Shown: positions 1 to 64,000, numbered from the stretch's first letter. The stretch: 64,000 bases of DNA from Arenicellales bacterium (GCA_965219265.1 OZ244730.1:1546501-1610500); one strand, 5' to 3'. Program-made: numbers and translations. The notes: generated from the letters alone by a model not told the origin.

Positions 1-341
1 GACACCAGCAGCAGAGCTTTATCCATATCGGTCCCCACATCGAATTCCATTGAAATTCGAGATCGCCCTGACTGGGCATTTCCGGTAATCTCTCGAAGAT
101 TTTCAAGCCCAGCGAGCTCCTGTTCCTGTCTATTTAGAATTTCACGCTCGACTTCTGCCGGTGCAGCGCCCGGCCAGTAAGTTGTGATCGTGATGACGGG
201 TCTGTTTACGTCTGGGGCAAGCTGAATCGGAATGTTCTGCAATGACACGATACCGAATAGAACAATCATCAGCACCAATGCAATCACTGCAATCGGACGA
301 TCTACTGCATTGGAAATTAAATTACCGGAAGTATTTTCCAC
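1..341 (-). CDS. RND-family (AcrB-like) efflux permease, N-terminal fragment; gene runs off the window start
   Basis: Minus-strand frame reads ...SNAVDRPIAVIALVLMIVLFGIVSLQNIPIQLAPDVNRPVITITTYWPGAAPAEVEREILNRQEQELAGLENL..., i.e. TM1 followed by the first periplasmic loop as in RND pumps. Absent from the ORF track because it is truncated. Start (GTG near 341) is uncertain. Confidence 0.55.
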   Translation of the reverse strand, partial: MENTSGNLISNAVDRPIAVIALVLMIVLFGIVSLQNIPIQLAPDVNRPVITITTYWPGAAPAEVEREILNRQEQELAGLENLREITGNAQSGRSRISMEFDVGTDMDKALLLV

Positions 342-440
342 ATCAATGCATATTAGATATTGGTATCTTCATCGCTGTGTTCTGAAAAATACCTGTGGGA
401 TTCTAGATGCAGGTTCAAAAAAAGTCAGGAATTTGAAATT

Positions 441-980
441 TTAATCGGAAAATTCTCGGCTGAATAGTTCTTCAACCATAGGTTCGAAATCCTCAATCAG
501 CATAATTTTGTAATTTGGGTCCATTGCTTTTTGATCGTACTGTTCCACGAACTCGACAGTCCAGTCATAGTATGGATGATCCTGCCACTGTCCTCTCGCA
601 AGCTGGTCCTCAATCGTGGGATGGTCATGACAGAAATACTTTTGAAACTCGCCGTGCATCTGCGGCGCAACGGTGAATCCCACGTCATGGAACAGAGCGG
701 TTACGACCGTCTGTAAATCATGACCATCTCGAAATACTTTGGTTGCAGATTGAAGGCAATGTCGGTAAGGGTTGATGGGATAACCGAAGACTTCATCGTT
801 TTCCATCGCAGACAACAGTCTCAGTGCATGACTGGCTTGATTTTTTTCGTAGTAAGTTCGGCGTTGTGCATTGAGAGTGTCACCATCAGATCGACGAAAA
901 TCCGCCATGGGTTTTTCAAAATACTCCCACTCCGGTTTCATCAACGGACTGCGTCCGTAATTTGGTATCTTATCAGTCAT
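441..980 (-). CDS. HD-domain protein, PhnZ/TmpB (MIOX-like) layout
   Basis: 179 aa. Reads ...INPYRHCLQSATKVFRDGHDLQTVVTALFHDVGF... (H...HD metal-ligand pattern), then HGEF..CHDH and a ...QYDQKAMDPNYK tail resembling the PhnZ C-terminus. Same strand as, and downstream of, soxG. Confidence 0.55.
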   Translation of the reverse strand: MTDKIPNYGRSPLMKPEWEYFEKPMADFRRSDGDTLNAQRRTYYEKNQASHALRLLSAMENDEVFGYPINPYRHCLQSATKVFRDGHDLQTVVTALFHDVGFTVAPQMHGEFQKYFCHDHPTIEDQLARGQWQDHPYYDWTVEFVEQYDQKAMDPNYKIMLIEDFEPMVEELFSREFSD

Positions 981-1157
981 TCAGGAATTAAATTAAAAAT
1001 ATGAGTCAAAGGAGATTTAGCAATAGCAACCCTAATTTTTACAATGAAACAAATGCTATCGAGGATATTTATCGAAATTCATTATAAAGCCTGATGTTCC
1101 CAGCATCGGAGTATGAATTATGGGTTGAACCCTCCATTCTTCGATATCTGTCACAAT

Positions 1158-1676
1158 CTAGAATGATGAGACGTGCTGCTCTTGCAATGCACAAACTGAC
1201 AGTCGATTCCAGACGTAGGCAGCATAACTGCGTTCAATGTACACTGAAAATTCGTCAGTACCGTCACGCAAGATTATTGCCGCCAATGAAAATACTTCAG
1301 TCGCCGCAACGAAACCTGATTGAAATTTGTGGAGGTTCAGCGAAGTTGCCTGCGAGAGAACCGCTGAAGCACCTTTGCCAACGATCTTCGTACCGTGATA
1401 CATGTCAGACACGTTAACGGCACTTATATCGTTATGGTTTGTGAGAGGAGCAAGTGTGTTCGCAAGCGTACTCTCATTTCCTAACAAAGTTTTCAGTAAC
1501 GAACGTCGCGGACCGATTCGCAGGGCTGTCAGCAAATTGAAAGTAACCACTTTACCCTGCTGAACTGGCGTCACAATCCCCAAGTTCTCGAAAAACAAAT
1601 CGATTGCTGCAGCACTGCCGCGAAGTTCAAACAACGCCTCTTGTTCCAGTTGTAGAATTTCAACTTCGTAACTCAT
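1158..1676 (-). CDS. soxG: sarcosine oxidase gamma subunit
   Basis: 172 aa ORF starting 2 nt after soxA. Size and position match the soxBDAG order. Call rests mainly on context. Confidence 0.75.
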   Translation of the reverse strand: MSYEVEILQLEQEALFELRGSAAAIDLFFENLGIVTPVQQGKVVTFNLLTALRIGPRRSLLKTLLGNESTLANTLAPLTNHNDISAVNVSDMYHGTKIVGKGASAVLSQATSLNLHKFQSGFVAATEVFSLAAIILRDGTDEFSVYIERSYAAYVWNRLSVCALQEQHVSSF

Positions 1677-1678
1677 GG

Positions 1679-4642
1679 CTACATTCGCATCTTCTCGCCT
1701 TGTGGGTCATAGAAAATCGGCTGCGTAACAACAGCAGGCAGAAGTTTACCCTCCATCCAGGCATTCACTGTTTCACCCTCTCTAGACCGCCCCTCATTTA
1801 ATAGTGCGAGCGCAATGACCCGATTGCATACATCACTCCAAACGCAGGCGGTCACGAATCCTTGGGAGTCACCTGCGGTAGAGCCGGATTTCAGTGGTGC
1901 ACCTTCAGCAAGCAACTGATTTGGATTTTTCGGCAGCAATCCCACAAGTTCTGGTCGATTTTGCTGGCTACGTCGACGGATTTCCATAGCTCTTTTGCCA
2001 ATAAAGTCCGGCTTCCGGCTATCAATCAACCACTTCAGTCCGAGATCAATGGGATCGACAGTTGAATCGGCTTCATGCGCAAGTGAAAGAAAGCCTTTCT
2101 CAACGCGCAGGACATGGCTGGATTCCGACCCAACCGGACAGATATCCCAGTCAGTACCAAGTTCCATGAGGTATTCCCAAAGCTGCAATCCATATCTTGA
2201 TGGAACATTGAATTCGAAGCTCAGTTCACCGGTGAAACTGACTCGAAACACCCGAACAGGCATACCTTTAATGTGCCCCTCGCTCATTTGCATGAATGGA
2301 AGCGATTCACGTGAAAAGTCCAAGTCGATATCGGCTGTTTCAAGCATTCGTCTTGCCATTGGCCCGCAAACCGTGGTATTGGCCCATTGCGAAGTAACCG
2401 GTGTAACTATACATTTCAAATCCGGCTGATCAATGTGAACTAACTGATCCAGCTTACCTTCGACATGCAAAGCTCCGCCAGTTGAACAGGACATCAGGTA
2501 ACGTTGTTCATCAAGACGAAAGGTGACTCCATCATCAAATATCAGACCGTCTTCTGTTAGCATGATTCCGTAACGTCCCTGTCCGATTTTCAGTCGCTCA
2601 AAGTTGTTCGTATAAACGAGATTTAACATCTTGACTACATCCTCACCGCACAACTCGAACTTGCCAAGCGGTGAGCCATCATACATTCCAACCTGCGTCC
2701 TGACGGCACGGCACTCACGTCGTACGGCTTCGTCCATTGTTTCGCCGGATTTAGGATAGTAACCTGGTCGTCTCCAACGAGCCCCGGCTTCATACATCAC
2801 AGCACCCTGTTGCTGATGCCACTGTGTCATAGGGGTGTGCCGGTAAGGTAATACCGCTTTCCCATGGCGACTGCCTGCAATCGCTCCAAACTCTACCGGT
2901 GTATAGGGCGGCCGAAATGTTGTCGTGCCAATTTCAGAAGGATGGCTGTCAGTCAGATTGGCCATGATTCCGATCGCATTCACATTCGCAGTCTTGCCTT
3001 GATCAAGCCCCATCCCTGTTGTCGTATAGCGTTTGAGGTGTTCAATTTGAGCATACCCCTCTCGTGCTGCAAGCCGTAGATCGAACACCGTCACGTCACC
3101 CGCCATATCGATGAAAGCCTTGGCGGGGCGTTCTCCGGTTTCTACGCTCCAGAAGGGTTCAATGTGATAATCAGACAGTATTCCATCCATGACTTCCGGA
3201 ACTCGGATTGACTGTGCATGAAATCCGGCCGCAGTTGCCGCATTCGCTCCAACGGAACTTCCACTGATCAGACAATCGTGAAGCGAAAATACCCCATTCA
3301 CGGCTCCCGTAACATGGGTTGCAAGTTGTGCCTGGTTCGGTACAAATCCTGCAATCGAATCATCAAATTTCAGTGACCCGCGCGACTGCGAGAACAAATG
3401 CACTGCTGGATTCCAGCCGCCGGAGACGCAAACTAAATCGCAATCAATCTGTCGAACCAATTGTGGATTTGTAAGCGATGTCACCAGTGCTCCCTTAACC
3501 CGCTTTCGACCAACCAATGCTTTTCTGACAACATATCCCTCCAGGATTTCCGTTTCCGTTTTCTCGGCAAGTCTTTTCAATTCCAAACGGACGGTGGTTC
3601 GGACATCCACTACTGCAGCGATGTCAATTCCAACGCCATGGAGTTGCTCCAGCGTTTCGTACGCGCTGTCGTTATTGGTAAATAGTAAAGCGCGTTTACC
3701 CGGAACTACTGCATAGGTTTGTAACGCAGTACTCACTGCTGAGCACTGCATGACGCCTGGTGCATCGTTGTTGGCAAAAACAATCGGACGTTCGATTGCC
3801 CCAGTCGCCAAGACCACTTGATTCGCCCAGATTTTCCAATTGCGCCCCGAAATTTCTGATGAACGAGGATTTCTCTCAACAACACAGACCATATTGCCTT
3901 CCAGATATCCCCATGCTGTTGCATTCTGCATTAGCGTAACCTTTTCAAATCCAAGCAGTTCCTTCACACAATTCTGCACCCACTGTCGAGCAGAGAAGCC
4001 ATCAATACTCGAATTTCTGTAGAGCAAGCTTCCACCCGGATGAATCATCTCGTCAACCAGCACGACTCTCGCATCTGATCTAGCAGCAGCCAAAGCTGCC
4101 ATGAGACCCGAGGGCCCGCACCCTACAACAAGCACATCGCAATGGTCGAACCGATTCTGAAAATATCCATCAGCAACCTGAGCAGGTGCCTTGCCGAAGC
4201 CAGCCGCCTTTCGAATTACAGGTTCAAATACGTGCCAGTGCGGCCACATGAAAGTTTTGTAGTAGAAACCAGAAGGAATGATTGGCGAAATTGTGCTGAT
4301 GGCTGCTCCAAAGTCGAATTCTACACTCGGCCAGCAGTTCACGCTGCGTGCTTCCAGATTTCCATGAAGCGGCTGCACGCTCGCCAACACATTGGGGGAT
4401 TCTTCAGCACCGCATATTTGTACCATTGAGGAAACATCAGAGGCTCCAACATTTTGCACTCCTCGAGGCCTGTGATATTTGAAACTACGCGACAGGACAT
4501 CGACTCCGTTCGCCATCAGTGCTGATGCCAGTGTATCTCCAGAATATCCGGTGTAGTCTTTTCCGTTAAAACGAAATTTCAGAGGACGACTACGGTCAAT
4601 CCACCCTCCTTCTGGCAACCGACGAATATTCGAAACAGTCAC
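1679..4642 (-). CDS. soxA: sarcosine oxidase alpha subunit
   Basis: 987 aa. Dinucleotide fold VLVVGCGPSGLMAALAAA. C-terminal GcvT/aminomethyltransferase-like region (GMYDGSPLGKFELCGEDV..., FTGELSFEFNVP). Flanked by the delta and gamma subunits. Confidence 0.93.
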   Translation of the reverse strand: MTVSNIRRLPEGGWIDRSRPLKFRFNGKDYTGYSGDTLASALMANGVDVLSRSFKYHRPRGVQNVGASDVSSMVQICGAEESPNVLASVQPLHGNLEARSVNCWPSVEFDFGAAISTISPIIPSGFYYKTFMWPHWHVFEPVIRKAAGFGKAPAQVADGYFQNRFDHCDVLVVGCGPSGLMAALAAARSDARVVLVDEMIHPGGSLLYRNSSIDGFSARQWVQNCVKELLGFEKVTLMQNATAWGYLEGNMVCVVERNPRSSEISGRNWKIWANQVVLATGAIERPIVFANNDAPGVMQCSAVSTALQTYAVVPGKRALLFTNNDSAYETLEQLHGVGIDIAAVVDVRTTVRLELKRLAEKTETEILEGYVVRKALVGRKRVKGALVTSLTNPQLVRQIDCDLVCVSGGWNPAVHLFSQSRGSLKFDDSIAGFVPNQAQLATHVTGAVNGVFSLHDCLISGSSVGANAATAAGFHAQSIRVPEVMDGILSDYHIEPFWSVETGERPAKAFIDMAGDVTVFDLRLAAREGYAQIEHLKRYTTTGMGLDQGKTANVNAIGIMANLTDSHPSEIGTTTFRPPYTPVEFGAIAGSRHGKAVLPYRHTPMTQWHQQQGAVMYEAGARWRRPGYYPKSGETMDEAVRRECRAVRTQVGMYDGSPLGKFELCGEDVVKMLNLVYTNNFERLKIGQGRYGIMLTEDGLIFDDGVTFRLDEQRYLMSCSTGGALHVEGKLDQLVHIDQPDLKCIVTPVTSQWANTTVCGPMARRMLETADIDLDFSRESLPFMQMSEGHIKGMPVRVFRVSFTGELSFEFNVPSRYGLQLWEYLMELGTDWDICPVGSESSHVLRVEKGFLSLAHEADSTVDPIDLGLKWLIDSRKPDFIGKRAMEIRRRSQQNRPELVGLLPKNPNQLLAEGAPLKSGSTAGDSQGFVTACVWSDVCNRVIALALLNEGRSREGETVNAWMEGKLLPAVVTQPIFYDPQGEKMRM

Positions 4643-4647
4643 AATGT

Positions 4648-4893
4648 TCAGTCGACTTCAATAATCTCGTGAGTGACGGTGCTGCGACGCAAGCGAAACC
4701 ACTCCCCACAACCTTTTTCGTGACACCAGTTCTCTTCCAGTACGCCTCTATGGTTGTCTGCGTAACACAGATGCTCAATCCACTCTTCATCACCAGCACC
4801 AACAAAATGACTGCGTGGAGGACGTATCGGTCCTGCACAACGAAATTCTGTTTCTGCACGCGGACCGCAATATGGACATGATATCAATAACAT
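4648..4893 (-). CDS. soxD: sarcosine oxidase delta subunit (start trimmed to MLLISCPYCGPR)
   Basis: Zn-ribbon-like N-terminus MLLISCPYCGPRAETEF...C.. typical of SoxD. The track ORF 4648..4950 has an implausible 19-aa extension. Confidence 0.88.
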   Translation of the reverse strand: MLLISCPYCGPRAETEFRCAGPIRPPRSHFVGAGDEEWIEHLCYADNHRGVLEENWCHEKGCGEWFRLRRSTVTHEIIEVD

Positions 4894-5003
4894 AAATATG
4901 TATTCCTTATCCAGTTTAGCACCGAAATTACCAGCAACAGAAAAGTACAAATTTGAGATGGGTCACAAGAATACCTTGCTGTGACTCGAGTACTAATCCG
5001 TCG

Positions 5004-6281
5004 TCAATGCGTAGGAACGGTAGTGCCGCCTTCCAGCAGATAGTCAAGAGTGGCAAACCGATCCAGTCGATATTTTGCAGAAAGCGGGTGTGGCTCATTT
5101 GTAGCAATCATATGCGCAAATGTCATACCACCCGCAGGAATTGCCTTGAACCCACCCCACCAACCGGCACTGACATAGAATCCTTTAACCGAAGTGTTTG
5201 AAATGATCGGGCTTCCATCATGTGCAAATTCCAGTGAACCGCCCCATTGGCGAAGTAGTTTGAGACGACGAAAGCTTGGAAACAGTTCAAGCAAACCACT
5301 TACTGTATCTTCCAGAACCGGCAGTTTCCCACCTCTTCGATAAGAAATCTGCTGCGGGTCCGTCATGCCGCCAATCACTAGCTCACCCTTGTCCGAATGA
5401 CTCAGATACACACCCAGATCCGGGCAATTCACGACAACATCCAGTACCGGTTTGATCGGCTCTGATACGAAGGCTTGCAAATTGAATGTTCGAACCGGAA
5501 GCCTTAAATCCACCAGGCTTGCAACTGCAGTGTTGTCGCCGCCGGCTGCGACTGCAACTTTACCTGCTTTTATGAATCCTCGATTGGTTTCCACTCCAGA
5601 TACTTCTCCGTTCTTACCGCGACGGATCGCAATGATGTCCGTATTCTGTATGATGTCCACTCCGTAAGCGTCTGCTGCTCGGGCATAGCCCCAAACAATA
5701 GCATCATGGCGAGCAATTCCGGCTCTCTCCTGCACCGATCCGCCTAAAATCGGCAAGCGACAGTTCTTCAAAGGGGCCATCACTGGGATACGCTTGCGTA
5801 CTTCTTGCGCGGACAGCATACGAAACTCTACACCTAGGGAGTTCATATTCAATGCCCTACGTCTCATATTGCGCATACTGGCGTTTGTGAGCAGAACATC
5901 AACCTCGCTTCGCTGACTGAACATAATGTTGTAGTTCAGTTCTCGGCTCAGTTCTTCATATAACTGTACCGATTTATCGAAGAAACGGATATTGTTCTCC
6001 CGTAAATAGTTTGAACGAATGACGGCTGTATTGCGCCCGCTATTACCGCCTCCGATCCAGTTTTTCTCAATGACCGCGACATTTCTGACGCCGTGGTTTT
6101 TCGCAAGATAATAGGCAGTTGCGAGACCATGACCGCCGCCACCGATAATCAAAACATCATACTGAGACTGAACTGTTGGGCTACTCCAAGCTTGCTGCCA
6201 ATTGCGGTGCTGACGAAGAGCACCGCCTATCAAGCTGAGCAGAGAATAGCGTTGCTTAGGTTTTACTTGCGATCGCATCAA
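5004..6281 (-). CDS. soxB: sarcosine oxidase beta subunit (FAD)
   Basis: 425 aa. N-terminus RYSLLSLIGGALRQHRNWQQAW then YDVLIIGGGGHGLATAYYLAKNHG, the hallmark of heterotetrameric SoxB. Confidence 0.93.
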   Translation of the reverse strand: MMRSQVKPKQRYSLLSLIGGALRQHRNWQQAWSSPTVQSQYDVLIIGGGGHGLATAYYLAKNHGVRNVAVIEKNWIGGGNSGRNTAVIRSNYLRENNIRFFDKSVQLYEELSRELNYNIMFSQRSEVDVLLTNASMRNMRRRALNMNSLGVEFRMLSAQEVRKRIPVMAPLKNCRLPILGGSVQERAGIARHDAIVWGYARAADAYGVDIIQNTDIIAIRRGKNGEVSGVETNRGFIKAGKVAVAAGGDNTAVASLVDLRLPVRTFNLQAFVSEPIKPVLDVVVNCPDLGVYLSHSDKGELVIGGMTDPQQISYRRGGKLPVLEDTVSGLLELFPSFRRLKLLRQWGGSLEFAHDGSPIISNTSVKGFYVSAGWWGGFKAIPAGGMTFAHMIATNEPHPLSAKYRLDRFATLDYLLEGGTTVPTH

Positions 6282-6302
6282 ATCTGGATCAAGCCAGCGC
6301 CA

Positions 6303-7082
6303 CTAGTGTGAAAGAATCTGACTCAAGAAAAGCTCGGTACGATCGCTCTTGGGAGTGGAAAAGAATTCATCAGGTGGTGCGATTTCTACGATTTCGCCAT
6401 GGTCCATGAACACCATTGAATCGGCAACCTTCTTGGCAAACCCCATTTCGTGGGTAACTACGATCATGGTCATGCCGCCTTCGGCAAGTTCAACCATGAT
6501 ATCCAGGACACCAGAAATCATTTCCGGGTCGAGGGCCGATGTCGGTTCGTCAAACAGCATCATTTCAGGATGCATGCATAGTGAACGCGCAATTGCCACT
6601 CGCTGCTGCTGTCCGCCGGACAGCTGACTTGGGTATTTCTTGGCTTGTTCGGCAATACGCACTTTCTCAAGATATTGCATCGCCGTTTCCTCTGCTTTCT
6701 TCTTTGAGACTTTGAGATTGCGAATCGGGCCCAGCATCAGGTTCTGAACCACTGTAATGTGAGGAAACAGATTGAAATTCTGAAACACCATGCCGACTCT
6801 TCGACGAGTTGCCTGAATTGATTTCGGATCGCTGACGACAGGCTCATTTTCAATCAGTATTTGCCCTGCTTCAAAGGTTTCAAGTAGATTTATACAACGA
6901 ATCATTGTTGATTTTCCGGATCCTGACGGTCCGCAAACAACCACTCGCTCGCCGGAGTGCACCGTGAGATTAATATCCCACAGCGCGCAAAAGTCTCCAT
7001 ACCACTTGCCGACGCCGATCATTCTTAGAAATTCTTTATCGCCAACAGTGTGCTTTTTATTCATTTCTTGAACTTCATTCAT
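6303..7082 (-). CDS. polar amino acid ABC transporter, ATP-binding protein
   Basis: Walker [10 protein letters not shown], signature [14 protein letters not shown], Walker [12 protein letters not shown]. About 250 aa GlnQ/HisP-type size. Confidence 0.9.
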
Positions 7083-7092
7083 TCAGTTATTC

Positions 7093-8004
7093 CTAGCGTT
7101 TTTGTATTCCAATCCCGAATCGCTCGAATCTCCGGAACAGCACAGCGAGTGGAAAACACATCATGAAATACAACGCCGCAGTAATCATCCAGGCTTCAAA
7201 GAAGTGCGTTGTTGTGTTGGATACGTCTTTTGTTAGAAACGTCAGTTCCTGCACGGAAATCAGTGAAACAATACTCGAATCTTTCACTAAAGTGATAAAT
7301 TGACCGGCGAGAGGTGGCAGAATCGTCTTGAGTGCTTGAGGGAGAATGACGTCTCGCAGAACGCAGTACCGCGAGAGTCCGATTGCTCGGGCAGCCTCCC
7401 ACTGGCCTTTTCCAATGGACTGAATGCCAGCTCTGACGATTTCAGTGATGTAAGCCCCTTCAAAAACTGCCAAACAAATCAAACCTGCAAGTAAATTAGT
7501 GAATAATTCAATTGGACCGAAAAGAACCTCCATCACGGCAATCGTAGAGGGTGAGGCCGTATCGGCCACCCGGTCTAGTCCGAGCAAAGGTATGATCTGG
7601 CTGCTGATAAAAAAGTAGAAAACAAAGATGAAAACGACTGGAGGGATATTGCGGATCAGCTCTACGTAAAGACGACTGCCGACTTTGAAGAAAAGACTGC
7701 TACTGACTCGACATAATCCCATAATGATGCCGATTATTGCCGCAATAATGGTTCCCCAAAAGGCCAGTCTCAGCGTCATCGCAACGCCTTTTAAAAAAAG
7801 ATTGGGGAAAATTTCTCCGGTAACTTCATCAATTCTGATCACGTATTCGAAAACCAGTCCCCAATTCCAGTTGTAAACCAGAACATGCTCCACACGGTAG
7901 TACACGAATACCAAGACCGCAATTACACTGCCGATCACAGCGATATCGAGATTTGTTACTCTCTTTACGTGCTCTGCAGGTGGAGGAAGTCGATATTCAG
8001 ACAT
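7093..8004 (-). CDS. amino acid ABC transporter permease
   Basis: 303 aa multi-TM protein with EAA-loop-like GQWEAARAIGLSRYCVLRDVILPQA. Confidence 0.85.
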   Translation of the reverse strand: MSEYRLPPPAEHVKRVTNLDIAVIGSVIAVLVFVYYRVEHVLVYNWNWGLVFEYVIRIDEVTGEIFPNLFLKGVAMTLRLAFWGTIIAAIIGIIMGLCRVSSSLFFKVGSRLYVELIRNIPPVVFIFVFYFFISSQIIPLLGLDRVADTASPSTIAVMEVLFGPIELFTNLLAGLICLAVFEGAYITEIVRAGIQSIGKGQWEAARAIGLSRYCVLRDVILPQALKTILPPLAGQFITLVKDSSIVSLISVQELTFLTKDVSNTTTHFFEAWMITAALYFMMCFPLAVLFRRFERFGIGIQKR

Positions 8005-8075
8005 CGTGATTTCAGAAGTTCGAAAGATTGCATTTCCCCGGATTCACACCGGGGAAATGCAAATCAACCGTTGAA

Positions 8076-8900
8076 TTACTGCTCTTCTACTTGTTCTGCC
8101 CAAGTCTGGGTGGTGAACCAGAAGTCATGTCTTTCCTTTAACCAACCGTTACTGGTGTTCACAAGAATCCAGTTACTGAAAAAGTTCATTGCGTCCGGAT
8201 CGCCTTTGCGCAGCGCAAATGCTTCGTCACCTGTCGTAAGGTTTTCTTCCGTCGGCATGAACAGTTTTTCAGGATAACGGCTCATCCAGAAACGCGGTTT
8301 CGGTGCTGACGAAATCATCGCATGTGCGTTGCCATTCACCACTTCCTGAAATGCCTGCGCATCGTCGTCGAAACGAGCGACACTTGCTTTCGGAAACTGA
8401 TTTTGTGCCACGTTACAAGGCGTTGCTCCTCGGCGACAGGTGATTGTTACGCTGGAATCATTGAATTGGTCCAGCATAAATCCATCTGCCAACGCCTTGT
8501 TTGCAACCATTTGCTGTCCAGAGTGTGCATATGGAGCGGTAAAGTTTACCGTCAGATTTCGACCGGGAGTAATGGACATACCACCGATGATTACGTCGAA
8601 CTTCTGTGCGATCAAGGCTGGGATGATTCCAGACCAGGCAGTCGGCACGAATTCGATCTTTACGCCCATATCTTCTGCAACCTTGGTTGCTACATCGATC
8701 TCGAATCCGATCAAATTACCCTGTTTGTCCCGCATCGCCCACGGAACGAAGGTATCCATTCCTACACGCAGAGATCCTCTCTTCTTAATCTCTTCCAGTA
8801 CACTGCTTGAAGCAAGTTCCTGAGAAGCGGCGCCTGCTATGCCTGCAAACGCGATTGCAGCAGCGGCTAAAAGTGAGGTCAAGATAAATTTTATTTTCAT
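8076..8900 (-). CDS. amino acid ABC transporter periplasmic substrate-binding protein (start trimmed to MKIKF)
   Basis: Signal peptide MKIKFILTSLLAAAAIAFAGIAGAAS, then a family-3 SBP-like body (LRVGMDTFVPWAMRDKQGNLIGFEIDV). The longer track start would overlap the upstream permease. Confidence 0.85.
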   Translation of the reverse strand: MKIKFILTSLLAAAAIAFAGIAGAASQELASSSVLEEIKKRGSLRVGMDTFVPWAMRDKQGNLIGFEIDVATKVAEDMGVKIEFVPTAWSGIIPALIAQKFDVIIGGMSITPGRNLTVNFTAPYAHSGQQMVANKALADGFMLDQFNDSSVTITCRRGATPCNVAQNQFPKASVARFDDDAQAFQEVVNGNAHAMISSAPKPRFWMSRYPEKLFMPTEENLTTGDEAFALRKGDPDAMNFFSNWILVNTSNGWLKERHDFWFTTQTWAEQVEEQ

Positions 8901-8929
8901 ATTTACAATTCTCCTTGTTGAGATTAATG

Positions 8930-9769
8930 TTATCGCCCGCGGGTGGCTCGAGATTCCATCCACGAAACGAATAACGAGAGTGATACAGTTACTACGAGAT
9001 AAATTCCAGCAACTGTAAACCAGATTTCGAAAGCCATAAAGGTTTCCGAAATAATGTTCAGTCCTTCTGTAGTCAAATCTGCAACCGCAATTACGCTCAC
9101 AATTGCAGAGTGCTTGATCAAATTAATAATCAGTCCAGTCATCGGCGGCAGGATCAACGGAATGGATTGCGGCAGAATTATGTCGCGAAACCTGTCAAAT
9201 CGACTGAAGCCCAAGGCTTTGGCTGCTTCGGTCTGGCCGCGCGGTACCGACTGAATACCGGCCCGAATGATCTCCGTTGCAAAGGAGCCTTCGAAAAAGC
9301 TCAAGCACAGTACTCCTGTCCAAAATCGATCGATGCCTACAATCGGAGCAATAATAAAATAGAACAAAAACAGTTGAACGAGCAACGGCGTGTTTCGAAT
9401 CATTTCGAGGTAGATGTTCGCCAACAGCTTGCCTGAAAACGAATTGGACATCCGCAACAATGCAGTAATCAGTCCGATCAAAATTGAAAAGACCATGCTG
9501 AACAGAGTGATCTCGAAAGTGACGATGAGTCCTTCCAACAATCTGCCCAATAGGAACTCACCATCTACGATCCGATAAATGAACTGATCAACACGGTACC
9601 ACTGCCAGTTGTACTGCATTGCCTGGGCACCTTTGAATATCAGCCAGGTCGTAGCACCAGCGAGTATCAACAGCTGCGCAACATCAATGAGAGGAGATTT
9701 TCGCGTGAATAGTATCCCCGGTGTCGGAGGACGTTTCCTTATAGCGGCTTGGGAACTGCTGACAGTCAT
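8930..9769 (-). CDS. amino acid ABC transporter permease
   Basis: 279 aa, multi-TM, EAA-loop GQTEAAKALGFSRFDRFRDIILPQS. First gene of the minus-strand string. Confidence 0.85.
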   Translation of the reverse strand: MTVSSSQAAIRKRPPTPGILFTRKSPLIDVAQLLILAGATTWLIFKGAQAMQYNWQWYRVDQFIYRIVDGEFLLGRLLEGLIVTFEITLFSMVFSILIGLITALLRMSNSFSGKLLANIYLEMIRNTPLLVQLFLFYFIIAPIVGIDRFWTGVLCLSFFEGSFATEIIRAGIQSVPRGQTEAAKALGFSRFDRFRDIILPQSIPLILPPMTGLIINLIKHSAIVSVIAVADLTTEGLNIISETFMAFEIWFTVAGIYLVVTVSLSLFVSWMESRATRGR

Positions 9770-10364
9770 GCGTTAAATCGTACTGCGAAGGTGCGAACTT
9801 TTTCTATTTGCCAATCTACGAACATTTATTCGCTCAATTTGAGTACACGCTGCTGCGTACATGACAGAGTCATACTTTATAAACTATTTGATGCATTCGC
9901 TTTATAAACGTTTTGTCTATTGGCAGTCGAACACCAAAATTATGAATATACGTTCTTTCAAAATTAAGAACAGTGATTATGAGACAGAATATAGTATGTA
10001 ATTATGAAATTCTTTTTTCATACGAACTTCACGTAGTTCACGATACAAGGCGAGTTGTAGCAAAAAGTTATACAACTCGCTAGCGAGAAGAAACAGAAAG
10101 GCGAAAATATTACTTCCAGAAACCAGAGATTTTCAAACGGTAGAAATGGGAAATTTCAATCAGCACTGACAATTTGCTTCCAATTGGACGGCACTTCGGT
10201 TAAATTAAACAAGAAGGTCTTTCATGAAAAACGACACTAATTCCTCGAATAATTACGTGATGCTAACCATAATGAGGTATGGCAGACACTAGTTTTAGCA
10301 CTATCGTGTAAAAGTCCTTTCTATCTTTCGATCAGCCATTTAGGTTTAATCAAAAATAGTTCTA

Positions 10365-11786
10365 TCATTTAAATACATTCCCCGTTACAACATCGAGATA
10401 CAAGCGATTCTGAACAGTAAATCCACCACAATATGTGAAATAGACATTTTTACCTTTTGTGGTTGATTTGCTCCAGCCACCAACCTCTCGGAAGTCATTC
10501 TTTGTACATATTTCTTGTTCAATCAGTTTTTTAGTTGCCTTTGAGAATTGTGCACGGTAAACTCCAAAATCATCAGAATCTTTTATAATTATTTCGTAAC
10601 CTTTGGCTGTTTTAGCTGGATCTTCGGGTTGCTTCCCCGATAGCTCAGATTCTTGAATCCATCTAGCTATTTTGCCATCAATTACACCGTTCGCTTCACT
10701 ACATTTGCTGTTTCCTGAATCTATATCGTAAAGTATTTTTCCGTTTTCACAAATCACGTGATAATACTTTGTAATTCGACTCCAACCCTTGTTCTCCTCT
10801 AGAATCATTACTTTGTTTCGAAAATTGAGCCAACCTACAATTCCACAATTCTTTGACGGGCAAGAATAAACTAAGGCTTGTCCTTGCTTTGCAACCCACT
10901 TAATATTCTGAGGATTACTTGAAGCCAGAATTTCTGTTTTTTTAGCCAAATCCCGATACTTATGATATTTTGCCGAGTAAGATTTATTTTCAGGTGACAA
11001 CACATGTAATAGGAAGTATCCATTGCGATTCTGATCGATTTTACTAGCTGGGATGGGTTTAACCTTTTCAATAACATAATTCTCAAACTGATCGGATTCT
11101 TCATCATTCCACAGTTCGTGTGACTTCAATTCCATTAGAATTTCTTTTCCCTCAAGAAAAAGGAGGTTGTCAATTTTCTGCCTTAATTTTTTCTCCAAAG
11201 AATCAAATTCTACATTGCTGTAATCATTTTTTTCTGATTCAATTACCTGCAGTTGTACACCGTCTTGAACTACAGAAATTTCGTTGCCGGTAGCCGCTTT
11301 TATTTCAGCCTTTGTTTGTCTTTCTATTGAAATTAAATCCGGGTTTGGCATTTGTAGTTCAATTTTGGCCTGCTTGAGATTGTTCTTCAAACTAGGTATT
11401 CGATTTTTTAGTATTGAAATTGCTTCCTCAGTATGATTTTCAAGCACAGTATAGAGTTCTTTCGCATGTTTGCCTGCAAAGCCTTCTACAACATATTCAA
11501 TACCGTAAACCGACAAATTGTAGACAGATCCAAATTTGACTTCGCAATGAATATCTGGCCAATTTGCAGTGCTTGGGGAAAGAATGTTCGATTCGTAGAC
11601 GGGGCTGTTTTCAACTTTTCTATTCGAATAGTCTTCTATGGCTTTTACGCAAGCCGCAATATTTGCCTCCTCACCTGCATCTGCATTTTGAGCAAAACTG
11701 AAGAAAGCAATAAAAATAAATAAAACAGATAATTTCTTCAAAACATTAAAACTTCTCATCCTTGTAAATTTCACAACATTCGTCAT
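10365..11786 (-). CDS. secreted hypothetical protein with an SH3b-like segment
   Basis: Signal-peptide-like LKKLSVLFIFIAFFSFAQNADA, a coiled-coil-like middle, and ...CPSKNCGIVGWLNFRNKVMILEENKGWSRITKYY (SH3b-like). Sits in visibly AT-rich DNA. No family recognised. Confidence 0.6.
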   Translation of the reverse strand: MTNVVKFTRMRSFNVLKKLSVLFIFIAFFSFAQNADAGEEANIAACVKAIEDYSNRKVENSPVYESNILSPSTANWPDIHCEVKFGSVYNLSVYGIEYVVEGFAGKHAKELYTVLENHTEEAISILKNRIPSLKNNLKQAKIELQMPNPDLISIERQTKAEIKAATGNEISVVQDGVQLQVIESEKNDYSNVEFDSLEKKLRQKIDNLLFLEGKEILMELKSHELWNDEESDQFENYVIEKVKPIPASKIDQNRNGYFLLHVLSPENKSYSAKYHKYRDLAKKTEILASSNPQNIKWVAKQGQALVYSCPSKNCGIVGWLNFRNKVMILEENKGWSRITKYYHVICENGKILYDIDSGNSKCSEANGVIDGKIARWIQESELSGKQPEDPAKTAKGYEIIIKDSDDFGVYRAQFSKATKKLIEQEICTKNDFREVGGWSKSTTKGKNVYFTYCGGFTVQNRLYLDVVTGNVFK

Positions 11787-11862
11787 CTAGTGTATCGAAA
11801 GAATCTTAGCGAAGAATTTCCCCAACGAAAATTTGAACTTGAGCATATTTACAACTTTAGAT

Positions 11863-12400
11863 TTAGTTTTTAGGTGCATCCAAATTCATTTCCAGCGGTA
11901 TGCCAAGAGAACTGACCATATTAGCATGCTTAATAAGATGATCGCTACGATCTTGTACAAACTGTCTGGCTACCGATTGAGCACGTGTGTTCCAATAGTC
12001 GCAATTGTTCTTGATCCATTGCAGTATTTCCTCTCGACCCAAATTGCCATATTTTCAATTTCTTGGCGTGTTAGCGCAGGATCAAGCTCGATGGCGCGAA
12101 TTGAAATTAAAGCGGCCGATTCGGAGACACGACCACAAAATGGGTTTAAGTCAAAAGTTGATACTTGTAATTTGAAAAGATTTCCATCTCCTTTAGAGGG
12201 TCCAGCAACAGTAACAAATGATCCAAGGGTACTATTTTGATTACTGCGGTCAAGTCCGAAATTGTCAAATTAACCACTAAAATCAATACGTGCCTCCCCT
12301 TTTTTTCCATATACATATTGTTTCGGTTCATCTCTGGCGGATAAAGCGTGAACTTCTGATCGAGGAAATCGACAATATCAGGCTCGCTATTCGCTAAATC
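11863..12400 (-). pseudogene. multiply frameshifted remnant of an unidentified gene
   Basis: Three minus-strand frames each carry protein-like stretches that abut: ...SEPDIVDFLDQKFTLYPPEM..., ...GSFVTVAGPSKGDGNLFKLQVSTFDLNPFCGRVSESAALISIRAIELDPALTRQEIENMAIW..., ...LQWIKNNCDYWNTRAQSVARQFVQDRSDHLIKHANMVSSLGIPLEMNLDAPKN*. No single intact ORF exists. Confidence 0.3.
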
Positions 12401-12430
12401 CTTGCATCCCCTGAGTACTGCAACCGCCGT

Positions 12431-12860
12431 GTCGCAGCTAATTTCCCAGTGTCTTGGTCCCAGGCGACTGCCCGCAACCTAATAGCTTCATCAACGGCCG
12501 ATCTTTTTGCAAATGGCTTACGTCGTCAAGACACTTGTCGGCTTCATGAAACAGCAACATCAATAGTTTGAATTTCGCCCCTTGATGGTAGCCACGGTTG
12601 CTGCCCGGTGCAGGTAACTGCTGATCGACTAATGGTGCCAACCCAAAGCGCTGCATTAACTGCGCAACGACGATCAATCCGGCAAGGGAGGTTAAAATTA
12701 GTTTGCTGACTGCCAGTTTATGGGGCAGAATTGATAAAGGCCTTGTATCTCAGAGATAAGTTTTGGGCTTCACCCATTGGGTGAAATCCAATTGTTTTCG
12801 AAAACCTTTTTGTACAAGGCTTTTTTATTTATCTCAGATTTCTAATTACGGATTAGGGCA
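12431..12860 (-). mobile_element. truncated IS1380-family element, copy 1 (transposase N-terminal ~90 codons plus 159-bp upstream end); uninterrupted version of copy 2
   Basis: Translation ...ILTSLAGLIVVAQLMQRFGLAPLVDQQLPAPGSNRGYHQGAKFKLLMLLFHEADKCLDDVSHLQKDRPLMKLLGCGQSPGTKTLGN*LRH matches the IS1380 transposase N-terminal pattern (LTSxAGL...PGSNRGY...LGxWLRR), with TGG->TAG at the W. Colinear with 16134..16404 + 17932..18090 at a constant offset. Confidence 0.7.
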
Positions 12861-13393
12861 ATCACTAAATCTGAAACGGAACTACTGCCCTGATATAGTT
12901 TGATGGATTTCGCAACCGGCTTAGGACACCTAAAATTTTCTCATGGCAGCAGATACGTGATCAACACATCTCAAATTTGAAAAAATCAACTATTCCCTAC
13001 ATCAAATTTTTTTACTTGTGTGATTTCTTTAATTTGTCATCTGACCAAAAATTTTCAGTTACGTAAATCTCCGCTTTAGTGAAATCAAGCAAGTGTGTTA
13101 ATCTACTCTAGCCAACATGAATTTCTTGGAAAATGTGTATTGATAGCGTAGTGTAAATTCTAACGACATCATGAACGTCTATATTGCGACCGATGAATAT
13201 TCCGATGATGAACGTGAATCATTCATGACTCGAGAAATCGTATCACGATACCCGGGTTCAATCTAGAACAATTTTCTTACACTTTTTTCAAAATGCGCCC
13301 ATTGAACACTAAACTAAATCCGGAAGAGGATGAGATGACTAAGTTTACGTTTAAATTTGGAGCAGTCGCCCCGCTGACAATTGAGAGGTCGTA

Positions 13394-14248
13394 ATGTGGG
13401 TTAGATGGTGGATACTGCTCATCCCTCCTTTAGTCATCGGTTTCACTCTGGTCGCCGGGTCACAAATCATCTTTCTACGAGCTAGCCTTTTTCAGGATCT
13501 CGGCCTTGGACGCATAGGCGATGAACTGGTGATTGAAAACTATGTACGATTCTTGACAGATGGATTTTATCTAAAGATTCTGTGGGTTACAGTTAAGACT
13601 TCGGCGCTTGCGGCGCTGTCGACATTGATCTTGGGATTTCCGGTCGCCTATATGATTACGCGAATGCGATCCAGCTGGTCCATGGTTTTGCTGGCCGGAA
13701 TTGTAGTTTCAACATTCATCACCATCGTGATCAAAGTTTATGGCCTGATCGTCATATTTTCCGCCCAAGGCTTGTTTAATCAGACAATGCTCAAACTTGG
13801 AGTGTTTGACAAGCCGTACTCAGTGTTCGGCAACGAAACTGGAGTAGTAATTGGATTAATGCATTTTACGCTCGGATTTGGTGTTTTACTACTCTACAGT
13901 ATCATTCAAACGATTCCAAGTTCACTGGAATCCGCGGCACAAATACATGGCGCCAGTCGCTGGCGGGTTTACTATCGCGTAATTTTTCCTCTCTCTCTGC
14001 CAGGTGTTACAGCAATGCTCCTAATGGTGTTCAATATGTGTATGGGAGCATTTACTTCAGCGGCACTGCTTGGAGGTGGACGCGTTTTCACGCTTCCCGT
14101 GATGATTCAAAGGATTGTCATGATGGACATCAAGTACTCAATGGGCGCGACGATTGCCGCAGTACTTCTGGTTTCGGTGATCGTGATTAACATTCTTTCC
14201 ATTTATTTGCTGCGGCGCTTGCGTACCGCTCATCTCGTAATGGTCTGA
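13394..14248 (+). CDS. ABC transporter permease, PotB/spermidine-putrescine type
   Basis: 284 aa, 6-TM-type profile, EAA-like SLESAAQIHGASRWRVYYRVIFPLSLPG. Confidence 0.85.
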   Translation: MWVRWWILLIPPLVIGFTLVAGSQIIFLRASLFQDLGLGRIGDELVIENYVRFLTDGFYLKILWVTVKTSALAALSTLILGFPVAYMITRMRSSWSMVLLAGIVVSTFITIVIKVYGLIVIFSAQGLFNQTMLKLGVFDKPYSVFGNETGVVIGLMHFTLGFGVLLLYSIIQTIPSSLESAAQIHGASRWRVYYRVIFPLSLPGVTAMLLMVFNMCMGAFTSAALLGGGRVFTLPVMIQRIVMMDIKYSMGATIAAVLLVSVIVINILSIYLLRRLRTAHLVMV

Positions 14249-14251
14249 GTA

Positions 14252-15121
14252 ATGTCCATGAAGACCTCACCCTACAAAATTCGCAAATCGATCGGTCGCT
14301 TTTTTTATGGACTTTACTGTTCTTTTTCGTACGTTTTTCTTCTGTCACCCATTCTGGTCGTTATCGGCACGTCATTGAACGGTCCCACAGACAACGTTGA
14401 GGCTTCCTTCAAGTTCCCACCTGAAACATTGTCTTTGTATTGGTACACTCAAATTCCGGAAGGACAGATTGAAGCGCTGGTGTTGAGTTTCGCTCTCGCG
14501 ACAATAGCGTCACTCTTCGCCTGCCTGTTGGGCGTACCCGCCGCGCTTGGTCTAGTACGCAGTAACGTTCCAGGAAAAGCGCTGATCAGTGCGATTTTCC
14601 GCGCTCCCCTGCAAATTCCTGCGATAGTAACCGGAATCGCTTTCCTGCAGTTGCTTTATTGGATTAGTGACGTTACCGGACTTAATTGGCACGGCACTCT
14701 CGTAGGTCTCGCGCTCGGGCATATTTTTATCGCCACCCCTTACGTAGTTGGAACAGTCACTGCAATCCTACAGAGATTTGATACACGACTAGAGGAAGCC
14801 GCTGTGATACACGGAGCATCACCGAGACGCGCCTTTTTACGCGTTACGCTGCCAGTTATTATGCCCGGAGTCTATGCAGGCGCGCTATACGCTTTCATGG
14901 TTTCATTCTCCGATGTTCCAGTAGCGATTTTTCTGAGCGCTCCTGGTTTCGTTACTTATCCAGTCGAAATATTCTTTGCGCTTGAAAACGATATCCAACC
15001 CAGCCTTATGGCTTCAGCTACACTAGTCATTATCATCTGTCTCTTTCTACTATTGCTAGTTCAAAAGGTGATCGGGCTTGATACGCTTCTGAAAGTGGGT
15101 GGTTCACAGGATACTAGTTGA
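14252..15121 (+). CDS. ABC transporter permease, PotC type
   Basis: 289 aa. LEEAAVIHGASPRRAFLRVTLPVIMPG. Starts 3 nt after the preceding permease gene. Confidence 0.85.
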   Translation: MSMKTSPYKIRKSIGRFFYGLYCSFSYVFLLSPILVVIGTSLNGPTDNVEASFKFPPETLSLYWYTQIPEGQIEALVLSFALATIASLFACLLGVPAALGLVRSNVPGKALISAIFRAPLQIPAIVTGIAFLQLLYWISDVTGLNWHGTLVGLALGHIFIATPYVVGTVTAILQRFDTRLEEAAVIHGASPRRAFLRVTLPVIMPGVYAGALYAFMVSFSDVPVAIFLSAPGFVTYPVEIFFALENDIQPSLMASATLVIIICLFLLLLVQKVIGLDTLLKVGGSQDTS

Positions 15122-15358
15122 TCGAATGTCGTAGAATTAAGCACCCATTCCTCAAGTGTCTCTCGGTAAAAGACGCACTCTCTCACAAGAAAGATTAACC
15201 AGTCGGGCATCAACGCTGCCAATTATCAGGGTGGGCAACTCGGCAATTCATAATGTCTGGTTGACCTGACTTCAATTCCCTAACACCCTATCGGGCAATC
15301 ATTATTGAAACTCTGAAAACCAAATATCATAGTGAAAGAAAATTCTATAGCGTGGTTG

Positions 15359-15404
15359 AGGAGACAGTTTCGATCACTGTAAACGATTGTCAACACTGAG
15401 GAAA
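15359..15404. repeat. 46-bp dispersed hairpin repeat, copy 1
   Basis: AGGAGACAGTTTCGATCACTGTAAACGATTGTCAACACTGAGGAAA. It differs at 3 positions from 21619..21664. The inner arms are perfectly complementary only in copy 2 (CGATCGTT-gta-AACGATTG); copy 1 has CGATCACT at this arm. Confidence 0.8.
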
Positions 15405-15592
15405 TTATAGGGTTGCAAAATGTTTCCCCCAAAGAATCAGCCTGAGAAACCGAAAGACTTGGGTTTTCACGCGAATTCCTGAAATTTCCCCTCACTCCAT
15501 GACGGGGCCAGCAACACCCCTAAAGGCATGTACAACGCGTTGATTTAATTCACGAACAAGTGTCGTAAGCGATTCTTTACGGACTATTATCA

Positions 15593-15926
15593 ATGAAAAC
15601 TGAACTACACAAATTGCCCCAAGGAGACTCGTTTATGACACCTGAGAATCATACTCTATTTGACTGGAAAACGCTGGATGAATTCAGCGACCTGAATCGC
15701 CTGGAAATGGTATTCACCTCGCTACCGGCCGTGGGTGCTGGATACACTTTGTCACATGCGCAGTGGCGGCGGGCGAAATGACTGGCCGTTGGAGTCCATG
15801 CTCGAGGCCTGTATTGCGAGGATCGTCTATCAGCATCCGTCGGTGGAGTCGTTTCGCCGTGGACTACAGCGCAATCCTTCGCTGATGCTGGCGTGTGGAT
15901 TCAAACTGCGTCAGTGCTACTTGTAA
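15593..15926 (+). pseudogene. IS4/IS5-superfamily transposase N-terminal fragment, frameshifted and truncated
   Basis: Two abutting frames: ...FSDLNRLEMVFTSLPAVG... and ...RSGGGRNDWPLESMLEACIARIVYQHPSVESFRRGLQRNPSLMLACGFKL. Together they reproduce the DLERL..LP....RGRNDYP....QHPS.ESLRREL.RNP.L...CGF pattern seen at the N-terminus of DDE transposases. Confidence 0.55.
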
Positions 15927-15968
15927 ACTAACCACAAGTGCTCATCGAAAAGTGACCATTGGGGGAGG

Positions 15969-16004
15969 TTTCAGTGTTTCCGCCCGAGGGTGGAAACACT
16001 GAAA
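15969..16004. other. perfect 13-bp inverted repeat (hairpin) inside the IS debris
   Basis: TTTCAGTGTTTCC-gcccgagggt-GGAAACACTGAAA. The loop itself can partly pair. The arm AGTGTTTCC resembles the IS terminal repeat AGTGTTTTCC at 16405. Confidence 0.7.
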
Positions 16005-16060
16005 TATTTCTTATAACACGGGGGTGAATTTTGATCTGCCATGTAAAGGAGGCAATCAAC

Positions 16061-16133
16061 ATGATAGCATTGGAGGAACTGTTCGTGTTTCATGAACTCA
16101 GGAACCAGGGGTTGAGTATCAGCGAGATCAGGC
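16061..16133 (+). pseudogene. 24-codon 5' stub of a transposase-like HTH gene (IS21 IstA-like N-terminus), cut by the IS1380 fragment
   Basis: AAGGAGG, then 8 nt, then ATG. MIALEELFVFHELRNQGLSISEIRRR resembles the HTH start of IS21-type transposases. Similarity stops where the IS1380 homology begins (16134). Too short for a firm call. Confidence 0.3.
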
Positions 16134-16404
16134 GCCGCAGCCAATTGCCCAGTGTCTTGGTCCCAGGCAACTGCCCGCAACCTAATAGCTTTATCAACGG
16201 CCGATCTTTTTGCAAATGGCTTACGTCGTCAAGACACTTGCCGCCTTCATGAAACAGCAACATGAATATATTGAAAATCGCCCCTTGACGGTAGCCGCGG
16301 TTGCTGCCCGGTGCAGGTAACTGCTGATCAATTAATGGTGCCAGCCCAAAGCGCTGCATTAACTGCGCAACGATGATCAATCCGACACGGGAGGTTAAAA
16401 TTAG
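16134..16404 (-). pseudogene. truncated IS1380-family transposase fragment, copy 2 (interrupted upstream by the IS at 16405)
   Basis: ...LTSRVGLIIVAQLMQRFGLAPLIDQQLPAPGSNRGYRQGAIFNIFMLLFHEGGKCLDDVSHLQKDRPLIKLLGCGQLPGTKTLGNWLRR. The track ORF 16090..16449 is a chimera whose first 15 codons come from the inserted IS end. Confidence 0.7.
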
Positions 16405-17926
16405 AGTGTTTTCCAATTTGGAAATGAGTCTGAAACTAAGCCTCTTCAAAAAAATTATTCAACCGTAAGAAAAAACATTGAGCGCGCCAAATCAGTCTGT
16501 GAGTTGAAAAATAGGGACTATTAATCTGTGCTCTTTTTCCTTTAAGCTGGAGTCCGTTGCAGTTCGTCGATTGAAAAAAATAATTTCTTCCGTGCCGACC
16601 GTAAACGCTCGGCTGCTTCATTATCGCTGTACTGAGCCGCAAACGCATCAAGGGTTTCAATCGTCACGCCCGCTTTCAAATTTCGCTCCGCATCCGACAA
16701 CGACTTCAGCTTTTCAAAGGGCGTCTGAACATCCCCATATCGATAACGCCGCCGCTGCCGGCCCCGCTCATCAACTTCCACTTGTGCAAACAGACACGGC
16801 CGGTGATAATTCACATACCGGTTCAGATGCTCTCGATGGAACTCGTTCAGTGCCGCCGCACACTGCTGGGGTATATGTGCGTGTCCGATCAGTTTCCTCA
16901 ACACGTGACCATTCTTGCATTCCACCAGCGCATTGTCGTTACTATGTCTGGCGCGGGATTTGGTGAATTCAATGTGCAGTTTCTCCAGCAGCTCAGCCAC
17001 CCGATAATTCACATATTCGCGGCCGTTGTCACTGTGAAAACCAGCAATCTCAAACGGCAATATGTCAAACAACTGCTGCAGTGCCGGGATCAGATACAGT
17101 TCCGAGATTCTCTCCACCGAAACCACCGCTTCAAACTGCGTGACCTGGTCTACTGCATTGATATGGTACACACCTTTGTGTCCGTCCCAGTCACCCTGAT
17201 GTACCGTGTCAACGCGTAAATAACCGGCACCACCGTGCGGCTGCGGCTTGCGCCGTTCGCCAATGCGCACTGTTCGAGCGCAGGTGTTACGTTGCGCGCC
17301 GCGCCGGCGCCTATAGCCTTTGGATTTGCGCAAATTATACAGATGCGAGACCGAGATCCCGGACAGCCGACGATATCGCAACTCTCCATGTACACGCCAG
17401 GCACGCTCGAACAACTTCTTCGCCGCCAAACCGTTGGGCGTGTCGTGAAGACGGTCCACTTCCACCAGCAGTGCCACGTCTTCATCGCTATAGCGCCGGG
17501 CAAATCCTCGAACCGTGCACTGACGACGGCGCACCTGGCCGAATTGAATATACTGCCCGATTAGGCGGGTGACCTGCTGGCGTGAATACCCGCTCACTTT
17601 CATCAGGTAGCGAATTACGATGCCTTTGTCCGCTTTCGACAAACGCCCATAGCGAAACTTGATCAATGTCTGTTGAATCCATTGATAGCGTTCATCCTTA
17701 TCGGTGACTACTGCAAACACCACCGCCTGGGTGCCGTCGAGAAAGTCGCGAAGCTGGTCAATGCCCCGCAAGTCGTTGAGTTTCATGATTGTCTTCATCC
17801 TCCTTATGATGAACCCAATCAACTCCCTGTTCCAGACTCTGCCTGTGGCTTAATCGCTTTCTACAGACTCATTTCATATTGGAAACTCGCTGCCTCCTTC
17901 AGACTCATTTCATATTGGACAACACT
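16405..17926 (-). mobile_element. intact 1522-bp insertion sequence (rve/DDE integrase-type transposase; IS481 / ISNCY-IS1202-like) with 5-bp target site duplication
   Basis: Imperfect terminal inverted repeats AGTGTTTTCCAATTTGGAAATGAGTCTGA (left) and AGTGTTGTCCAATATGAAATGAGTCTGA (right, reverse complement). ATTAG lies on both flanks (16400-16404, 17927-17931). The empty site ...AAAATTAGTTTGCTGAC survives in copy 1 at 12694-12710. Much more GC-rich than its surroundings, with many long shadow ORFs. Confidence 0.88.
16542..17822 (-). CDS. DDE transposase, integrase-core (rve) type
   Basis: 426 aa. Catalytic-core-like LRVDTVHQGDWDGHKGVYHINAVDQVTQF ... FHSDNGREYVN ... HSNDNALVECKNG (D, D, E spacing). 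N-terminal HTH-like region. The true start may be an internal ATG (17798 or 17786). Confidence 0.85.
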   Translation of the reverse strand: MIGFIIRRMKTIMKLNDLRGIDQLRDFLDGTQAVVFAVVTDKDERYQWIQQTLIKFRYGRLSKADKGIVIRYLMKVSGYSRQQVTRLIGQYIQFGQVRRRQCTVRGFARRYSDEDVALLVEVDRLHDTPNGLAAKKLFERAWRVHGELRYRRLSGISVSHLYNLRKSKGYRRRRGAQRNTCARTVRIGERRKPQPHGGAGYLRVDTVHQGDWDGHKGVYHINAVDQVTQFEAVVSVERISELYLIPALQQLFDILPFEIAGFHSDNGREYVNYRVAELLEKLHIEFTKSRARHSNDNALVECKNGHVLRKLIGHAHIPQQCAAALNEFHREHLNRYVNYHRPCLFAQVEVDERGRQRRRYRYGDVQTPFEKLKSLSDAERNLKAGVTIETLDAFAAQYSDNEAAERLRSARKKLFFSIDELQRTPA

Positions 17927-18090
17927 ATTAGTTTACTGACTGCCAGTTTATGGGGTAGAATTTACAAAAGCCTTGTATCTCAGAGATAAGTTTTGAGCTT
18001 CACCCATTGGGTGAAATCCAATTGTTTTCGAATACCTTTTTGTACAAAGCTATTCTACTAATCTCAGATTTCTAATTGCGGATTAGGGCA
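17927..18090 (-). repeat. target duplication (ATTAG) plus 159-bp upstream end of IS1380-like copy 2; direct repeat of 12702..12860
   Basis: GTTTACTGACTGCCAGTTTATGGGG...CTCAGATTTCTAATTGCGGATTAGGGCA aligns without gaps to 12702..12860, with scattered substitutions. Confidence 0.85.
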
Positions 18091-18259
18091 TATAACTGCC
18101 AAAATGAGAACTGCTGATCTGCAATTTACTAAAGAAGTTTGGAATATAGAATCCTGCTGAATCGATTGTGGAGTTAAATTGCGAATGTTCCAATTTGTGA
18201 ACGAAATTACATGAAGACCCCAGAATCATTTAGCAAACAATTAGAAAAAATTCAGGAGA

Positions 18260-19333
18260 TTGAAAATGTTAAATACTTTTAAAACCGCCGTAATCGGTCT
18301 GACAATTACGGTCTTTATCACCTTTTCTTCTTCAGTTCTGGCGGGCAAGTTTGACGATGTCACGCTGCGCGTTGCTACTTGGGGCGGTTTGTGGAAAGAT
18401 AACCAGGCAGAGAACATCGCGTCAAAATTCGAAGCGGAAGGTGGAAAAGTCGAGTACGTTACGGGGTCTCCCGCAGCAAATTTCGCAAAACTTATCGCTG
18501 CTCGCGGCAAAGCGCCTTTTGACGTTGTAGAAATTCTTGCTGCTCAAGTCAAGGACTACCACGAACTAGAGGTACTTCATGAATTAGATCTACAGTTGAT
18601 TCCCAACACTGAATTCCTGGCACCGAGCCGATATAACGAGTGGGTGGTAGGTTCGTGGGAAACCCAGGAAGTCATCTGCTATCACAAGGATAAATTTGCA
18701 GAAGAAGGAATTCCGGTGCCTAATACGTTTCGCGACCTCGTACATCCCAAAATTGCCGGTAGACTTTCGATTCCTGACATTAATTCAGGTGGGGGACTTC
18801 CAGCCTTGGCTGGTATGACGTTCGCTGAAGGCGGCAATGAAACCAACATCGAACCTGGTCTGAAACTTGTCAATGAAATGAACGTATTGAAATTCTGGGC
18901 TCGTGGTGGTGAAACTATGGCGTTGTTTGAGTCTGGCGACATTGTTGCGTCAGTGGTGCACGCAGGTTGGTGCCTGCGAGCCAAAACAAGAGCTGGGCAG
19001 AATGTGACAACCGTACATCCGTACATCAACGATGAACTGGTAGGTGTCGCTTCAGAAGGCTGGTTTGGCGTTATGAAAAACAGCGAGAACGTCGAAGCGG
19101 CTCAATGGTACATCAATGAGTTCATCAGAGCTGACTACCAGTTAATAATGGCAACCTCAACCGGCCTCCTTCCCGTCAATCAGAGCATATTCGAAGAGAT
19201 GGCGAAAGACCCGATTGTAGAGGAAATGTTAGTGTTGGATTCCGAGAAAGTGGCCAATCAATTGAGGGTCGATTATTCGAAAGTCATCATCGCAGACTGG
19301 ACCGATCAGTGGACCAGGGCGGTCGCCGAGTAA
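18260..19333 (+). CDS. ABC transporter periplasmic substrate-binding protein, PotD/PotF-like
   Basis: 357 aa. Signal peptide MKMLNTFKTAVIGLTITVFITFSSSVLAG, then LRVATWGGLWKD... typical of family-1 polyamine/opine-type binding proteins. Confidence 0.8.
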   Translation: MKMLNTFKTAVIGLTITVFITFSSSVLAGKFDDVTLRVATWGGLWKDNQAENIASKFEAEGGKVEYVTGSPAANFAKLIAARGKAPFDVVEILAAQVKDYHELEVLHELDLQLIPNTEFLAPSRYNEWVVGSWETQEVICYHKDKFAEEGIPVPNTFRDLVHPKIAGRLSIPDINSGGGLPALAGMTFAEGGNETNIEPGLKLVNEMNVLKFWARGGETMALFESGDIVASVVHAGWCLRAKTRAGQNVTTVHPYINDELVGVASEGWFGVMKNSENVEAAQWYINEFIRADYQLIMATSTGLLPVNQSIFEEMAKDPIVEEMLVLDSEKVANQLRVDYSKVIIADWTDQWTRAVAE

Positions 19334-19367
19334 CATTGAATTGTCCCATATCTACTGAACATCAACG

Positions 19368-20450
19368 ATGTCGCAACGCGTCGTTCTGCGAAATGTCGCC
19401 AAAACATTTGGCAGTGTATGCGCCCTTAAAACGATAAATCTGGAAATCAAGGAGGGTGAATTCATCACCCTCCTTGGTCCCTCCGGTTGCGGCAAAACGA
19501 CTACGCTTCGACTGATCGCGGGATTCAATGATCCAGACCAGGGTCAGATCCTATTGGGAGACGAAGAAATTACGAATCTTCCACCCCAGAAACGGGAAAT
19601 TGGAATGGTATTTCAGGACTATGCTCTTTTCCCGCACCTCACCATTAAGGAAAATATCGCTTTCCCCCTTCGGGAGCGACGTACTCCGAAGGAGAACATC
19701 GACGACAGGGTAACAGAATTACTTGAACTGGTACGCCTGCCTGGTGTAGAAGCGCGCTATCCCTCAGAACTCAGCGGCGGACAGGCTCAGCGAATCGCCG
19801 TCGCGCGTGCCGTCGCCTATCCGCCAAGAGTTCTACTTATGGATGAACCTCTCGGTGCGCTCGATCTAAAGCTGCGAGAGGCGATGCAGGTAGAACTGCG
19901 TAGAATTCAACAGGAACTGCAAATTACAACTGTCTTCGTTACTCATGACCAAACGGAAGCAATGAATATGTCCGACCGAATCGCCGTAATGAGAAACGGC
20001 GAGATTGAACAGGTCGGCACAGCAAGGGAAATCTATAACTTCCCCCGAAGTTCCTTTGTTGCCGATTTTATCGGCCGCATCAATCTGCTGGATGCAACGC
20101 TATCAAGCAAGTCAGAAGGGGGCGCCGAATTGAAAATACTGAATGACATGAAAATTCATGCCAAAATTTCTACTGAAGATGAATCCACTTTCGGACCTCT
20201 CTGCATTGGCATTCGACCAGAAAAACTTGCTATTGGCATGCCGGGACAGAAAAATGAATTTGACAATCGAATTCCAGGTACGGTCATTCACTATACTTTT
20301 TCCGGCAATCTAATGGATGTTTTTGTCGATGTTGGAGTAGACAAGCCATTCCTGGTGGAACAGAGGCCAGATCAGACTCCATTGGATTCCGGTACGCAAA
20401 TAGAGATTTGCTGGAATGCCCCAGACGCTTTGGTTCTAAGCGCAGAATAG
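19368..20450 (+). CDS. ABC transporter ATP-binding protein, PotA type
   Basis: 360 aa. GPSGCGKTT, LSGGQAQRIAVARA, LLMDEPLGALD, H-loop VTHDQTEA, and a C-terminal TOBE-like extension. Confidence 0.9.
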   Translation: MSQRVVLRNVAKTFGSVCALKTINLEIKEGEFITLLGPSGCGKTTTLRLIAGFNDPDQGQILLGDEEITNLPPQKREIGMVFQDYALFPHLTIKENIAFPLRERRTPKENIDDRVTELLELVRLPGVEARYPSELSGGQAQRIAVARAVAYPPRVLLMDEPLGALDLKLREAMQVELRRIQQELQITTVFVTHDQTEAMNMSDRIAVMRNGEIEQVGTAREIYNFPRSSFVADFIGRINLLDATLSSKSEGGAELKILNDMKIHAKISTEDESTFGPLCIGIRPEKLAIGMPGQKNEFDNRIPGTVIHYTFSGNLMDVFVDVGVDKPFLVEQRPDQTPLDSGTQIEICWNAPDALVLSAE

Positions 20451-20620
20451 TTCAACTATGACTAGACTTTTCCTTTCTACGAATTTTTCTGCTACATAAC
20501 ATTGTTCAAAGTGAATTGTGAACTAATGAATATTTACGATTTCACTACTCAAAATTAGTAACCGTCTACAAGGAATTCTTTCCAACAGTTAATATGAAAA
20601 TTTGTGACTAATTTGAAGAA

Positions 20621-21493
20621 GTGATTCAATTCCCACCAGCCACAGGGGCTATCCTGCTAATGGCAACTTCGACACTGTTTCTTGCTACCATGCAGGCGCT
20701 GGTGCGACACCTTGGACAGGAAATTCACAGTTTTCAAATTTCGTTTGTTAGCAGTGTTGTAGGACTGGTTTTTCTTGTAGTTCTTTCAATATTCAGAAAA
20801 CAGCGTCTATATCGGGCACAACGTAAAAGATTGCTCATTTTTCGCGGCTTTCTACTTGCGATTTCAAATGTAATTTATTTCTTTGCTTTGACGCTGACCC
20901 CGCTTGTTGAAGCTACATCCCTCAGTTTTGTCGGTGTTGTCTTCGCCGTTATCATGTCTGTCATTTTTCTCGGCGAAACCATGTATTTACACCGCTGGGT
21001 CAGCGTAATGGTCACATTTGTTGGAATCATTGCGATCTTGCGTCCAGGCTATATCGAAGCCTCCCTGGGAGTCTATGCAGTCCTGCTGTCTTCGCTGACC
21101 TGGGGCCTGGCGCTAGTCGTTGCAAAAGTGCTTTCTCGTACAGTAACACCCGTCGTGATTCTGACATGGTCACTACTTGTTACCATTTTTGTATCCGTAA
21201 TTTTTGCAATTCCAGTATGGACACCCATGACACTCTTGCAGTCGGTTGAAACGATTTTAATTGGATTGCTATGGGCTATCGGTCAACTCGCAATGACAAA
21301 ATCCTTACAGATGTACGACGCAACGGTCGTAATTCCAGTTAACTGTACGAGACTCGTCTGGGCTGCAGTGATAGGGATGTTGGCATTTCACGAGTTTCCA
21401 AGCTTATGGACAATTTTCGGTTCAGTACTTATTGTGTTTGCCATCATTTATCTGTCGCAGTCCGAGGTACGAAACATTAGGGCATCTGCGTAA
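20621..21493 (+). CDS. DMT-superfamily (EamA-type) transporter
   Basis: 290 aa, about 10 hydrophobic segments in two EamA-like halves. GTG start. Confidence 0.75.
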   Translation: MIQFPPATGAILLMATSTLFLATMQALVRHLGQEIHSFQISFVSSVVGLVFLVVLSIFRKQRLYRAQRKRLLIFRGFLLAISNVIYFFALTLTPLVEATSLSFVGVVFAVIMSVIFLGETMYLHRWVSVMVTFVGIIAILRPGYIEASLGVYAVLLSSLTWGLALVVAKVLSRTVTPVVILTWSLLVTIFVSVIFAIPVWTPMTLLQSVETILIGLLWAIGQLAMTKSLQMYDATVVIPVNCTRLVWAAVIGMLAFHEFPSLWTIFGSVLIVFAIIYLSQSEVRNIRASA

Positions 21494-21618
21494 AATTTGC
21501 AATGCCCTTTGAAGTTACTGCAGTGGCAGTTTTAATCTTTAGAAGTCAATAGTTGTTTCGGAAATATTTTGAAAAATTTGAAGTGTAGGTAACACCGATT
21601 TCTAATTCGACTATTCCA

Positions 21619-21664
21619 AGGAGACAGTTCCGATCGTTGTAAACGATTGTCAACACTGAGGAAA
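21619..21664. repeat. 46-bp dispersed hairpin repeat, copy 2
   Basis: AGGAGACAGTTCCGATCGTTGTAAACGATTGTCAACACTGAGGAAA, between the convergent ends of the DMT gene and the decarboxylase beta gene. Confidence 0.8.
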
Positions 21665-21679
21665 GCGCAGTGGTTACGA

Positions 21680-22267
21680 TCATCGTGGTGTACCAAGGTT
21701 CAGCCTGTCTTTCAAGGCATTGCGAAAAGTTGATCGAGATTCAGCACTGTGAATCGTTGTATATTCAGTCGGATAAATTTCTCCAGGTTCCACATGCAGG
21801 CACACCATCACGGGACCCTGCATGTTTAAAATTTCGTTGATATCCGCTTTGAACTGCGTGCAGTCATCATAAGAAAAAGCATGCCTGTAACCTGCTTCAA
21901 GTGCTAATCCATCGAACTTTACTTTGCTTGTACCCGGAATCGGAAAGTTGCCGTTCACTTCATAGGTATTGTTCTGGCTGACGAAGTGTACAAATTTCGA
22001 GGGTGCCATGTTTGCAACAGTTACCAAGCTTCCAAGATTCATTAGAAGACTGCCGTCGCCATCAAGAACAACCACCTTTTCGTTCGGAGTGCCTAAGGCA
22101 AGACCCAATCCATGCGATGAAGCCTGCCCCATAGCTCCAGTGCATAAATAATTCAACGAATGCGGGCGTATGTTCATCCAATCAAATGCGGTTTGATATA
22201 CCGCTACCACAATTCCATCCGGATAGTGTTCGGCAATAACTTGTAATGCTGCGTCGCGCTTCATCAT
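21680..22267 (-). CDS. TPP-dependent 2-oxoacid decarboxylase, beta subunit (sulfopyruvate/phosphonopyruvate decarboxylase ComE-like)
   Basis: 195 aa. TPP-binding motif VVLDGDGSLLMNLGSLVTVANMAPSKFVHFVSQNN (GDG...NN). Paired with a separate alpha subunit. Confidence 0.75.
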   Translation of the reverse strand: MMKRDAALQVIAEHYPDGIVVAVYQTAFDWMNIRPHSLNYLCTGAMGQASSHGLGLALGTPNEKVVVLDGDGSLLMNLGSLVTVANMAPSKFVHFVSQNNTYEVNGNFPIPGTSKVKFDGLALEAGYRHAFSYDDCTQFKADINEILNMQGPVMVCLHVEPGEIYPTEYTTIHSAESRSTFRNALKDRLNLGTPR

Positions 22268-22274
22268 CGTCGGT

Positions 22275-22796
22275 TTACACTGGAGAAACAGTCAGGAATA
22301 TCACTACAGGATACGAGGTTCTGTATGCTGAGCCAATCAATTCAGAAATTGAAGCTGCATCATCCTCAATTGCCATTTCTATGTGCTTTAGTCCCATTGC
22401 GTCACATGTCGGCTGCAGCATGCGAATACCGACACTAGCAGATTCGGGCATTGAGATTCCTGTTTCCATGCCCTGTAGTCCGACCACCATGACAATCGGC
22501 AACTGGTACTCCACCGCAATTGCCCGAATTGCATTGATCGAGTCCAAGAAACCGGTATGCTGCATCAGCAAGACAGCACGATGTTCGCAGTACGAGAGGC
22601 CGGCGCAGATTGACACGCCTTCATCCTCCTTGCATACCGGCACAAACTGAAAACTTTTGTCAGAAGAAATCGGCCAAAGCACGGTTTCGCAAGTTACGAT
22701 GTCCGGCAACGCAACGACTGTTCGTATATCAGCTTCTTTGAAAGCTTGGATTATCGAGGCGCCCGTTATTGGTGACACACTAGTACGCTTATTCAT
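22275..22796 (-). CDS. TPP-dependent 2-oxoacid decarboxylase, alpha subunit (ComD-like)
   Basis: 173 aa pyrimidine-binding half: ...VVALPDIVTCETV..VPVCKEDEGVSICAGLSYCEHRAVLLMQHTGFLDSINAIRAI.... Its start overlaps the aminotransferase stop by 1 nt. Confidence 0.72.
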   Translation of the reverse strand: MNKRTSVSPITGASIIQAFKEADIRTVVALPDIVTCETVLWPISSDKSFQFVPVCKEDEGVSICAGLSYCEHRAVLLMQHTGFLDSINAIRAIAVEYQLPIVMVVGLQGMETGISMPESASVGIRMLQPTCDAMGLKHIEMAIEDDAASISELIGSAYRTSYPVVIFLTVSPV

Positions 22797-23893
22797 CAGC
22801 TTAACAATTGACGCAAAGTATTAGCAACTTCGCGCATTTCCTCTTCCAAACCAATCGTGAATCGAATACAGTCCGCAAATGCTGGTGAAGCCAGTCTTCG
22901 AGCCAGAATTCCGCGATTCACAAGAGCCTCATAAATCTCCACAGTTGATGGCTCATGGTTTTCGAAATTGGCCAGAACGAAATTGGTCTGGCTTGGGTAG
23001 ACTTTGACTCCGAGTTGGTACAATGCCTCTGTAAATTCAGTTCTGACTCTGGCGTTATAGTCACGCACATGCTGCTTGTACGACTCATCCGCCAGTGCGG
23101 CTAATCCACAATCACAGGCTATGTTCGAGATCGGAAAGGTTGTGCCGATTTTGCGAACGACTACAGAAATTTCTGGAGGTGCGTACAACCAACCCAAACG
23201 AACTCCCGCAAGTCCGTAAATTTTTGAAAACGTTCGAGTCATCACAACATTTTGGTGTTGCTCGACCAAGGTCGCTGGATCCTCGAAATCATTGTTATCC
23301 ACATACTCGTAATATGCGGAATCCAGCACCAAAAGGACATTTTCCGGCAATTGACTCTGAAGCCGTTTCACTTCCGCCTTGGTCAACCAGGTTCCAGTAG
23401 GATTATCCGGATTGGCAATCATCACCATTCTCGTTTTATTCGTTACACAACTCAGAAGCTGATCGACGTCCGCGGTAAACTCATTGTCAATCGCCCGTAC
23501 CGGAAGAGCATCGTTTGCATAAGCGTAATTCGGAATTTTCTGATACCCATTCACACTGCAAATCAATTCGTCGTTTGCCCGAAGATAGGCTCGTGCCAAA
23601 CGAGCCAGCAAATCATCCGAACCACTCCCGCACACAACACCGGCAGGATCCAAGCCGTAGTTAGATGCAATCGCTGTAGACAGGGTTGAATCAGCGCTTT
23701 CGGCATACCTTTCCATACAACTCGCTGCCTCAAGTGCGGCAGTGCGAACTGTAGCGCCTGGTCCCAGCGCACTCTCATTGGATGAGATGTTGATTCTAAT
23801 ATTGGGCCGGGTATCGACATTCATCGATACCATGTAAGGCTTAATGTTGATGAGCCCCGGTCGCGGGTCAGGAATTGCCATGTACGGCCACAT
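22796..23893 (-). CDS. class I/II pyridoxal-phosphate aminotransferase (HisC-like)
   Basis: 365 aa. PLP-lysine motif TFSKIYGLAGVRLGW, plus NPDNPTG and LDSAYYEY motifs. Confidence 0.85.
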   Translation of the reverse strand: MWPYMAIPDPRPGLINIKPYMVSMNVDTRPNIRINISSNESALGPGATVRTAALEAASCMERYAESADSTLSTAIASNYGLDPAGVVCGSGSDDLLARLARAYLRANDELICSVNGYQKIPNYAYANDALPVRAIDNEFTADVDQLLSCVTNKTRMVMIANPDNPTGTWLTKAEVKRLQSQLPENVLLVLDSAYYEYVDNNDFEDPATLVEQHQNVVMTRTFSKIYGLAGVRLGWLYAPPEISVVVRKIGTTFPISNIACDCGLAALADESYKQHVRDYNARVRTEFTEALYQLGVKVYPSQTNFVLANFENHEPSTVEIYEALVNRGILARRLASPAFADCIRFTIGLEEEMREVANTLRQLLS

Positions 23894-23961
23894 TCACACA
23901 GCGTTTATGCAGCTTACCGATGGAAAAACGGGTTTGTGCAAGTATCCTGCAGCACCCGACT

Positions 23962-25314
23962 TCAAATCGAACCGGGAAATTTCGATGCGAGTTCATGCTG
24001 GATGAACGACACTCTGTCTCCATCGCTACGCTCTCCCGCCTCCAGATAAATATCAATTACGGTCTGAATGACGGATTTGACCATTGCAGCATCATTTTTT
24101 GAAGCCTTGGGAATTGACAGCACGGTATCGCCGCCATAGGTAACAATCGGATTTTCTGGTGTGCCTTCTAACACAGGTAGGGATTTGCCTTTTCCCACAG
24201 CTTGGATATCGCGTTTTAGCCAGGACCGAAGCATGCCTACCCCTTCATCAGTTGTGCCAAGATACTCCCGTTTGTGAATATTCATTGCACCTTGACTGGT
24301 CCATGCTTCCCAGTCGCCCGGGTTGCTCTGCTGTTCTTCGTAGCTGCGATGGGCTGTCTGGCCGTAGAAATCAACTGTTTCCCATCCAACTTCGTCGCGA
24401 CTGCCCTGCCGAAGCACTTCGTCATTGTCATTAAAATGGCGCCAGCCGAACTTGCGACTGCTGGTGTCATCGAGCGGAGTTACCCATTTTGTCAAACTTG
24501 TACGTCCGAAAGCTTTGGGTTTATCCATAACTTGAAACATACCACCATTTTGCGCCATATTCGGCAGCAAATAGTCATGAAATCGAAATCGAAGCAAATC
24601 ACCGCTGCGGCGAGCATGAGCATAAACGACTCCACCTTTTCGTTTGCGGTAGGAAACCACAGGCAAATCGACGAAATGCTCAAGTCCGGGAAACTGCGGG
24701 CCACTGATGCGTCCATGCAAGAAGACACTGTGAAAAGGGTCAATGGCGTTCTCTGATTCCTGTAACCAGTTGTTTGGGGAATGGATGGAGTATGGAACCA
24801 GATCATGACCCTCTATCTGCATTGCATCAAGAAAGGGAAATCCCGGTTTTAGATCCGGAGGGCCCATATAAGCGAAAATCAAGCCCTTGAATTCTTTTGT
24901 AGGGTAAGCGCCCTGACAGATTCGATGACGAATGTTGCTGTCAGGTGGCTCTCCGGGAGTTTCCAAAATCGTACCGTCTATATCGAAATGCCAGCCGTGA
25001 TAACAGCATCGAATTCCCTGATTTTCGATGCGACCGAATTCCAATGAAGCTCGTCTGTGAGCGCAGTGTTTATGAAGCACACCAATTCGCTGGCTCAAAT
25101 CTCGGAAAACGACCAGATCTTCGCCAAGAATTTTGATGGCAACTGGAAACCCGCTATCCAGCTGTGAAGACATCGCAACTGGATGCCAGAACCTCCGTAA
25201 ATACTCTCCTGCTGGAGTCGTTGGCCCGACATGTTGGAAGATTTCATCTGGCAGCAGAGGCTGACGAATGGCGTAACCGTTATAAGGCTGTGTAGCCCAT
25301 CGCACTTCAGTCAT
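23962..25314 (-). CDS. Rieske [2Fe-2S] non-haem-iron oxygenase alpha subunit (phthalate-family type)
   Basis: Rieske motif CAHRRASLEFGRIENQGIRCCYHGWHFD. About 450 aa. Start chosen at MTEVRW; the track ORF extends to 25386. No reductase or ferredoxin gene is adjacent. Confidence 0.82.
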   Translation of the reverse strand: MTEVRWATQPYNGYAIRQPLLPDEIFQHVGPTTPAGEYLRRFWHPVAMSSQLDSGFPVAIKILGEDLVVFRDLSQRIGVLHKHCAHRRASLEFGRIENQGIRCCYHGWHFDIDGTILETPGEPPDSNIRHRICQGAYPTKEFKGLIFAYMGPPDLKPGFPFLDAMQIEGHDLVPYSIHSPNNWLQESENAIDPFHSVFLHGRISGPQFPGLEHFVDLPVVSYRKRKGGVVYAHARRSGDLLRFRFHDYLLPNMAQNGGMFQVMDKPKAFGRTSLTKWVTPLDDTSSRKFGWRHFNDNDEVLRQGSRDEVGWETVDFYGQTAHRSYEEQQSNPGDWEAWTSQGAMNIHKREYLGTTDEGVGMLRSWLKRDIQAVGKGKSLPVLEGTPENPIVTYGGDTVLSIPKASKNDAAMVKSVIQTVIDIYLEAGERSDGDRVSFIQHELASKFPGSI

Positions 25315-25536
25315 TTTATATTTCGTCTCGAGTAGATAAACATGAGAATCGATTATAACGAAACCCAACAAATCATTACCTTGCATCCAGTGTGATTCAG
25401 GGCAGCACTAGATAGATTCACAATCATGGAATCTGGAGTAAAATTCGAGTATGTCTTTTACTTTTCTTCCGTCTTCAAGTCCGGCTGGAAATCGGAATTC
25501 CTAGTGAATGCGACCGATGGCCGCGATTAATCTGAG

Positions 25537-25652
25537 TAACGAGAACTACTATTTGAATGCCCAATACAATGAATGAAATAAAAAACTATATCTGCGGCTG
25601 AATATGCACTGCATCGAGACGACTGGACATCTCTTAACGCTACAGACCGCTG
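25537..25652 (+). repeat. diverged, internally deleted duplicate of the 5' end of the ALDH gene (compare 26433..26661)
   Basis: TAACGAGAACTACTATTTGAATGCCCAATACAATGAATGAAATAAAAAACTATATCTGCGG|CTGAATATGCACTGCATCGAGACGACTGGACATCTC... aligns to 26433-26493 and then to 26607-26661. The missing 113 bp is bracketed by GCGGC microhomology in the intact gene. Confidence 0.8.
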
Positions 25653-25703
25653 ATGCCGCTATCAAATCAAACCTCGGTGCCTTGGGATTTGGAGATGTTA
25701 ATA

Positions 25704-26117
25704 ATGACCAATAGCAGTGAAGCGCGCTGGCATCAGCGTTTTGAAAATTTTGAGAATGCGTTTTTGCAATTGGAGGATGCTTACAAGAAAGACAATTACT
25801 CGAATCTTGGATTGGCGGGATTAGTACGGACGTTTATGTTCACCTATGAACTCAGTTGGAAAGTTTTGAAAGACTTGCTTTACTATCAAGGAAGTGACAT
25901 GAAAACTCCGCGGGATGTGATTCGACAGAGTTTTCAAGTATCGTACCTGAACGAAGATGATTGTGAATTATTCCTTAAGGCTATAGACGAGCGTAATAAG
26001 TTAAGCCATATCTATAACAAAGAATAAGCACTGGTAGCAGAAGAGTTGATCAAGAACCAGTTTTTTCCACCACTGGACCGGCTATATCAGACTTTGGAGC
26101 AGATACGTGCAGAATGA
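25704..26117 (+). pseudogene. HEPN-type nucleotidyltransferase substrate-binding protein (HI0074 family toxin) with an in-frame TAA at 26025
   Basis: ARWHQRFENFENAFLQLEDAY...TFMFTYELSWKVLKDLLYYQG...RNKLSHIYNKE*ALVAEELIKNQFFPPLDRLYQTLEQIRAE*. The extended frame ends in an ATGA overlap with the next gene, implying the original ORF ran to 26117. Confidence 0.65.
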
Positions 26118-26435
26118 ATGATGGACTTAAAGATAAACATCGTAAAACGATCTTTAGCATACTTGCCTCTAATGAACGGGTTGAGCGAGTTGTGCTATTT
26201 GGGTCAAGAGCCATGGAGACATTTTCTCCCGAGTCTGATGTTGACCTCATGCTCTATGGCGAACACCTTACTTCTTCGGATCGAGCTCTTCTTTCTTGGG
26301 AAATTGACGAGACAACCATTCCCCAGCGTGTTGAGTTGATTCTAGAAGCAATCTCTCAAGAACGATGAATTTCGCGAGCAAGTCGAAAAATATGGAATTG
26401 AGTGGTATCGAAGGAGAATCCCTTTACATGAATAA
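26114..26435 (+). pseudogene. MNT-type nucleotidyltransferase (antitoxin partner), probably frameshifted near its 3' end
   Basis: ...VVLFGSRAMETFSPESDVDLMLYG (GS...D.D NTase motif). The ORF stops at 26368, but another frame continues ...SLKNDEFREQVEKYGIEWYRR to a TAA at 26433-26435, which looks like the usual C-terminus. Confidence 0.5.
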
Positions 26436-26464
26436 CGAGAACTGCTTTTTGAACGCCCAATACA

Positions 26465-27928
26465 ATGAAAGAATTTAGAAACTACATCTGCGGCCAGTTT
26501 GTGAATGCAGGCGGCACATTCGAAAGCGTTAACCCAGCAACAGGCGAGGCGTGGGCTAGAATGCCTGCGGCGAATGTCACAGAAACACAAGATGCAATAT
26601 CCGCGGCTGAAAGTGCACTGCAACGAAACGACTGGACATCTCTCAGTGCTACAAAACGTGGGAAACTCCTCCATCGCCTAGCCGACCTCCTCGAAAAAAA
26701 GTCACAACATTTTGCGCAACTGGATACCCTCGATTCTGGAAAGCCAATTCGGGAAACTACGATTCAGACTGCTTATATAGCCGAATTCTACCGATATTAT
26801 GGCGGGTTGGCCGATAAGCTTGAAGGGTCGCACCTTCCCATAGATCATCCGGATACAGAAGTCTGGCTTCAACGAGAACCGAAAGGAGTCGTTGCTGCAA
26901 TCGTTCCATGGAACAGTCCGCTGTTTCTTTCCGCGGTAAAAATTGGTCCAGCTATTGCCGCGGGATGCACAATTGTAGTAAAAGCTTCGGAAGATGCTCC
27001 TGCACCGATGCTCGAATTTGCCAAGCTGGTTAACGAGGCCGAATTTCCACCTGGAGCGATCAACATAATCTGTGGCTTCGGCGAGAACTGCGGCAAGACT
27101 CTTTCCTCCGATCCCAGAATTGCGCATATTGCATTTACCGGAGGCCCGGAAACTGCGCGGCATATAGTCCGAAACTCTGCCGTCAGTCTCGCCAGCACGT
27201 CATTGGAACTCGGCGGTAAGTCGCCGTTCGTGGTGTTTGACGATGCCGACATCGAAAGTGCAGTGAATGCTCAACTGGCTGCCATCTTTATGACATCAGG
27301 TCAAAGTTGCGTTGCTGGTTCAAGGCTCATTATTTCTGAAAGAATCAAGGATCAGTTCCTAGATCAATTATCAACATCAGCCAAACGAATTGTCATCGGC
27401 GACCCAATGAACTCCAATACGCAAATGGGGCCGCTCTGTACGATGCGCCAACTCAAAAATATAAATAGGATTGTCTCGGAATCCATTGAATCTGGTGCTA
27501 CGCTGATTGCAGGAGGAAAACAGTTGGATCGACCCGGACAGTTTTATGAGCCGACAATTCTTGACTGCTCCAGCAGTTCTGACGCGCCATCCATAAAAAC
27601 TGAATTATTTGGTCCGGTGCTTTCAGTTCAGTCTTTTGATGAAGAAGAAGAGGCTGTAGAGATGGCAAACGATACACGTTACGGATTGGCCGCGGGAGTG
27701 TTCACCAACAACCTTACCCGTGCACATAGAATGATGAGAGAACTGAATGCGGGAGTTGTCTGGGTGAACACCTATCGAGGAGTATCGCCAATGGCGCCAT
27801 TTGGAGGATTCGGTTTGTCTGGTCACGGCAGAGAAGGTGGAATTGAGGCAGTGCTAGACTACACCACCGCAAAGGCAATATGGCTTAGAACATCAGACAG
27901 TCAGTATCCGAACCCGTTTAGCAACTAG
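26465..27928 (+). CDS. NAD(P)-dependent aldehyde dehydrogenase
   Basis: 487 aa. FTGGPETARHI, catalytic Glu LELGGKSPFVV, catalytic Cys SGQSCVAGSRL, and the C-terminal PFGGFGLSGHGRE. Confidence 0.92.
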   Translation: MKEFRNYICGQFVNAGGTFESVNPATGEAWARMPAANVTETQDAISAAESALQRNDWTSLSATKRGKLLHRLADLLEKKSQHFAQLDTLDSGKPIRETTIQTAYIAEFYRYYGGLADKLEGSHLPIDHPDTEVWLQREPKGVVAAIVPWNSPLFLSAVKIGPAIAAGCTIVVKASEDAPAPMLEFAKLVNEAEFPPGAINIICGFGENCGKTLSSDPRIAHIAFTGGPETARHIVRNSAVSLASTSLELGGKSPFVVFDDADIESAVNAQLAAIFMTSGQSCVAGSRLIISERIKDQFLDQLSTSAKRIVIGDPMNSNTQMGPLCTMRQLKNINRIVSESIESGATLIAGGKQLDRPGQFYEPTILDCSSSSDAPSIKTELFGPVLSVQSFDEEEEAVEMANDTRYGLAAGVFTNNLTRAHRMMRELNAGVVWVNTYRGVSPMAPFGGFGLSGHGREGGIEAVLDYTTAKAIWLRTSDSQYPNPFSN

Positions 27929-27929
27929 C

Positions 27930-29135
27930 ATGACGGAACTGAACAATCGTTCTGATTTGCATGCGAGTGACCAAGCCGCGCTGGAAAAGATATTGGGCGT
28001 TCGACCGCGCTGGAGTTCGAATCGGGTCGCTGCTGAAGCCCTTAACCTGAATCAGAATGTCATACTGCACGCCGGACCTTCTTTTGATTCTACCGACCAG
28101 ATTACTGTTCCCATACTGAATTCTGCTTGTGCGGCCTTGGTTTATGAAAACCGAGCTCAGAATTTTAATGAAGCCAAGCGGATGATACTTGACGGAACGG
28201 TCTTACTGGAGGCTGCGCAGAATTATTCGACCGTCGTACCACTCGCGGGAGTGGTTTCTGCATCCATGTGGCTTCACGAGATTGTCGACCAGAAAAATCC
28301 AAGCAATCGTGCATTCTCTCCGATCAACGGCGGAAGTGGAGCGGCAATGCGCCTTGGAATGTACAGCTCCTCTGTCGTATCTCACTTGAAATGGTTGAAC
28401 GGTGAATTTATTGAAGCACTGAATGAGTGTGAGTTCCAAAATTTGGACTTGATTTCCATTGCTTCGGGCGCACTTGCCGAAGGTGATGATTGTCATGGTT
28501 GCACCGTGGCCGCCACCGCGAACCTGGTTGACCTGTTGCAACCGATGCTCCAAGAAAGCACACCCTGTGGGCTGAAATTCCTACAAGACAGCCCGAGTTT
28601 TTTTCTCAATCTTTGGATGGCAGTATGCAAGTGTATTTTGCAAAGTGGAGCTGGAATTCCTGAATGCAGTTTGATAATTGCAGCCGGCGGCAATGGTTCT
28701 ACGGTTGGTATTCAGCTTGGTGGCCGGCCAGATAAATGGATTACAACAGATGCGCAGGCACCTGTTGGTGACTTGGGAGAATTCCCGAACAATCGTGCTC
28801 TGGGGGCGATCGGTGATAGCGCAATCGTCGATGTAGCCGGATTTGGTGCTATGGCCGTGTCATACTCACCCGTTCAGCAACAGACATTTGAAAATTTTCT
28901 GCCGAATGATGCTGGCAGACTGCCTGAATTGCTGCTTCCTCGTATCCATGACGGATTCGGGGCACTAAATTTACGAACAGGATTATGTGCCCGTGTGGCT
29001 ATGGATAAGAAATCTACACCAATCGTTAGCCTTGGCATAATTGATAACACAGGAGTCGCTGGACGAATTGGAGGTGGAATTTACCGCTACCCCCTTACAC
29101 TGTTCTCTAGAGCTCTCGATAATCTAAACGAGTAA
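27930..29135 (+). CDS. DUF1116-like protein (YlbE/AllH-like); label tentative
   Basis: 401 aa. ...NVILHAGPSFDSTDQITVPILNSACAALVYE...AQNYSTVVPLAGVVSASMWLHEIVD..NRAFSPINGGSGAAMRLG resembles the DUF1116 core as I recall it. Starts 1 nt after the ALDH stop. Confidence 0.45.
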   Translation: MTELNNRSDLHASDQAALEKILGVRPRWSSNRVAAEALNLNQNVILHAGPSFDSTDQITVPILNSACAALVYENRAQNFNEAKRMILDGTVLLEAAQNYSTVVPLAGVVSASMWLHEIVDQKNPSNRAFSPINGGSGAAMRLGMYSSSVVSHLKWLNGEFIEALNECEFQNLDLISIASGALAEGDDCHGCTVAATANLVDLLQPMLQESTPCGLKFLQDSPSFFLNLWMAVCKCILQSGAGIPECSLIIAAGGNGSTVGIQLGGRPDKWITTDAQAPVGDLGEFPNNRALGAIGDSAIVDVAGFGAMAVSYSPVQQQTFENFLPNDAGRLPELLLPRIHDGFGALNLRTGLCARVAMDKKSTPIVSLGIIDNTGVAGRIGGGIYRYPLTLFSRALDNLNE

Positions 29136-29140
29136 TCAAT

Positions 29141-30415
29141 ATGTCAAATTTCAATGAAATGTCGCTATCACTATTATTTTATTTGATTGACAGCGGCGAG
29201 CTAAAACCAAGTCAACTGCTTGAAGCCTGTCTTGAGAGAATCAGTTTAAGAGACCCGGAAGTACTTGCCTTCACGACTTTAAACCCTGATAAATCTATGG
29301 AAACTGCGCAAATATTGGACACTGAAACTCCTGACAATGCTCTATTTGGTATCCCTGTGGGCATCAAGGATATTATGGATACGACAGATATGCCAACAAC
29401 CAGGGGAAGCCCTCTTTATGAAGGATATTATCCCATTCGTGATGCTGCCTGCGTGACAAGCTGTATTTGTGCTGGTGCAATTATTCCCGGCAAGACAGAA
29501 ACTACAGAATTCGCATACTTCAAACCCGGTAAAACACGCAACCCACATGCACTGACACACACACCCGGCGGTTCGTCTATGGGATCCGCTGCCGCCGTTG
29601 CGGACTATATGCTTCCAGTAGCATTAGGTACACAGACAGCAGGTTCAGTGACACGACCTGCGGCTTATTGTGGTGTTGTGGGCTACAAGGCCAGCCATGG
29701 AGCATTCAGCCTAAACGGTGTCTGCGAACTTGCTCTTAGCCTGGATTCGCTTGGATTTTTCGTACGAGAAGTACGTGACCTTGCATTGATTCGCCACAGC
29801 TTTCTCGGTGCTCGCCCGAATACGATACCCTCGTCAAATACCCTACGCATTGGGCTCGTACGAACCCCTCATTGGCATCAGGCTGATCAGTGTCAAAGAG
29901 ATTTGATCGACAAAATTGCTGACAATCTTGCAAACCAGTCGCTACAGGTTTCGGAGATCGAAGTTGGGCCATCGGATGATTTACTTGCTCAAGCTCACGC
30001 GATCGTAATGCAATATGAGGTTGCTCATTCGTCGCTTGTATCTGATTTTCTCCTAGACAGAGATTCGCTCAGCAGTCAATTTATCGAACTAATTGAGCTT
30101 GGACTGCAAACAACATTCGAAGACTACCAAGAAGCCAAAAGACAGGGAGAAATTTTGCAGAGCAAACTGCAACATATATTCCAAGACTTTGACGTTTTGT
30201 TGGCACCAAGCGCTCCCGGCGAAGCGCCCGAAGGGTTAGAGAGTACCGGAGACCCGATTTTCAGCCGAATGTGGACTTTGCTGAAAGTCCCAACCATTAC
30301 ATTGCCAGCGGGATTCGGGCCCAATAATTTACCACTTGGAATTCAGTTAATTGGTGCCTATAACCAGGATGACACCTTGATTGCGAATGCAACCTCGATA
30401 AATGATTTTTTGTAG
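29141..30415 (+). CDS. amidase-signature (AS) family amidase
   Basis: 424 aa. GIPVGIKDIMDT (catalytic Lys region) and GGSSMGSAAAVADYMLPVALGTQTAGSVTRPAAYCG (Ser-cisSer-Lys signature). Confidence 0.88.
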   Translation: MSNFNEMSLSLLFYLIDSGELKPSQLLEACLERISLRDPEVLAFTTLNPDKSMETAQILDTETPDNALFGIPVGIKDIMDTTDMPTTRGSPLYEGYYPIRDAACVTSCICAGAIIPGKTETTEFAYFKPGKTRNPHALTHTPGGSSMGSAAAVADYMLPVALGTQTAGSVTRPAAYCGVVGYKASHGAFSLNGVCELALSLDSLGFFVREVRDLALIRHSFLGARPNTIPSSNTLRIGLVRTPHWHQADQCQRDLIDKIADNLANQSLQVSEIEVGPSDDLLAQAHAIVMQYEVAHSSLVSDFLLDRDSLSSQFIELIELGLQTTFEDYQEAKRQGEILQSKLQHIFQDFDVLLAPSAPGEAPEGLESTGDPIFSRMWTLLKVPTITLPAGFGPNNLPLGIQLIGAYNQDDTLIANATSINDFL

Positions 30416-30417
30416 AG

Positions 30418-31458
30418 ATGGATTTTGCACCACCATTGTGGAATCAAACCCGCATTTCAACGAATCTTGATTTCACAACGCGAGGCAAGCGGTTCGGTCA
30501 TCTGCGTCTCAAGTACTCGGACAACCGAACAGCTCTTGGCTACATTCCTATTCCTGCCGGAGTTGTTATCAATGGCAGCGGGCCGACTGTTCTTCTGATT
30601 GGTGGTGTTCACGGAGATGAATTCGAGGGGCCGGTAGCGTTATTGAAAATTCTGCATGAAGTGGAAGTAGCGAAAGTTAGTGGACGCATTATCGTTCTTC
30701 CTGCACTGAATGCTCCGGCAGTTCGTGCATCGTCCAGAGTATCACCGGTGGATGGCGGCAATCTCAATCGGGCATTTCCAGGCGACCCGGATGGCACACC
30801 AACTGCGATGATTGCCAATTTTGTAGAAAAAGCCGTAATGCCGGTCTGCGATGCAGTTATCGATCTACATTCCGGTGGTAAAGCCGCTTGGTTTTCACCT
30901 TGTGCGATGGCACTTCAATATGAAGATGCAGCGCTGTCAAAGCTAAATTTCAATCTTGCGGATATTTTCGGTAGCCCTCATATCTGGCTGATGGGCAGTC
31001 TCAATGACAACCGGAGTGTAAATTACGCTGCTGTTCGAAACAATCTACCGAATATCGCTGCTGAATTAGGCGGGGGTGGACAAGTATCGCCAGAAATACT
31101 GAAGATTGGTGAGAGAGGCATTGCCAACTGTCTGAAATTCCTGAATGTGTTGCCAGGCGAACCTGAATCCAGACAAGAGCCCGCTACAATTTTGAAAATT
31201 GACGATGTTGCACAACATATTTACACCACTCATCGGGGTTTATTCGAACCCAGGTTCAATCCAGGTGATGTTGTTTCCACAGGAGACATCGTAGGTTTTG
31301 TTCACAATCTCGACCACATCGAAACAACACCCGTCAGAATCCAATTTCCCGTGGCTGGAGTCGCTTTCGTACGATGTCACCGAGGATTGGTTGAACAAGG
31401 CGAACTTCTAGCTACGGTCGGTAAAGTGACCGACCGCCCTGATATCAGCGCCGATTAA
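30418..31458 (+). CDS. succinylglutamate desuccinylase/aspartoacylase (AstE/AspA) family deacylase, DoeB-like
   Basis: 346 aa. Zn-ligand region LLIGGVHGDEFEGPVALLKIL, NLNRAFPG, DLHSGG. Confidence 0.8.
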   Translation: MDFAPPLWNQTRISTNLDFTTRGKRFGHLRLKYSDNRTALGYIPIPAGVVINGSGPTVLLIGGVHGDEFEGPVALLKILHEVEVAKVSGRIIVLPALNAPAVRASSRVSPVDGGNLNRAFPGDPDGTPTAMIANFVEKAVMPVCDAVIDLHSGGKAAWFSPCAMALQYEDAALSKLNFNLADIFGSPHIWLMGSLNDNRSVNYAAVRNNLPNIAAELGGGGQVSPEILKIGERGIANCLKFLNVLPGEPESRQEPATILKIDDVAQHIYTTHRGLFEPRFNPGDVVSTGDIVGFVHNLDHIETTPVRIQFPVAGVAFVRCHRGLVEQGELLATVGKVTDRPDISAD

Positions 31459-31483
31459 CCAACAAGAGGTGTAGCAATAAAAA

Positions 31484-32104
31484 TTATCCGTCGGGGCTGA
31501 TCCAAGTTTCCGAAATAGCCATGAATGCAGTGCTCGTCTCACGTCCAAGAAAATTCCTAGATGTAACAGTTCCCGGAAAGTAATGCCCGTTGACTGCAAT
31601 ACTGGCGCGCTTCGCTTCAAGAAACACACTGTACATTTCGTGCTCTCCTGTCGCTGACACTTCGACTGCCACCTCCGCTGCGAACGGTTCCCCAAGTTCA
31701 CTCCACGTCATCACCACTTCCAAATCCTTGGAAATTACCGATTCAGTACGATACTCTCGCAGATCACCCTTGCTGGTCACTTCGTCTATCTCTCGGTAAG
31801 TCATAGACTCCAATCCTTTTTTCCCCTTGAAAGAAGCAAATTTCGACATGAAATCGCGTATCAGGTAATCTGTCAATTCCCTGTTGTCCGTCAGACAAAT
31901 GTTGTTTGCCTCCGGTAATCCCAACCCTTCATTCGGCTTTTCCAACACGATCATCGTGTTTCCTGCTCCGTACGGTGACAGTGTTACACGAAAGAAAATT
32001 CCGAGCGAACTCCAGTCGCCATCAGGATCTTCTTTAAGGTAGATACCAGGATTTTCACCTGACCATTCAACTTTTCCAAGATTTCTCGGGTTGTTGGGAT
32101 CCAT
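31484..32104 (-). CDS. hypothetical protein, downstream partner of the DMFase-like gene
   Basis: 206 aa soluble-looking ORF with no recognisable motif. Same strand, 106 nt after the 734-aa gene. Confidence 0.55.
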   Translation of the reverse strand: MDPNNPRNLGKVEWSGENPGIYLKEDPDGDWSSLGIFFRVTLSPYGAGNTMIVLEKPNEGLGLPEANNICLTDNRELTDYLIRDFMSKFASFKGKKGLESMTYREIDEVTSKGDLREYRTESVISKDLEVVMTWSELGEPFAAEVAVEVSATGEHEMYSVFLEAKRASIAVNGHYFPGTVTSRNFLGRETSTAFMAISETWISPDG

Positions 32105-32210
32105 GTTAAGCTTCTCTATCTATTTAATTAAAAAAGGTTTTTATAAGTTATTCGCATATTCATCAAAAAACTTGGCGGCAAAGAATGAACTATGGCTGAT
32201 TTCTACCTGA

Positions 32211-34415
32211 TTATACTTCCAAGAACCGGTTGAGAACGTTGGCAGTCATTCTGGAAATGTTATTGTCAAAGTTATTCCACGGCAGACTTCCGCAATAAGT
32301 GATCGAACCGACGGAAAAGACACCCCCTCCTTTCGCAGTCTCAAATATGACAATATCCGACCGAATCAATTCGGAAACTGGTTTTCCGCTTCGGGTCGCA
32401 ATATGACTCAGAATTTCCTCCGGCACCAAAACGAAATGCTTCGGATAATTTTCCGAACTAGCGAGCACCGCGGTATTGCGTGGTGTACCCAGTGAAAAAT
32501 CCGCTCTATCCAGTTCAAATCCAGCTGCTCCACCGCCACTCAGTCCGAAATCCCCTAGAATTTCATCTTCGACACCGTCAAATACCCACTCATATTTTGC
32601 GTCAAGGTCACTGTTGCGACGATAGTAAGTGCCTTGAAAATCACCTTGTGCAGTAAATCCGACACCTGCTAGTCTTTGCGGAGGTCGGCCGTTTCGCAGC
32701 CACATCCCACCGTATTCACCGTCGAGCGAATTGTAGTACTCTCCCGGTTCTGCTGCCCAAGTACGAATTCCGCCCTCAGCACGGCGAATCTCCACCATGC
32801 CAGGCAAATTCTCGTTTACAGCAACCTTCCAGTAGAATCCATTTCCGCCGAGGTACATGAGTCGTCCACCTGATCTAGTGTATTCATAGATTGCATTCAA
32901 TGTATTCGTGGTGTGATATTCTGGATGACTAGGTGTCATGACAACCTTGTACGGGCGAAGAAGTTCAACTCCCTCTTCGTGCAGATCTTCATCAGTTATC
33001 ACGTCAAAATCCTGCCCCTGATTTTCCAACCAAGCGAACAGGTGTGTATCTGCCGGCAGATGTCTCATTCCCGATTCGGCATAAGGCCGACATATCGTGA
33101 TGTATTTGGGACGCATAGTCAACGAAGGGCGTAATCTGGACGAGTAACAGATTCCGCTACCGTCACGGTGATTGTTATAAGTCGAAAGGCCATAATCCTG
33201 AACCTGATCTGGATTCCAAGGCCTTGTTCCCCTTTCCTGCACAAGTTTTTCATATTCCACCTTTTGAAGAGAACGAGCCTGATTCGTATAAACCGTATAG
33301 GTGAACGTAGACACAAGCACGCAAATTTTCGCTTGAGGCTTGTTGGTCTGAGGCCGTACATAAAATGGAATATCTTCGTACGCATCCTCACATTCGATTC
33401 GCATCGAATACATGTCGCTGCGAAAATTCCCAGGTACCTTGAAACTAAAATCGGTTTTCCACTGACAGTCATAAATGTCGTCGTCGTGAAAATGTATCGC
33501 ACCATATTCTTCAGGTGCATGCCGCCAGCACATCTCCTTCCCTGTCCAGTTTGAGCCTCGCATTGCTCGCGCAGGGCAATTCACCAAACTCCCATCCAGA
33601 TGCAGTGGGCCGATTTCCCTTATTTCCTGTGTGCTGATATCTTTTGAAAAATCCCATAGAGCCAACAACGAGTCTCCCTCCCTGTACGGTGCTCGATGAG
33701 ACAATTCTTCCACATCATAAGTACGCGCTAATATGTTCGGCTGTTCAATCTTGCCGTTGAAAAAACCAACAAGAGGATTTCCGCCAGACGATGCAATCAA
33801 CAATTTATCCACATCTTGCAGCGACGGCAAATTAGTGCAATCATGCCAAACCTCACCAGAATCGTTGTCAACGAAGTCATCTTCTTTGAGAGTTTGAATC
33901 AAGCCCAGTCGATTCTGTTTTCGATCAACACAGAGGCAAATTGCATACCACGCCCTTTCGCGCAACGTCAGACCGGTAGCATATTCTTGCGAAGAACCGG
34001 AACCTCCGTCAATTACTGCAGCAACCTGCCCAACGGAGTTGATTCTCAATTCAATCAGCCGATTCCCGCTCTGATCCTGAAGGCACAAAATTCCCTGAAC
34101 ACCTGCATCAACCAAGGTCGGCCAGATTGTAACTGCTATGGTATATCCGTCCGGATGAGATAGACGTCGATTGACCAAAACGATCCCATAGGAACCCAAT
34201 TGAACATCTTGATTTCTTGATGAAAACTCCCCTGAAAAAACGGAAGACATGTCTTCTTCAATGATGCCTGGACCGTCTGGATTGGGATCTGCGCATACGA
34301 TTCGAACCAGCCTCACTGAGTAGGGTTTGCTAAATTGACTGCTAACCTTGAACTCAATATTTTCATTCTGACCGACTGACCATCGGTCGGCATATCCAGC
34401 AATCGGAATCGGCAC
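32211..34415 (-). CDS. N,N-dimethylformamidase large-subunit-like amidohydrolase
   Basis: 734 aa. Strings recalled from DMFase large subunits: ...YGAIHFHDDDIYDCQWKTDFSFKVP...DMYSMRIECEDAYEDIPFYV, GLSTYNNHRDGSGICYSSRLRPSLTMRPKY, LPADTHLFAWLENQGQDFDVITDEDLHEEGVELLRPYKVVMTPSHPEY, GGGAAGFELDRADFSLGTP, WNNFDNNISRMTANVLNRF. Confidence 0.75.
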   Translation of the reverse strand: MPIPIAGYADRWSVGQNENIEFKVSSQFSKPYSVRLVRIVCADPNPDGPGIIEEDMSSVFSGEFSSRNQDVQLGSYGIVLVNRRLSHPDGYTIAVTIWPTLVDAGVQGILCLQDQSGNRLIELRINSVGQVAAVIDGGSGSSQEYATGLTLRERAWYAICLCVDRKQNRLGLIQTLKEDDFVDNDSGEVWHDCTNLPSLQDVDKLLIASSGGNPLVGFFNGKIEQPNILARTYDVEELSHRAPYREGDSLLALWDFSKDISTQEIREIGPLHLDGSLVNCPARAMRGSNWTGKEMCWRHAPEEYGAIHFHDDDIYDCQWKTDFSFKVPGNFRSDMYSMRIECEDAYEDIPFYVRPQTNKPQAKICVLVSTFTYTVYTNQARSLQKVEYEKLVQERGTRPWNPDQVQDYGLSTYNNHRDGSGICYSSRLRPSLTMRPKYITICRPYAESGMRHLPADTHLFAWLENQGQDFDVITDEDLHEEGVELLRPYKVVMTPSHPEYHTTNTLNAIYEYTRSGGRLMYLGGNGFYWKVAVNENLPGMVEIRRAEGGIRTWAAEPGEYYNSLDGEYGGMWLRNGRPPQRLAGVGFTAQGDFQGTYYRRNSDLDAKYEWVFDGVEDEILGDFGLSGGGAAGFELDRADFSLGTPRNTAVLASSENYPKHFVLVPEEILSHIATRSGKPVSELIRSDIVIFETAKGGGVFSVGSITYCGSLPWNNFDNNISRMTANVLNRFLEV

Positions 34416-34492
34416 TATTAGTCCTGTTTGATAAACTCAAAGTAAGTTTTGTATTTTAATAGTCCTTTCAGACACGGTCAGGTAATATTTGA

Positions 34493-35572
34493 TTGAAACT
34501 CACAACAGACAGATTTTTTCCTCCACAACACCAACAGCCGCAGAATTGGAAGAACCTGGAAAGCTACCTTGCCAGACAGGGATTTGATTTCGGTGCCGAT
34601 CCTCCGCCTCAACAGTTCATAGGCGGTTTCGGGAACCTGAATTTCATGATCATGCTTGACGGAGAACGGCATGTGTTGCGCAGGCCGCCGCTTGGTCCAC
34701 TTCCACCGGGAGCAAACGACATGGCACGTGAGTTTCGGGTTACCTCACGATTGTGGAAACAGTTTCCTCTGGCACCAAAAGGCATCCTGTTATGCAAAGA
34801 CACTGAAGTGCTTGGCACCCCATTTCTAATCATGCAATATCGACCCGGAGCAGTCATCCACATGGAACTCCCGGAGCATCTGCACGATATGACTACAAGT
34901 CTCTCAAAAATGATTATTGAAGTTCTGGTGGAATTCCAATCTGTTGATCCTACCCGCGTCGGGCTCGACGATCTCGGATCGCCCGAAGGATTTTTGGAGA
35001 GAGCCGTAAAGGGCTGGGTAAAAAGATACTATGTGGCGGCTGAAGACGTATATCGCGATCGTAAATCACCAGCCTCTGTCAAAATTATCATTAAATGGCT
35101 GACCGATCATCCTGTGCCGGATGCAGGACACACACTCCTGCACAACGATTTCAAGTTGAATAACATCGTACTTGATTCGCAAGACTACATCACACCAATT
35201 GCGCTGCTGGACTGGGACATGTGCACAAGAGGTGATCCATTGTTCGATTTCGCGACTTTGCTAAGCTATTGGGTTGAACCTGGAGACCCCCCGGCTCTGA
35301 ATAAAGTGGGACAAATGCCGACTTCAACAACTCCCGGTTGGATGAATCGTCGCCAAATTGCAGATTACTATGCACAAGTAAGTGGGCGAGATCTTTCCGA
35401 TATTCACTACTATCGCGTTCTGACTGCATTCAAGCACTGCATCATCTTCATGCAAATCTACGCTCGCTTCTGCAGAGGAACAACCACTGACCCTAGAATT
35501 GCGGAGTTGGGACCTGCTCTAGATTCTTTGTTCGAGTTCACACACGATATCGTGAAAGGTCGATTCTTCTAG
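34493..35572 (+). CDS. phosphotransferase-family (APH/ACAD10-kinase-like) protein
   Basis: 359 aa. Brenner/catalytic loop LLHNDFKLNNIVL and LLDWDMCTRGDPLFDFA. TTG start. Confidence 0.8.
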   Translation: MKLTTDRFFPPQHQQPQNWKNLESYLARQGFDFGADPPPQQFIGGFGNLNFMIMLDGERHVLRRPPLGPLPPGANDMAREFRVTSRLWKQFPLAPKGILLCKDTEVLGTPFLIMQYRPGAVIHMELPEHLHDMTTSLSKMIIEVLVEFQSVDPTRVGLDDLGSPEGFLERAVKGWVKRYYVAAEDVYRDRKSPASVKIIIKWLTDHPVPDAGHTLLHNDFKLNNIVLDSQDYITPIALLDWDMCTRGDPLFDFATLLSYWVEPGDPPALNKVGQMPTSTTPGWMNRRQIADYYAQVSGRDLSDIHYYRVLTAFKHCIIFMQIYARFCRGTTTDPRIAELGPALDSLFEFTHDIVKGRFF

Positions 35573-35592
35573 AAATCGCTGCTGAAATTTAT

Positions 35593-36804
35593 TTACCAAT
35601 CTTCCAGCGGATAGGCAGTCAGCATTTCGTATCCGGTATCTGTGATCAGTACCTGTTCTTCAAGTTTGACGCCTTCTCCGCCGTGAATTGAACCGATGTA
35701 TGACTCGACGCATAAAGTCATACCTGGCTCGAAAACTCCGTCGTAACCTTTCATGTCGAAATCCATGTAATGCTTGATGCTCGGATACTCGTCTGCCAAG
35801 CCGACTCCATGAATAATTACACCGTAGCGTCGATCCTTGAATTCATCCGGTATCGACCACGCTTTTTCCGATAATTCTGCATAACTCGTCCCAGGCTTCA
35901 GAAGTTCCGTATTGAAGCGAATCTGTTCTGCCGCCAGTTGATAGAGATGTGCCTGCTCTGGAGTTGGTTTTTCCTCGCCGCAGATCCAGGAACGCGACAT
36001 GTCGCAACAGTAGCCATAGGGTCCAATCAAGTCAGTGTCGAAACTCATCATTTCACCCCTTTGAATCTGCCGCATTGAAGACTCTCGCATCCACGGATTG
36101 GTGCGCGGACCCGAAGAGAGCAATCTGGTTTCTATCCATTCGCCTCCAAGTGCGATGTTGGTTTCGTGAAGCTTCGACCAGAGTGCATTTTCGGTGATTC
36201 CAGGTGTCATCGCTTCACGCATATTGGCAACCGCGGTCTCACAAACATGGACAGCATGCCGCATCAAACACAACTCTTCCTCTGACTTAATGACTCTGGC
36301 AACCTCCATGACATCCTGTCCCTCAATGATTTCGAGTCCGCAGCCCATCAATGACTGCAACCCCAGAAAACTGCAGCGATCAACAGCAATTCGGCGATTC
36401 CCTCCACCATAAGTTTCTACAAGATCTGTTATTTCACGGGCGAACTTTCGAGCATTGTCTTCGCAGCGAGGTCCGGCTGCGAAAAAATAAAATGGTGTGA
36501 TGACACGATATTCGTCAACAGTTGGCAAATCCTCCGCAAGATGCGGCATGTCGCCGAAGTCAAATAGAATGACTGGACCCTCGGTCGCTATGAATGCACA
36601 ACGCGCCTCATAGTGCGAGCACCACACTTGCATATTCGTTGCATCCGTTACGTAACGTGTGTTCAACTGATCGAACAGCAGCGCCCCAGCTACGTCGTGT
36701 TTCTGCAACTGTTCACGAACCCGACCGACCCGATACCTTCGAACGTTGTCAAGCTCACAAGGCGGTTCGCTATATTCCATCGCTCCATGCTGACGATTGC
36801 GCAT
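35593..36804 (-). CDS. M24-family metallohydrolase (creatinase/prolidase fold)
   Basis: 403 aa. N-terminal creatinase-like domain plus a pita-bread domain with metal ligands in ...MSFDTDLIGPYGYCCDMSR..., HGVGLADEYP, ...CVESYIG...GVKLEEQVLIT. Confidence 0.8.
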   Translation of the reverse strand: MRNRQHGAMEYSEPPCELDNVRRYRVGRVREQLQKHDVAGALLFDQLNTRYVTDATNMQVWCSHYEARCAFIATEGPVILFDFGDMPHLAEDLPTVDEYRVITPFYFFAAGPRCEDNARKFAREITDLVETYGGGNRRIAVDRCSFLGLQSLMGCGLEIIEGQDVMEVARVIKSEEELCLMRHAVHVCETAVANMREAMTPGITENALWSKLHETNIALGGEWIETRLLSSGPRTNPWMRESSMRQIQRGEMMSFDTDLIGPYGYCCDMSRSWICGEEKPTPEQAHLYQLAAEQIRFNTELLKPGTSYAELSEKAWSIPDEFKDRRYGVIIHGVGLADEYPSIKHYMDFDMKGYDGVFEPGMTLCVESYIGSIHGGEGVKLEEQVLITDTGYEMLTAYPLEDW

Positions 36805-37114
36805 TTTCTCTCCCCTGACAATAGCAATGACTGACTAAAAAAACAGTGTTTTACCACAACTGATAAATCAGATTCGAAATAAATTTAGCGGAAGATTAAC
36901 TGCATTGTTGCAAATGCTATATGGCTTGGTGAATTCACCCGACAAACAGCGCAGATTTCCACCTTAACCGCCAAATTATTTGAAAATTTTCCGAATTCGA
37001 TTAGTATCAAATAATTGTATATGTCCTCGCGCAGTTTGCTATATTTACGAACTAATTAACATAAAATTTTAATAAAATTTACTTTTTTCAATAGATAACT
37101 TGATGGAGAAATTG

Positions 37115-38230
37115 ATGAAATATTCTTTTTATCATCTGACTAAACGCGCTTGCACCTCTGTTGCGGCGGTCATGATTTTTGCAGCGAGCGGCTTTACGGT
37201 TACTCAGGCTCAGGAATTGGTCGTCGTGTCATGGGGTGGCGCTTACTCGAAAAGTCAGCAAGACGCCTATCACGACCCGTTTATGGCGGAGAACCCAGGC
37301 ATCACAATTATCAACGATGATTCCGCTTCCGAAGGCGTGGCCAAAATTAGGGCACAGGCTGAAGTAGGAAACGTTACCTGGGCTTTGCTGGATGCCATTG
37401 CGGCAGATTCAATCAGTCTTTGTGACGAAGGCTTAATCGAAGAAATCGATCATGACGCAGTGCTTGCGCCAGCTCCAGACGGAACGCCGGCTAGTGAGGA
37501 CTTCGGTGAACTGATCGTATCTCCGTGCTTCATTCCCCAGATCGTATATTCGACAACTTTCGGCTATCGAACAGATCTGGTAAAAACAGCACCGACTGCC
37601 ATTGCGGATGTTTTTGATATGGGCAAAATTCCAGGAAAACGATCCTTGGAGCAAAAACCGATCAATAACATGGAATGGGCGCTGTTGGCGGATGGTGTAT
37701 CTGCTGACAACGTATACGACCTGCTCAGTACACCAGAAGGCGTAGCGCAAGCTTTTGCAAAACTCGACTCCATTAAAGATCAAGTCGTATGGTGGACGCG
37801 TGGAGCACAGCCCACACAACTGCTCGCCGATGGCGAAGTTGTCATGGCATCTGCTTACAATGGACGTCTTTTCTCAGCTATTGAAGAGGAAAAACAGCCG
37901 ATCGCAATGATGTGGGATTGGCAGGTTTTCGATCTTGACGGCTGGGTGATTCCGAAAGGTGGACCGCATACAGATGCTGTCATGAAGTTGGTGAGATTTG
38001 CGACCGATACACAGCGGTTGGCTGACCAAGCAAAATACATTTCTTATGGTCCAGCTCGTATGTCATCAGCGTTACTTGTTGGAAAACATGCAACTCTTGG
38101 CATTGACATGGGACCGCACATGCCGACCCATCCGGACAACGCCAAAACTACCCTGCTGTTCAACTATGAATGGTGGGCTGACAATCAGGACGATCTGAAT
38201 GAACAGTTCGCTTCCTGGATAGCACAGTAA
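37115..38230 (+). CDS. ABC transporter substrate-binding protein, PotD/PotF-like (start at the GGAG-preceded ATG)
   Basis: Signal peptide ...SVAAVMIFAASGFTVTQAQE, then LVVVSWGGAYSKSQQDAY. About 370 aa. Confidence 0.8.
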   Translation: MKYSFYHLTKRACTSVAAVMIFAASGFTVTQAQELVVVSWGGAYSKSQQDAYHDPFMAENPGITIINDDSASEGVAKIRAQAEVGNVTWALLDAIAADSISLCDEGLIEEIDHDAVLAPAPDGTPASEDFGELIVSPCFIPQIVYSTTFGYRTDLVKTAPTAIADVFDMGKIPGKRSLEQKPINNMEWALLADGVSADNVYDLLSTPEGVAQAFAKLDSIKDQVVWWTRGAQPTQLLADGEVVMASAYNGRLFSAIEEEKQPIAMMWDWQVFDLDGWVIPKGGPHTDAVMKLVRFATDTQRLADQAKYISYGPARMSSALLVGKHATLGIDMGPHMPTHPDNAKTTLLFNYEWWADNQDDLNEQFASWIAQ

Positions 38231-38257
38231 GTTGCTTGATTGCTGAAATCTGATTAA

Positions 38258-38283
38258 ATGCAGGGTGCATTTGCACCCTGCAT
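38258..38283 (+). other. 12-bp perfect intercistronic stem-loop between the SBP and permease genes
   Basis: ATGCAGGGTGCA-tt-TGCACCCTGCAT, 28 nt after the SBP stop. No U-tract follows, so it is more likely an mRNA-stabilising or attenuating hairpin than a full terminator. Confidence 0.5.
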
Positions 38284-38316
38284 GATCACTTCTGACAGCC
38301 AATCCGTCATAGTTCC

Positions 38317-39588
38317 TTGGCCGATACAACTCTATCTCCAAGCGGTCCTATCACTACAGCGGATGGAACGCCGCTAAAGGTTAGCCTTGCACGCGCGCTC
38401 AGAAGAGACAAGCTTAAATCGCTTGCTCTGGTAACACCACTATTTCTGTTTATCGGGCTGACTTTCCTGATTCCGATCGCTGATATGCTATGGCGAGGTG
38501 TCGAAGACCCCATCGTATCCACCTATCTGCCCCGCACCACAGAAGAACTCAAACAATGGGACTCCGAATCCGGTGTTCTGCCGGACGAAAGAATCTACGA
38601 AGCTCTGGCTTTGGACATAAAGGAAGGTGCACCAGATCGTGTAATCACACGAGTTGGAAAGCGTCTGAATTATGAATTGCCCGGAATGTCGAGTCTTTTC
38701 AGGAAGTCACAAAGGCGAGTTCCGAAACTTGAAGGTCCTCCCTACAAGGATGCCATCATCAAGGTCGACAAACGCTGGGGACAACTGGAGACTTGGCAGG
38801 TTGTCAAAACGTTCAGCCCTACCCTCACTGCTGGCTATTTCTGGGCTGCGATGGATTTGCAGGTGACACCGGCTGGCGATGTCGAATTGCAGGATGAAAA
38901 GAAACGCATTTACATCAAACTGTTCATACGCACTCTGTATCTCAGTGGAGTCATAACCCTGATGACACTGATACTGGGTTACCCTGTCGCATATCTGCTG
39001 GCGACTTTACCCCTTCGCAGCAGCAACATGTTGCTCATGCTGGTGCTGCTTCCATTCTGGACATCACTTCTGGTACGAACGACATCTTGGATTGCACTAC
39101 TTCAGAGGGAAGGTGTAATCAATGACATGCTAGTCGGTTTGAATATTGTCGATACGGAAAATCGTCTGGCAATGATTCACAACGCTACGGGTACCATCGT
39201 GGCGATGACGCACATTCTGTTGCCGTTCATGATTCTGCCTCTGTACAGTGTCATGAAGACGATACCGCCAAGCTACATGCGCGCCGCGATATCACTTGGA
39301 GCGCATCCATACCGTGCTTTTATCAAGGTTTATGCCCCAAATACCATTCCAGGCATTGGAGCAGGTGGAATTCTGGTGTTTATACTCGCAATCGGGTATT
39401 ACATTACTCCAGCACTGGTCGGCGGTACCTCCGGCACATTCATCAGCAATTTCATCGCCTATCACGTCTCAGTATCACTGAACTGGGGTCTGGCAGCCGC
39501 ACTTGGAGTCATTCTGCTCGGCCTGGTGTTGGTGCTGTATCTCCTTTACGACAAAATTGTCGGCGTCGACAATATGAAACTCGGATGA
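38317..39588 (+). CDS. ABC transporter permease with a long N-terminal extension
   Basis: 423 aa. The first ~190 aa are an extra TM plus a soluble loop. The C-terminal part is PotB-like (SYMRAAISLGAHPYRAFIKVYAPNTIPG). TTG start is uncertain. Confidence 0.75.
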   Translation: MADTTLSPSGPITTADGTPLKVSLARALRRDKLKSLALVTPLFLFIGLTFLIPIADMLWRGVEDPIVSTYLPRTTEELKQWDSESGVLPDERIYEALALDIKEGAPDRVITRVGKRLNYELPGMSSLFRKSQRRVPKLEGPPYKDAIIKVDKRWGQLETWQVVKTFSPTLTAGYFWAAMDLQVTPAGDVELQDEKKRIYIKLFIRTLYLSGVITLMTLILGYPVAYLLATLPLRSSNMLLMLVLLPFWTSLLVRTTSWIALLQREGVINDMLVGLNIVDTENRLAMIHNATGTIVAMTHILLPFMILPLYSVMKTIPPSYMRAAISLGAHPYRAFIKVYAPNTIPGIGAGGILVFILAIGYYITPALVGGTSGTFISNFIAYHVSVSLNWGLAAALGVILLGLVLVLYLLYDKIVGVDNMKLG

Positions 39589-39589
39589 T

Positions 39590-40447
39590 ATGAAAAGCAA
39601 GCTGCCACCGTACACCACTCCGCTTGAACGAATCTGGTACTATCTGTTCCGTTTTATCTGCGGACTGATTTTTCTGTTTCTGATTTTTCCGATTCTGGTA
39701 ATCATCCCGCTATCGTTCAATACAGTTCCTTTCTTCACGTTCACACCGGAAATGCTGTCTTTTAATCCAGAAGGGTATTCCTTGCGCTGGTACGAAGACT
39801 TCTTTACCAACCGGAACTGGAGGGGGGCGGTCAACAACAGTTTCATCATTGCCATATTTTCGACACTGATCGCGACCTCTCTCGGCACCCTCGCCGCTTT
39901 GGGATTGAGCCGACGGAATGTCCCCTATCGCACGCTCATGATGGCGATATTGATTTCTCCCATGATTGTGCCGTTAATCATATCAGCGTGCGGAATGTTT
40001 TTCTTCTATTCGCGTATTCACCTCCAAGGTACGCACCTTGGCGTGATACTCGCGCATGCTGCATTGGGAACACCGTTTGTGGTCATCACGGTTACTGCGA
40101 CTCTAGTCGGATTCGACCGCAGTCTGATTCGTGCGGCAAACAGCCTGGGCGCGGATGGCGTAACCACATTTTTCAAGATTGTTGTGCCACTCATTCTCCC
40201 CGGCGTCATTTCGGGTGCGCTATTTGCATTCATCACATCCTTTGATGAAGTGGTAGTCATTCTGTTCGTTGGAAGTTTCGAGCAGAGAACGATACCATGG
40301 CAAATGTTCTCCGGCATTCGCGAACATATCAGTCCGACGATTCTTGCTGTTGCAACGCTGCTTGTGCTGGTTTCAGTCGCCTTGCTCTCGACACTTGAGC
40401 TGCTTCGAAGACGTTCGGAGAGACTGCGCGGAGTTCGAGCGGCCTGA
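39590..40447 (+). CDS. ABC transporter permease, PotC type
   Basis: 285 aa. SLIRAANSLGADGVTTFFKIVVPLILPG. Confidence 0.85.
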   Translation: MKSKLPPYTTPLERIWYYLFRFICGLIFLFLIFPILVIIPLSFNTVPFFTFTPEMLSFNPEGYSLRWYEDFFTNRNWRGAVNNSFIIAIFSTLIATSLGTLAALGLSRRNVPYRTLMMAILISPMIVPLIISACGMFFFYSRIHLQGTHLGVILAHAALGTPFVVITVTATLVGFDRSLIRAANSLGADGVTTFFKIVVPLILPGVISGALFAFITSFDEVVVILFVGSFEQRTIPWQMFSGIREHISPTILAVATLLVLVSVALLSTLELLRRRSERLRGVRAA

Positions 40448-40449
40448 TC

Positions 40450-41364
40450 CTAGACTGGGCGATCTCCATTGATCGTCAATCGCCACATCAACCTGCGTTC
40501 GCCTGGATAGTCATTCAGCGCATAGTGCTGAAGACATCGATTGTCCCAGAAAGCGATCGAACCTTTCTCCCAACGAAAATTGCAGCAGATGTCCGGCTGC
40601 ACTGCATGTTTCACCAGATAGCGAAGAATCGGTTCTGATTCCTCATCCGACATTCCATCAATCCCGATTGTAAACGGCTCATTTACATACAGAGCTTTTC
40701 TGCCCGTTTCCGGGTGGGTTCTTATGATTGGGTGCAAGCTGTGCTGATGTGCTCTGGAGTCAGATTCTATCGGCGTTCCGGAATGTTTCGAGCGATAGTC
40801 TTCGCTTGCATATTCACCGCCAGCACCGTAAACATTTTCCGCACTGTGAATCGCTTTCAATCCGGAAAGCAGGCCTTTATATGTTTCGGATAGCATATCG
40901 TATGCCAGATACTGATTCGCAAATAAGGTATTGCCGCCGTACTGGGGAATATCAATCGCACACAGTAAAGAGCCCAGAGGCGGAATTTCATCAAATGTCA
41001 CGTCGCTATGCCAGGTACCTGAGAAATTGTATTTGTCTTGCGGGTTCTTGACGACCATCATGATTTCCGGATGACCTTCCAGGCTGCCGACGAAGGGGTG
41101 AATATGGAACGATCCAAATTTACTGCCAAATGTCTTGAGAGATTCTGGCTCAATCGTCTGATCTCGTAAGAATATGACCATGTGATCAAGAAAGGCAACC
41201 TTGATTTCCTCGATGGCAGCCGACGGCACTGGGCGTGAAATATCTACACCGAATATTTCTGCACCACAAGCTCCCGCATAGGGTTTCACTTCAACATGTC
41301 GATATCTTCGTTTGACGGCATTGAGACCAATACCAGGTATTACTTTGGGTCTGTTCCACTTCAC
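40450..41364 (-). CDS. TauD/TfdA-family Fe(II)/2-oxoglutarate dioxygenase
   Basis: 304 aa. GTWHSDVTF (HxD facial triad), ...HSLHPIIRTHPETGRKALYVN..., WDNRCLQHYA. Confidence 0.85.
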   Translation of the reverse strand: MKWNRPKVIPGIGLNAVKRRYRHVEVKPYAGACGAEIFGVDISRPVPSAAIEEIKVAFLDHMVIFLRDQTIEPESLKTFGSKFGSFHIHPFVGSLEGHPEIMMVVKNPQDKYNFSGTWHSDVTFDEIPPLGSLLCAIDIPQYGGNTLFANQYLAYDMLSETYKGLLSGLKAIHSAENVYGAGGEYASEDYRSKHSGTPIESDSRAHQHSLHPIIRTHPETGRKALYVNEPFTIGIDGMSDEESEPILRYLVKHAVQPDICCNFRWEKGSIAFWDNRCLQHYALNDYPGERRLMWRLTINGDRPV

Positions 41365-41545
41365 TAGATTGTACCTTTACATTTTTTCGACGTTTTTCTC
41401 GCAACCCATCTTCGCAGCATTCTTACCCTTGCCAGCTTGATTTCCATATCTTGATAACAGGTCATGAAATCTTTTGAATTGCCATCATAATAACAGTAAC
41501 TTTTGATTGAACTATTCTTTAATCCCTTCTTAACACAAATATTTG

Positions 41546-41995
41546 TCAATGTTTTTCTGCTACATTCAGGAGGGCTTGCAAGTCAGCAGGAGTAAGTATT
41601 GGAATAGAAAAATCTGAAGTCAGCGAAAGTAAATCTCTATCGCCAGTAATCAACGCACTAGCATTTCCTACCAGGGCAAGCTCCAGAAAGCATCTGTCAT
41701 TTGAATCTCTGCATTTTGGAACAATCGGCTGTTTTGATACCGTGACCGGCTCACACCAAGTGAGATAATCAGCAAGCAGGGACTGTTGCTCGTTTGTTGT
41801 TAAATTGAATTTTGGATACGAAAGTGTTCGAATGAGTTCTATAACAGTTTCTTGGCTGGTCAGTGGGCGAATTGTTGCTAATTTCCATGCGTTGAGTAAC
41901 CATGTCAACGAACCATCAGGGAACAGTAAAGCTGACAATAGAACATTCGTATCTAAAACCAGACACATCTCCTTCAGTTTTTCTGACGAGCCCAT
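41546..41995 (-). CDS. PIN-domain toxin
   Basis: MCLVLDTNVLLSAL... and ...DSNDRCFLELALVGNASALITGDRDLL (acidic PIN residues). May start at the internal ATG at 41968. Confidence 0.8.
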   Translation of the reverse strand: MGSSEKLKEMCLVLDTNVLLSALLFPDGSLTWLLNAWKLATIRPLTSQETVIELIRTLSYPKFNLTTNEQQSLLADYLTWCEPVTVSKQPIVPKCRDSNDRCFLELALVGNASALITGDRDLLSLTSDFSIPILTPADLQALLNVAEKH

Positions 41996-42198
41996 GCAAT
42001 GGCTTCAGTAATATCGGCTTCAGTCACACCGAGTTCAGCCAGCTTGGCTCTAACAGTGTCAGCTTGCACAATGTTTACAGGCGTCAGGACGATACGCCCT
42101 TTATCTTTGATAACATCAAAATACTCTATACCCGGAAAATCAGAAATCACTGATTTAGGGAGAGTCAATTGATTTTTAGATGTGAGTTTCGACAGCAT
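41974..42198 (-). CDS. AbrB/MazE/SpoVT-family antitoxin
   Basis: 74 aa. SKLTSKNQLTLPKSVISDF...GRIVLTPV swapped-hairpin motif. Directly upstream of the PIN gene. Confidence 0.75.
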   Translation of the reverse strand: MLSKLTSKNQLTLPKSVISDFPGIEYFDVIKDKGRIVLTPVNIVQADTVRAKLAELGVTEADITEAIAWARQKN

Positions 42199-42213
42199 AT
42201 TTTGTTAGCGGAA

Positions 42214-42225
42214 TTGTTATAACAA
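42214..42225. promoter_or_regulatory. candidate operator: perfect 12-bp palindrome upstream of the AbrB-type antitoxin
   Basis: TTGTTATAACAA lies 16 nt upstream of the start codon. An extra TTGTTA half-site sits at 42202-42207. Confidence 0.3.
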
Positions 42226-42361
42226 GGAATCACGGAAAACAGTATACCATACATCCTTTAATTTCTAACACTCGTTATTCTATCTTTCGGACTACGGCAT
42301 TGAGATTCTCTTTGATTTGAAAGTTCTGATCAATGACGGGTGCTTTGGGAATTGACTGGGA

Positions 42362-42565
42362 AATTTAGCAAAGCAACGTAATGGTTGTAGCACCTATCAT
42401 TCTTTCTACCCTCAGTACGTCCAGCGTTATCAGACGGAATTCGAATACCGGTTCAACCGCCGCCATAGCTTGTCGGATCTAATTCCCCGTCTTGCTTGGA
42501 TCGCGCTGAGAGCACCACCCATGCCTGAAAAACTTCTGAAACTCGGCTTAACATATAAGTGGTAA
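42362..42565 (+). pseudogene. IS1595-family transposase C-terminal remnant
   Basis: NLAKQRNGCSTYHSFYPQYVQRYQTEFEYRFNRRHSLSDLIPRLAWIALRAPPMPEKLLKLGL matches the ...GTYH....KHL.RYL.EF.FRFNRR... tail of ISXO2-like transposases. A stop lies immediately upstream and no N-terminal part is present. Confidence 0.6.
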
Positions 42566-42742
42566 CTAGGAAAAATTAACTAGAAATGTCTACAACACAT
42601 ATTCTTCACAATAAACTGAGTGACCTTAATCGTGAATCACCAAGTAAAATATGCTGTTTTGCAGGAAATCGCTAACAATCCCTGGTTAGATATTCTCCTG
42701 CGGCAAATACTGCCAAATCAGAAAGGTTGATGTGAACGCTTC

Positions 42743-44359
42743 ATGGTGAAAAGTTTGTTTGACTACATCATTGTAGGCGCCGGTACCGCAGGTTGCGTAC
42801 TGGCAAATCGACTGTCCGTAAATTCTGCAAATTCTGTCTTGCTGCTAGAAGCTGGAAATAGAGACTGGAACCCATGGATTCACATTCCAGTCGGTTATTT
42901 CAAGACTATGCACAATCCGAAAACCGATTGGTGTTATCGAACTGAACCAGATCCAGGTTTGAACGGTAGATCAATAAACTGGCCACGCGGCAAGGTTCTT
43001 GGAGGTTCAAGTTCCATTAATGGCCTGATTTATATTCGTGGTCAAAAGCAGGACTTCGATGAATGGGAAGCAGCGGGAAATACAGGTTGGTCTTACCGAG
43101 ACCTGTTGCCTTACTTCCGAAAATGCGAACATCAAGAGCGTGGAAGTGACGAATATCACGGCATTGGCGGCAATCTGAAAGTTTCCGACATGCGCATAAG
43201 ACGAGGTATTGGTGAGGCGTTCATAGAGGGAGCCAACGAAATCGGCATACCGCGAACTGACGATTTCAATTCAAAGATTCAGGAAGGAGTTGGATACTAC
43301 CAGTTAACTGCTTGGAAAGGACGACGATACAGTTCTGCGATCGGTTATCTGAAACCCGCTAGAAAACGATCAAACCTCACTGTTCTAACAAATGCTCTCT
43401 CACATCGCATTGTGTTAAACGGTAGTCAGGCTGTCGAAGTTGAAGTTGAGAGAGGCAACTCAATAGAATCTTATCGTGCCAATCGAGAAATCATTCTGTG
43501 TGCCGGTGCGATAAACTCGCCGCAACTGCTAATGCTGTCCGGTATCGGCGATGGAAGCCATTTGCAGGAATTTCAAATCCAAACCAGACATCACCTACCG
43601 GGAGTCGGTGACAACTTACATGATCATCTTCAAATTCGCTCCGTTTATCGATGTTCGGTCCCTACCTTGAATGACGAAGTTAGGAACCCTTTATACCGTG
43701 TACTCATCGGTCTTCGATATTTCGCATTTCGCACTGGCCCCATGTCGATGGCAGCAAGCCAAATTGGAATATTCACCAATTCCTCGCCGGAAATCAATCG
43801 ACCTGATATTCAGTTTCATTTTCAGCCACTTAGTTCGGACAGTCCGGGGCATGGCGTGCACAATTTTTCCGGAATCACTTCATCCGTTACGCAGCTACAG
43901 CCGACTAGCCGCGGGAATCTTCGGCTTAAGTCGCCCAACCCGCGAGACTATGTTGCTATTCACCCAAACTACTTGAATACGGAACTTGACCAGCTCACTA
44001 CCGTGAACGGCATGCGTGTGTCCAGAAGAATAGCTCTCAGCAAGGCAATGGCCAACTATGTAGAGGAAGAGATGTTACCCGGTAAAGATGTCCAAACTTA
44101 CGAAGAACTACTAGACTGTGCACGAAACAATGGTGAGACGATCTATCATCCTGTTGGAACCTGCAAAATGGGGACGAGCTCGGACCCACAGGCGGTGGTT
44201 GACGCTAGATTGAGAGTCCATGGCCTGACTGGATTGCGTGTAGTTGACGCATCCATTATGCCGACCATCACATCCGGGAATACCAATGCTCCCACATTTA
44301 CCATCGCGGAAAAGGCATCTGACCTGATTCTGGAAGATCAGAAATCCGACAACAATTGA
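42743..44359 (+). CDS. GMC-family FAD oxidoreductase (choline-dehydrogenase-like)
   Basis: 538 aa. FDYIIVGAGTAGCVLANRLS, GKVLGGSSSINGLIYIRG, C-terminal IYHPVGTCKMG and ...VVDASIMPTITSGNTNAP. Confidence 0.9.
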   Translation: MVKSLFDYIIVGAGTAGCVLANRLSVNSANSVLLLEAGNRDWNPWIHIPVGYFKTMHNPKTDWCYRTEPDPGLNGRSINWPRGKVLGGSSSINGLIYIRGQKQDFDEWEAAGNTGWSYRDLLPYFRKCEHQERGSDEYHGIGGNLKVSDMRIRRGIGEAFIEGANEIGIPRTDDFNSKIQEGVGYYQLTAWKGRRYSSAIGYLKPARKRSNLTVLTNALSHRIVLNGSQAVEVEVERGNSIESYRANREIILCAGAINSPQLLMLSGIGDGSHLQEFQIQTRHHLPGVGDNLHDHLQIRSVYRCSVPTLNDEVRNPLYRVLIGLRYFAFRTGPMSMAASQIGIFTNSSPEINRPDIQFHFQPLSSDSPGHGVHNFSGITSSVTQLQPTSRGNLRLKSPNPRDYVAIHPNYLNTELDQLTTVNGMRVSRRIALSKAMANYVEEEMLPGKDVQTYEELLDCARNNGETIYHPVGTCKMGTSSDPQAVVDARLRVHGLTGLRVVDASIMPTITSGNTNAPTFTIAEKASDLILEDQKSDNN

Positions 44360-44367
44360 ATCTGGCT

Positions 44368-45093
44368 TTAATCGTTGTCGTCCACTTCGGCACCAGCGCC
44401 ACGCTGTCGTGACAAATCACTCGCAGGAACAAACGACTGTGTTGCCACCTCTTTGAGGTTCCAGTACAACTCGTCCGCTATTTGAATTCTTCGAAGACTC
44501 GTTGCAGATTGATATTCATCGAATGGCTCAAGACTGAGTTCTGAATAATTCGATGGATTGCCAGAACCGACATTGTGAAGACGGGTACACTGAATATCCA
44601 CTCTGTCATTGAATTTGACGTCACGTATCCTGTCAATCGGCGCACTCATCCAGAGATTTCCCATTTCGGCGACGACTTGTACCGTATCCCACTGCATATG
44701 AAACTCATAGCCATCTTTCGACCTGCGAAGCATCAATGGCAACAGCAACGCAAGATTTTGCACATCATGAATTCTTGCACGACTATTCTGACTCTCCTGC
44801 AAAGCCGATCTAGCACATAAACTGTCTATTATCTGAAGCAGTGTAATGTAGCCTGAATCCGATTTCAGGGATATATTCAGACTCTCATCGTGTCCAAATC
44901 GCAGTTGCCTGGTATTTCTGGAATCCTGCTTGAGTTCAGGTAATGAACGAAACAAGTCCTCAAGTGCGGGAAAGTCTTGTGAGGCCAGCCAGACTATCGC
45001 TTCTGCAACTTCAGAGTCAACTCCAGCAGGCACACCCGCCGCCGATATAACTCGCCGGCAAAGTAATTTTGTCTCACTGATGGAAAGGTCCAA
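44368..45093 (-). CDS. hypothetical protein (possibly DUF3726-like)
   Basis: 241 aa. N-terminus ...LLCRRVISAAGVPAGVDSEVAEAIVWLASQDFPALEDLF recalls DUF3726, but the label is tentative. Last gene of a three-gene minus-strand unit. Confidence 0.55.
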   Translation of the reverse strand: MDLSISETKLLCRRVISAAGVPAGVDSEVAEAIVWLASQDFPALEDLFRSLPELKQDSRNTRQLRFGHDESLNISLKSDSGYITLLQIIDSLCARSALQESQNSRARIHDVQNLALLLPLMLRRSKDGYEFHMQWDTVQVVAEMGNLWMSAPIDRIRDVKFNDRVDIQCTRLHNVGSGNPSNYSELSLEPFDEYQSATSLRRIQIADELYWNLKEVATQSFVPASDLSRQRGAGAEVDDND

Positions 45094-45123
45094 ATATGAC
45101 TCGCCTTCTCAATTCATGTAATG

Positions 45124-46851
45124 TCAACTATCTGCTGACACGACCGGAAATGCCCAGTCATCGGATTTCTCAGAATGCAGTTCGTCTGGGAGGGGAGCGC
45201 CTTGAAATAACGTAATTCGTGTCCACAGATCGGATTTTGGATCGAAACGGGTTGCACCGAATATAGAAAGTTTGCACCGTAAAATATTAATTGGCAAACA
45301 GTCAGCACCAAGCAGATTGTCCTGAATCTCTGCAAATGGAAAACCCTCCAGCGAATGAATTCTTGTAATGATGTGGCGAAAATGTGGCTGCACCAAAAGA
45401 AATTCTGCAACTGAACAATTTTGGTTTTCTGCCGATGCAACACACAGAGCCTGATACAGACGAGCAACATCCCGAGCAACACCAATTCTCATTTCCAATT
45501 CGCTTCCCGGCTCGTTATATCGCTCGCCCCGCCGCGGTTCTTCCTTCTCTTGAGATACATACCAGAAGAAATACTCCGAACTGGGATTTGAGAAATCGAT
45601 CTGCAATGCCCATCCATAATGATTTTCGATGTGAGATTGAAGTTGTTCAACAGTCATTCTTGCATCCAGTCGAGTGAATTCGCTCACACCCATATACTGT
45701 TCAAGCTCGTTGACCAACTCAGGATGCAATTCCAATATCAAACTGTGGACAAGTTCCTGACATTCCAGACTGGCATGGGCAGATGCCCATTCAACAAGGT
45801 GATTCCAAGGGAATTTTGTGCCTCGCAACGAAGATCCCATACTCGTCAGTTGTTTAACTTCGTTCTTCAATACTTGAATTCGGCACTCTTGCTCTTGATC
45901 AAGAGTAATCCACTGCTCCAAATGCCTGCTCACCCGCTCAATGAGATTTTCGAAGCGGCTGACGACTGCCTGTGAAATCTCTTCAACGGCCTTCACCCGT
46001 GAAATTGCCGTTTCTCGTATGTACATCCATTGATTGATTAGTTGAGGATGCCCCACCAGAAATGGCGCCATACCCAAGCCCGTTGCATTGCCGACGCCAA
46101 AAGCTCGCTTCAAAGATCTTGATAGCGGTACAAATTGCCCATTTCCTCGCTTGCGTGCAATGTGTTCGACAAGGTCTAGACTAAGCTGTCGAGCCATGTA
46201 CACCGTCAACATTTCGGCTTGAAATGGCAGATTGAACGGCGTGGTCTGTTTGACATGGTCGAAATCCAGCAATCCGAATTTTCCATTTCCATAGACTGCT
46301 GTAGTTCGAACCAGATAACCTATGGCTGCGATGTCACTAACCGCAGGTTGTCGCCCTGATGAGAGATGGCTCACTACGGACTCGAACAACCGAACACTTT
46401 TGTTCGCCCTGCTCATCACAATTTCCCGCTGGCTCATGCGGCCGGCTTCCTGTAAAGGCAGTTGTTTGTTCAACCTGTCGATGTCCGACTCAGTAGCAAT
46501 GCCATTGAACAGTGTAAACGACATGTCCCATTTCTCTGCGATCACGCGATCTGTACGATCTTGATCATCAAGCGGCGTTGCAAATGCAATGAAGCTAAGA
46601 GAGCCAGACGGAGTATGAATGAAATAGACCAGATGCCCTATACCGAAATCATCCAAAGAATTATGACCGATTTCGAATCGCCACTTCTCTCTGTGCATGC
46701 GTCTGACAAGCGTTCTGGTGAAACTTAAACGGGTAGGATGAAAAGAGCCCAGTCGTTCCAGCTTCATTACCTCTGCTGGTGATCGAAGCGCGTTCGTGTG
46801 GCGGTCTGTCGCTTCCGAGAGCGATTCCGGCTGCAAGTTTTGAGAGTTCAT
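45124..46851 (-). CDS. large conserved-looking hypothetical protein (575 aa), no family recognised
   Basis: Long uninterrupted ORF. Its start overlaps the stop of the M19 dipeptidase gene by 4 nt. No motif I can name. Confidence 0.65.
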   Translation of the reverse strand: MNSQNLQPESLSEATDRHTNALRSPAEVMKLERLGSFHPTRLSFTRTLVRRMHREKWRFEIGHNSLDDFGIGHLVYFIHTPSGSLSFIAFATPLDDQDRTDRVIAEKWDMSFTLFNGIATESDIDRLNKQLPLQEAGRMSQREIVMSRANKSVRLFESVVSHLSSGRQPAVSDIAAIGYLVRTTAVYGNGKFGLLDFDHVKQTTPFNLPFQAEMLTVYMARQLSLDLVEHIARKRGNGQFVPLSRSLKRAFGVGNATGLGMAPFLVGHPQLINQWMYIRETAISRVKAVEEISQAVVSRFENLIERVSRHLEQWITLDQEQECRIQVLKNEVKQLTSMGSSLRGTKFPWNHLVEWASAHASLECQELVHSLILELHPELVNELEQYMGVSEFTRLDARMTVEQLQSHIENHYGWALQIDFSNPSSEYFFWYVSQEKEEPRRGERYNEPGSELEMRIGVARDVARLYQALCVASAENQNCSVAEFLLVQPHFRHIITRIHSLEGFPFAEIQDNLLGADCLPINILRCKLSIFGATRFDPKSDLWTRITLFQGAPLPDELHSEKSDDWAFPVVSADS

Positions 46852-47840
46852 TGCGGTATCAGGCTTTCACGCAGAAATCTGTACCAGTTTCCACCTAGAA
46901 TCAATCTGACTTCCTCCTCTGAGAAGCCAGCATTTGCCAATCCAACAGCAATGTTCTGCAGGTCTCGCGCGCTTCGGAACCAGACGGGATAGTCTGGCCA
47001 CTCAATACCAGTTGAAATGGATGAATTTGCATTGCGCACTGTATTCCATTTCCCGCTACGCATGTATTCAAGGTAGCTGGCATCCCATCCCAGACACAGA
47101 TCGGATCCAATTCCCAGATGCTCAACCCCAATCAAATCGGCAGTCTTGCCAACCATCTGGCAGAAAGAATCCAGTGAACAATCCGTGCCATTGGCAAGAT
47201 GCAAGGGATACAGACTGAATCCCAACATTCCGCCGCTTTGAGCCAATTGAATAAGCAGATCATCTGATTTGTTACGAACTACGTTGTGAAATGTAAGTGG
47301 ATTTGCATGGGTGACTGCGATCGGACGAGCGGAAAACTCAATTGAATCTAGGCAGGTAGTTTCCGAGGTATGAGACACATCAATAATCATGCCCAAGCGG
47401 TTCATTTCCCGTATCACATTCCTCCCGAAGTTCGTCAACCCAGCATCCTTCGCTTCATAACAACCGGCGCCAAGTAGACTCTGGTTGTTGTATGTCAACT
47501 GCATTATGCGAATACCGAGAGTGTGGAAAACTTGAACCAGGGACAAGTTATCCTCGATTGGAGAACTGTTCTGAAATCCCAATATGATTCCGGTTCGATC
47601 CGTTCTACCAGCTTCGTCGATATCGCTCACAGAATGCACCGGCAAAATGAGATCCTCATGCTCAATAAACCACCGATTCCATTTACCAAGAATTGAGAGC
47701 GTCTCTTTGCAGTCATGCCAAAACGCAAGGGTTACATGAACTGCATCTAGACCTGAGTCAACCAATGATTCGAAGTGTTTCCTGTTCCAGTTTGATGCCT
47801 GGAGCGCATCAATGACCGGAAAGCTTTCTTTTAGATTCAT
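46848..47840 (-). CDS. M19-family (renal-dipeptidase-like) metallohydrolase
   Basis: 330 aa. ...VIDALQ...GLDAVHVTLAFW..., GIRIMQLTYNNQSLLGAGC, NRLGMIIDVSHTSE, LGIGSDL. Confidence 0.82.
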   Translation of the reverse strand: MNLKESFPVIDALQASNWNRKHFESLVDSGLDAVHVTLAFWHDCKETLSILGKWNRWFIEHEDLILPVHSVSDIDEAGRTDRTGIILGFQNSSPIEDNLSLVQVFHTLGIRIMQLTYNNQSLLGAGCYEAKDAGLTNFGRNVIREMNRLGMIIDVSHTSETTCLDSIEFSARPIAVTHANPLTFHNVVRNKSDDLLIQLAQSGGMLGFSLYPLHLANGTDCSLDSFCQMVGKTADLIGVEHLGIGSDLCLGWDASYLEYMRSGKWNTVRNANSSISTGIEWPDYPVWFRSARDLQNIAVGLANAGFSEEEVRLILGGNWYRFLRESLIPQ

Positions 47841-48507
47841 TTATTCCCCATTCGTTAGAATCCTGATAAAGGCATTACCTTTACACAGTTTGATGTTGAA
47901 ATTTTACTCTTACTGAGCATTTTGAAGGACGATTAGATTGGGGTCAGCCAGAAGTTCTTGATAGGGATTCCCTGTTAGTAGTGCAGTCGAGTTTGCCACA
48001 GCCTTGGCTTTACCGACGCGAATCCAGTTGGCGGCCTGATAGTGCAAGTACCAATGAATTGAGGAATTTCTAAAGAAAGTTTCAAGCATCACTGACAGAT
48101 CGCGCAACGTTGCAGCTAATTCTCGGGCAGGCGTCGATCGCAACATCCAAGAAATTGAGAGGCAAGATTGGGAATGGGGATTCCAGGTAGGGCCAGCACC
48201 GGAGTTTTACTGAGTGAGCGCGGTGCCGTGTAGTTTGAAGACTATACTACACAGTATCCATCATTAGCTCAGTCCCAAGTATGCGCAGTATTATCTGCCA
48301 CAGTTCGGGTTTCGGTTTAATCGTCGTTACAGCCTGTCGGCACTGATTCCACGACTCGCTTGGGCGGCAGTGAGAACTACGCCAATGCTAGGTAGTCTTC
48401 TTGAGACTTGGCTTACCAAAAGTAATTCGTAAATTTAATCACCTGAAGAAAGGCTCCGGAATTACTGTTTACGGAGCACGAATGGTGCCCTTATTTTTTC
48501 ATTTATG

Positions 48508-49698
48508 CTAGCAAACAAATGATTTTGAAACATCTTTTAAAACTAAAGGGTTTTCGTAATCTGGATAATCTTTCTTGATCTCTGAAAAGAAGAAATTCCA
48601 AGCATCTTCTTGTCCACATATTTGGTAAAGATATAAAATGCAATCCATTACCTGATAGTCTCCATGGTGTTGTTTATGAATGTAACTGATTGTGTTTGCT
48701 TCATCTGTAGTCAATGGCATTTTCCACGGTAGCTCATCACGATCCTCCCACTGCTTGAAATTGGTCAGCCACCAGATTGATAGCGATACTTCCGGAAAAA
48801 CTTCAAGGATCTCATTTTTAATTCTTGCTATTGTTTTATTGAGAAACACCATGGCAGATTCTTTTTCTTGTAAATTTACGAGCTGAATTTTTTCCGTTAA
48901 TGATCGATATTCCGCTGCAAGTCTACTTTGAGGGTGCTTGATAGTAAATAATTCCTGATTCAACAGCGATAGACTTGGATAGTGGTGAATTGTGGCTGTC
49001 ACTTCATCAAAATCCAGGTTTTTTTTAAACTCTTTCAACCGTTGCTTTAAGATTCGGTTTTCGTCATCAAGATCTGGTACGTTTGATGGTACAAAGAAAA
49101 AATGTAATTCTTTATTGCGGTTGCTGACATCATCTCTAATTTTTTTCACAATTCGTGACAAACCTGATAAGTTCTGCTCGTTTGGAAAATACAAAAAAAC
49201 TATAGCGTCAGGAAGTTGTCGTGTGCATACTTCACCTGCGTCAGTGTAGCCAGTTCTAGAATCAATGAACACATAATCAGGGCTGAAATACTTTTTCCAC
49301 TGTGCCTTGAGGTTTTCGAACAACAAATATCCATCTCGTCGTTCGTAAAGATTTTGCCAGTCAATCGAAAGCAATCTTTGGTTGTAACCTCGGCTTCTGT
49401 CACCGGCAGGCATCATAAAAAGTTCTCCTGCCAACTTTGAGTCTAATCCAACTTTGTATAAGTAAGGTTCGATTGATGGTGCTGTATTTGTTATCAAATA
49501 ATTTCTGACGTAATCCACTATACCTTTCTTCTTACCACGAGGAAGTGCTAGATTGAAGCTTTCAAGTCCAGGCGCTTCAAGATCGAAATCCACAACTAGA
49601 ACTTTCCGACCTTCTCTTACCAGTTCAGCAGCGCAGTTCATCATTGCCAAGGAACGACCCACTCCGCCCTTAAATGAATAGAAAGTTACTATGTACAT
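48508..49698 (-). CDS. ParA/MinD-like P-loop ATPase with variant KGGVGR Walker A and an uncharacterised ~150-aa C-terminal domain
   Basis: 396 aa. IVTFYSFKGGVGRSLAMMNCAAELVREGRKVLVVDFDLEAPGL (deviant Walker A with Arg in place of the usual GK[ST] Lys), then FIDSRTGYTD (Walker B-like). Starts 3 nt after the antitoxin stop. Confidence 0.8.
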   Translation of the reverse strand: MYIVTFYSFKGGVGRSLAMMNCAAELVREGRKVLVVDFDLEAPGLESFNLALPRGKKKGIVDYVRNYLITNTAPSIEPYLYKVGLDSKLAGELFMMPAGDRSRGYNQRLLSIDWQNLYERRDGYLLFENLKAQWKKYFSPDYVFIDSRTGYTDAGEVCTRQLPDAIVFLYFPNEQNLSGLSRIVKKIRDDVSNRNKELHFFFVPSNVPDLDDENRILKQRLKEFKKNLDFDEVTATIHHYPSLSLLNQELFTIKHPQSRLAAEYRSLTEKIQLVNLQEKESAMVFLNKTIARIKNEILEVFPEVSLSIWWLTNFKQWEDRDELPWKMPLTTDEANTISYIHKQHHGDYQVMDCILYLYQICGQEDAWNFFFSEIKKDYPDYENPLVLKDVSKSFVC

Positions 49699-49701
49699 TC
49701 T

Positions 49702-50250
49702 TCAGGCAGCTATACGGAAAATTTTACTGTCATTTTGCACCTTTTCGAGTTCGTCGATATCAGGAAACCTGAGCATATTACCCAAATTCTCGTGATCAAC
49801 CAGCTCACCAGCTCTAATCGACAGTTCATCCAAATTACGTGGAAAATTCAGTAAAAATAGATAATTATCCATAGCTTTATTCTGAATGAGGGCACCTTTC
49901 TCCCATCTGTTAATTGACGCGGCACCAATCCCTGTTTGCTTCGAAAATTCCTCAACAGATTGGTTGTACGAATTACGAACCTCGCGAACTTCCTTCGGAG
50001 TCATAACGTCTCGATACCTGCAAACCGCATCATGACATAACTCACTAGCCTCGCGATCTGTATACATAAATTCGCAGTCGGCGCATCTGTAAACGGGTAC
50101 TTCAGCTTGCAATTCTACTGGCTTGTCTAGAGTTCCATAGTTGAAGACCTTAATCTGTTTTCTAGTCTGAACTCTTCCGGAACCGCAAGACCCGCATTTC
50201 TTGCCTTTTGCCAATTTCCACTTTTTATTCTTCAAATTTATATCAGTCAT
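49702..50250 (-). CDS. MqsA-family antitoxin-like protein (Zn-ribbon + XRE-type HTH)
   Basis: 182 aa. CGSCGSG...YRCADCEF (two CxxC pairs) followed by MTPKEVREVRNSYNQSVEEFSKQTGIGAASINRWEKGALIQNKAMDNYLFLL (HTH). Confidence 0.78.
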   Translation of the reverse strand: MTDINLKNKKWKLAKGKKCGSCGSGRVQTRKQIKVFNYGTLDKPVELQAEVPVYRCADCEFMYTDREASELCHDAVCRYRDVMTPKEVREVRNSYNQSVEEFSKQTGIGAASINRWEKGALIQNKAMDNYLFLLNFPRNLDELSIRAGELVDHENLGNMLRFPDIDELEKVQNDSKIFRIAA

Positions 50251-50283
50251 TTCTGTATGCCCCTAAATTAGTCAATTGGTAAT

Positions 50284-50625
50284 TCAATAGTGAAAACTGC
50301 GGCCAATTAACACATCAACTCCAATTTGAAGTTTTATATAAATAACTCGTCCCCCTGGGATTGGCTTCACTTTCATCACATAACCTTTTTTACCTTTCGG
50401 TTTACTCAAATCAATTGTTTCAATTGGGTGTCCTGATTTAAGAGTGGTCTCTATAAAATCCAAGCATTCTGCTTCGGTGAACACAAATCCAGTTTCTGGG
50501 TTTTCGACCTTGTCCGGATGCCATTTCGTTGGCATTTCTTCAGTAAACTCCGTATGAAATTTGCCTGCCTCCAATAAAGTCAACATAAATTGACGGGAAA
50601 TCTCCGATGCAAGTTCTTTCGGCAT
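50284..50625 (-). CDS. small toxin-like protein, MqsR/RelE-fold candidate
   Basis: 113 aa. C-terminus ...KGYVMKVKPIPGGRVIYIKLQIGVDVLIGRSFHY resembles the MqsR C-terminus (...VYLKITVIHDVLIVSFKEK). Position upstream of a MqsA-like gene fits the toxin-first MqsRA order. Confidence 0.5.
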   Translation of the reverse strand: MPKELASEISRQFMLTLLEAGKFHTEFTEEMPTKWHPDKVENPETGFVFTEAECLDFIETTLKSGHPIETIDLSKPKGKKGYVMKVKPIPGGRVIYIKLQIGVDVLIGRSFHY

Positions 50626-50645
50626 CAGTCAACTCTCAACAATTC

Positions 50646-50697
50646 TATCATATGATACATTGATGAACACAATTTTGCGTTAGTTTTCCTCATATGA
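50646..50697 (-). promoter_or_regulatory. paired palindromic operator candidates in the promoter of the three-gene operon
   Basis: TATCATATGATA (50646-50657) and TCATATGA (50690-50697). Centres are 42 bp apart, 21-72 nt upstream of the toxin start. A -10-like TAGAAT on the minus strand (50642-50647) overlaps the proximal palindrome. Confidence 0.5.
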
Positions 50698-51274
50698 TCA
50701 GACTTCCTAAATTCACTCTGTCGCCAGTTCCGTTCAGAGCTGAGTGGGTCACAATTCTTGAAGCAAACTTACCCATTCCAGCAATTTTCATGATTCAATA
50801 TTAATACAGCAATTAGTCCAGTATTTGCCGCATTTTGCTTCCAGCCTCATTCACTCATTCACCCAATTTTTAACAATCCTTACAGTCGTTTGAAACCGTC
50901 TTTAACTTAGTTTGGTTTGGTGAATTCGAATGATTCGATTTCAAAGAAAATGTTGTGCCAAAAACCGCAATGCATCCCAGAAATCGGTACTCGAAAATTA
51001 CAAAATTGATGTACCGAATTATTCATGCAATCTTCGTGTTATCTGATTGTATCATTGACTTTTCAATGCACTGCGTAACACCTCTGCTTCTATCAGATTT
51101 GCTTGGGCGCAAGTGCATCACTGTTGAGGATGAACTGCCTAATTTCAAAAATCGAGTTGATCCATGAAATCGCTCGAACCACTCAGATGGAAATTTGAAC
51201 GACATCAGTAATCCCCACTTTACAGGTCAATCCGGACATATACACAACTTCTAATTCAACGGGAAAGATTCTAA

Positions 51275-52705
51275 ATGGATGAGCTCATCAAAAAATGTGC
51301 CGGTGAAATCAAAGAAATGCTCGCGAAAGGGGAAGTTACACCTGTTGAGCTTGTTGAAGCCTCAGCGAACCGGATCTCTCAAATCGAACCAGACATCAAC
51401 GCCATGCCGACTCTATGCGTCGAAAAAGCTCTCGACAGAGCGAAGGCATTGACAAAACAAGCTCCTTCCGACCGGCCTCACGCCAGGGGCTGGTTGGGTG
51501 GCATGCCCATTTCCGTCAAGGACTTAGTGAAAACTGCTGGCGTTCGAACCACATTTGGGTCAACGGTCTACGCAGATTATGTTCCATCGAGCTCCGACAT
51601 TATGGTTCAGCAGATGGAATATCGAGGCGCAATCGTCATAGGCAAGTCGAATACTCCTGAATTCGGAGCAGGTGCCAGTACATTCAATGAAGTTTTTGGG
51701 AAAACACGAAATCCATGGGATACTCGAAAATCCGTAGCAGGCTCATCGGGAGGTGCTTGCGCTTCCGTTGCGACTGGTGAAGTGTGGCTGGCAACTGGGA
51801 GTGACTTGGGCGGAAGTCTAAGGACCCCTGCGAGTTTTAACTCAGTGGTTGGTTTGCGACCGAGTCCAGGGCGTGTGCCAAGTAATCGACCACATGAACC
51901 ATTCGGAGCATTGTATGTCCAAGGTCCGGTCGCAAGAAATACTCGGGACATTGCCCTGTTTCTTGACACGATGGCTGGCTTTCATCCTACGGACCCACTG
52001 AGTTACCCTGCCCCTGAAAATCCCTATATGGATTACATTGACAAGCCGTTGATTCCCAGGCGAGTTGCCTATTCCTCCGATCTCGGCATCACTCATGTAG
52101 ATCCGGAAGTCGATGAAATCTGCCGAAAAGCAGTGGCATTGATTGAGAACTTTGGTACGCGAGTCGATGAACGATGTTCCGACTTTAGCGGTGCCATTGA
52201 AAGTTTCAGTGTCCTTCGAGGCGCTTCCTTTGCTACAAACTATATCAGTGAATACGAACGACACCGCGACGCTCTAAAGCCTGAGATTGTCTGGAACATC
52301 GAACAGGGTCTGCAATTGACTGCCAATGAAATTGGTCGAGCGCAACGAAGTCAGGCGAAGATATTCCGATCCCTGATCAAGTTCTTCGACAGTTATGATT
52401 TACTGATTTGTCCGTGTGCGATCGTGCCGCCTTTCGATGTGGACATTCGGTTTGTCGAATCGGTTGGCAGTCATGTTTTCGATACATATTTTGAGTGGAT
52501 TGCAATTACGTTCGCAGTTACACTAACCGGCTGTCCGGTACTGGCGATTCCGGCTGGATTCACGAAAGATGGGCTTCCCATCGGACTGCAAATCATCGCA
52601 CCACCTCGCGATGAAGGATCATTGTTGTCTGCCGGACATCTGCTGGAACAGGAAACCGGCATCCAAAACCTTCTGCCTATCGACCCGCGGGTACTACATA
52701 CTTAA
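51275..52705 (+). CDS. amidase-signature (AS) family amidase
   Basis: 476 aa. GGMPISVKDLVKT and GSSGGACASVATGEVWLATGSDLGGSLRTPASFN. Confidence 0.88.
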   Translation: MDELIKKCAGEIKEMLAKGEVTPVELVEASANRISQIEPDINAMPTLCVEKALDRAKALTKQAPSDRPHARGWLGGMPISVKDLVKTAGVRTTFGSTVYADYVPSSSDIMVQQMEYRGAIVIGKSNTPEFGAGASTFNEVFGKTRNPWDTRKSVAGSSGGACASVATGEVWLATGSDLGGSLRTPASFNSVVGLRPSPGRVPSNRPHEPFGALYVQGPVARNTRDIALFLDTMAGFHPTDPLSYPAPENPYMDYIDKPLIPRRVAYSSDLGITHVDPEVDEICRKAVALIENFGTRVDERCSDFSGAIESFSVLRGASFATNYISEYERHRDALKPEIVWNIEQGLQLTANEIGRAQRSQAKIFRSLIKFFDSYDLLICPCAIVPPFDVDIRFVESVGSHVFDTYFEWIAITFAVTLTGCPVLAIPAGFTKDGLPIGLQIIAPPRDEGSLLSAGHLLEQETGIQNLLPIDPRVLHT

Positions 52706-53799
52706 GAGTTCTTGACGACGACCATATAGGTATGCACATAGTCCATCGCGTGCCGTTCTGGTTCTCTTCTTACCAGTGCATTGTATCGACGATAAAAGTC
52801 GTCAACAATCTCGCGTCTTTGCTCCATCGGACGGGATGAGTTCAGACTGCCCATAAATACGGTTTCACTCCAGGAGCGAAGAGTCGGAACATACGCATCT
52901 GCAAATGCAATTGGGTCTCCTTCTCTATTGAACCGTGCTCGATACGGACACTCTGTCATACCGGTATAGATGGTTTCAAGTTGCAGTCCCGCTCTAGACA
53001 CTGCACTACCCGGGTTCTCGAACGGTGCGCGAAACAGATCAATCGTTTTGTAAAACTGGGGGAAAGCGGTGACTTGATATTCCTGTTGTGTAATTACTCC
53101 AGATTCCGCAAGCTCTCGCCATAAAATATTGAACGTGTCAAACATGTTGGCACCGCCAGTATTGCCAAGATAGCGACCTTGTTCGTCGATGCAGAAGTTT
53201 GCCATGACTAAAACTCCACCCGGCGCCAGTTCCCGGGCCCGATTAAGCAGAATTTTTTCCCAGTCAGCCTGTGCGTAGTCTCGAAAAGTTTCCCATTCCG
53301 CTCCATGCGCCCCAACAGCATGAACGTGATCGGTAATCCTGCCAGGCACTCCGCTTAACCAATGCATAGCTGTTGCAGAGAATCCAATGTCGATACTGTT
53401 GCTGGGAACAATTTGCTCATAAAACGAGGTCCCCGCGCATAAAACAAAAACATTCGAATATTGACTCAGATAGCTTTCCGCGCCTGGAATCTGGTTATGC
53501 ATAAGGCGGAAAAGAGCTGAAAAATCGTTGTGCGGCAAGTCGGTATAGGTAACGTTAATTTCTTTTGTCTTGGCGCGACCCCGCACATTTTTCACAATCT
53601 TGGCAATCATGTCCAAAGAGGTTCCACCGTCCGCGGCACCATAGTCAATTACAGAAAATGGGCGATCGCTTTCCGTTATCTCCATTTGTAAAAGCTTTTC
53701 CATCACATGGGCACCAGCACGATCAATAACATGCTTTGCACCCTGCGTATTTTCAGAATAATAACCCCCTCCTTTCATTGAAATGGAAGAGTCAGTCAT
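52702..53799 (-). CDS. SABATH/Methyltransf_7-type SAM-dependent methyltransferase homologue
   Basis: 365 aa. MKGGGYYSENTQGAKHVI (compare plant M.GG.G..SY..NS..Q), VIDYGAADGGTS, YTDLPHNDFSALF, GTSFYEQIVPSNSIDIGFSATAMHWLSGVP, ELAPGGVLVM, AFPQFYKT. Confidence 0.7.
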   Translation of the reverse strand: MTDSSISMKGGGYYSENTQGAKHVIDRAGAHVMEKLLQMEITESDRPFSVIDYGAADGGTSLDMIAKIVKNVRGRAKTKEINVTYTDLPHNDFSALFRLMHNQIPGAESYLSQYSNVFVLCAGTSFYEQIVPSNSIDIGFSATAMHWLSGVPGRITDHVHAVGAHGAEWETFRDYAQADWEKILLNRARELAPGGVLVMANFCIDEQGRYLGNTGGANMFDTFNILWRELAESGVITQQEYQVTAFPQFYKTIDLFRAPFENPGSAVSRAGLQLETIYTGMTECPYRARFNREGDPIAFADAYVPTLRSWSETVFMGSLNSSRPMEQRREIVDDFYRRYNALVRREPERHAMDYVHTYMVVVKNS

Positions 53800-54590
53800 A
53801 GGGTTTCTCCTGTTAGTAAAGCGATATTCGTGTTTAAATTTGGGGTTTATCTGTTTATATTTACAGCTTTTAAATGAAGCAGTATCTGATTATAGAAAAT
53901 ACTCAATGAGTCAAGTTACTACCAACATAAATATTCTATACTGAATGAAATTTTGCATCGTGTTGTGCTAAAAAGAATTGATTGGCCAGTTCTAGATACT
54001 GCCGAAAGTAATATCTATGGAGTTCTCAAGTGCTGCCTAAGCTCACTATTCCCAAGTTCAAAAGTTGGGCCATGATAACGCTGGATTCGGGGTCTCCATG
54101 GGATGATGAGGCAAAGGTAAGTGACGATTTTCTCACTCCACTCTTCAAAATTAACTTCCAAAAGATTAATCTTCCTAATTTGATGAAAAAGTAAAATTTT
54201 TGTGAACTGGCTGAAGATGGGCCTAATGAATTCGACCCGGAGACTGAAGACAACTTGGATAAAATTGCAGACACGGCGGCACATGCTTCTCATAAAATTT
54301 CGTAGGCATTGACAAGACACCATAGCAGTCTCAATTCGATTCGACGCCAAAGAACTTGCATAATTGCAGTTCCAATTCGTTGGCATCTCTATACTCAAAG
54401 CCCCTCGCTCGATAAATTGTTGCCCACAAAACACAAAATTCCCTAAAATTGAAATCGACTATTCTACTGTCAGTTAAGATCTGGTGCAAAATCACCCTTT
54501 GAAGCACTAAAGAAAATACTGAATTTTCGGAAATAAATCAGCGTTTTCCAGTTAAGAGCAAACTATCAAATACTTGTCGCACAGAAACAG

Positions 54591-55082
54591 ATGAAGTACA
54601 TTTTTACTCCAATTGTGTTTCTAGCAATATTCTGGCTGGCACTTTCAGGCCACTACACAGCCTTGCTGCTGTCTCTGGGCGCTTTTTGCTGTATTTGGGT
54701 GAGTTTGATTTCACGACGGATGGATATTGTTGATCTGGAAGGCCACCAAATTCGGCTGGTTACGCTGCGAATCATCCCGTACTACATTTGGCTGGCAAAG
54801 GAAATCATAGTGTCGAGCGTGATAGTAGCTCGAATGATCCTTTCTCCTAAGATTAAGTTGAATCCAGCGGTAGAGCGCCTTCCAGCAGAAGGAATGAGCG
54901 ACATGGAAAAGGTAATTTATGCTAATTCCATCACACTGACTCCTGGAACCCTCACCCTTGAAGTTTCCGATTCCTGGCTGGAAGTTCACACCATACGCAG
55001 CGATCTTCTCGATTCCCTGCGACAAGGTGAAATGGCCAACCGCATTCGTATGATTTCGGTACGCAAACAGCCTGGCAAATGA
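54591..55082 (+). CDS. mrpE: Mrp-type cation/proton antiporter subunit E
   Basis: 163 aa. ...YANSITLTPGTLTLEVSDSWLEVHTI, the MnhE hallmark. Confidence 0.82.
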   Translation: MKYIFTPIVFLAIFWLALSGHYTALLLSLGAFCCIWVSLISRRMDIVDLEGHQIRLVTLRIIPYYIWLAKEIIVSSVIVARMILSPKIKLNPAVERLPAEGMSDMEKVIYANSITLTPGTLTLEVSDSWLEVHTIRSDLLDSLRQGEMANRIRMISVRKQPGK

Positions 55083-55369
55083 TGATTGCAGCCGCCATGA
55101 TCGCCATTCTGATCGGGATGGTACTTTTGCTTGCAAGAGCATTTGTTGGGCCCACAATCTATGATCGACTGCTTGCGGTAAACAATTTTGGCACTAAGAC
55201 TGTGCTTGTCATTGCCCTCTATGGATTTCTCACAGAGCGGCCCGATTTTCTCGACATTGCACTGGTCTACGCTTTGTGCAACTTCATCGCCACTATCGCT
55301 GTACTCAAGTTTTTTGAGTACGGAGACCTAGGACATGTCGGGCAGCAACCAGAGGATGAAAAAAAATAG
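55079..55369 (+). CDS. mrpF: Mrp-type antiporter subunit F
   Basis: 96 aa, 3 TM. ...ARAFVGPTIYDRLLAVNNFGTK... (MnhF GP...DR motif). 4-nt overlap with subunit E. Confidence 0.8.
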   Translation: MMIAAAMIAILIGMVLLLARAFVGPTIYDRLLAVNNFGTKTVLVIALYGFLTERPDFLDIALVYALCNFIATIAVLKFFEYGDLGHVGQQPEDEKK

Positions 55370-55692
55370 TGGAACTGCTGGCCTTCATTCTGCGAGAAAT
55401 TTTCCTAATTACAGGTGCTCTGATCATGTTGATCGGGAGTATCGGCGTTGTTCGATTTCCAGAATTTTTTTCCAGAGTGCATGCTGCAGGCGTCACCGAT
55501 TCAGCCGGCATAGGATTTCTGTTTGCCGGATTGTTCATTGAAGCGGGTTTGGGTCTAGTCTCTGTGAAATTGCTGATCATTCTGACACTAATGCTGCTTA
55601 CCAGTCCAACGGCGTCTCATGCTCTGGCGAAAGCAGCGCTTCATGGCAACTTATCTCCTTTACAACAGGGAGGTCATCAGTCATCGAACTAA
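55369..55692 (+). CDS. mrpG: Mrp-type antiporter subunit G
   Basis: 107 aa. GSIGVVRFPEFFSRVHAAGVTDSAG...TSPTASHALAKAA. GTG start. Confidence 0.8.
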   Translation: MELLAFILREIFLITGALIMLIGSIGVVRFPEFFSRVHAAGVTDSAGIGFLFAGLFIEAGLGLVSVKLLIILTLMLLTSPTASHALAKAALHGNLSPLQQGGHQSSN

Positions 55693-55718
55693 CACTCAAT
55701 TTTGCCCTGCTCGCATTT

Positions 55719-56222
55719 ATGCTGGCAACCGCGATTGTTATTTCCCGCATGACAATTCTGTTTGGGGCAGTTATGCTGTACGGGATTTACAGTTTGTTAA
55801 GCGCCAGTCTGTTCGTCGTGCTGGATGCCGTCGACGTAGCCTTTACTGAAGCCGCCGTCGGCACCTGCATTTCGACCATTCTAATGCTCAGCGCTCTGTC
55901 ACTGACAGGTTCTCGAATTGAAATCATTCATCGTCGTAAACCGCTCATAGCCCTATGCTCGTCCGTTGGGCTTGGAGCAGTACTGCTATGGGGAACGATC
56001 GATATGCCGCGTTTTGCCGACCCTGCGGCTCCAGCAAATCAGCATGTTGCGCCCTACTATTTAGAGCAGTCTTCTCACGAGACTGGCATACCGAATGTAG
56101 TCACATCCGTTCTAGCCAGTTACAGGGGTTACGACACCTTAGGTGAAGTTGTCGTGATCTTCACGGCTGGAATCGGCGTAATCTCGCTGCTTGGCGGCAG
56201 GCGACGCAGGAAAAAGGATTAG
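55719..56222 (+). CDS. MrpA-C-terminal-like membrane subunit (DUF4040/MbhD-like plus MnhB-like segment)
   Basis: 167 aa. LDAVDVAFTEAAVGTCISTIL (DUF4040-type) and NVVTSVLASYRGYDTLGEVVVIF (MnhB-domain motif). Confidence 0.7.
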   Translation: MLATAIVISRMTILFGAVMLYGIYSLLSASLFVVLDAVDVAFTEAAVGTCISTILMLSALSLTGSRIEIIHRRKPLIALCSSVGLGAVLLWGTIDMPRFADPAAPANQHVAPYYLEQSSHETGIPNVVTSVLASYRGYDTLGEVVVIFTAGIGVISLLGGRRRRKKD

Positions 56223-56226
56223 TCTG

Positions 56227-56664
56227 ATGAAACAACACATCGTACTGCACTTAATTGCAAAAATGCTGATTCCGTTCATCATGCTGTTCGCTCTATATGT
56301 TCAGTTTCATGGTGACTATGGGCCAGGGGGCGGATTTCAAGCAGGTGTTATTTTCGGTGCAGGCGTCATACTCTATGGAATCATTTTGGGCAAGGAAATG
56401 GCCTTGCAAGTTGTCCCCATAAAACTGGTACATACCTTGGCTGCGGTCGGTGTGTTGCTTTATACATGCGTTGGAGTTGCAGGAATGCTTCTAGGGGGCG
56501 AGTTTCTAAATTACAACGTTTTGCTATCCGACCCCGTCGCAGGACAGCATATTGGAATTTTGCTGATCGAACTCGGAGTTGGAATTACCGTCGCATCAGT
56601 CATGATCAGCCTATTTTTCAGTTACTCCATGTACCAGCATCCTGACGATCCGGAGAAAAACTGA
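56227..56664 (+). CDS. mrpB: Mrp-type antiporter subunit B
   Basis: 145 aa from MKQHIV. ...FHGDYGPGGGFQAGVIFGAGVILY. The track start 56191 would overlap the previous gene. Confidence 0.78.
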   Translation: MKQHIVLHLIAKMLIPFIMLFALYVQFHGDYGPGGGFQAGVIFGAGVILYGIILGKEMALQVVPIKLVHTLAAVGVLLYTCVGVAGMLLGGEFLNYNVLLSDPVAGQHIGILLIELGVGITVASVMISLFFSYSMYQHPDDPEKN

Positions 56665-57027
56665 ATGGGCACTGTGTTTGAATTCGGATCATTCAACTAC
56701 TGGATCGTCATTGGATTGATGATGACCGGACTTTACATCGTAATTGCCACTAACAACTACTTAAAGAAAATTATCGGACTTAATATTTTCCAGACTTCGG
56801 TTTTTATTCTCTACATCAGCATCGGCAAGGTTAGCGGCGGGACGGCACCTATTATTACCGGGCAACCTGAGACTTACTCCAATCCTCTTCCTCACGTCCT
56901 CATACTGACCGCGATTGTCGTAGGGGTTGCCACAACAGCACTCGGACTGGCGCTGATCATTCGGATTCGGTCAGCATTTGGCACCATTGACGATCACGAC
57001 GTGCAAGAAACCTCACAGGATAACTAG
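56665..57027 (+). CDS. mrpC: Mrp-type antiporter subunit C (NuoK-like)
   Basis: 120 aa, 3 TM. ...LNIFQTSVFILYISIG...PLPHVLILTAIVVGVATTALGLALI. Confidence 0.8.
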   Translation: MGTVFEFGSFNYWIVIGLMMTGLYIVIATNNYLKKIIGLNIFQTSVFILYISIGKVSGGTAPIITGQPETYSNPLPHVLILTAIVVGVATTALGLALIIRIRSAFGTIDDHDVQETSQDN

Positions 57028-58508
57028 TGCTCTCTCACCATCTCAGCGCACTGCAGATCGTAATTCCTCTGCTTGCCGCGCCACTTTGCGCAATCATCCA
57101 GCTGCAGCGCATTGCATGGGTGCTTGCACTACTGGTCGGTCTTGTTTGTGCAGGCAATTCAATTGCCATCCTGATGCAGGTAGAATCCACCGGCGAAATC
57201 ATTTATGCACTCGGAGGATGGGCAGCACCGTGGGGGATTGAGTACCGGATTGATAGCGCCAATGCTTTTGTTCTGCTCATCATCAGCATTATCTACCTGG
57301 CGGGAACGATCTACGCCCGAGACGGTGTTAAGTCTGAGGTCCCGGAAGAAAACAGAAGTTGGTTCTACACTGCGTGGATTCTGTGTTTCACGGGATTGTG
57401 CGGCATCACTATATCGGGTGATGTCTTTAATGTTTTCGTATTTTTGGAAATCTCCTCACTGTCTTCGTACATTCTGATCAGTTTCGGTACCGATAAACGC
57501 TGTCTTACGGCAGCTTTGCGTTACCTGATTGTGGGGACGATCGCTGCAACCTTTTACCTAATTGGTATAGGGTTGCTCTACGCGCTGACGGGCACACTGA
57601 ACATGGCCGACCTGGCTGAGCGGCTCCCTGAACTTCTGAATCGCAGAACCACATTGGTTGCATTCGGCTTTATCGTAATCGGACTTGGAATCAAAATGGC
57701 GCTTTTTCCGCTTCACAACTGGCTTCCGAATGCTTATACCTATGCGCCCAATGCAGTCACCGCATTCTTGGCAGGAACGGCAACCAAGGCAGCGGTGTAC
57801 GTATTTGCCCGATTGATGTTCACGGTTTTTCCTGTCGGATACTTTACCGATGCAACATCGGCCTATGCGATTATTCTAGGGATCGGAATACTTGGCGCTT
57901 TGGTTGCCTCAGCAATTGCCATTTTCCAGGACAATCTAAAAAGACTATTTGCTTGGTCCAGCATTGGGCAAATCGGATATATGGCAATTGGACTCGGACT
58001 TGCGACAACATCAGGAGTCGCTGCAACTTTCCTCCATCTGTTTAATCATGCACTCATGAAGACGGCTATCTTCATGGCAATCGGCGGACTCTGCTATGTC
58101 ACAGGCACAACGACCACCGCTTCGCTGCAAAACGCCGGGCGTCGGATGCCTTGGACCATGGCGGCCATTCTGATTGGCGGCCTCAGCTTGATCGGCGTGC
58201 CTTTCACAACTGGTTTTGTCAGCAAATGGTACCTTGTATCTGCCGCACTTGAACAACAATACTGGTGGCTTGCTGGCCTCATCCTGATCGGTTCGCTTGT
58301 CACTGCTGCTTATGTATGGAAAATTGTAGAACTCGGATATTTCCGAAAAGATCAGAGCATAGCCATTGAACGACAAGAAGCTCCACTCTCCTTACTAATT
58401 CCTACATGGATTCTGGTGCTGGCAAATATCTATTTTGGTGTAAACGTGCAACTTACCGGCTCGCAGGCAGTGCGTGCAGCTAATGCTTTACTCGGACTGC
58501 CATCATGA
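57027..58508 (+). CDS. mrpD: antiporter-like subunit 1 (MrpD/NuoN-M family)
   Basis: 493 aa, about 14 TM. ...FVFLEISSLSSYILI..., ...PLHNWLPNAYTYAP..., ...WSSIGQIGYM... (proton-conducting membrane transporter motifs). GTG start. Confidence 0.85.
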   Translation: MLSHHLSALQIVIPLLAAPLCAIIQLQRIAWVLALLVGLVCAGNSIAILMQVESTGEIIYALGGWAAPWGIEYRIDSANAFVLLIISIIYLAGTIYARDGVKSEVPEENRSWFYTAWILCFTGLCGITISGDVFNVFVFLEISSLSSYILISFGTDKRCLTAALRYLIVGTIAATFYLIGIGLLYALTGTLNMADLAERLPELLNRRTTLVAFGFIVIGLGIKMALFPLHNWLPNAYTYAPNAVTAFLAGTATKAAVYVFARLMFTVFPVGYFTDATSAYAIILGIGILGALVASAIAIFQDNLKRLFAWSSIGQIGYMAIGLGLATTSGVAATFLHLFNHALMKTAIFMAIGGLCYVTGTTTTASLQNAGRRMPWTMAAILIGGLSLIGVPFTTGFVSKWYLVSAALEQQYWWLAGLILIGSLVTAAYVWKIVELGYFRKDQSIAIERQEAPLSLLIPTWILVLANIYFGVNVQLTGSQAVRAANALLGLPS

Positions 58509-59974
58509 TCTCAGCGCAGCATGCCCTGATTCTCTCGATACTGGTACCGCTTGTGGCCACCATAGCAATCCGCCTGTTGGACCAAAAACCAAATTTACGA
58601 GAAACAGCAACCGTTACGGCTTCGATCATTACATTCTTTATGGTTTTGCTGGTTTACCAGCCTGTCGCGTCGGGATTGACGCCGGAACTAACGCTCATTG
58701 AGCCTTTTCCAGGCGTTTCAATCACTCTGCAAGCCGAACCGATTGGAACACTGTTTGCCCTCATGGCAAGTTTTCTGTGGATTGTTACCTCTATTTACTC
58801 AATTGGATATATGAGAGGCCATCACGAAAAGAACCAGACTCGCTTCTATATATTTTTTGCAATTGCGATTGCAAGCGCTTTGGGCGTTGCATTCGCCGCC
58901 AACGGCTTTACGCTATTCCTGTTTTACGAAATGTTGACGCTTTCAACGTTTCCCTTGGTTACGCATGCAGGAGACGACAAGGCTCGAAAAGCCGGGCGGA
59001 TTTATCTGTTCTTGCTTCTCGGAACGTCAGTTGGAATGTTTCTTTTTGCACTGATTTGGACATGGAAACTCACAGGAACACTGGACTTCAGGGCCGGAGG
59101 CATTTTCGACAACGGAACCAGTCATACGGTTCTGGGCATACTTCTTGCACTGTATATTTTTGGAATCGGCAAGGCTGCGCTCATGCCGTTTCACCGATGG
59201 CTGCCGTCAGCGATGGTGGCTCCGACTCCCGTCAGTGCATTGCTGCATGCCGTTGCTGTTGTCAAAGCCGGTGTTTTCTGCATATTAAAGATATCGGTGT
59301 ATATCTTTGGGCTTGATCTCATTCATCAACTGGCGACGCAACGTTTTCTTGCTTATGTCGCAGCTTTTACCATCATTGCGACTGCCATCATCGCTCTTCG
59401 CAAGGACAATCTCAAGGCGCGTCTCGCTTATTCGACGATCGGCCAGCTCTCCTACATTGTGCTCGGTGCACTGGTGGCAAACTCCTGGGGAGCGATCGGC
59501 GGAGGAATGCACATGCTAATGCACGGATTCGGAAAAATAACATTGTTCTTCGGTGCTGGCGCAATCCTGGTTGCGACACACAAAACTGAAATCAGCCAGA
59601 TGCGCGGAATCGGTCGCCGTATGCCTGTTACCATGACTGCATTTCTCATCGGCTGTATTGCAATTGTCGGAGCACCGCCAACTGGCGGGATGTGGAGCAA
59701 ATGGTACCTGTTACTGGGAACAGTATATGCCGAAGACTGGTTGCTTCTAATCGCACTGATCGTCGGATCGCTGCTCAGTGCCGCCTATCTGCTACCCATT
59801 GCAATTCGCGCTTTCTACTCGTCAAATAACGAAAGTGTAACGGTCAACGAAGCGCCGTTGACTATTCGAATTGCATTGATTATCTGCGCAGTTGGCTGCA
59901 TTGTTCTGTTTGTAGCACCGGACTTTGCGTTTAATCTCATGCAAATGGCTGTAGACACAGTTCCGTCCAAGTGA
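58505..59974 (+). CDS. mrpD: antiporter-like subunit 2 (MrpD/NuoM family)
   Basis: 489 aa. ...LFLFYEMLTLSTFPLV..., PFHRWLPSAMVAPTPVSALLHAVAVVKAGVF, YSTIGQLSYIV. Confidence 0.85.
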   Translation: MISAQHALILSILVPLVATIAIRLLDQKPNLRETATVTASIITFFMVLLVYQPVASGLTPELTLIEPFPGVSITLQAEPIGTLFALMASFLWIVTSIYSIGYMRGHHEKNQTRFYIFFAIAIASALGVAFAANGFTLFLFYEMLTLSTFPLVTHAGDDKARKAGRIYLFLLLGTSVGMFLFALIWTWKLTGTLDFRAGGIFDNGTSHTVLGILLALYIFGIGKAALMPFHRWLPSAMVAPTPVSALLHAVAVVKAGVFCILKISVYIFGLDLIHQLATQRFLAYVAAFTIIATAIIALRKDNLKARLAYSTIGQLSYIVLGALVANSWGAIGGGMHMLMHGFGKITLFFGAGAILVATHKTEISQMRGIGRRMPVTMTAFLIGCIAIVGAPPTGGMWSKWYLLLGTVYAEDWLLLIALIVGSLLSAAYLLPIAIRAFYSSNNESVTVNEAPLTIRIALIICAVGCIVLFVAPDFAFNLMQMAVDTVPSK

Positions 59975-60234
59975 CTATGAATTCAGAACACCATAAAGAG
60001 AATCAACTCCCACAGGCAACGGGCCTGCGACGGATACTGCGATGGTTTTACATTGCCTGCATCATATCAGCTGGTCTGGATTTTCTGATTCACCGGCATG
60101 TCACCCACCCATGGGAACATTGGATTTTCTTCTACTGTGTGTTTGGCTTTGTAGCATGCGTAATTCTTGTCGTAGTCGCAAAGTGGATGCGAAAACCTCT
60201 CATGCGTAGCGAAGACTACTATGATCGTAACTGA
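59971..60234 (+). CDS. small 2-TM membrane protein embedded in the antiporter cluster
   Basis: 87 aa with two hydrophobic segments. Overlaps both neighbours by 4 and 14 nt, indicating co-translation with the cluster. Confidence 0.55.
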   Translation: MTMNSEHHKENQLPQATGLRRILRWFYIACIISAGLDFLIHRHVTHPWEHWIFFYCVFGFVACVILVVVAKWMRKPLMRSEDYYDRN

Positions 60235-61921
60235 AATCCCTTCATTTGCTATCTTCTTCGTTGGAGCAATCGGTGCTCTGTTTCTGAGAAGACAATTGCT
60301 GGCTCTGTGGTGCATTGCCATACCTCTAGTTAGTGCGCTGCTGCTGATCTTCTCGAGTTCGGCAGATTCGCTGGTCGAAATTTCCATCACCGGACTGAAT
60401 CTTGTCATTCATCGGCCTGACCGACTCAGTCTGGTATTCGCTTACGTATTTCACATCGCCGCAGTTCTCGGTGGCATATTTGCCTGGCGACTCGGAAATC
60501 CTTTGTTCAAATCCGCCTCATTGGCGTATGCCGGTAGTGCAATCGGCGCTGTTTTCTGTGGCGACTTGATTACGCTGTTTCTGTTCTGGGAGTTAATGGC
60601 TTTCTCGTCCGCCTATCTGATTTTCTGCAGAGGGTCTGCCAAATCGACACAGGCGGGGATTCGTTACCTGATCATCCAAATCATCTCCGGTTTGATGCTT
60701 CTTGCCGGTTCCGTCATGCACTACGGTGAAACCGGCAGCCTGGAATTCACCCACATGGGCTTGTCCGGTATGGCCTCGCTATTGATCTTTCTCGCTTTTG
60801 GCATCAAGTGCGCATTCCCGCTGCTTCACAACTGGCTTACTGACGCCTATCCCGAATCCACACCCGAAGGAACAGTTTTCCTGAGTGCATTTACAACCAA
60901 AGTTGCGGTTTATGCTTTGGCAAGAGGATTTGCGGGCACGGAAATGTTGATCTATGTCGGTGCGATCATGACCTGCTTTCCGATCTTCTATGCAGTAATC
61001 GAAAATGACTTGAGGCGAGTTCTGACTTACAGCATGATCAACCAGATTGGGTTCATGGTATGCGGCATCGGCATCGGGACCGAGCTTGCGATCAATGGTG
61101 CAACAGCGCATGCGTTTAATGATGTCATATTCAAGGGACTATTGATGATGTCCATGGGAGCGGTTCTTTATCGCACCGGAAAAATGAACGGCTCGGATCT
61201 AGGCGGCTTGTACAAGTCCATGCCTAAGACTGCAGCTCTGTGTATAGTTGGCGCTGCATCCATATCGGCTTTTCCTTTGTTCAGCGGATTTGTCAGCAAG
61301 TCCATGGTAATGTCAGCGGCACTGGAGGAAGGCTACTGGATCATCTGGATTGCACTGCTGTTCGCATCAGCGGGTGTATTTCATCATGCAGGTATCAAGA
61401 TTCCTTTCTTTGCATTTTTCGCCCACGATTCGGGAATAAGGGTTAGAGAAGCGCCTGCAAGTATGCTGGTTGCAATGGGACTTGCTGCCGCGCTTTGCAT
61501 AGGGATTGGCTGTTTTCCGAGTGCATTGTATAGCCTGCTTCCTTTCGATACGGACTACAGTGCCTACGATAGTACGCATGTCCTCGCACAAATTCAACTG
61601 TTACTGTTTTCTGCCCTCGCTTTCGTGTGGCTCAAGTTGTCTGGAATTTACCCGCCCGAGTTGCGCAGTGTAAACATAGACGCGGAGTGGGTATATCGCA
61701 AAGGATTGCTTTCAGTTTATCGATGCACTGCTGTTGTAGTTGAATCGGTGATCCAGACGACTTATGGAAATTTGCTTGGAGTGATCAAACGAACGTTTCA
61801 TCTGATAAAGCTGACTGCCGGTGAATCTTCCAGAATGGCAAAGGAGTGGACAGTCGATATGATGGTTGTATCAGTCGTCGTGCTGTTCGCGATATTCCTG
61901 GTTTACTTATTTGGCACTTAA
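60221..61921 (+). CDS. antiporter-like subunit 3 (MrpA-N/NuoL-like or MrpD-like)
   Basis: 566 aa. ...LFLFWELMAFSSAYLI..., FPLHNWLTDAYPESTPEGTVFLSAFTTKVAVY, YSMINQIGFMV. Confidence 0.82.
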   Translation: MIVTEIPSFAIFFVGAIGALFLRRQLLALWCIAIPLVSALLLIFSSSADSLVEISITGLNLVIHRPDRLSLVFAYVFHIAAVLGGIFAWRLGNPLFKSASLAYAGSAIGAVFCGDLITLFLFWELMAFSSAYLIFCRGSAKSTQAGIRYLIIQIISGLMLLAGSVMHYGETGSLEFTHMGLSGMASLLIFLAFGIKCAFPLLHNWLTDAYPESTPEGTVFLSAFTTKVAVYALARGFAGTEMLIYVGAIMTCFPIFYAVIENDLRRVLTYSMINQIGFMVCGIGIGTELAINGATAHAFNDVIFKGLLMMSMGAVLYRTGKMNGSDLGGLYKSMPKTAALCIVGAASISAFPLFSGFVSKSMVMSAALEEGYWIIWIALLFASAGVFHHAGIKIPFFAFFAHDSGIRVREAPASMLVAMGLAAALCIGIGCFPSALYSLLPFDTDYSAYDSTHVLAQIQLLLFSALAFVWLKLSGIYPPELRSVNIDAEWVYRKGLLSVYRCTAVVVESVIQTTYGNLLGVIKRTFHLIKLTAGESSRMAKEWTVDMMVVSVVVLFAIFLVYLFGT

Positions 61922-61932
61922 GCGGTTTTGGA

Positions 61933-62314
61933 TTAACCGTAAAGCTGCTTCGCCAGCGCAATGCCCGTAATTACCGCCAGAATGGAAAGAATCGCCGAAC
62001 CCACAGCATAAGTCACTGCCTCTGAAACGCGACCTTGCTGGAACAATAGCCAGCCATCCAGCGAATAGGCGGAGAATGTAGTGAATCCACCTAAAAATCC
62101 AGTCATCAGCAAAGGGACGTGACGTCCTGTTTCACCATTCACCCCACCGAGAACGACAAACACAATTCCAACTAGAAGCGACCCAACAACATTAATAGTC
62201 AATGTTCCGTAGGAAAACCCGTTCCCAGCACTCGAGCAAATGCAACGCCTGCAAAGAAACAGCCCACTGCACCTAAAGCACCACCGATCGCGATCTGAAT
62301 GACAATCCAAAGCA
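61933..62314 (-). pseudogene. crcB: fluoride channel CrcB/FluC with an apparent 1-nt frameshift
   Basis: From the ATG at 62314: MLWIVIQIAIGGALGAVGCFFAGVAFARVLGTGFP, then a stop 3 codons later. Another frame continues YGTLTINVVGSLLVGIVF...GFLGGFTTFSAYS.... The two frames join as GFP|YGTLTINV at ~62209. Total length is not a multiple of 3. Confidence 0.7.
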
Positions 62315-62399
62315 TAAATTTTGTTTCCTGAAGACCGACTCAGTGACGAGTCAATGTTGTTCGCGTCCGAAAATCAGCCATCTCTATCGACAGTTAATT

Positions 62400-63128
62400 T
62401 TACTGAATTTCAGATTTTTCAATCTTCCTCCAAATACTGCCGCTCTCTGATTGCTGGTCAAGATAATCCAGCCAACGCTCGTGCAAATCAAGTTCCTCTT
62501 CAGTCGCCCGCAATACGACTACGTCGATTGGTTTGCTCAACCTGGTTTGACCAGCTTCACCGGTTGAGCCTGCACCATAACCCACAGAATCGTCAAACTC
62601 GAATGCCGTCTGTCCACCCGTCAGTGCGCGATAGACGTCTACCAGAATACTCGCATCTAGTAATGCACCATGAGTGGTCCTCTGAGATATATCAACGCCA
62701 TATTCGTTTGCAAGTGCATCAAGGCTGTTTCGACGACCTGGACGCATTTGCCTGGCTATTTCCAGCGTATCTTCTATGCTGCAAACGGATTCAATCTCAG
62801 AATATTCAGCCTCAGCCAGACTGAATTCATTGTTGAGAAATGCCAGGTCAAAGGAAGCGTTGTGAATTATCAGTGTCGCTCCCTTGATGAAATTGAAAAG
62901 TTCGAGAGCAATATCCCTGAATTTCGGTTTTGTCATCAAAAACTCGCTGTCAAGGCCATGAATTTGCAAGGCTTCTCGCTCGACTTCGCGCTCTGGATTG
63001 ACAAATTCGTGAAATTCCCTTCCCGTACGGGCTCGATCGTTTAACTCTATGCAAGCAACCTCAATGACTCGATGTCCTTCGCTGACATCCAAGCCTGTTG
63101 TTTCCGTATCAAGAACGACTTGTCTCAA
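62400..63128 (-). CDS. dnaQ: DNA polymerase III epsilon subunit (3'-5' proofreading exonuclease)
   Basis: 242 aa. Exo [11 protein letters not shown], Exo [15 protein letters not shown], Exo [18 protein letters not shown]. Confidence 0.93.
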
Positions 63129-63595
63129 TTACTACTACCCCGACTCGGTATTGCGTTTCGAGCCAATTCATCCGCTCGTTCGTTCCACTCATCACCACTG
63201 TGCCCTCTTATCCACATCCATGTCACCTGGTGTTGAGAATTCAATCGATCCAGCTCCTGCCATAAATCTACATTTTTAACAGGATCTTTCTTTTTGCGCT
63301 TCCAGTTGTTGCGTTTCCACTGGCTTATCCATACTGAAATGCCGTCTTTCACGTAGCTTGAATCCGTATAAAGAGTCACTGCACTGCTTTTCTTGAGTGC
63401 CTGCAAAGCTTTTATTGCCCCAGTCAATTCCATTCTATTGTTGGTCGTGCGAGCGTCGCCTCCTGATATTTCATGCCTGTGTCCATTCCAAAGCAACACC
63501 GCACCCCAGCCTCCAGGACCCGGATTTCCAGAACAGGCCCCATCGGTATAAATTATCAACTGTTTCGGAGGTGTGTCTATATTCGATTCAGTCAA
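63125..63595 (-). CDS. rnhA: ribonuclease HI
   Basis: 156 aa. [58 protein letters not shown]. 4-nt overlap with dnaQ. Confidence 0.93.
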
Positions 63596-63596
63596 T

Positions 63597-64000
63597 TCAA
63601 TTTTCCAGTTTCAAGCTTCTGCGGTGCCCACCGACAGGTTGCAGCACCCTTCTTCGCTTTCGAAATGTGCGCTCCATCAAAGTGCCGTTCATGCTATTAC
63701 CCAAAATTTTCTTGCGCGCAATCAAAATATATACAGACCCAAATCCAGGCCACCAGCGGGACCCCGCGAGCTCCATTTTTTGTAATCGCCGAAGATGACG
63801 TGCCTGCAGTGCCGGAGGTCGAAAAAACTCAAACTCCCCCGCCACAGGCTCAAATCCCAATAACGACAACCAGTCACGTATTCGAATTACTGAATAGAAC
63901 CGAGTGCCTTGAAGCATCGCACCCGTCAGTCCCGTTACTTTATTTGCCATTCCCAACATGCTTCGAGGATTAAACCCGGCAATCACTAGAATTCCTTCTG
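63597..64000 (-). CDS. class I SAM-dependent methyltransferase (YafS-like), C-terminal part; gene continues beyond the window end
   Basis: ...[17 protein letters not shown]...[23 protein letters not shown]...[10 protein letters not shown]. The frame stays open to position 64000. Confidence 0.6.

Follow-up and report, generated by a model that had tools for sequence, protein, structure and literature searches.

What does a MinD/ParA-like ATPase do in an operon that otherwise resembles a toxin-antitoxin (TA) pair, and is the combination peculiar to one genome? The question is raised by three minus-strand genes in a 64,000-nucleotide stretch of DNA from an Arenicellales bacterium (GCA_965219265.1 OZ244730.1:1546501-1610500; hereafter the window), which encode, in order, a toxin candidate of 113 aa (50284..50625), an MqsA-family antitoxin and putative repressor of 182 aa (49702..50250) and an ATPase of 396 aa (48508..49698). 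An ORF check of the window gives intergenic gaps of 33 nt between toxin and antitoxin and 3 nt between antitoxin and ATPase, exactly the tight three-gene operon described in an initial reading made from the DNA without database searches (the sequence-only reading). Every motif quoted there was also found, namely CGSCGSG, CADCEF, KGGVGRS, DFDLEAPGL, IDSRTGYTD and the tail of the 113-aa protein, ...RVIYIKLQIGVDVLIGRSFHY.

Together with a long non-coding flank on either side, the cassette makes up a low-GC islet (48250..51250), in which GC content falls to 0.36-0.42 (~48.25-51.25 kb) against 0.45-0.51 in the flanking DNA. The surrounding genes have catabolic or housekeeping functions (peptidase M19, amidase, Methyltransf_7, GMC oxidoreductase), in agreement with the earlier description of an AT-rich islet amid catabolic genes. 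A search at the islet ends for tRNAs, Rfam families or flanking repeats that would mark its boundaries found none, and related Arenicellales genomes also have the equivalent chromosomal site occupied. In the window's copy all three genes and both operator-like sites (described below) are intact.

A conserved three-gene cassette

Of 79 ATPase-centred loci drawn from GTDB species representatives of more than 10 phyla, all 79 have toxin, antitoxin and ATPase on one strand and in an identical order, and the distance from antitoxin stop to ATPase start is -4 to 25 nt in 68 of them. A toxin-centred metagenome sample, which is a collection separate from the ATPase-centred genome set, shows the toxin followed by the antitoxin in 76/76 loci, and 45 of 53 have the ATPase. 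The trio arrangement is thus beyond chance, recurring in both samples, and the cassette is very probably a conserved tripartite TA-like unit. Because the neighbours of the cassette are heterogeneous, the three genes are read as moving as a unit. The ATPase is not strictly obligatory, being absent from 8 of the 53 toxin-centred loci, and two-gene versions consisting of toxin and antitoxin exist. The proposal that the ATPase is a genuine third component, recurring across genomes beside Zn-ribbon/HTH antitoxins, is nonetheless borne out by synteny in 79/79 loci and by the co-occurrence of the antitoxin tail with the ATPase (see below).

The module had also been put forward as undescribed, and a full-text literature search yielded no account of the trio among the matches listed. 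The suggested link to defence islands did not hold up: defence genes are not enriched in cassette neighbourhoods, which show no consistent defence-island context, and no phage-borne cassette copies were found.

The toxin candidate

The first gene belongs to an unannotated family of 832 clusters at 90% identity and 492 at 50%. The 113-aa protein has no match in Pfam, NCBIfam or PADLOC, an MqsR-family Pfam match is seen in 0/55 family members, and sequence comparison with MqsR itself gives an hhalign probability of 0.4% and an HMM score of -1.0. Its AF2 model (pLDDT 93.1, pTM 0.85) has a predicted MqsR/RelE-type alpha/beta fold, and the top PDB match of the model in a Foldseek search of 350,542 chains is MqsR (3hi2_B, probability 0.98), with a moderate TM of 0.54/0.61 and an E-value of just 0.049; further RelE-family toxins are also among the fold matches. 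The resemblance to MqsR claimed for this protein therefore stands at the level of fold, where the structure prediction and fold search recommended at the time returned an RelE/MqsR-like protein, but not at the level of sequence, where no profile links it to MqsR or to any RelE family.

The conserved polar residues Y96, K98, R109, S110 and H112 lie in the last two beta-strands, and Y96, K98, R109 and H112 are near-invariant in the family. The catalytic residues of MqsR are K56, Q68, Y81 and K96. The sole aligned stretch in the comparison of the two proteins (hhalign probability 0.4%) pairs Y96 with MqsR Y81, and H112 is, judged by eye, at the place of MqsR K96. The 113-aa protein is likely to be an RNase-type growth inhibitor. 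The toxin ORF is missing from the gene tables of two plasmid records, tables of a kind that can be incomplete.

The antitoxin and its putative operator

The antitoxin gene lies directly 3' of the toxin gene, and its product has the MqsA architecture of two CxxC pairs followed by an XRE-type HTH. Its assignment to the MqsA family, already made from these motifs, is supported by a marginal match to NCBIfam TIGR03830 (62.9 bits, cutoff 61.8) and by a clean profile of the cassette antitoxins, which finds E. coli MqsA at E = 6.6e-6. Against Pfam MqsA_antitoxin (PF15731) the window's protein scores 23.7 bits, below the cutoff of 30, while cassette homologues including P0101 are above it (33.1 bits); a single-sequence phmmer search of the antitoxin against the PDB gave no match. 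The zinc ribbon residues C19, C22, C56 and C59 do not vary among the 20 cassette antitoxins compared and line up with the four cysteines of E. coli MqsA, and the HTH (~residues 86-135; HTH_3 E = 5.8e-4) aligns with the E. coli MqsA HTH, including the R-[WY]-E-x-G recognition helix.

Beyond the HTH, cassette antitoxins carry an extension of ~45-60 aa that is missing in E. coli MqsA; in the window it spans ~residues 140-182, with conserved F162 and F178. The length of this tail follows the presence of the third gene. ATPase-containing cassettes encode a long antitoxin tail (median 70 aa; F.L motif in 38/51), whereas ATPase-less cassettes, represented by 8 loci from ~3 lineages, encode a short one that lacks the distal extension (median 42 aa; F.L motif in 0/8). 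One locus (L007) has a 284-aa ATPase without the C-terminal domain, yet keeps a 190-aa antitoxin with the extension. A natural MqsA-ATPase fusion is found in one case, P0101, in a locus with a degraded toxin; with 3 nt between the two genes, which share a reading frame, it could stem from one stop-codon mutation.

Upstream of the toxin gene are two operator-like palindromes. The proximal one, ATCATATGAT (50647..50656), is 21 nt from the toxin ATG, and the distal one, which reads ATCATATGAg on the minus strand (50689..50698), is 42 bp from the proximal copy. The 64-kb window has two exact TCATATGA sites, both at the cassette promoter. When up to 1 mismatch is allowed, 73/79 genome cassettes have ATCATATGAT upstream (background 0.003 per 221 nt), as do 65/68 metagenome cassettes. 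Motif and position are kept in the sister loci L001 and L002 and across phyla, and the palindrome is usually paired, the copies being 41-42 or 50-53 bp apart, equivalent to four or five helical turns. The proximal palindrome overlaps a -10-like TAGAAT (50642-50647, minus strand), an assignment read by eye, and a consensus scan gave no sigma-70 match at this palindrome. It is likely that the antitoxin represses its own operon through the putative operator ATCATATGAT.

The ATPase

The third protein matches NF047398 (KGGVGR-motif variant AAA ATPase) over residues 2-187 with 167.8 bits (cutoff 90), and the top Foldseek matches of its core are MinD (1hyq), Soj (6iub/8jml), NifH and ParA (8ray), all with probability 1.0, which supports its identification as a KGGVGR-variant ATPase of ParA/MinD fold. 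It also matches PADLOC PDC-M28B (E = 6.9e-33). The core, a deviant-Walker-A P-loop domain with a MinD/Soj/NifH-type fold, occupies residues 1-285 (48844..49698, minus strand). Within it the signature Lys, the switch I Asp-x-Asp and the Walker B Asp are kept: K10 is present in 79/79 genome cassettes, and D37, D39 and D146 are invariant in a 58-sequence alignment in which R15 is not, one member having KGGVGKS. The replacement of the P-loop Lys by Arg, to which attention had been drawn earlier, is present in the window's ATPase but is not special to that copy, Arg occurring at position 15 (KGGxGR[ST]) in 78/79 genome cassettes.

Typical family members are ~612 aa long and have a ~320-aa C-terminal domain containing canonical TPRs. 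The window's ATPase belongs to a short-form minority: most of the TPR domain is gone, with ~200 aa of the C-terminal domain lost. Family-wide conservation ends at ~residue 285, and the C-terminal portion, previously put at ~150 aa, actually comprises ~111 aa (residues 286-396; 48508..48843 with the stop, minus strand). This fast-evolving tail is predicted to be helical and has no Pfam match; between residues 329-379 and the first repeat of the long-form C-terminal domain there is a weak match (6.1 bits), consistent with a short remnant of that domain. A distant member carries this ATPase domain in fusion with a TIR effector.

A proposed regulatory role for the ATPase

Collectively, these observations suggest that the window's trio is probably one copy of a conserved, mobile and self-repressed toxin-antitoxin-ATPase module in which the ATPase is a regulatory partner. 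According to this model the small protein would be an endoribonuclease toxin, the zinc ribbon of the antitoxin would neutralise it, and the antitoxin HTH would repress the operon by binding the palindromes, an arrangement like that of MqsRA. The ATPase would be the regulatory third partner, engaging the distal C-terminal extension of the antitoxin in a contact modelled on that between the SecB-like chaperone and ChAD in toxin-antitoxin-chaperone (TAC) systems, for example MqsR/MqsA/MqsC, and it would work not as a fast hydrolase but as a switch that dimerises in the nucleotide-bound state. The odds that the ATPase acts via the antitoxin tail seem about even. In the ~612-aa members the TPR domain would take the input, a phage or stress protein, which would alter the stability or availability of the antitoxin such that the toxin is released. 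A role for the TPR domain as trigger sensor, with an anti-phage function, is a candidate that we put forward only tentatively.

A broader and still more speculative idea is that KGGVGR-variant ParA/MinD-fold proteins are an as yet unrecognised class of nucleotide-switch immune or stress sensors, similar in function to STAND NTPases and with modular outputs. Were this true, a phage or stress cue would be picked up by the TPRs, Arg in place of the P-loop Lys would make a latch of the dimerisation cycle, and the ATPase would free an MqsR-fold RNase via the antitoxin C-terminal tail, being fused elsewhere to effectors such as TIR; the cassette would on that view represent a novel system for anti-phage defence or abortive infection that spans more than 10 phyla.

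Alternative explanations

Whatever the family does, the copy in the window might no longer be a working system, a proposition that is compatible with the other readings and to which we give perhaps one chance in several. Because its TPR domain is a ~110-aa vestige and toxins in sister genomes are inactivated, this copy may be sensor-less or decaying. Besides the loss of ~200 aa, the ATPase tail is only 30-37% identical among close relatives compared with 78-87% for the core, and truncated toxin genes are found at the same chromosomal site in sister genomes that have intact antitoxin and ATPase genes (two nonsense codons in L001, a 1-nt deletion in L002, a frameshift in L092). These inactivations are independent of one another; two of the three changes fall in short homopolymer runs and could for that reason be assembly errors. 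Against decay, the three ORFs of the window are full length for their type and have all family-conserved residues, neither operator-like site is disrupted, the short ATPase persists in several related genomes with a well conserved core, and another sample (L091) also retains an intact 113-aa toxin.

A second, rather unlikely, alternative is that the cassette is a conventional TA pair in which an ATPase dimer bridges antitoxin dimers at the two operators and so tightens autorepression, acting in a nucleotide-dependent manner and neither sensing anything nor stabilising the antitoxin. There is a precedent in the type Ia ParA of plasmid P1, a nucleotide-dependent co-repressor, of which a P-loop Lys-to-Arg mutant binds ATP and represses better. 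The phased spacing of the two palindromes (41-42 or 50-53 bp), the tight coupling of the antitoxin and ATPase genes, the co-occurrence of the antitoxin tail with the ATPase, and the retention of the dimer-forming signature Lys and the switch residues alongside Arg at the P-loop Lys position would all suit such an arrangement. It leaves unexplained, however, both the ~320-aa TPR-containing domain of most members and the TIR fusion of the same ATPase domain; two-gene versions apparently cope without the ATPase, and no evidence supports DNA binding by the ATPase.

It is improbable that the roles are reversed, with the MinD/ParA-like protein as the harmful part, for example poisoning division or DNA segregation, and the small protein as an adaptor or regulator. 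'Inactive' MinD/ParA-like domains have been placed in the effector position of vWA-MoxR/VMAP conflict systems (PMC7159879), and the small protein lacks a sequence match to known toxin families. However, sister genomes repeatedly inactivate the small gene and leave the ATPase intact, which is the pattern that a costly small protein would be expected to leave. The best structural match of the small protein is moreover the RNase toxin MqsR, it is encoded toxin-first beside an MqsA-family partner, and toxin-antitoxin versions exist that dispense with the ATPase.

Least probable is a segregation module in which the HTH protein is a centromere-binding adaptor and the small protein an addiction factor: the ParA/MinD fold, an HTH partner of DNA-binding type with a C-terminal tail, palindromic sites close by and a few plasmid-borne copies might suggest one, as might pSM19035, where omega regulates the epsilon-zeta TA genes and partners the ParA-like delta protein, but cassette copies are overwhelmingly chromosomal and in unrelated housekeeping contexts, just 15 of 72,556 plasmids surveyed have a match and only 5 of these are of cassette type, a 23-kb Massilia plasmid has its own, separate ParA and partitioning determinant besides the cassette (so that the ATPase does not behave as the partition protein considered earlier), there are just two promoter-proximal palindromes and no centromere array, 78/79 lack the canonical P-loop Lys, and the TPR domain is foreign to partition ATPases.

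The reading of the trio as a self-repressed TA module with the ATPase as regulatory partner has several implications. It defines an unannotated toxin family of ~500 clusters at 50% identity, for which neither Pfam nor NCBIfam has a model, and a conserved predicted operator, ATCATATGAT, that is directly testable. It describes a tripartite TA architecture that has, in the position of the known SecB-type partner, a P-loop protein of ParA/MinD fold whose Walker A naturally carries Arg for Lys, and this could be a new way to control a TA switch.

Comparison with known systems

The ATPase shares with ParA, Soj and MinD the fold, the signature Lys, the switch I Asp-x-Asp and the Walker B Asp. It differs from them in having Arg instead of the catalytic P-loop Lys, thus departing from KGGxGK[ST], in its TPR C-terminal domain and in its chromosomal, variable contexts; no ParB, MinE or centromere partner recurs among cassette neighbours.

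Conflict systems contain MinD/ParA-like domains described as 'predicted inactive' and linked to cell division (Kaur et al. 2020, PMC7159879), and we infer that these belong to the same family as the cassette ATPase. The cassette would offer a small, genetically tractable system for probing their role. The text of that paper mentions neither MqsA nor MqsR, and none of the sources for NF047398, PMC7159879 and PDC-M28B describes a pairing of the ATPase with an MqsA-family antitoxin and an MqsR-fold toxin. PADLOC PDC-x systems are unpublished candidates (PMC11811056). The cassette as a whole is not PDC-M28: the B-like ATPase alone matches, the toxin and antitoxin matching no PDC-M28 model at E <= 1.

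With MqsR/MqsA (E. coli ygiU/ygiT; PDB 3HI2, 3GN5) the cassette has in common the toxin-first order, the N-terminal four-Cys zinc ribbon and C-terminal XRE HTH of the antitoxin, the MqsR-type toxin fold (predicted here) and paired palindromes in its own promoter. The E. coli mqsRA operator is an ACCT-N-AGGT palindrome, different from ATCATATGAT. Other differences are that the cassette toxin has no detectable sequence similarity to MqsR/PF15723, that the antitoxin has the extra ~45-60-aa C-terminal extension, and that most cassette members include a third, tightly coupled ATPase gene.

In TAC systems, gene order is likewise toxin, antitoxin, third component. The antitoxin, which can be of the MqsA type, has a ChAD extension of ~40 aa at its C-terminus (residues 136-176 in V. 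cholerae MqsA), and by way of aromatic residues this extension ties the antitoxin to the third protein (PMC5105189). The cassette's extension is of similar size; conserved Phe motifs are present in it, and its distal part occurs together with the third gene. By analogy the cassette tail would bind the ATPase. The third gene itself encodes a SecB-like chaperone in TAC systems, whereas in the cassette it encodes a KGGVGR-variant P-loop protein of MinD/Soj fold, usually with TPRs. The cassette thus bears on the control of antitoxins by third components, which is relevant to phage defence because MqsR/MqsA/MqsC has been shown by experiment to be an anti-T2 system (PMC10783111). Its nearest known relatives are the MqsR/MqsA/MqsC-type TAC systems, in which a SecB chaperone stands where the cassette has the ATPase.

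Organisation of the locus

The cassette lies on the minus strand and consists of a toxin candidate of 113 aa (50284-50625), an antitoxin of 182 aa (49702-50250) and an ATPase of 396 aa (48508-49698), with 33 nt separating the first two open reading frames (ORFs) and 3 nt the last two, exactly as the sequence-only reading had placed them; every motif that it quoted was likewise found in the sequences. The AT-rich islet that it described amid catabolic genes is also seen, with GC at 0.36-0.42 over ~48.25-51.25 kb compared with 0.45-0.51 either side, and with catabolic or housekeeping genes flanking the cassette (peptidase M19 at one end, an amidase and Methyltransf_7 at the other). A search of the islet boundaries found no tRNA, Rfam family or flanking repeats, and a profile search detected no second cassette in the window. 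A promoter scan returned neither a promoter-like site 5' of the toxin gene nor a terminator; its six weak matches, below shuffled counts, all fall within or antisense to genes.

The 667 nt between the ATPase stop codon and the peptidase M19 gene (47841-48507) have no assignable feature, no match in Rfam and a GC content that is normal rather than low, and enclose a 78-aa minus-strand ORF (47910-48146) that matches no family. Weak tblastn matches to a lost ATPase domain in this interval were not reproduced by a six-frame profile search, and the idea of a remnant was rejected. Further along, a conserved 575-aa minus-strand ORF without a Pfam domain (45124-46851) sits between the peptidase M19 gene and a DUF3726 gene, an arrangement repeated in all related Arenicellales loci. 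A second low-GC dip (0.37-0.41; 53500-54750) occurs ~3 kb past the islet, beyond the Methyltransf_7 gene.

Conservation and genomic context of the cassette

The three genes form a conserved cassette rather than lying side by side by chance. Homologues of the ATPase number more than 5,800, and scanning a single genome for each GTDB species gave 364 loci in Arenicellales (the closest to the window), Acidobacteriota, Binatia, Planctomycetota, Thermodesulfobacteriota, Spirochaetia, Myxococcota, Nitrospirales, Omnitrophota and the beta- and alphaproteobacteria. Among the best 80 of these 364, 79 have a complete ATPase ORF, and in all 79 this ORF is immediately preceded, on its own strand, by a small gene and an MqsA-like gene, so that the pairing of this ATPase with zinc-ribbon/HTH antitoxins recurs across genomes; the distance from antitoxin stop to ATPase start is -4 to 25 nt in 68 of the 79. 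A toxin-centred sample drawn from a different collection, metagenomes, has the antitoxin at 76/76 loci and the ATPase at 45 of the 53 with enough sequence.

The surroundings do not favour a tie to defence islands: a Pfam tally of the 118 nearest neighbours shows varied, mostly metabolic genes with no defence-island signature and no recurrent fourth gene. Large ORFs adjoining the cassettes are housekeeping genes, a few loci adjoin other toxin-antitoxin pairs or transposases, and no phage carriage of the cassette was found. The alternative that the ATPase is a bona fide partition protein is not supported either, since matches were found on 15 of 72,556 plasmids and one of these, a 23-kb Massilia plasmid, carries its own ParA and partitioning determinant besides the cassette.

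Some loci depart from the simple arrangement. One Arenicellales metagenome-assembled genome (CBDCPT010000001.1; L008 and L010) has two cassettes in the same orientation ~8 kb apart, of which one pairs a truncated toxin with a short ATPase, whereas in the other the ATPase is a full 589 aa long and the toxin, of 116 aa, is intact. On two metagenome contigs (L134:2219-3873 and L138:2501-3882) two more ORFs lie directly 3' of a two-gene cassette lacking the ATPase; the second resembles by eye a nucleotidyltransferase-type (AbiEii-like) toxin, and this likeness suggests that the additional ORFs are adjacent toxin-antitoxin modules.

The antitoxin and the toxin candidate

The MqsA architecture ascribed to the 182-aa protein is borne out. 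It narrowly passes the NCBIfam MqsA family TIGR03830 (62.9 bits, cutoff 61.8) and falls under the cutoff of the Pfam MqsA model (23.7 bits, cutoff 30), and a profile of cassette antitoxins only matches E. coli MqsA across zinc ribbon and HTH (E = 6.6e-6, PDB-sized search), all four cysteines and the R-[WY]-E-x-G recognition helix being aligned.

The 113-aa toxin candidate has no match in Pfam, NCBIfam or PADLOC, and a profile search of the PDB, hhalign and an HMM against MqsR give no sequence signal for kinship to MqsR. Its structural model is confident (pLDDT 93.1, pTM 0.85), and the single best Foldseek match among 350,542 PDB chains is MqsR (3hi2_B; probability 0.98, TM 0.54/0.61, with a weak E-value of 0.049), further RelE-family toxins appearing lower in the list. 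It is unlikely to be a coincidence that the top match of the modelled fold is the cognate partner of MqsA. The MqsR likeness claimed for this protein is therefore upheld for the predicted fold and not for the sequence, and because the Foldseek E-value is weak, 'MqsR-like' is used here as a statement about fold rather than family membership. Marginal profile matches (E = 0.07-0.14) to a CRISPR Csx1-Crn2 protein (8y7f) were dismissed as chance.

The small-protein family comprises 832 clusters at 90% identity, and 492 at 50% identity among 1.84 billion representatives; the 150 matches listed are 71-196 aa long, each matching as one single stretch. It is a previously unannotated family of putative toxins with a predicted MqsR fold. 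Intact toxin ORFs ending GRSFHY/GRSFHE are present on the Massilia plasmid (L088:11045-11407, 120 aa) and a Rhizobium plasmid (L089:4072-4458, 128 aa). The small ORF, though intact, is absent from the gene tables of both plasmid records checked, and annotation may be missing the family systematically, although gene tables in PLSDB can be incomplete.

A predicted operator

The palindrome ATCATATGA(T) occurs twice 5' of the toxin ATG, the copies being 42 bp apart: the proximal (50647-50656) ends 21 nt short of the start codon and abuts a -10-like TAGAAT, and the distal is at 50689-50698. These two promoter copies are the only exact TCATATGA sites in the 64-kb window. With at most one mismatch, ATCATATGAT is found within ~200 nt 5' of the toxin gene in 73 of the 79 genome cassettes, at least two copies being present in 44 of the 79, against a background of 0.003 per equivalent length; it is also upstream in 65/68 cassettes of the metagenome sample. 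Spacings group at 41-42 bp and at 50-53 bp, equivalent to about four or five helical turns. Together with the recognition helix of the antitoxin, itself strongly conserved, the conserved palindrome implies autorepression of the cassette through these predicted operators. The E. coli MqsA operator differs from the cassette palindrome.

The ATPase as a candidate switch

The third gene encodes a KGGVGR-variant ATPase of the MinD/ParA fold, as had been proposed: it scores 167.8 bits against the NCBIfam model "KGGVGR-motif variant AAA ATPase" (cutoff 90), and MinD, Soj/ParA and NifH can each be superimposed on its AF2 model (pLDDT 85.3) over ~280 columns with probability 1.0. It also matches the unpublished PADLOC candidate PDC-M28B (E = 6.9e-33). 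The substitution of the P-loop lysine by arginine, noted in the window, is present in 78 of the 79 cassettes, the remaining one having cysteine; the canonical lysine is found in another homologue, P0108. The signature lysine K10 is kept in 79/79, and an alignment of 58 sequences shows no variation at D37, D39 or the Walker B D146. Lys-to-Arg mutants of the ParA family are the subject of established work on nucleotide binding and dimerisation with little hydrolysis, and this precedent suggests that the cassette ATPase would bind nucleotide and dimerise but hydrolyse little, acting as a switch rather than a motor.

A typical cassette ATPase has ~612 aa (at least 500 aa in 71/79), and its C-terminal domain opens with canonical TPRs (consensus-TPR matches to E = 5e-33) followed by a helical region that has motifs peculiar to the family and, by sequence, no relative of solved structure. 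The window's protein is a short form; its unassigned C-terminus, previously put at ~150 aa, is ~111 aa, because family conservation runs to ~residue 285. Short forms in the window and its close relatives are 367-410 aa long, with ~110 aa left after the core; between relatives, identity is 30-37% in this tail and 78-87% in the core, and the tail matches, weakly (6.1 bits), the first repeat only of the long-form domain. Short-form ATPases of 412-456 aa in Candidatus Binatia (L059, L068, L070 and L082), each with a gene for a ~1,140-aa fused biotin carboxylase/carboxyltransferase immediately after it, are a second, independent shortening at a fixed chromosomal site.

A distant member of this NCBIfam domain is found on the Sinorhizobium chiapasense plasmid pSchITTGS70c (L090:4989-7193), where a 734-aa protein joins an N-terminal KGGVGR ATPase (NF047398, 134.9 bits) to a TIR_2 domain (56.9 bits), and its gene adjoins a UvrD-like helicase and two further genes with TIR domains in a TIR-rich region. 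The ATPase module is here wired differently, in a defence-like way. "Predicted inactive" MinD/ParA-like domains have been described in conflict systems, with no link to MqsA or MqsR in that work (Kaur et al. 2020, PMC7159879).

A possible link between antitoxin tail and ATPase

Cassette antitoxins run 45-60 aa past the end of E. coli MqsA, in an extension made up of a variable linker and two conserved aromatic motifs near F162 and F178 (F.L). At toxin-centred loci with the ATPase, the tail has a median of 70 aa past the recognition helix and ends in F.L in 38/51; at the eight without it, which represent only ~three lineages, the median is 42 aa and F.L occurs in 0/8. It is suggestive, though no statistical proof with eight loci from ~three lineages, that tail length tracks ATPase presence. 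The extension persists in L007, whose ATPase lacks a C-terminal domain altogether, which suggests that it touches the ATPase core. A single natural fusion of MqsA and ATPase (P0101) is given little weight, since the two genes share a frame with just 3 nt between them and one stop-codon mutation would suffice, and since the toxin at that locus is degraded.

Repeated loss of the first gene

In the window the three genes are intact, as are both operators. At that same chromosomal site, sister genomes carry a toxin gene disrupted in three different ways: by two nonsense substitutions in L001 (Leu17 TTA>TGA, Tyr96 TAT>TAA), by a 1-nt deletion at the Tyr96 codon together with a ~310-bp insertion before the antitoxin in L002, and by a frameshift in an A6 run in L092. 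Operators, antitoxin and ATPase are intact in all three, and L091 has an identical ATPase and an intact toxin. Repeated loss of the first gene alone is the pattern that would be expected of a costly toxin; the L002 and L092 frameshifts, which lie in short homopolymer runs, could be assembly errors. The L002 insertion (L002:5061-5412) is relatively GC-rich, lies between toxin and antitoxin at the site corresponding to ~50251-50283 and is absent from the window and L001; it may be a small mobile element.

Relation to known tripartite systems

The sequence-only reading was essentially right, and is extended here by the conserved cassette, the operator and the tail-ATPase findings. The locus belongs to a widespread toxin/MqsA-family antitoxin/KGGVGR-ATPase cassette, predicted to be autoregulated, for which we infer toxicity, operator binding, ATPase-antitoxin contact and any anti-phage role. 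No description of it was found in the searchable literature (KGGVGR, PDC-M28, MqsA with ATPase/ParA), and it is best classed among the tripartite toxin-antitoxin systems. The closest precedent for a link between antitoxin and third gene is the toxin-antitoxin-chaperone (TAC) system, in which the ~40-aa C-terminal extension (ChAD) of an MqsA-type antitoxin binds a SecB-like chaperone through aromatic residues (PMC5105189), and of which one example, MqsR/MqsA/MqsC, protects E. coli against phage T2 (PMC10783111). The cassette would share TAC-like logic, but with a putative ParA/MinD-fold switch where TAC has a chaperone.
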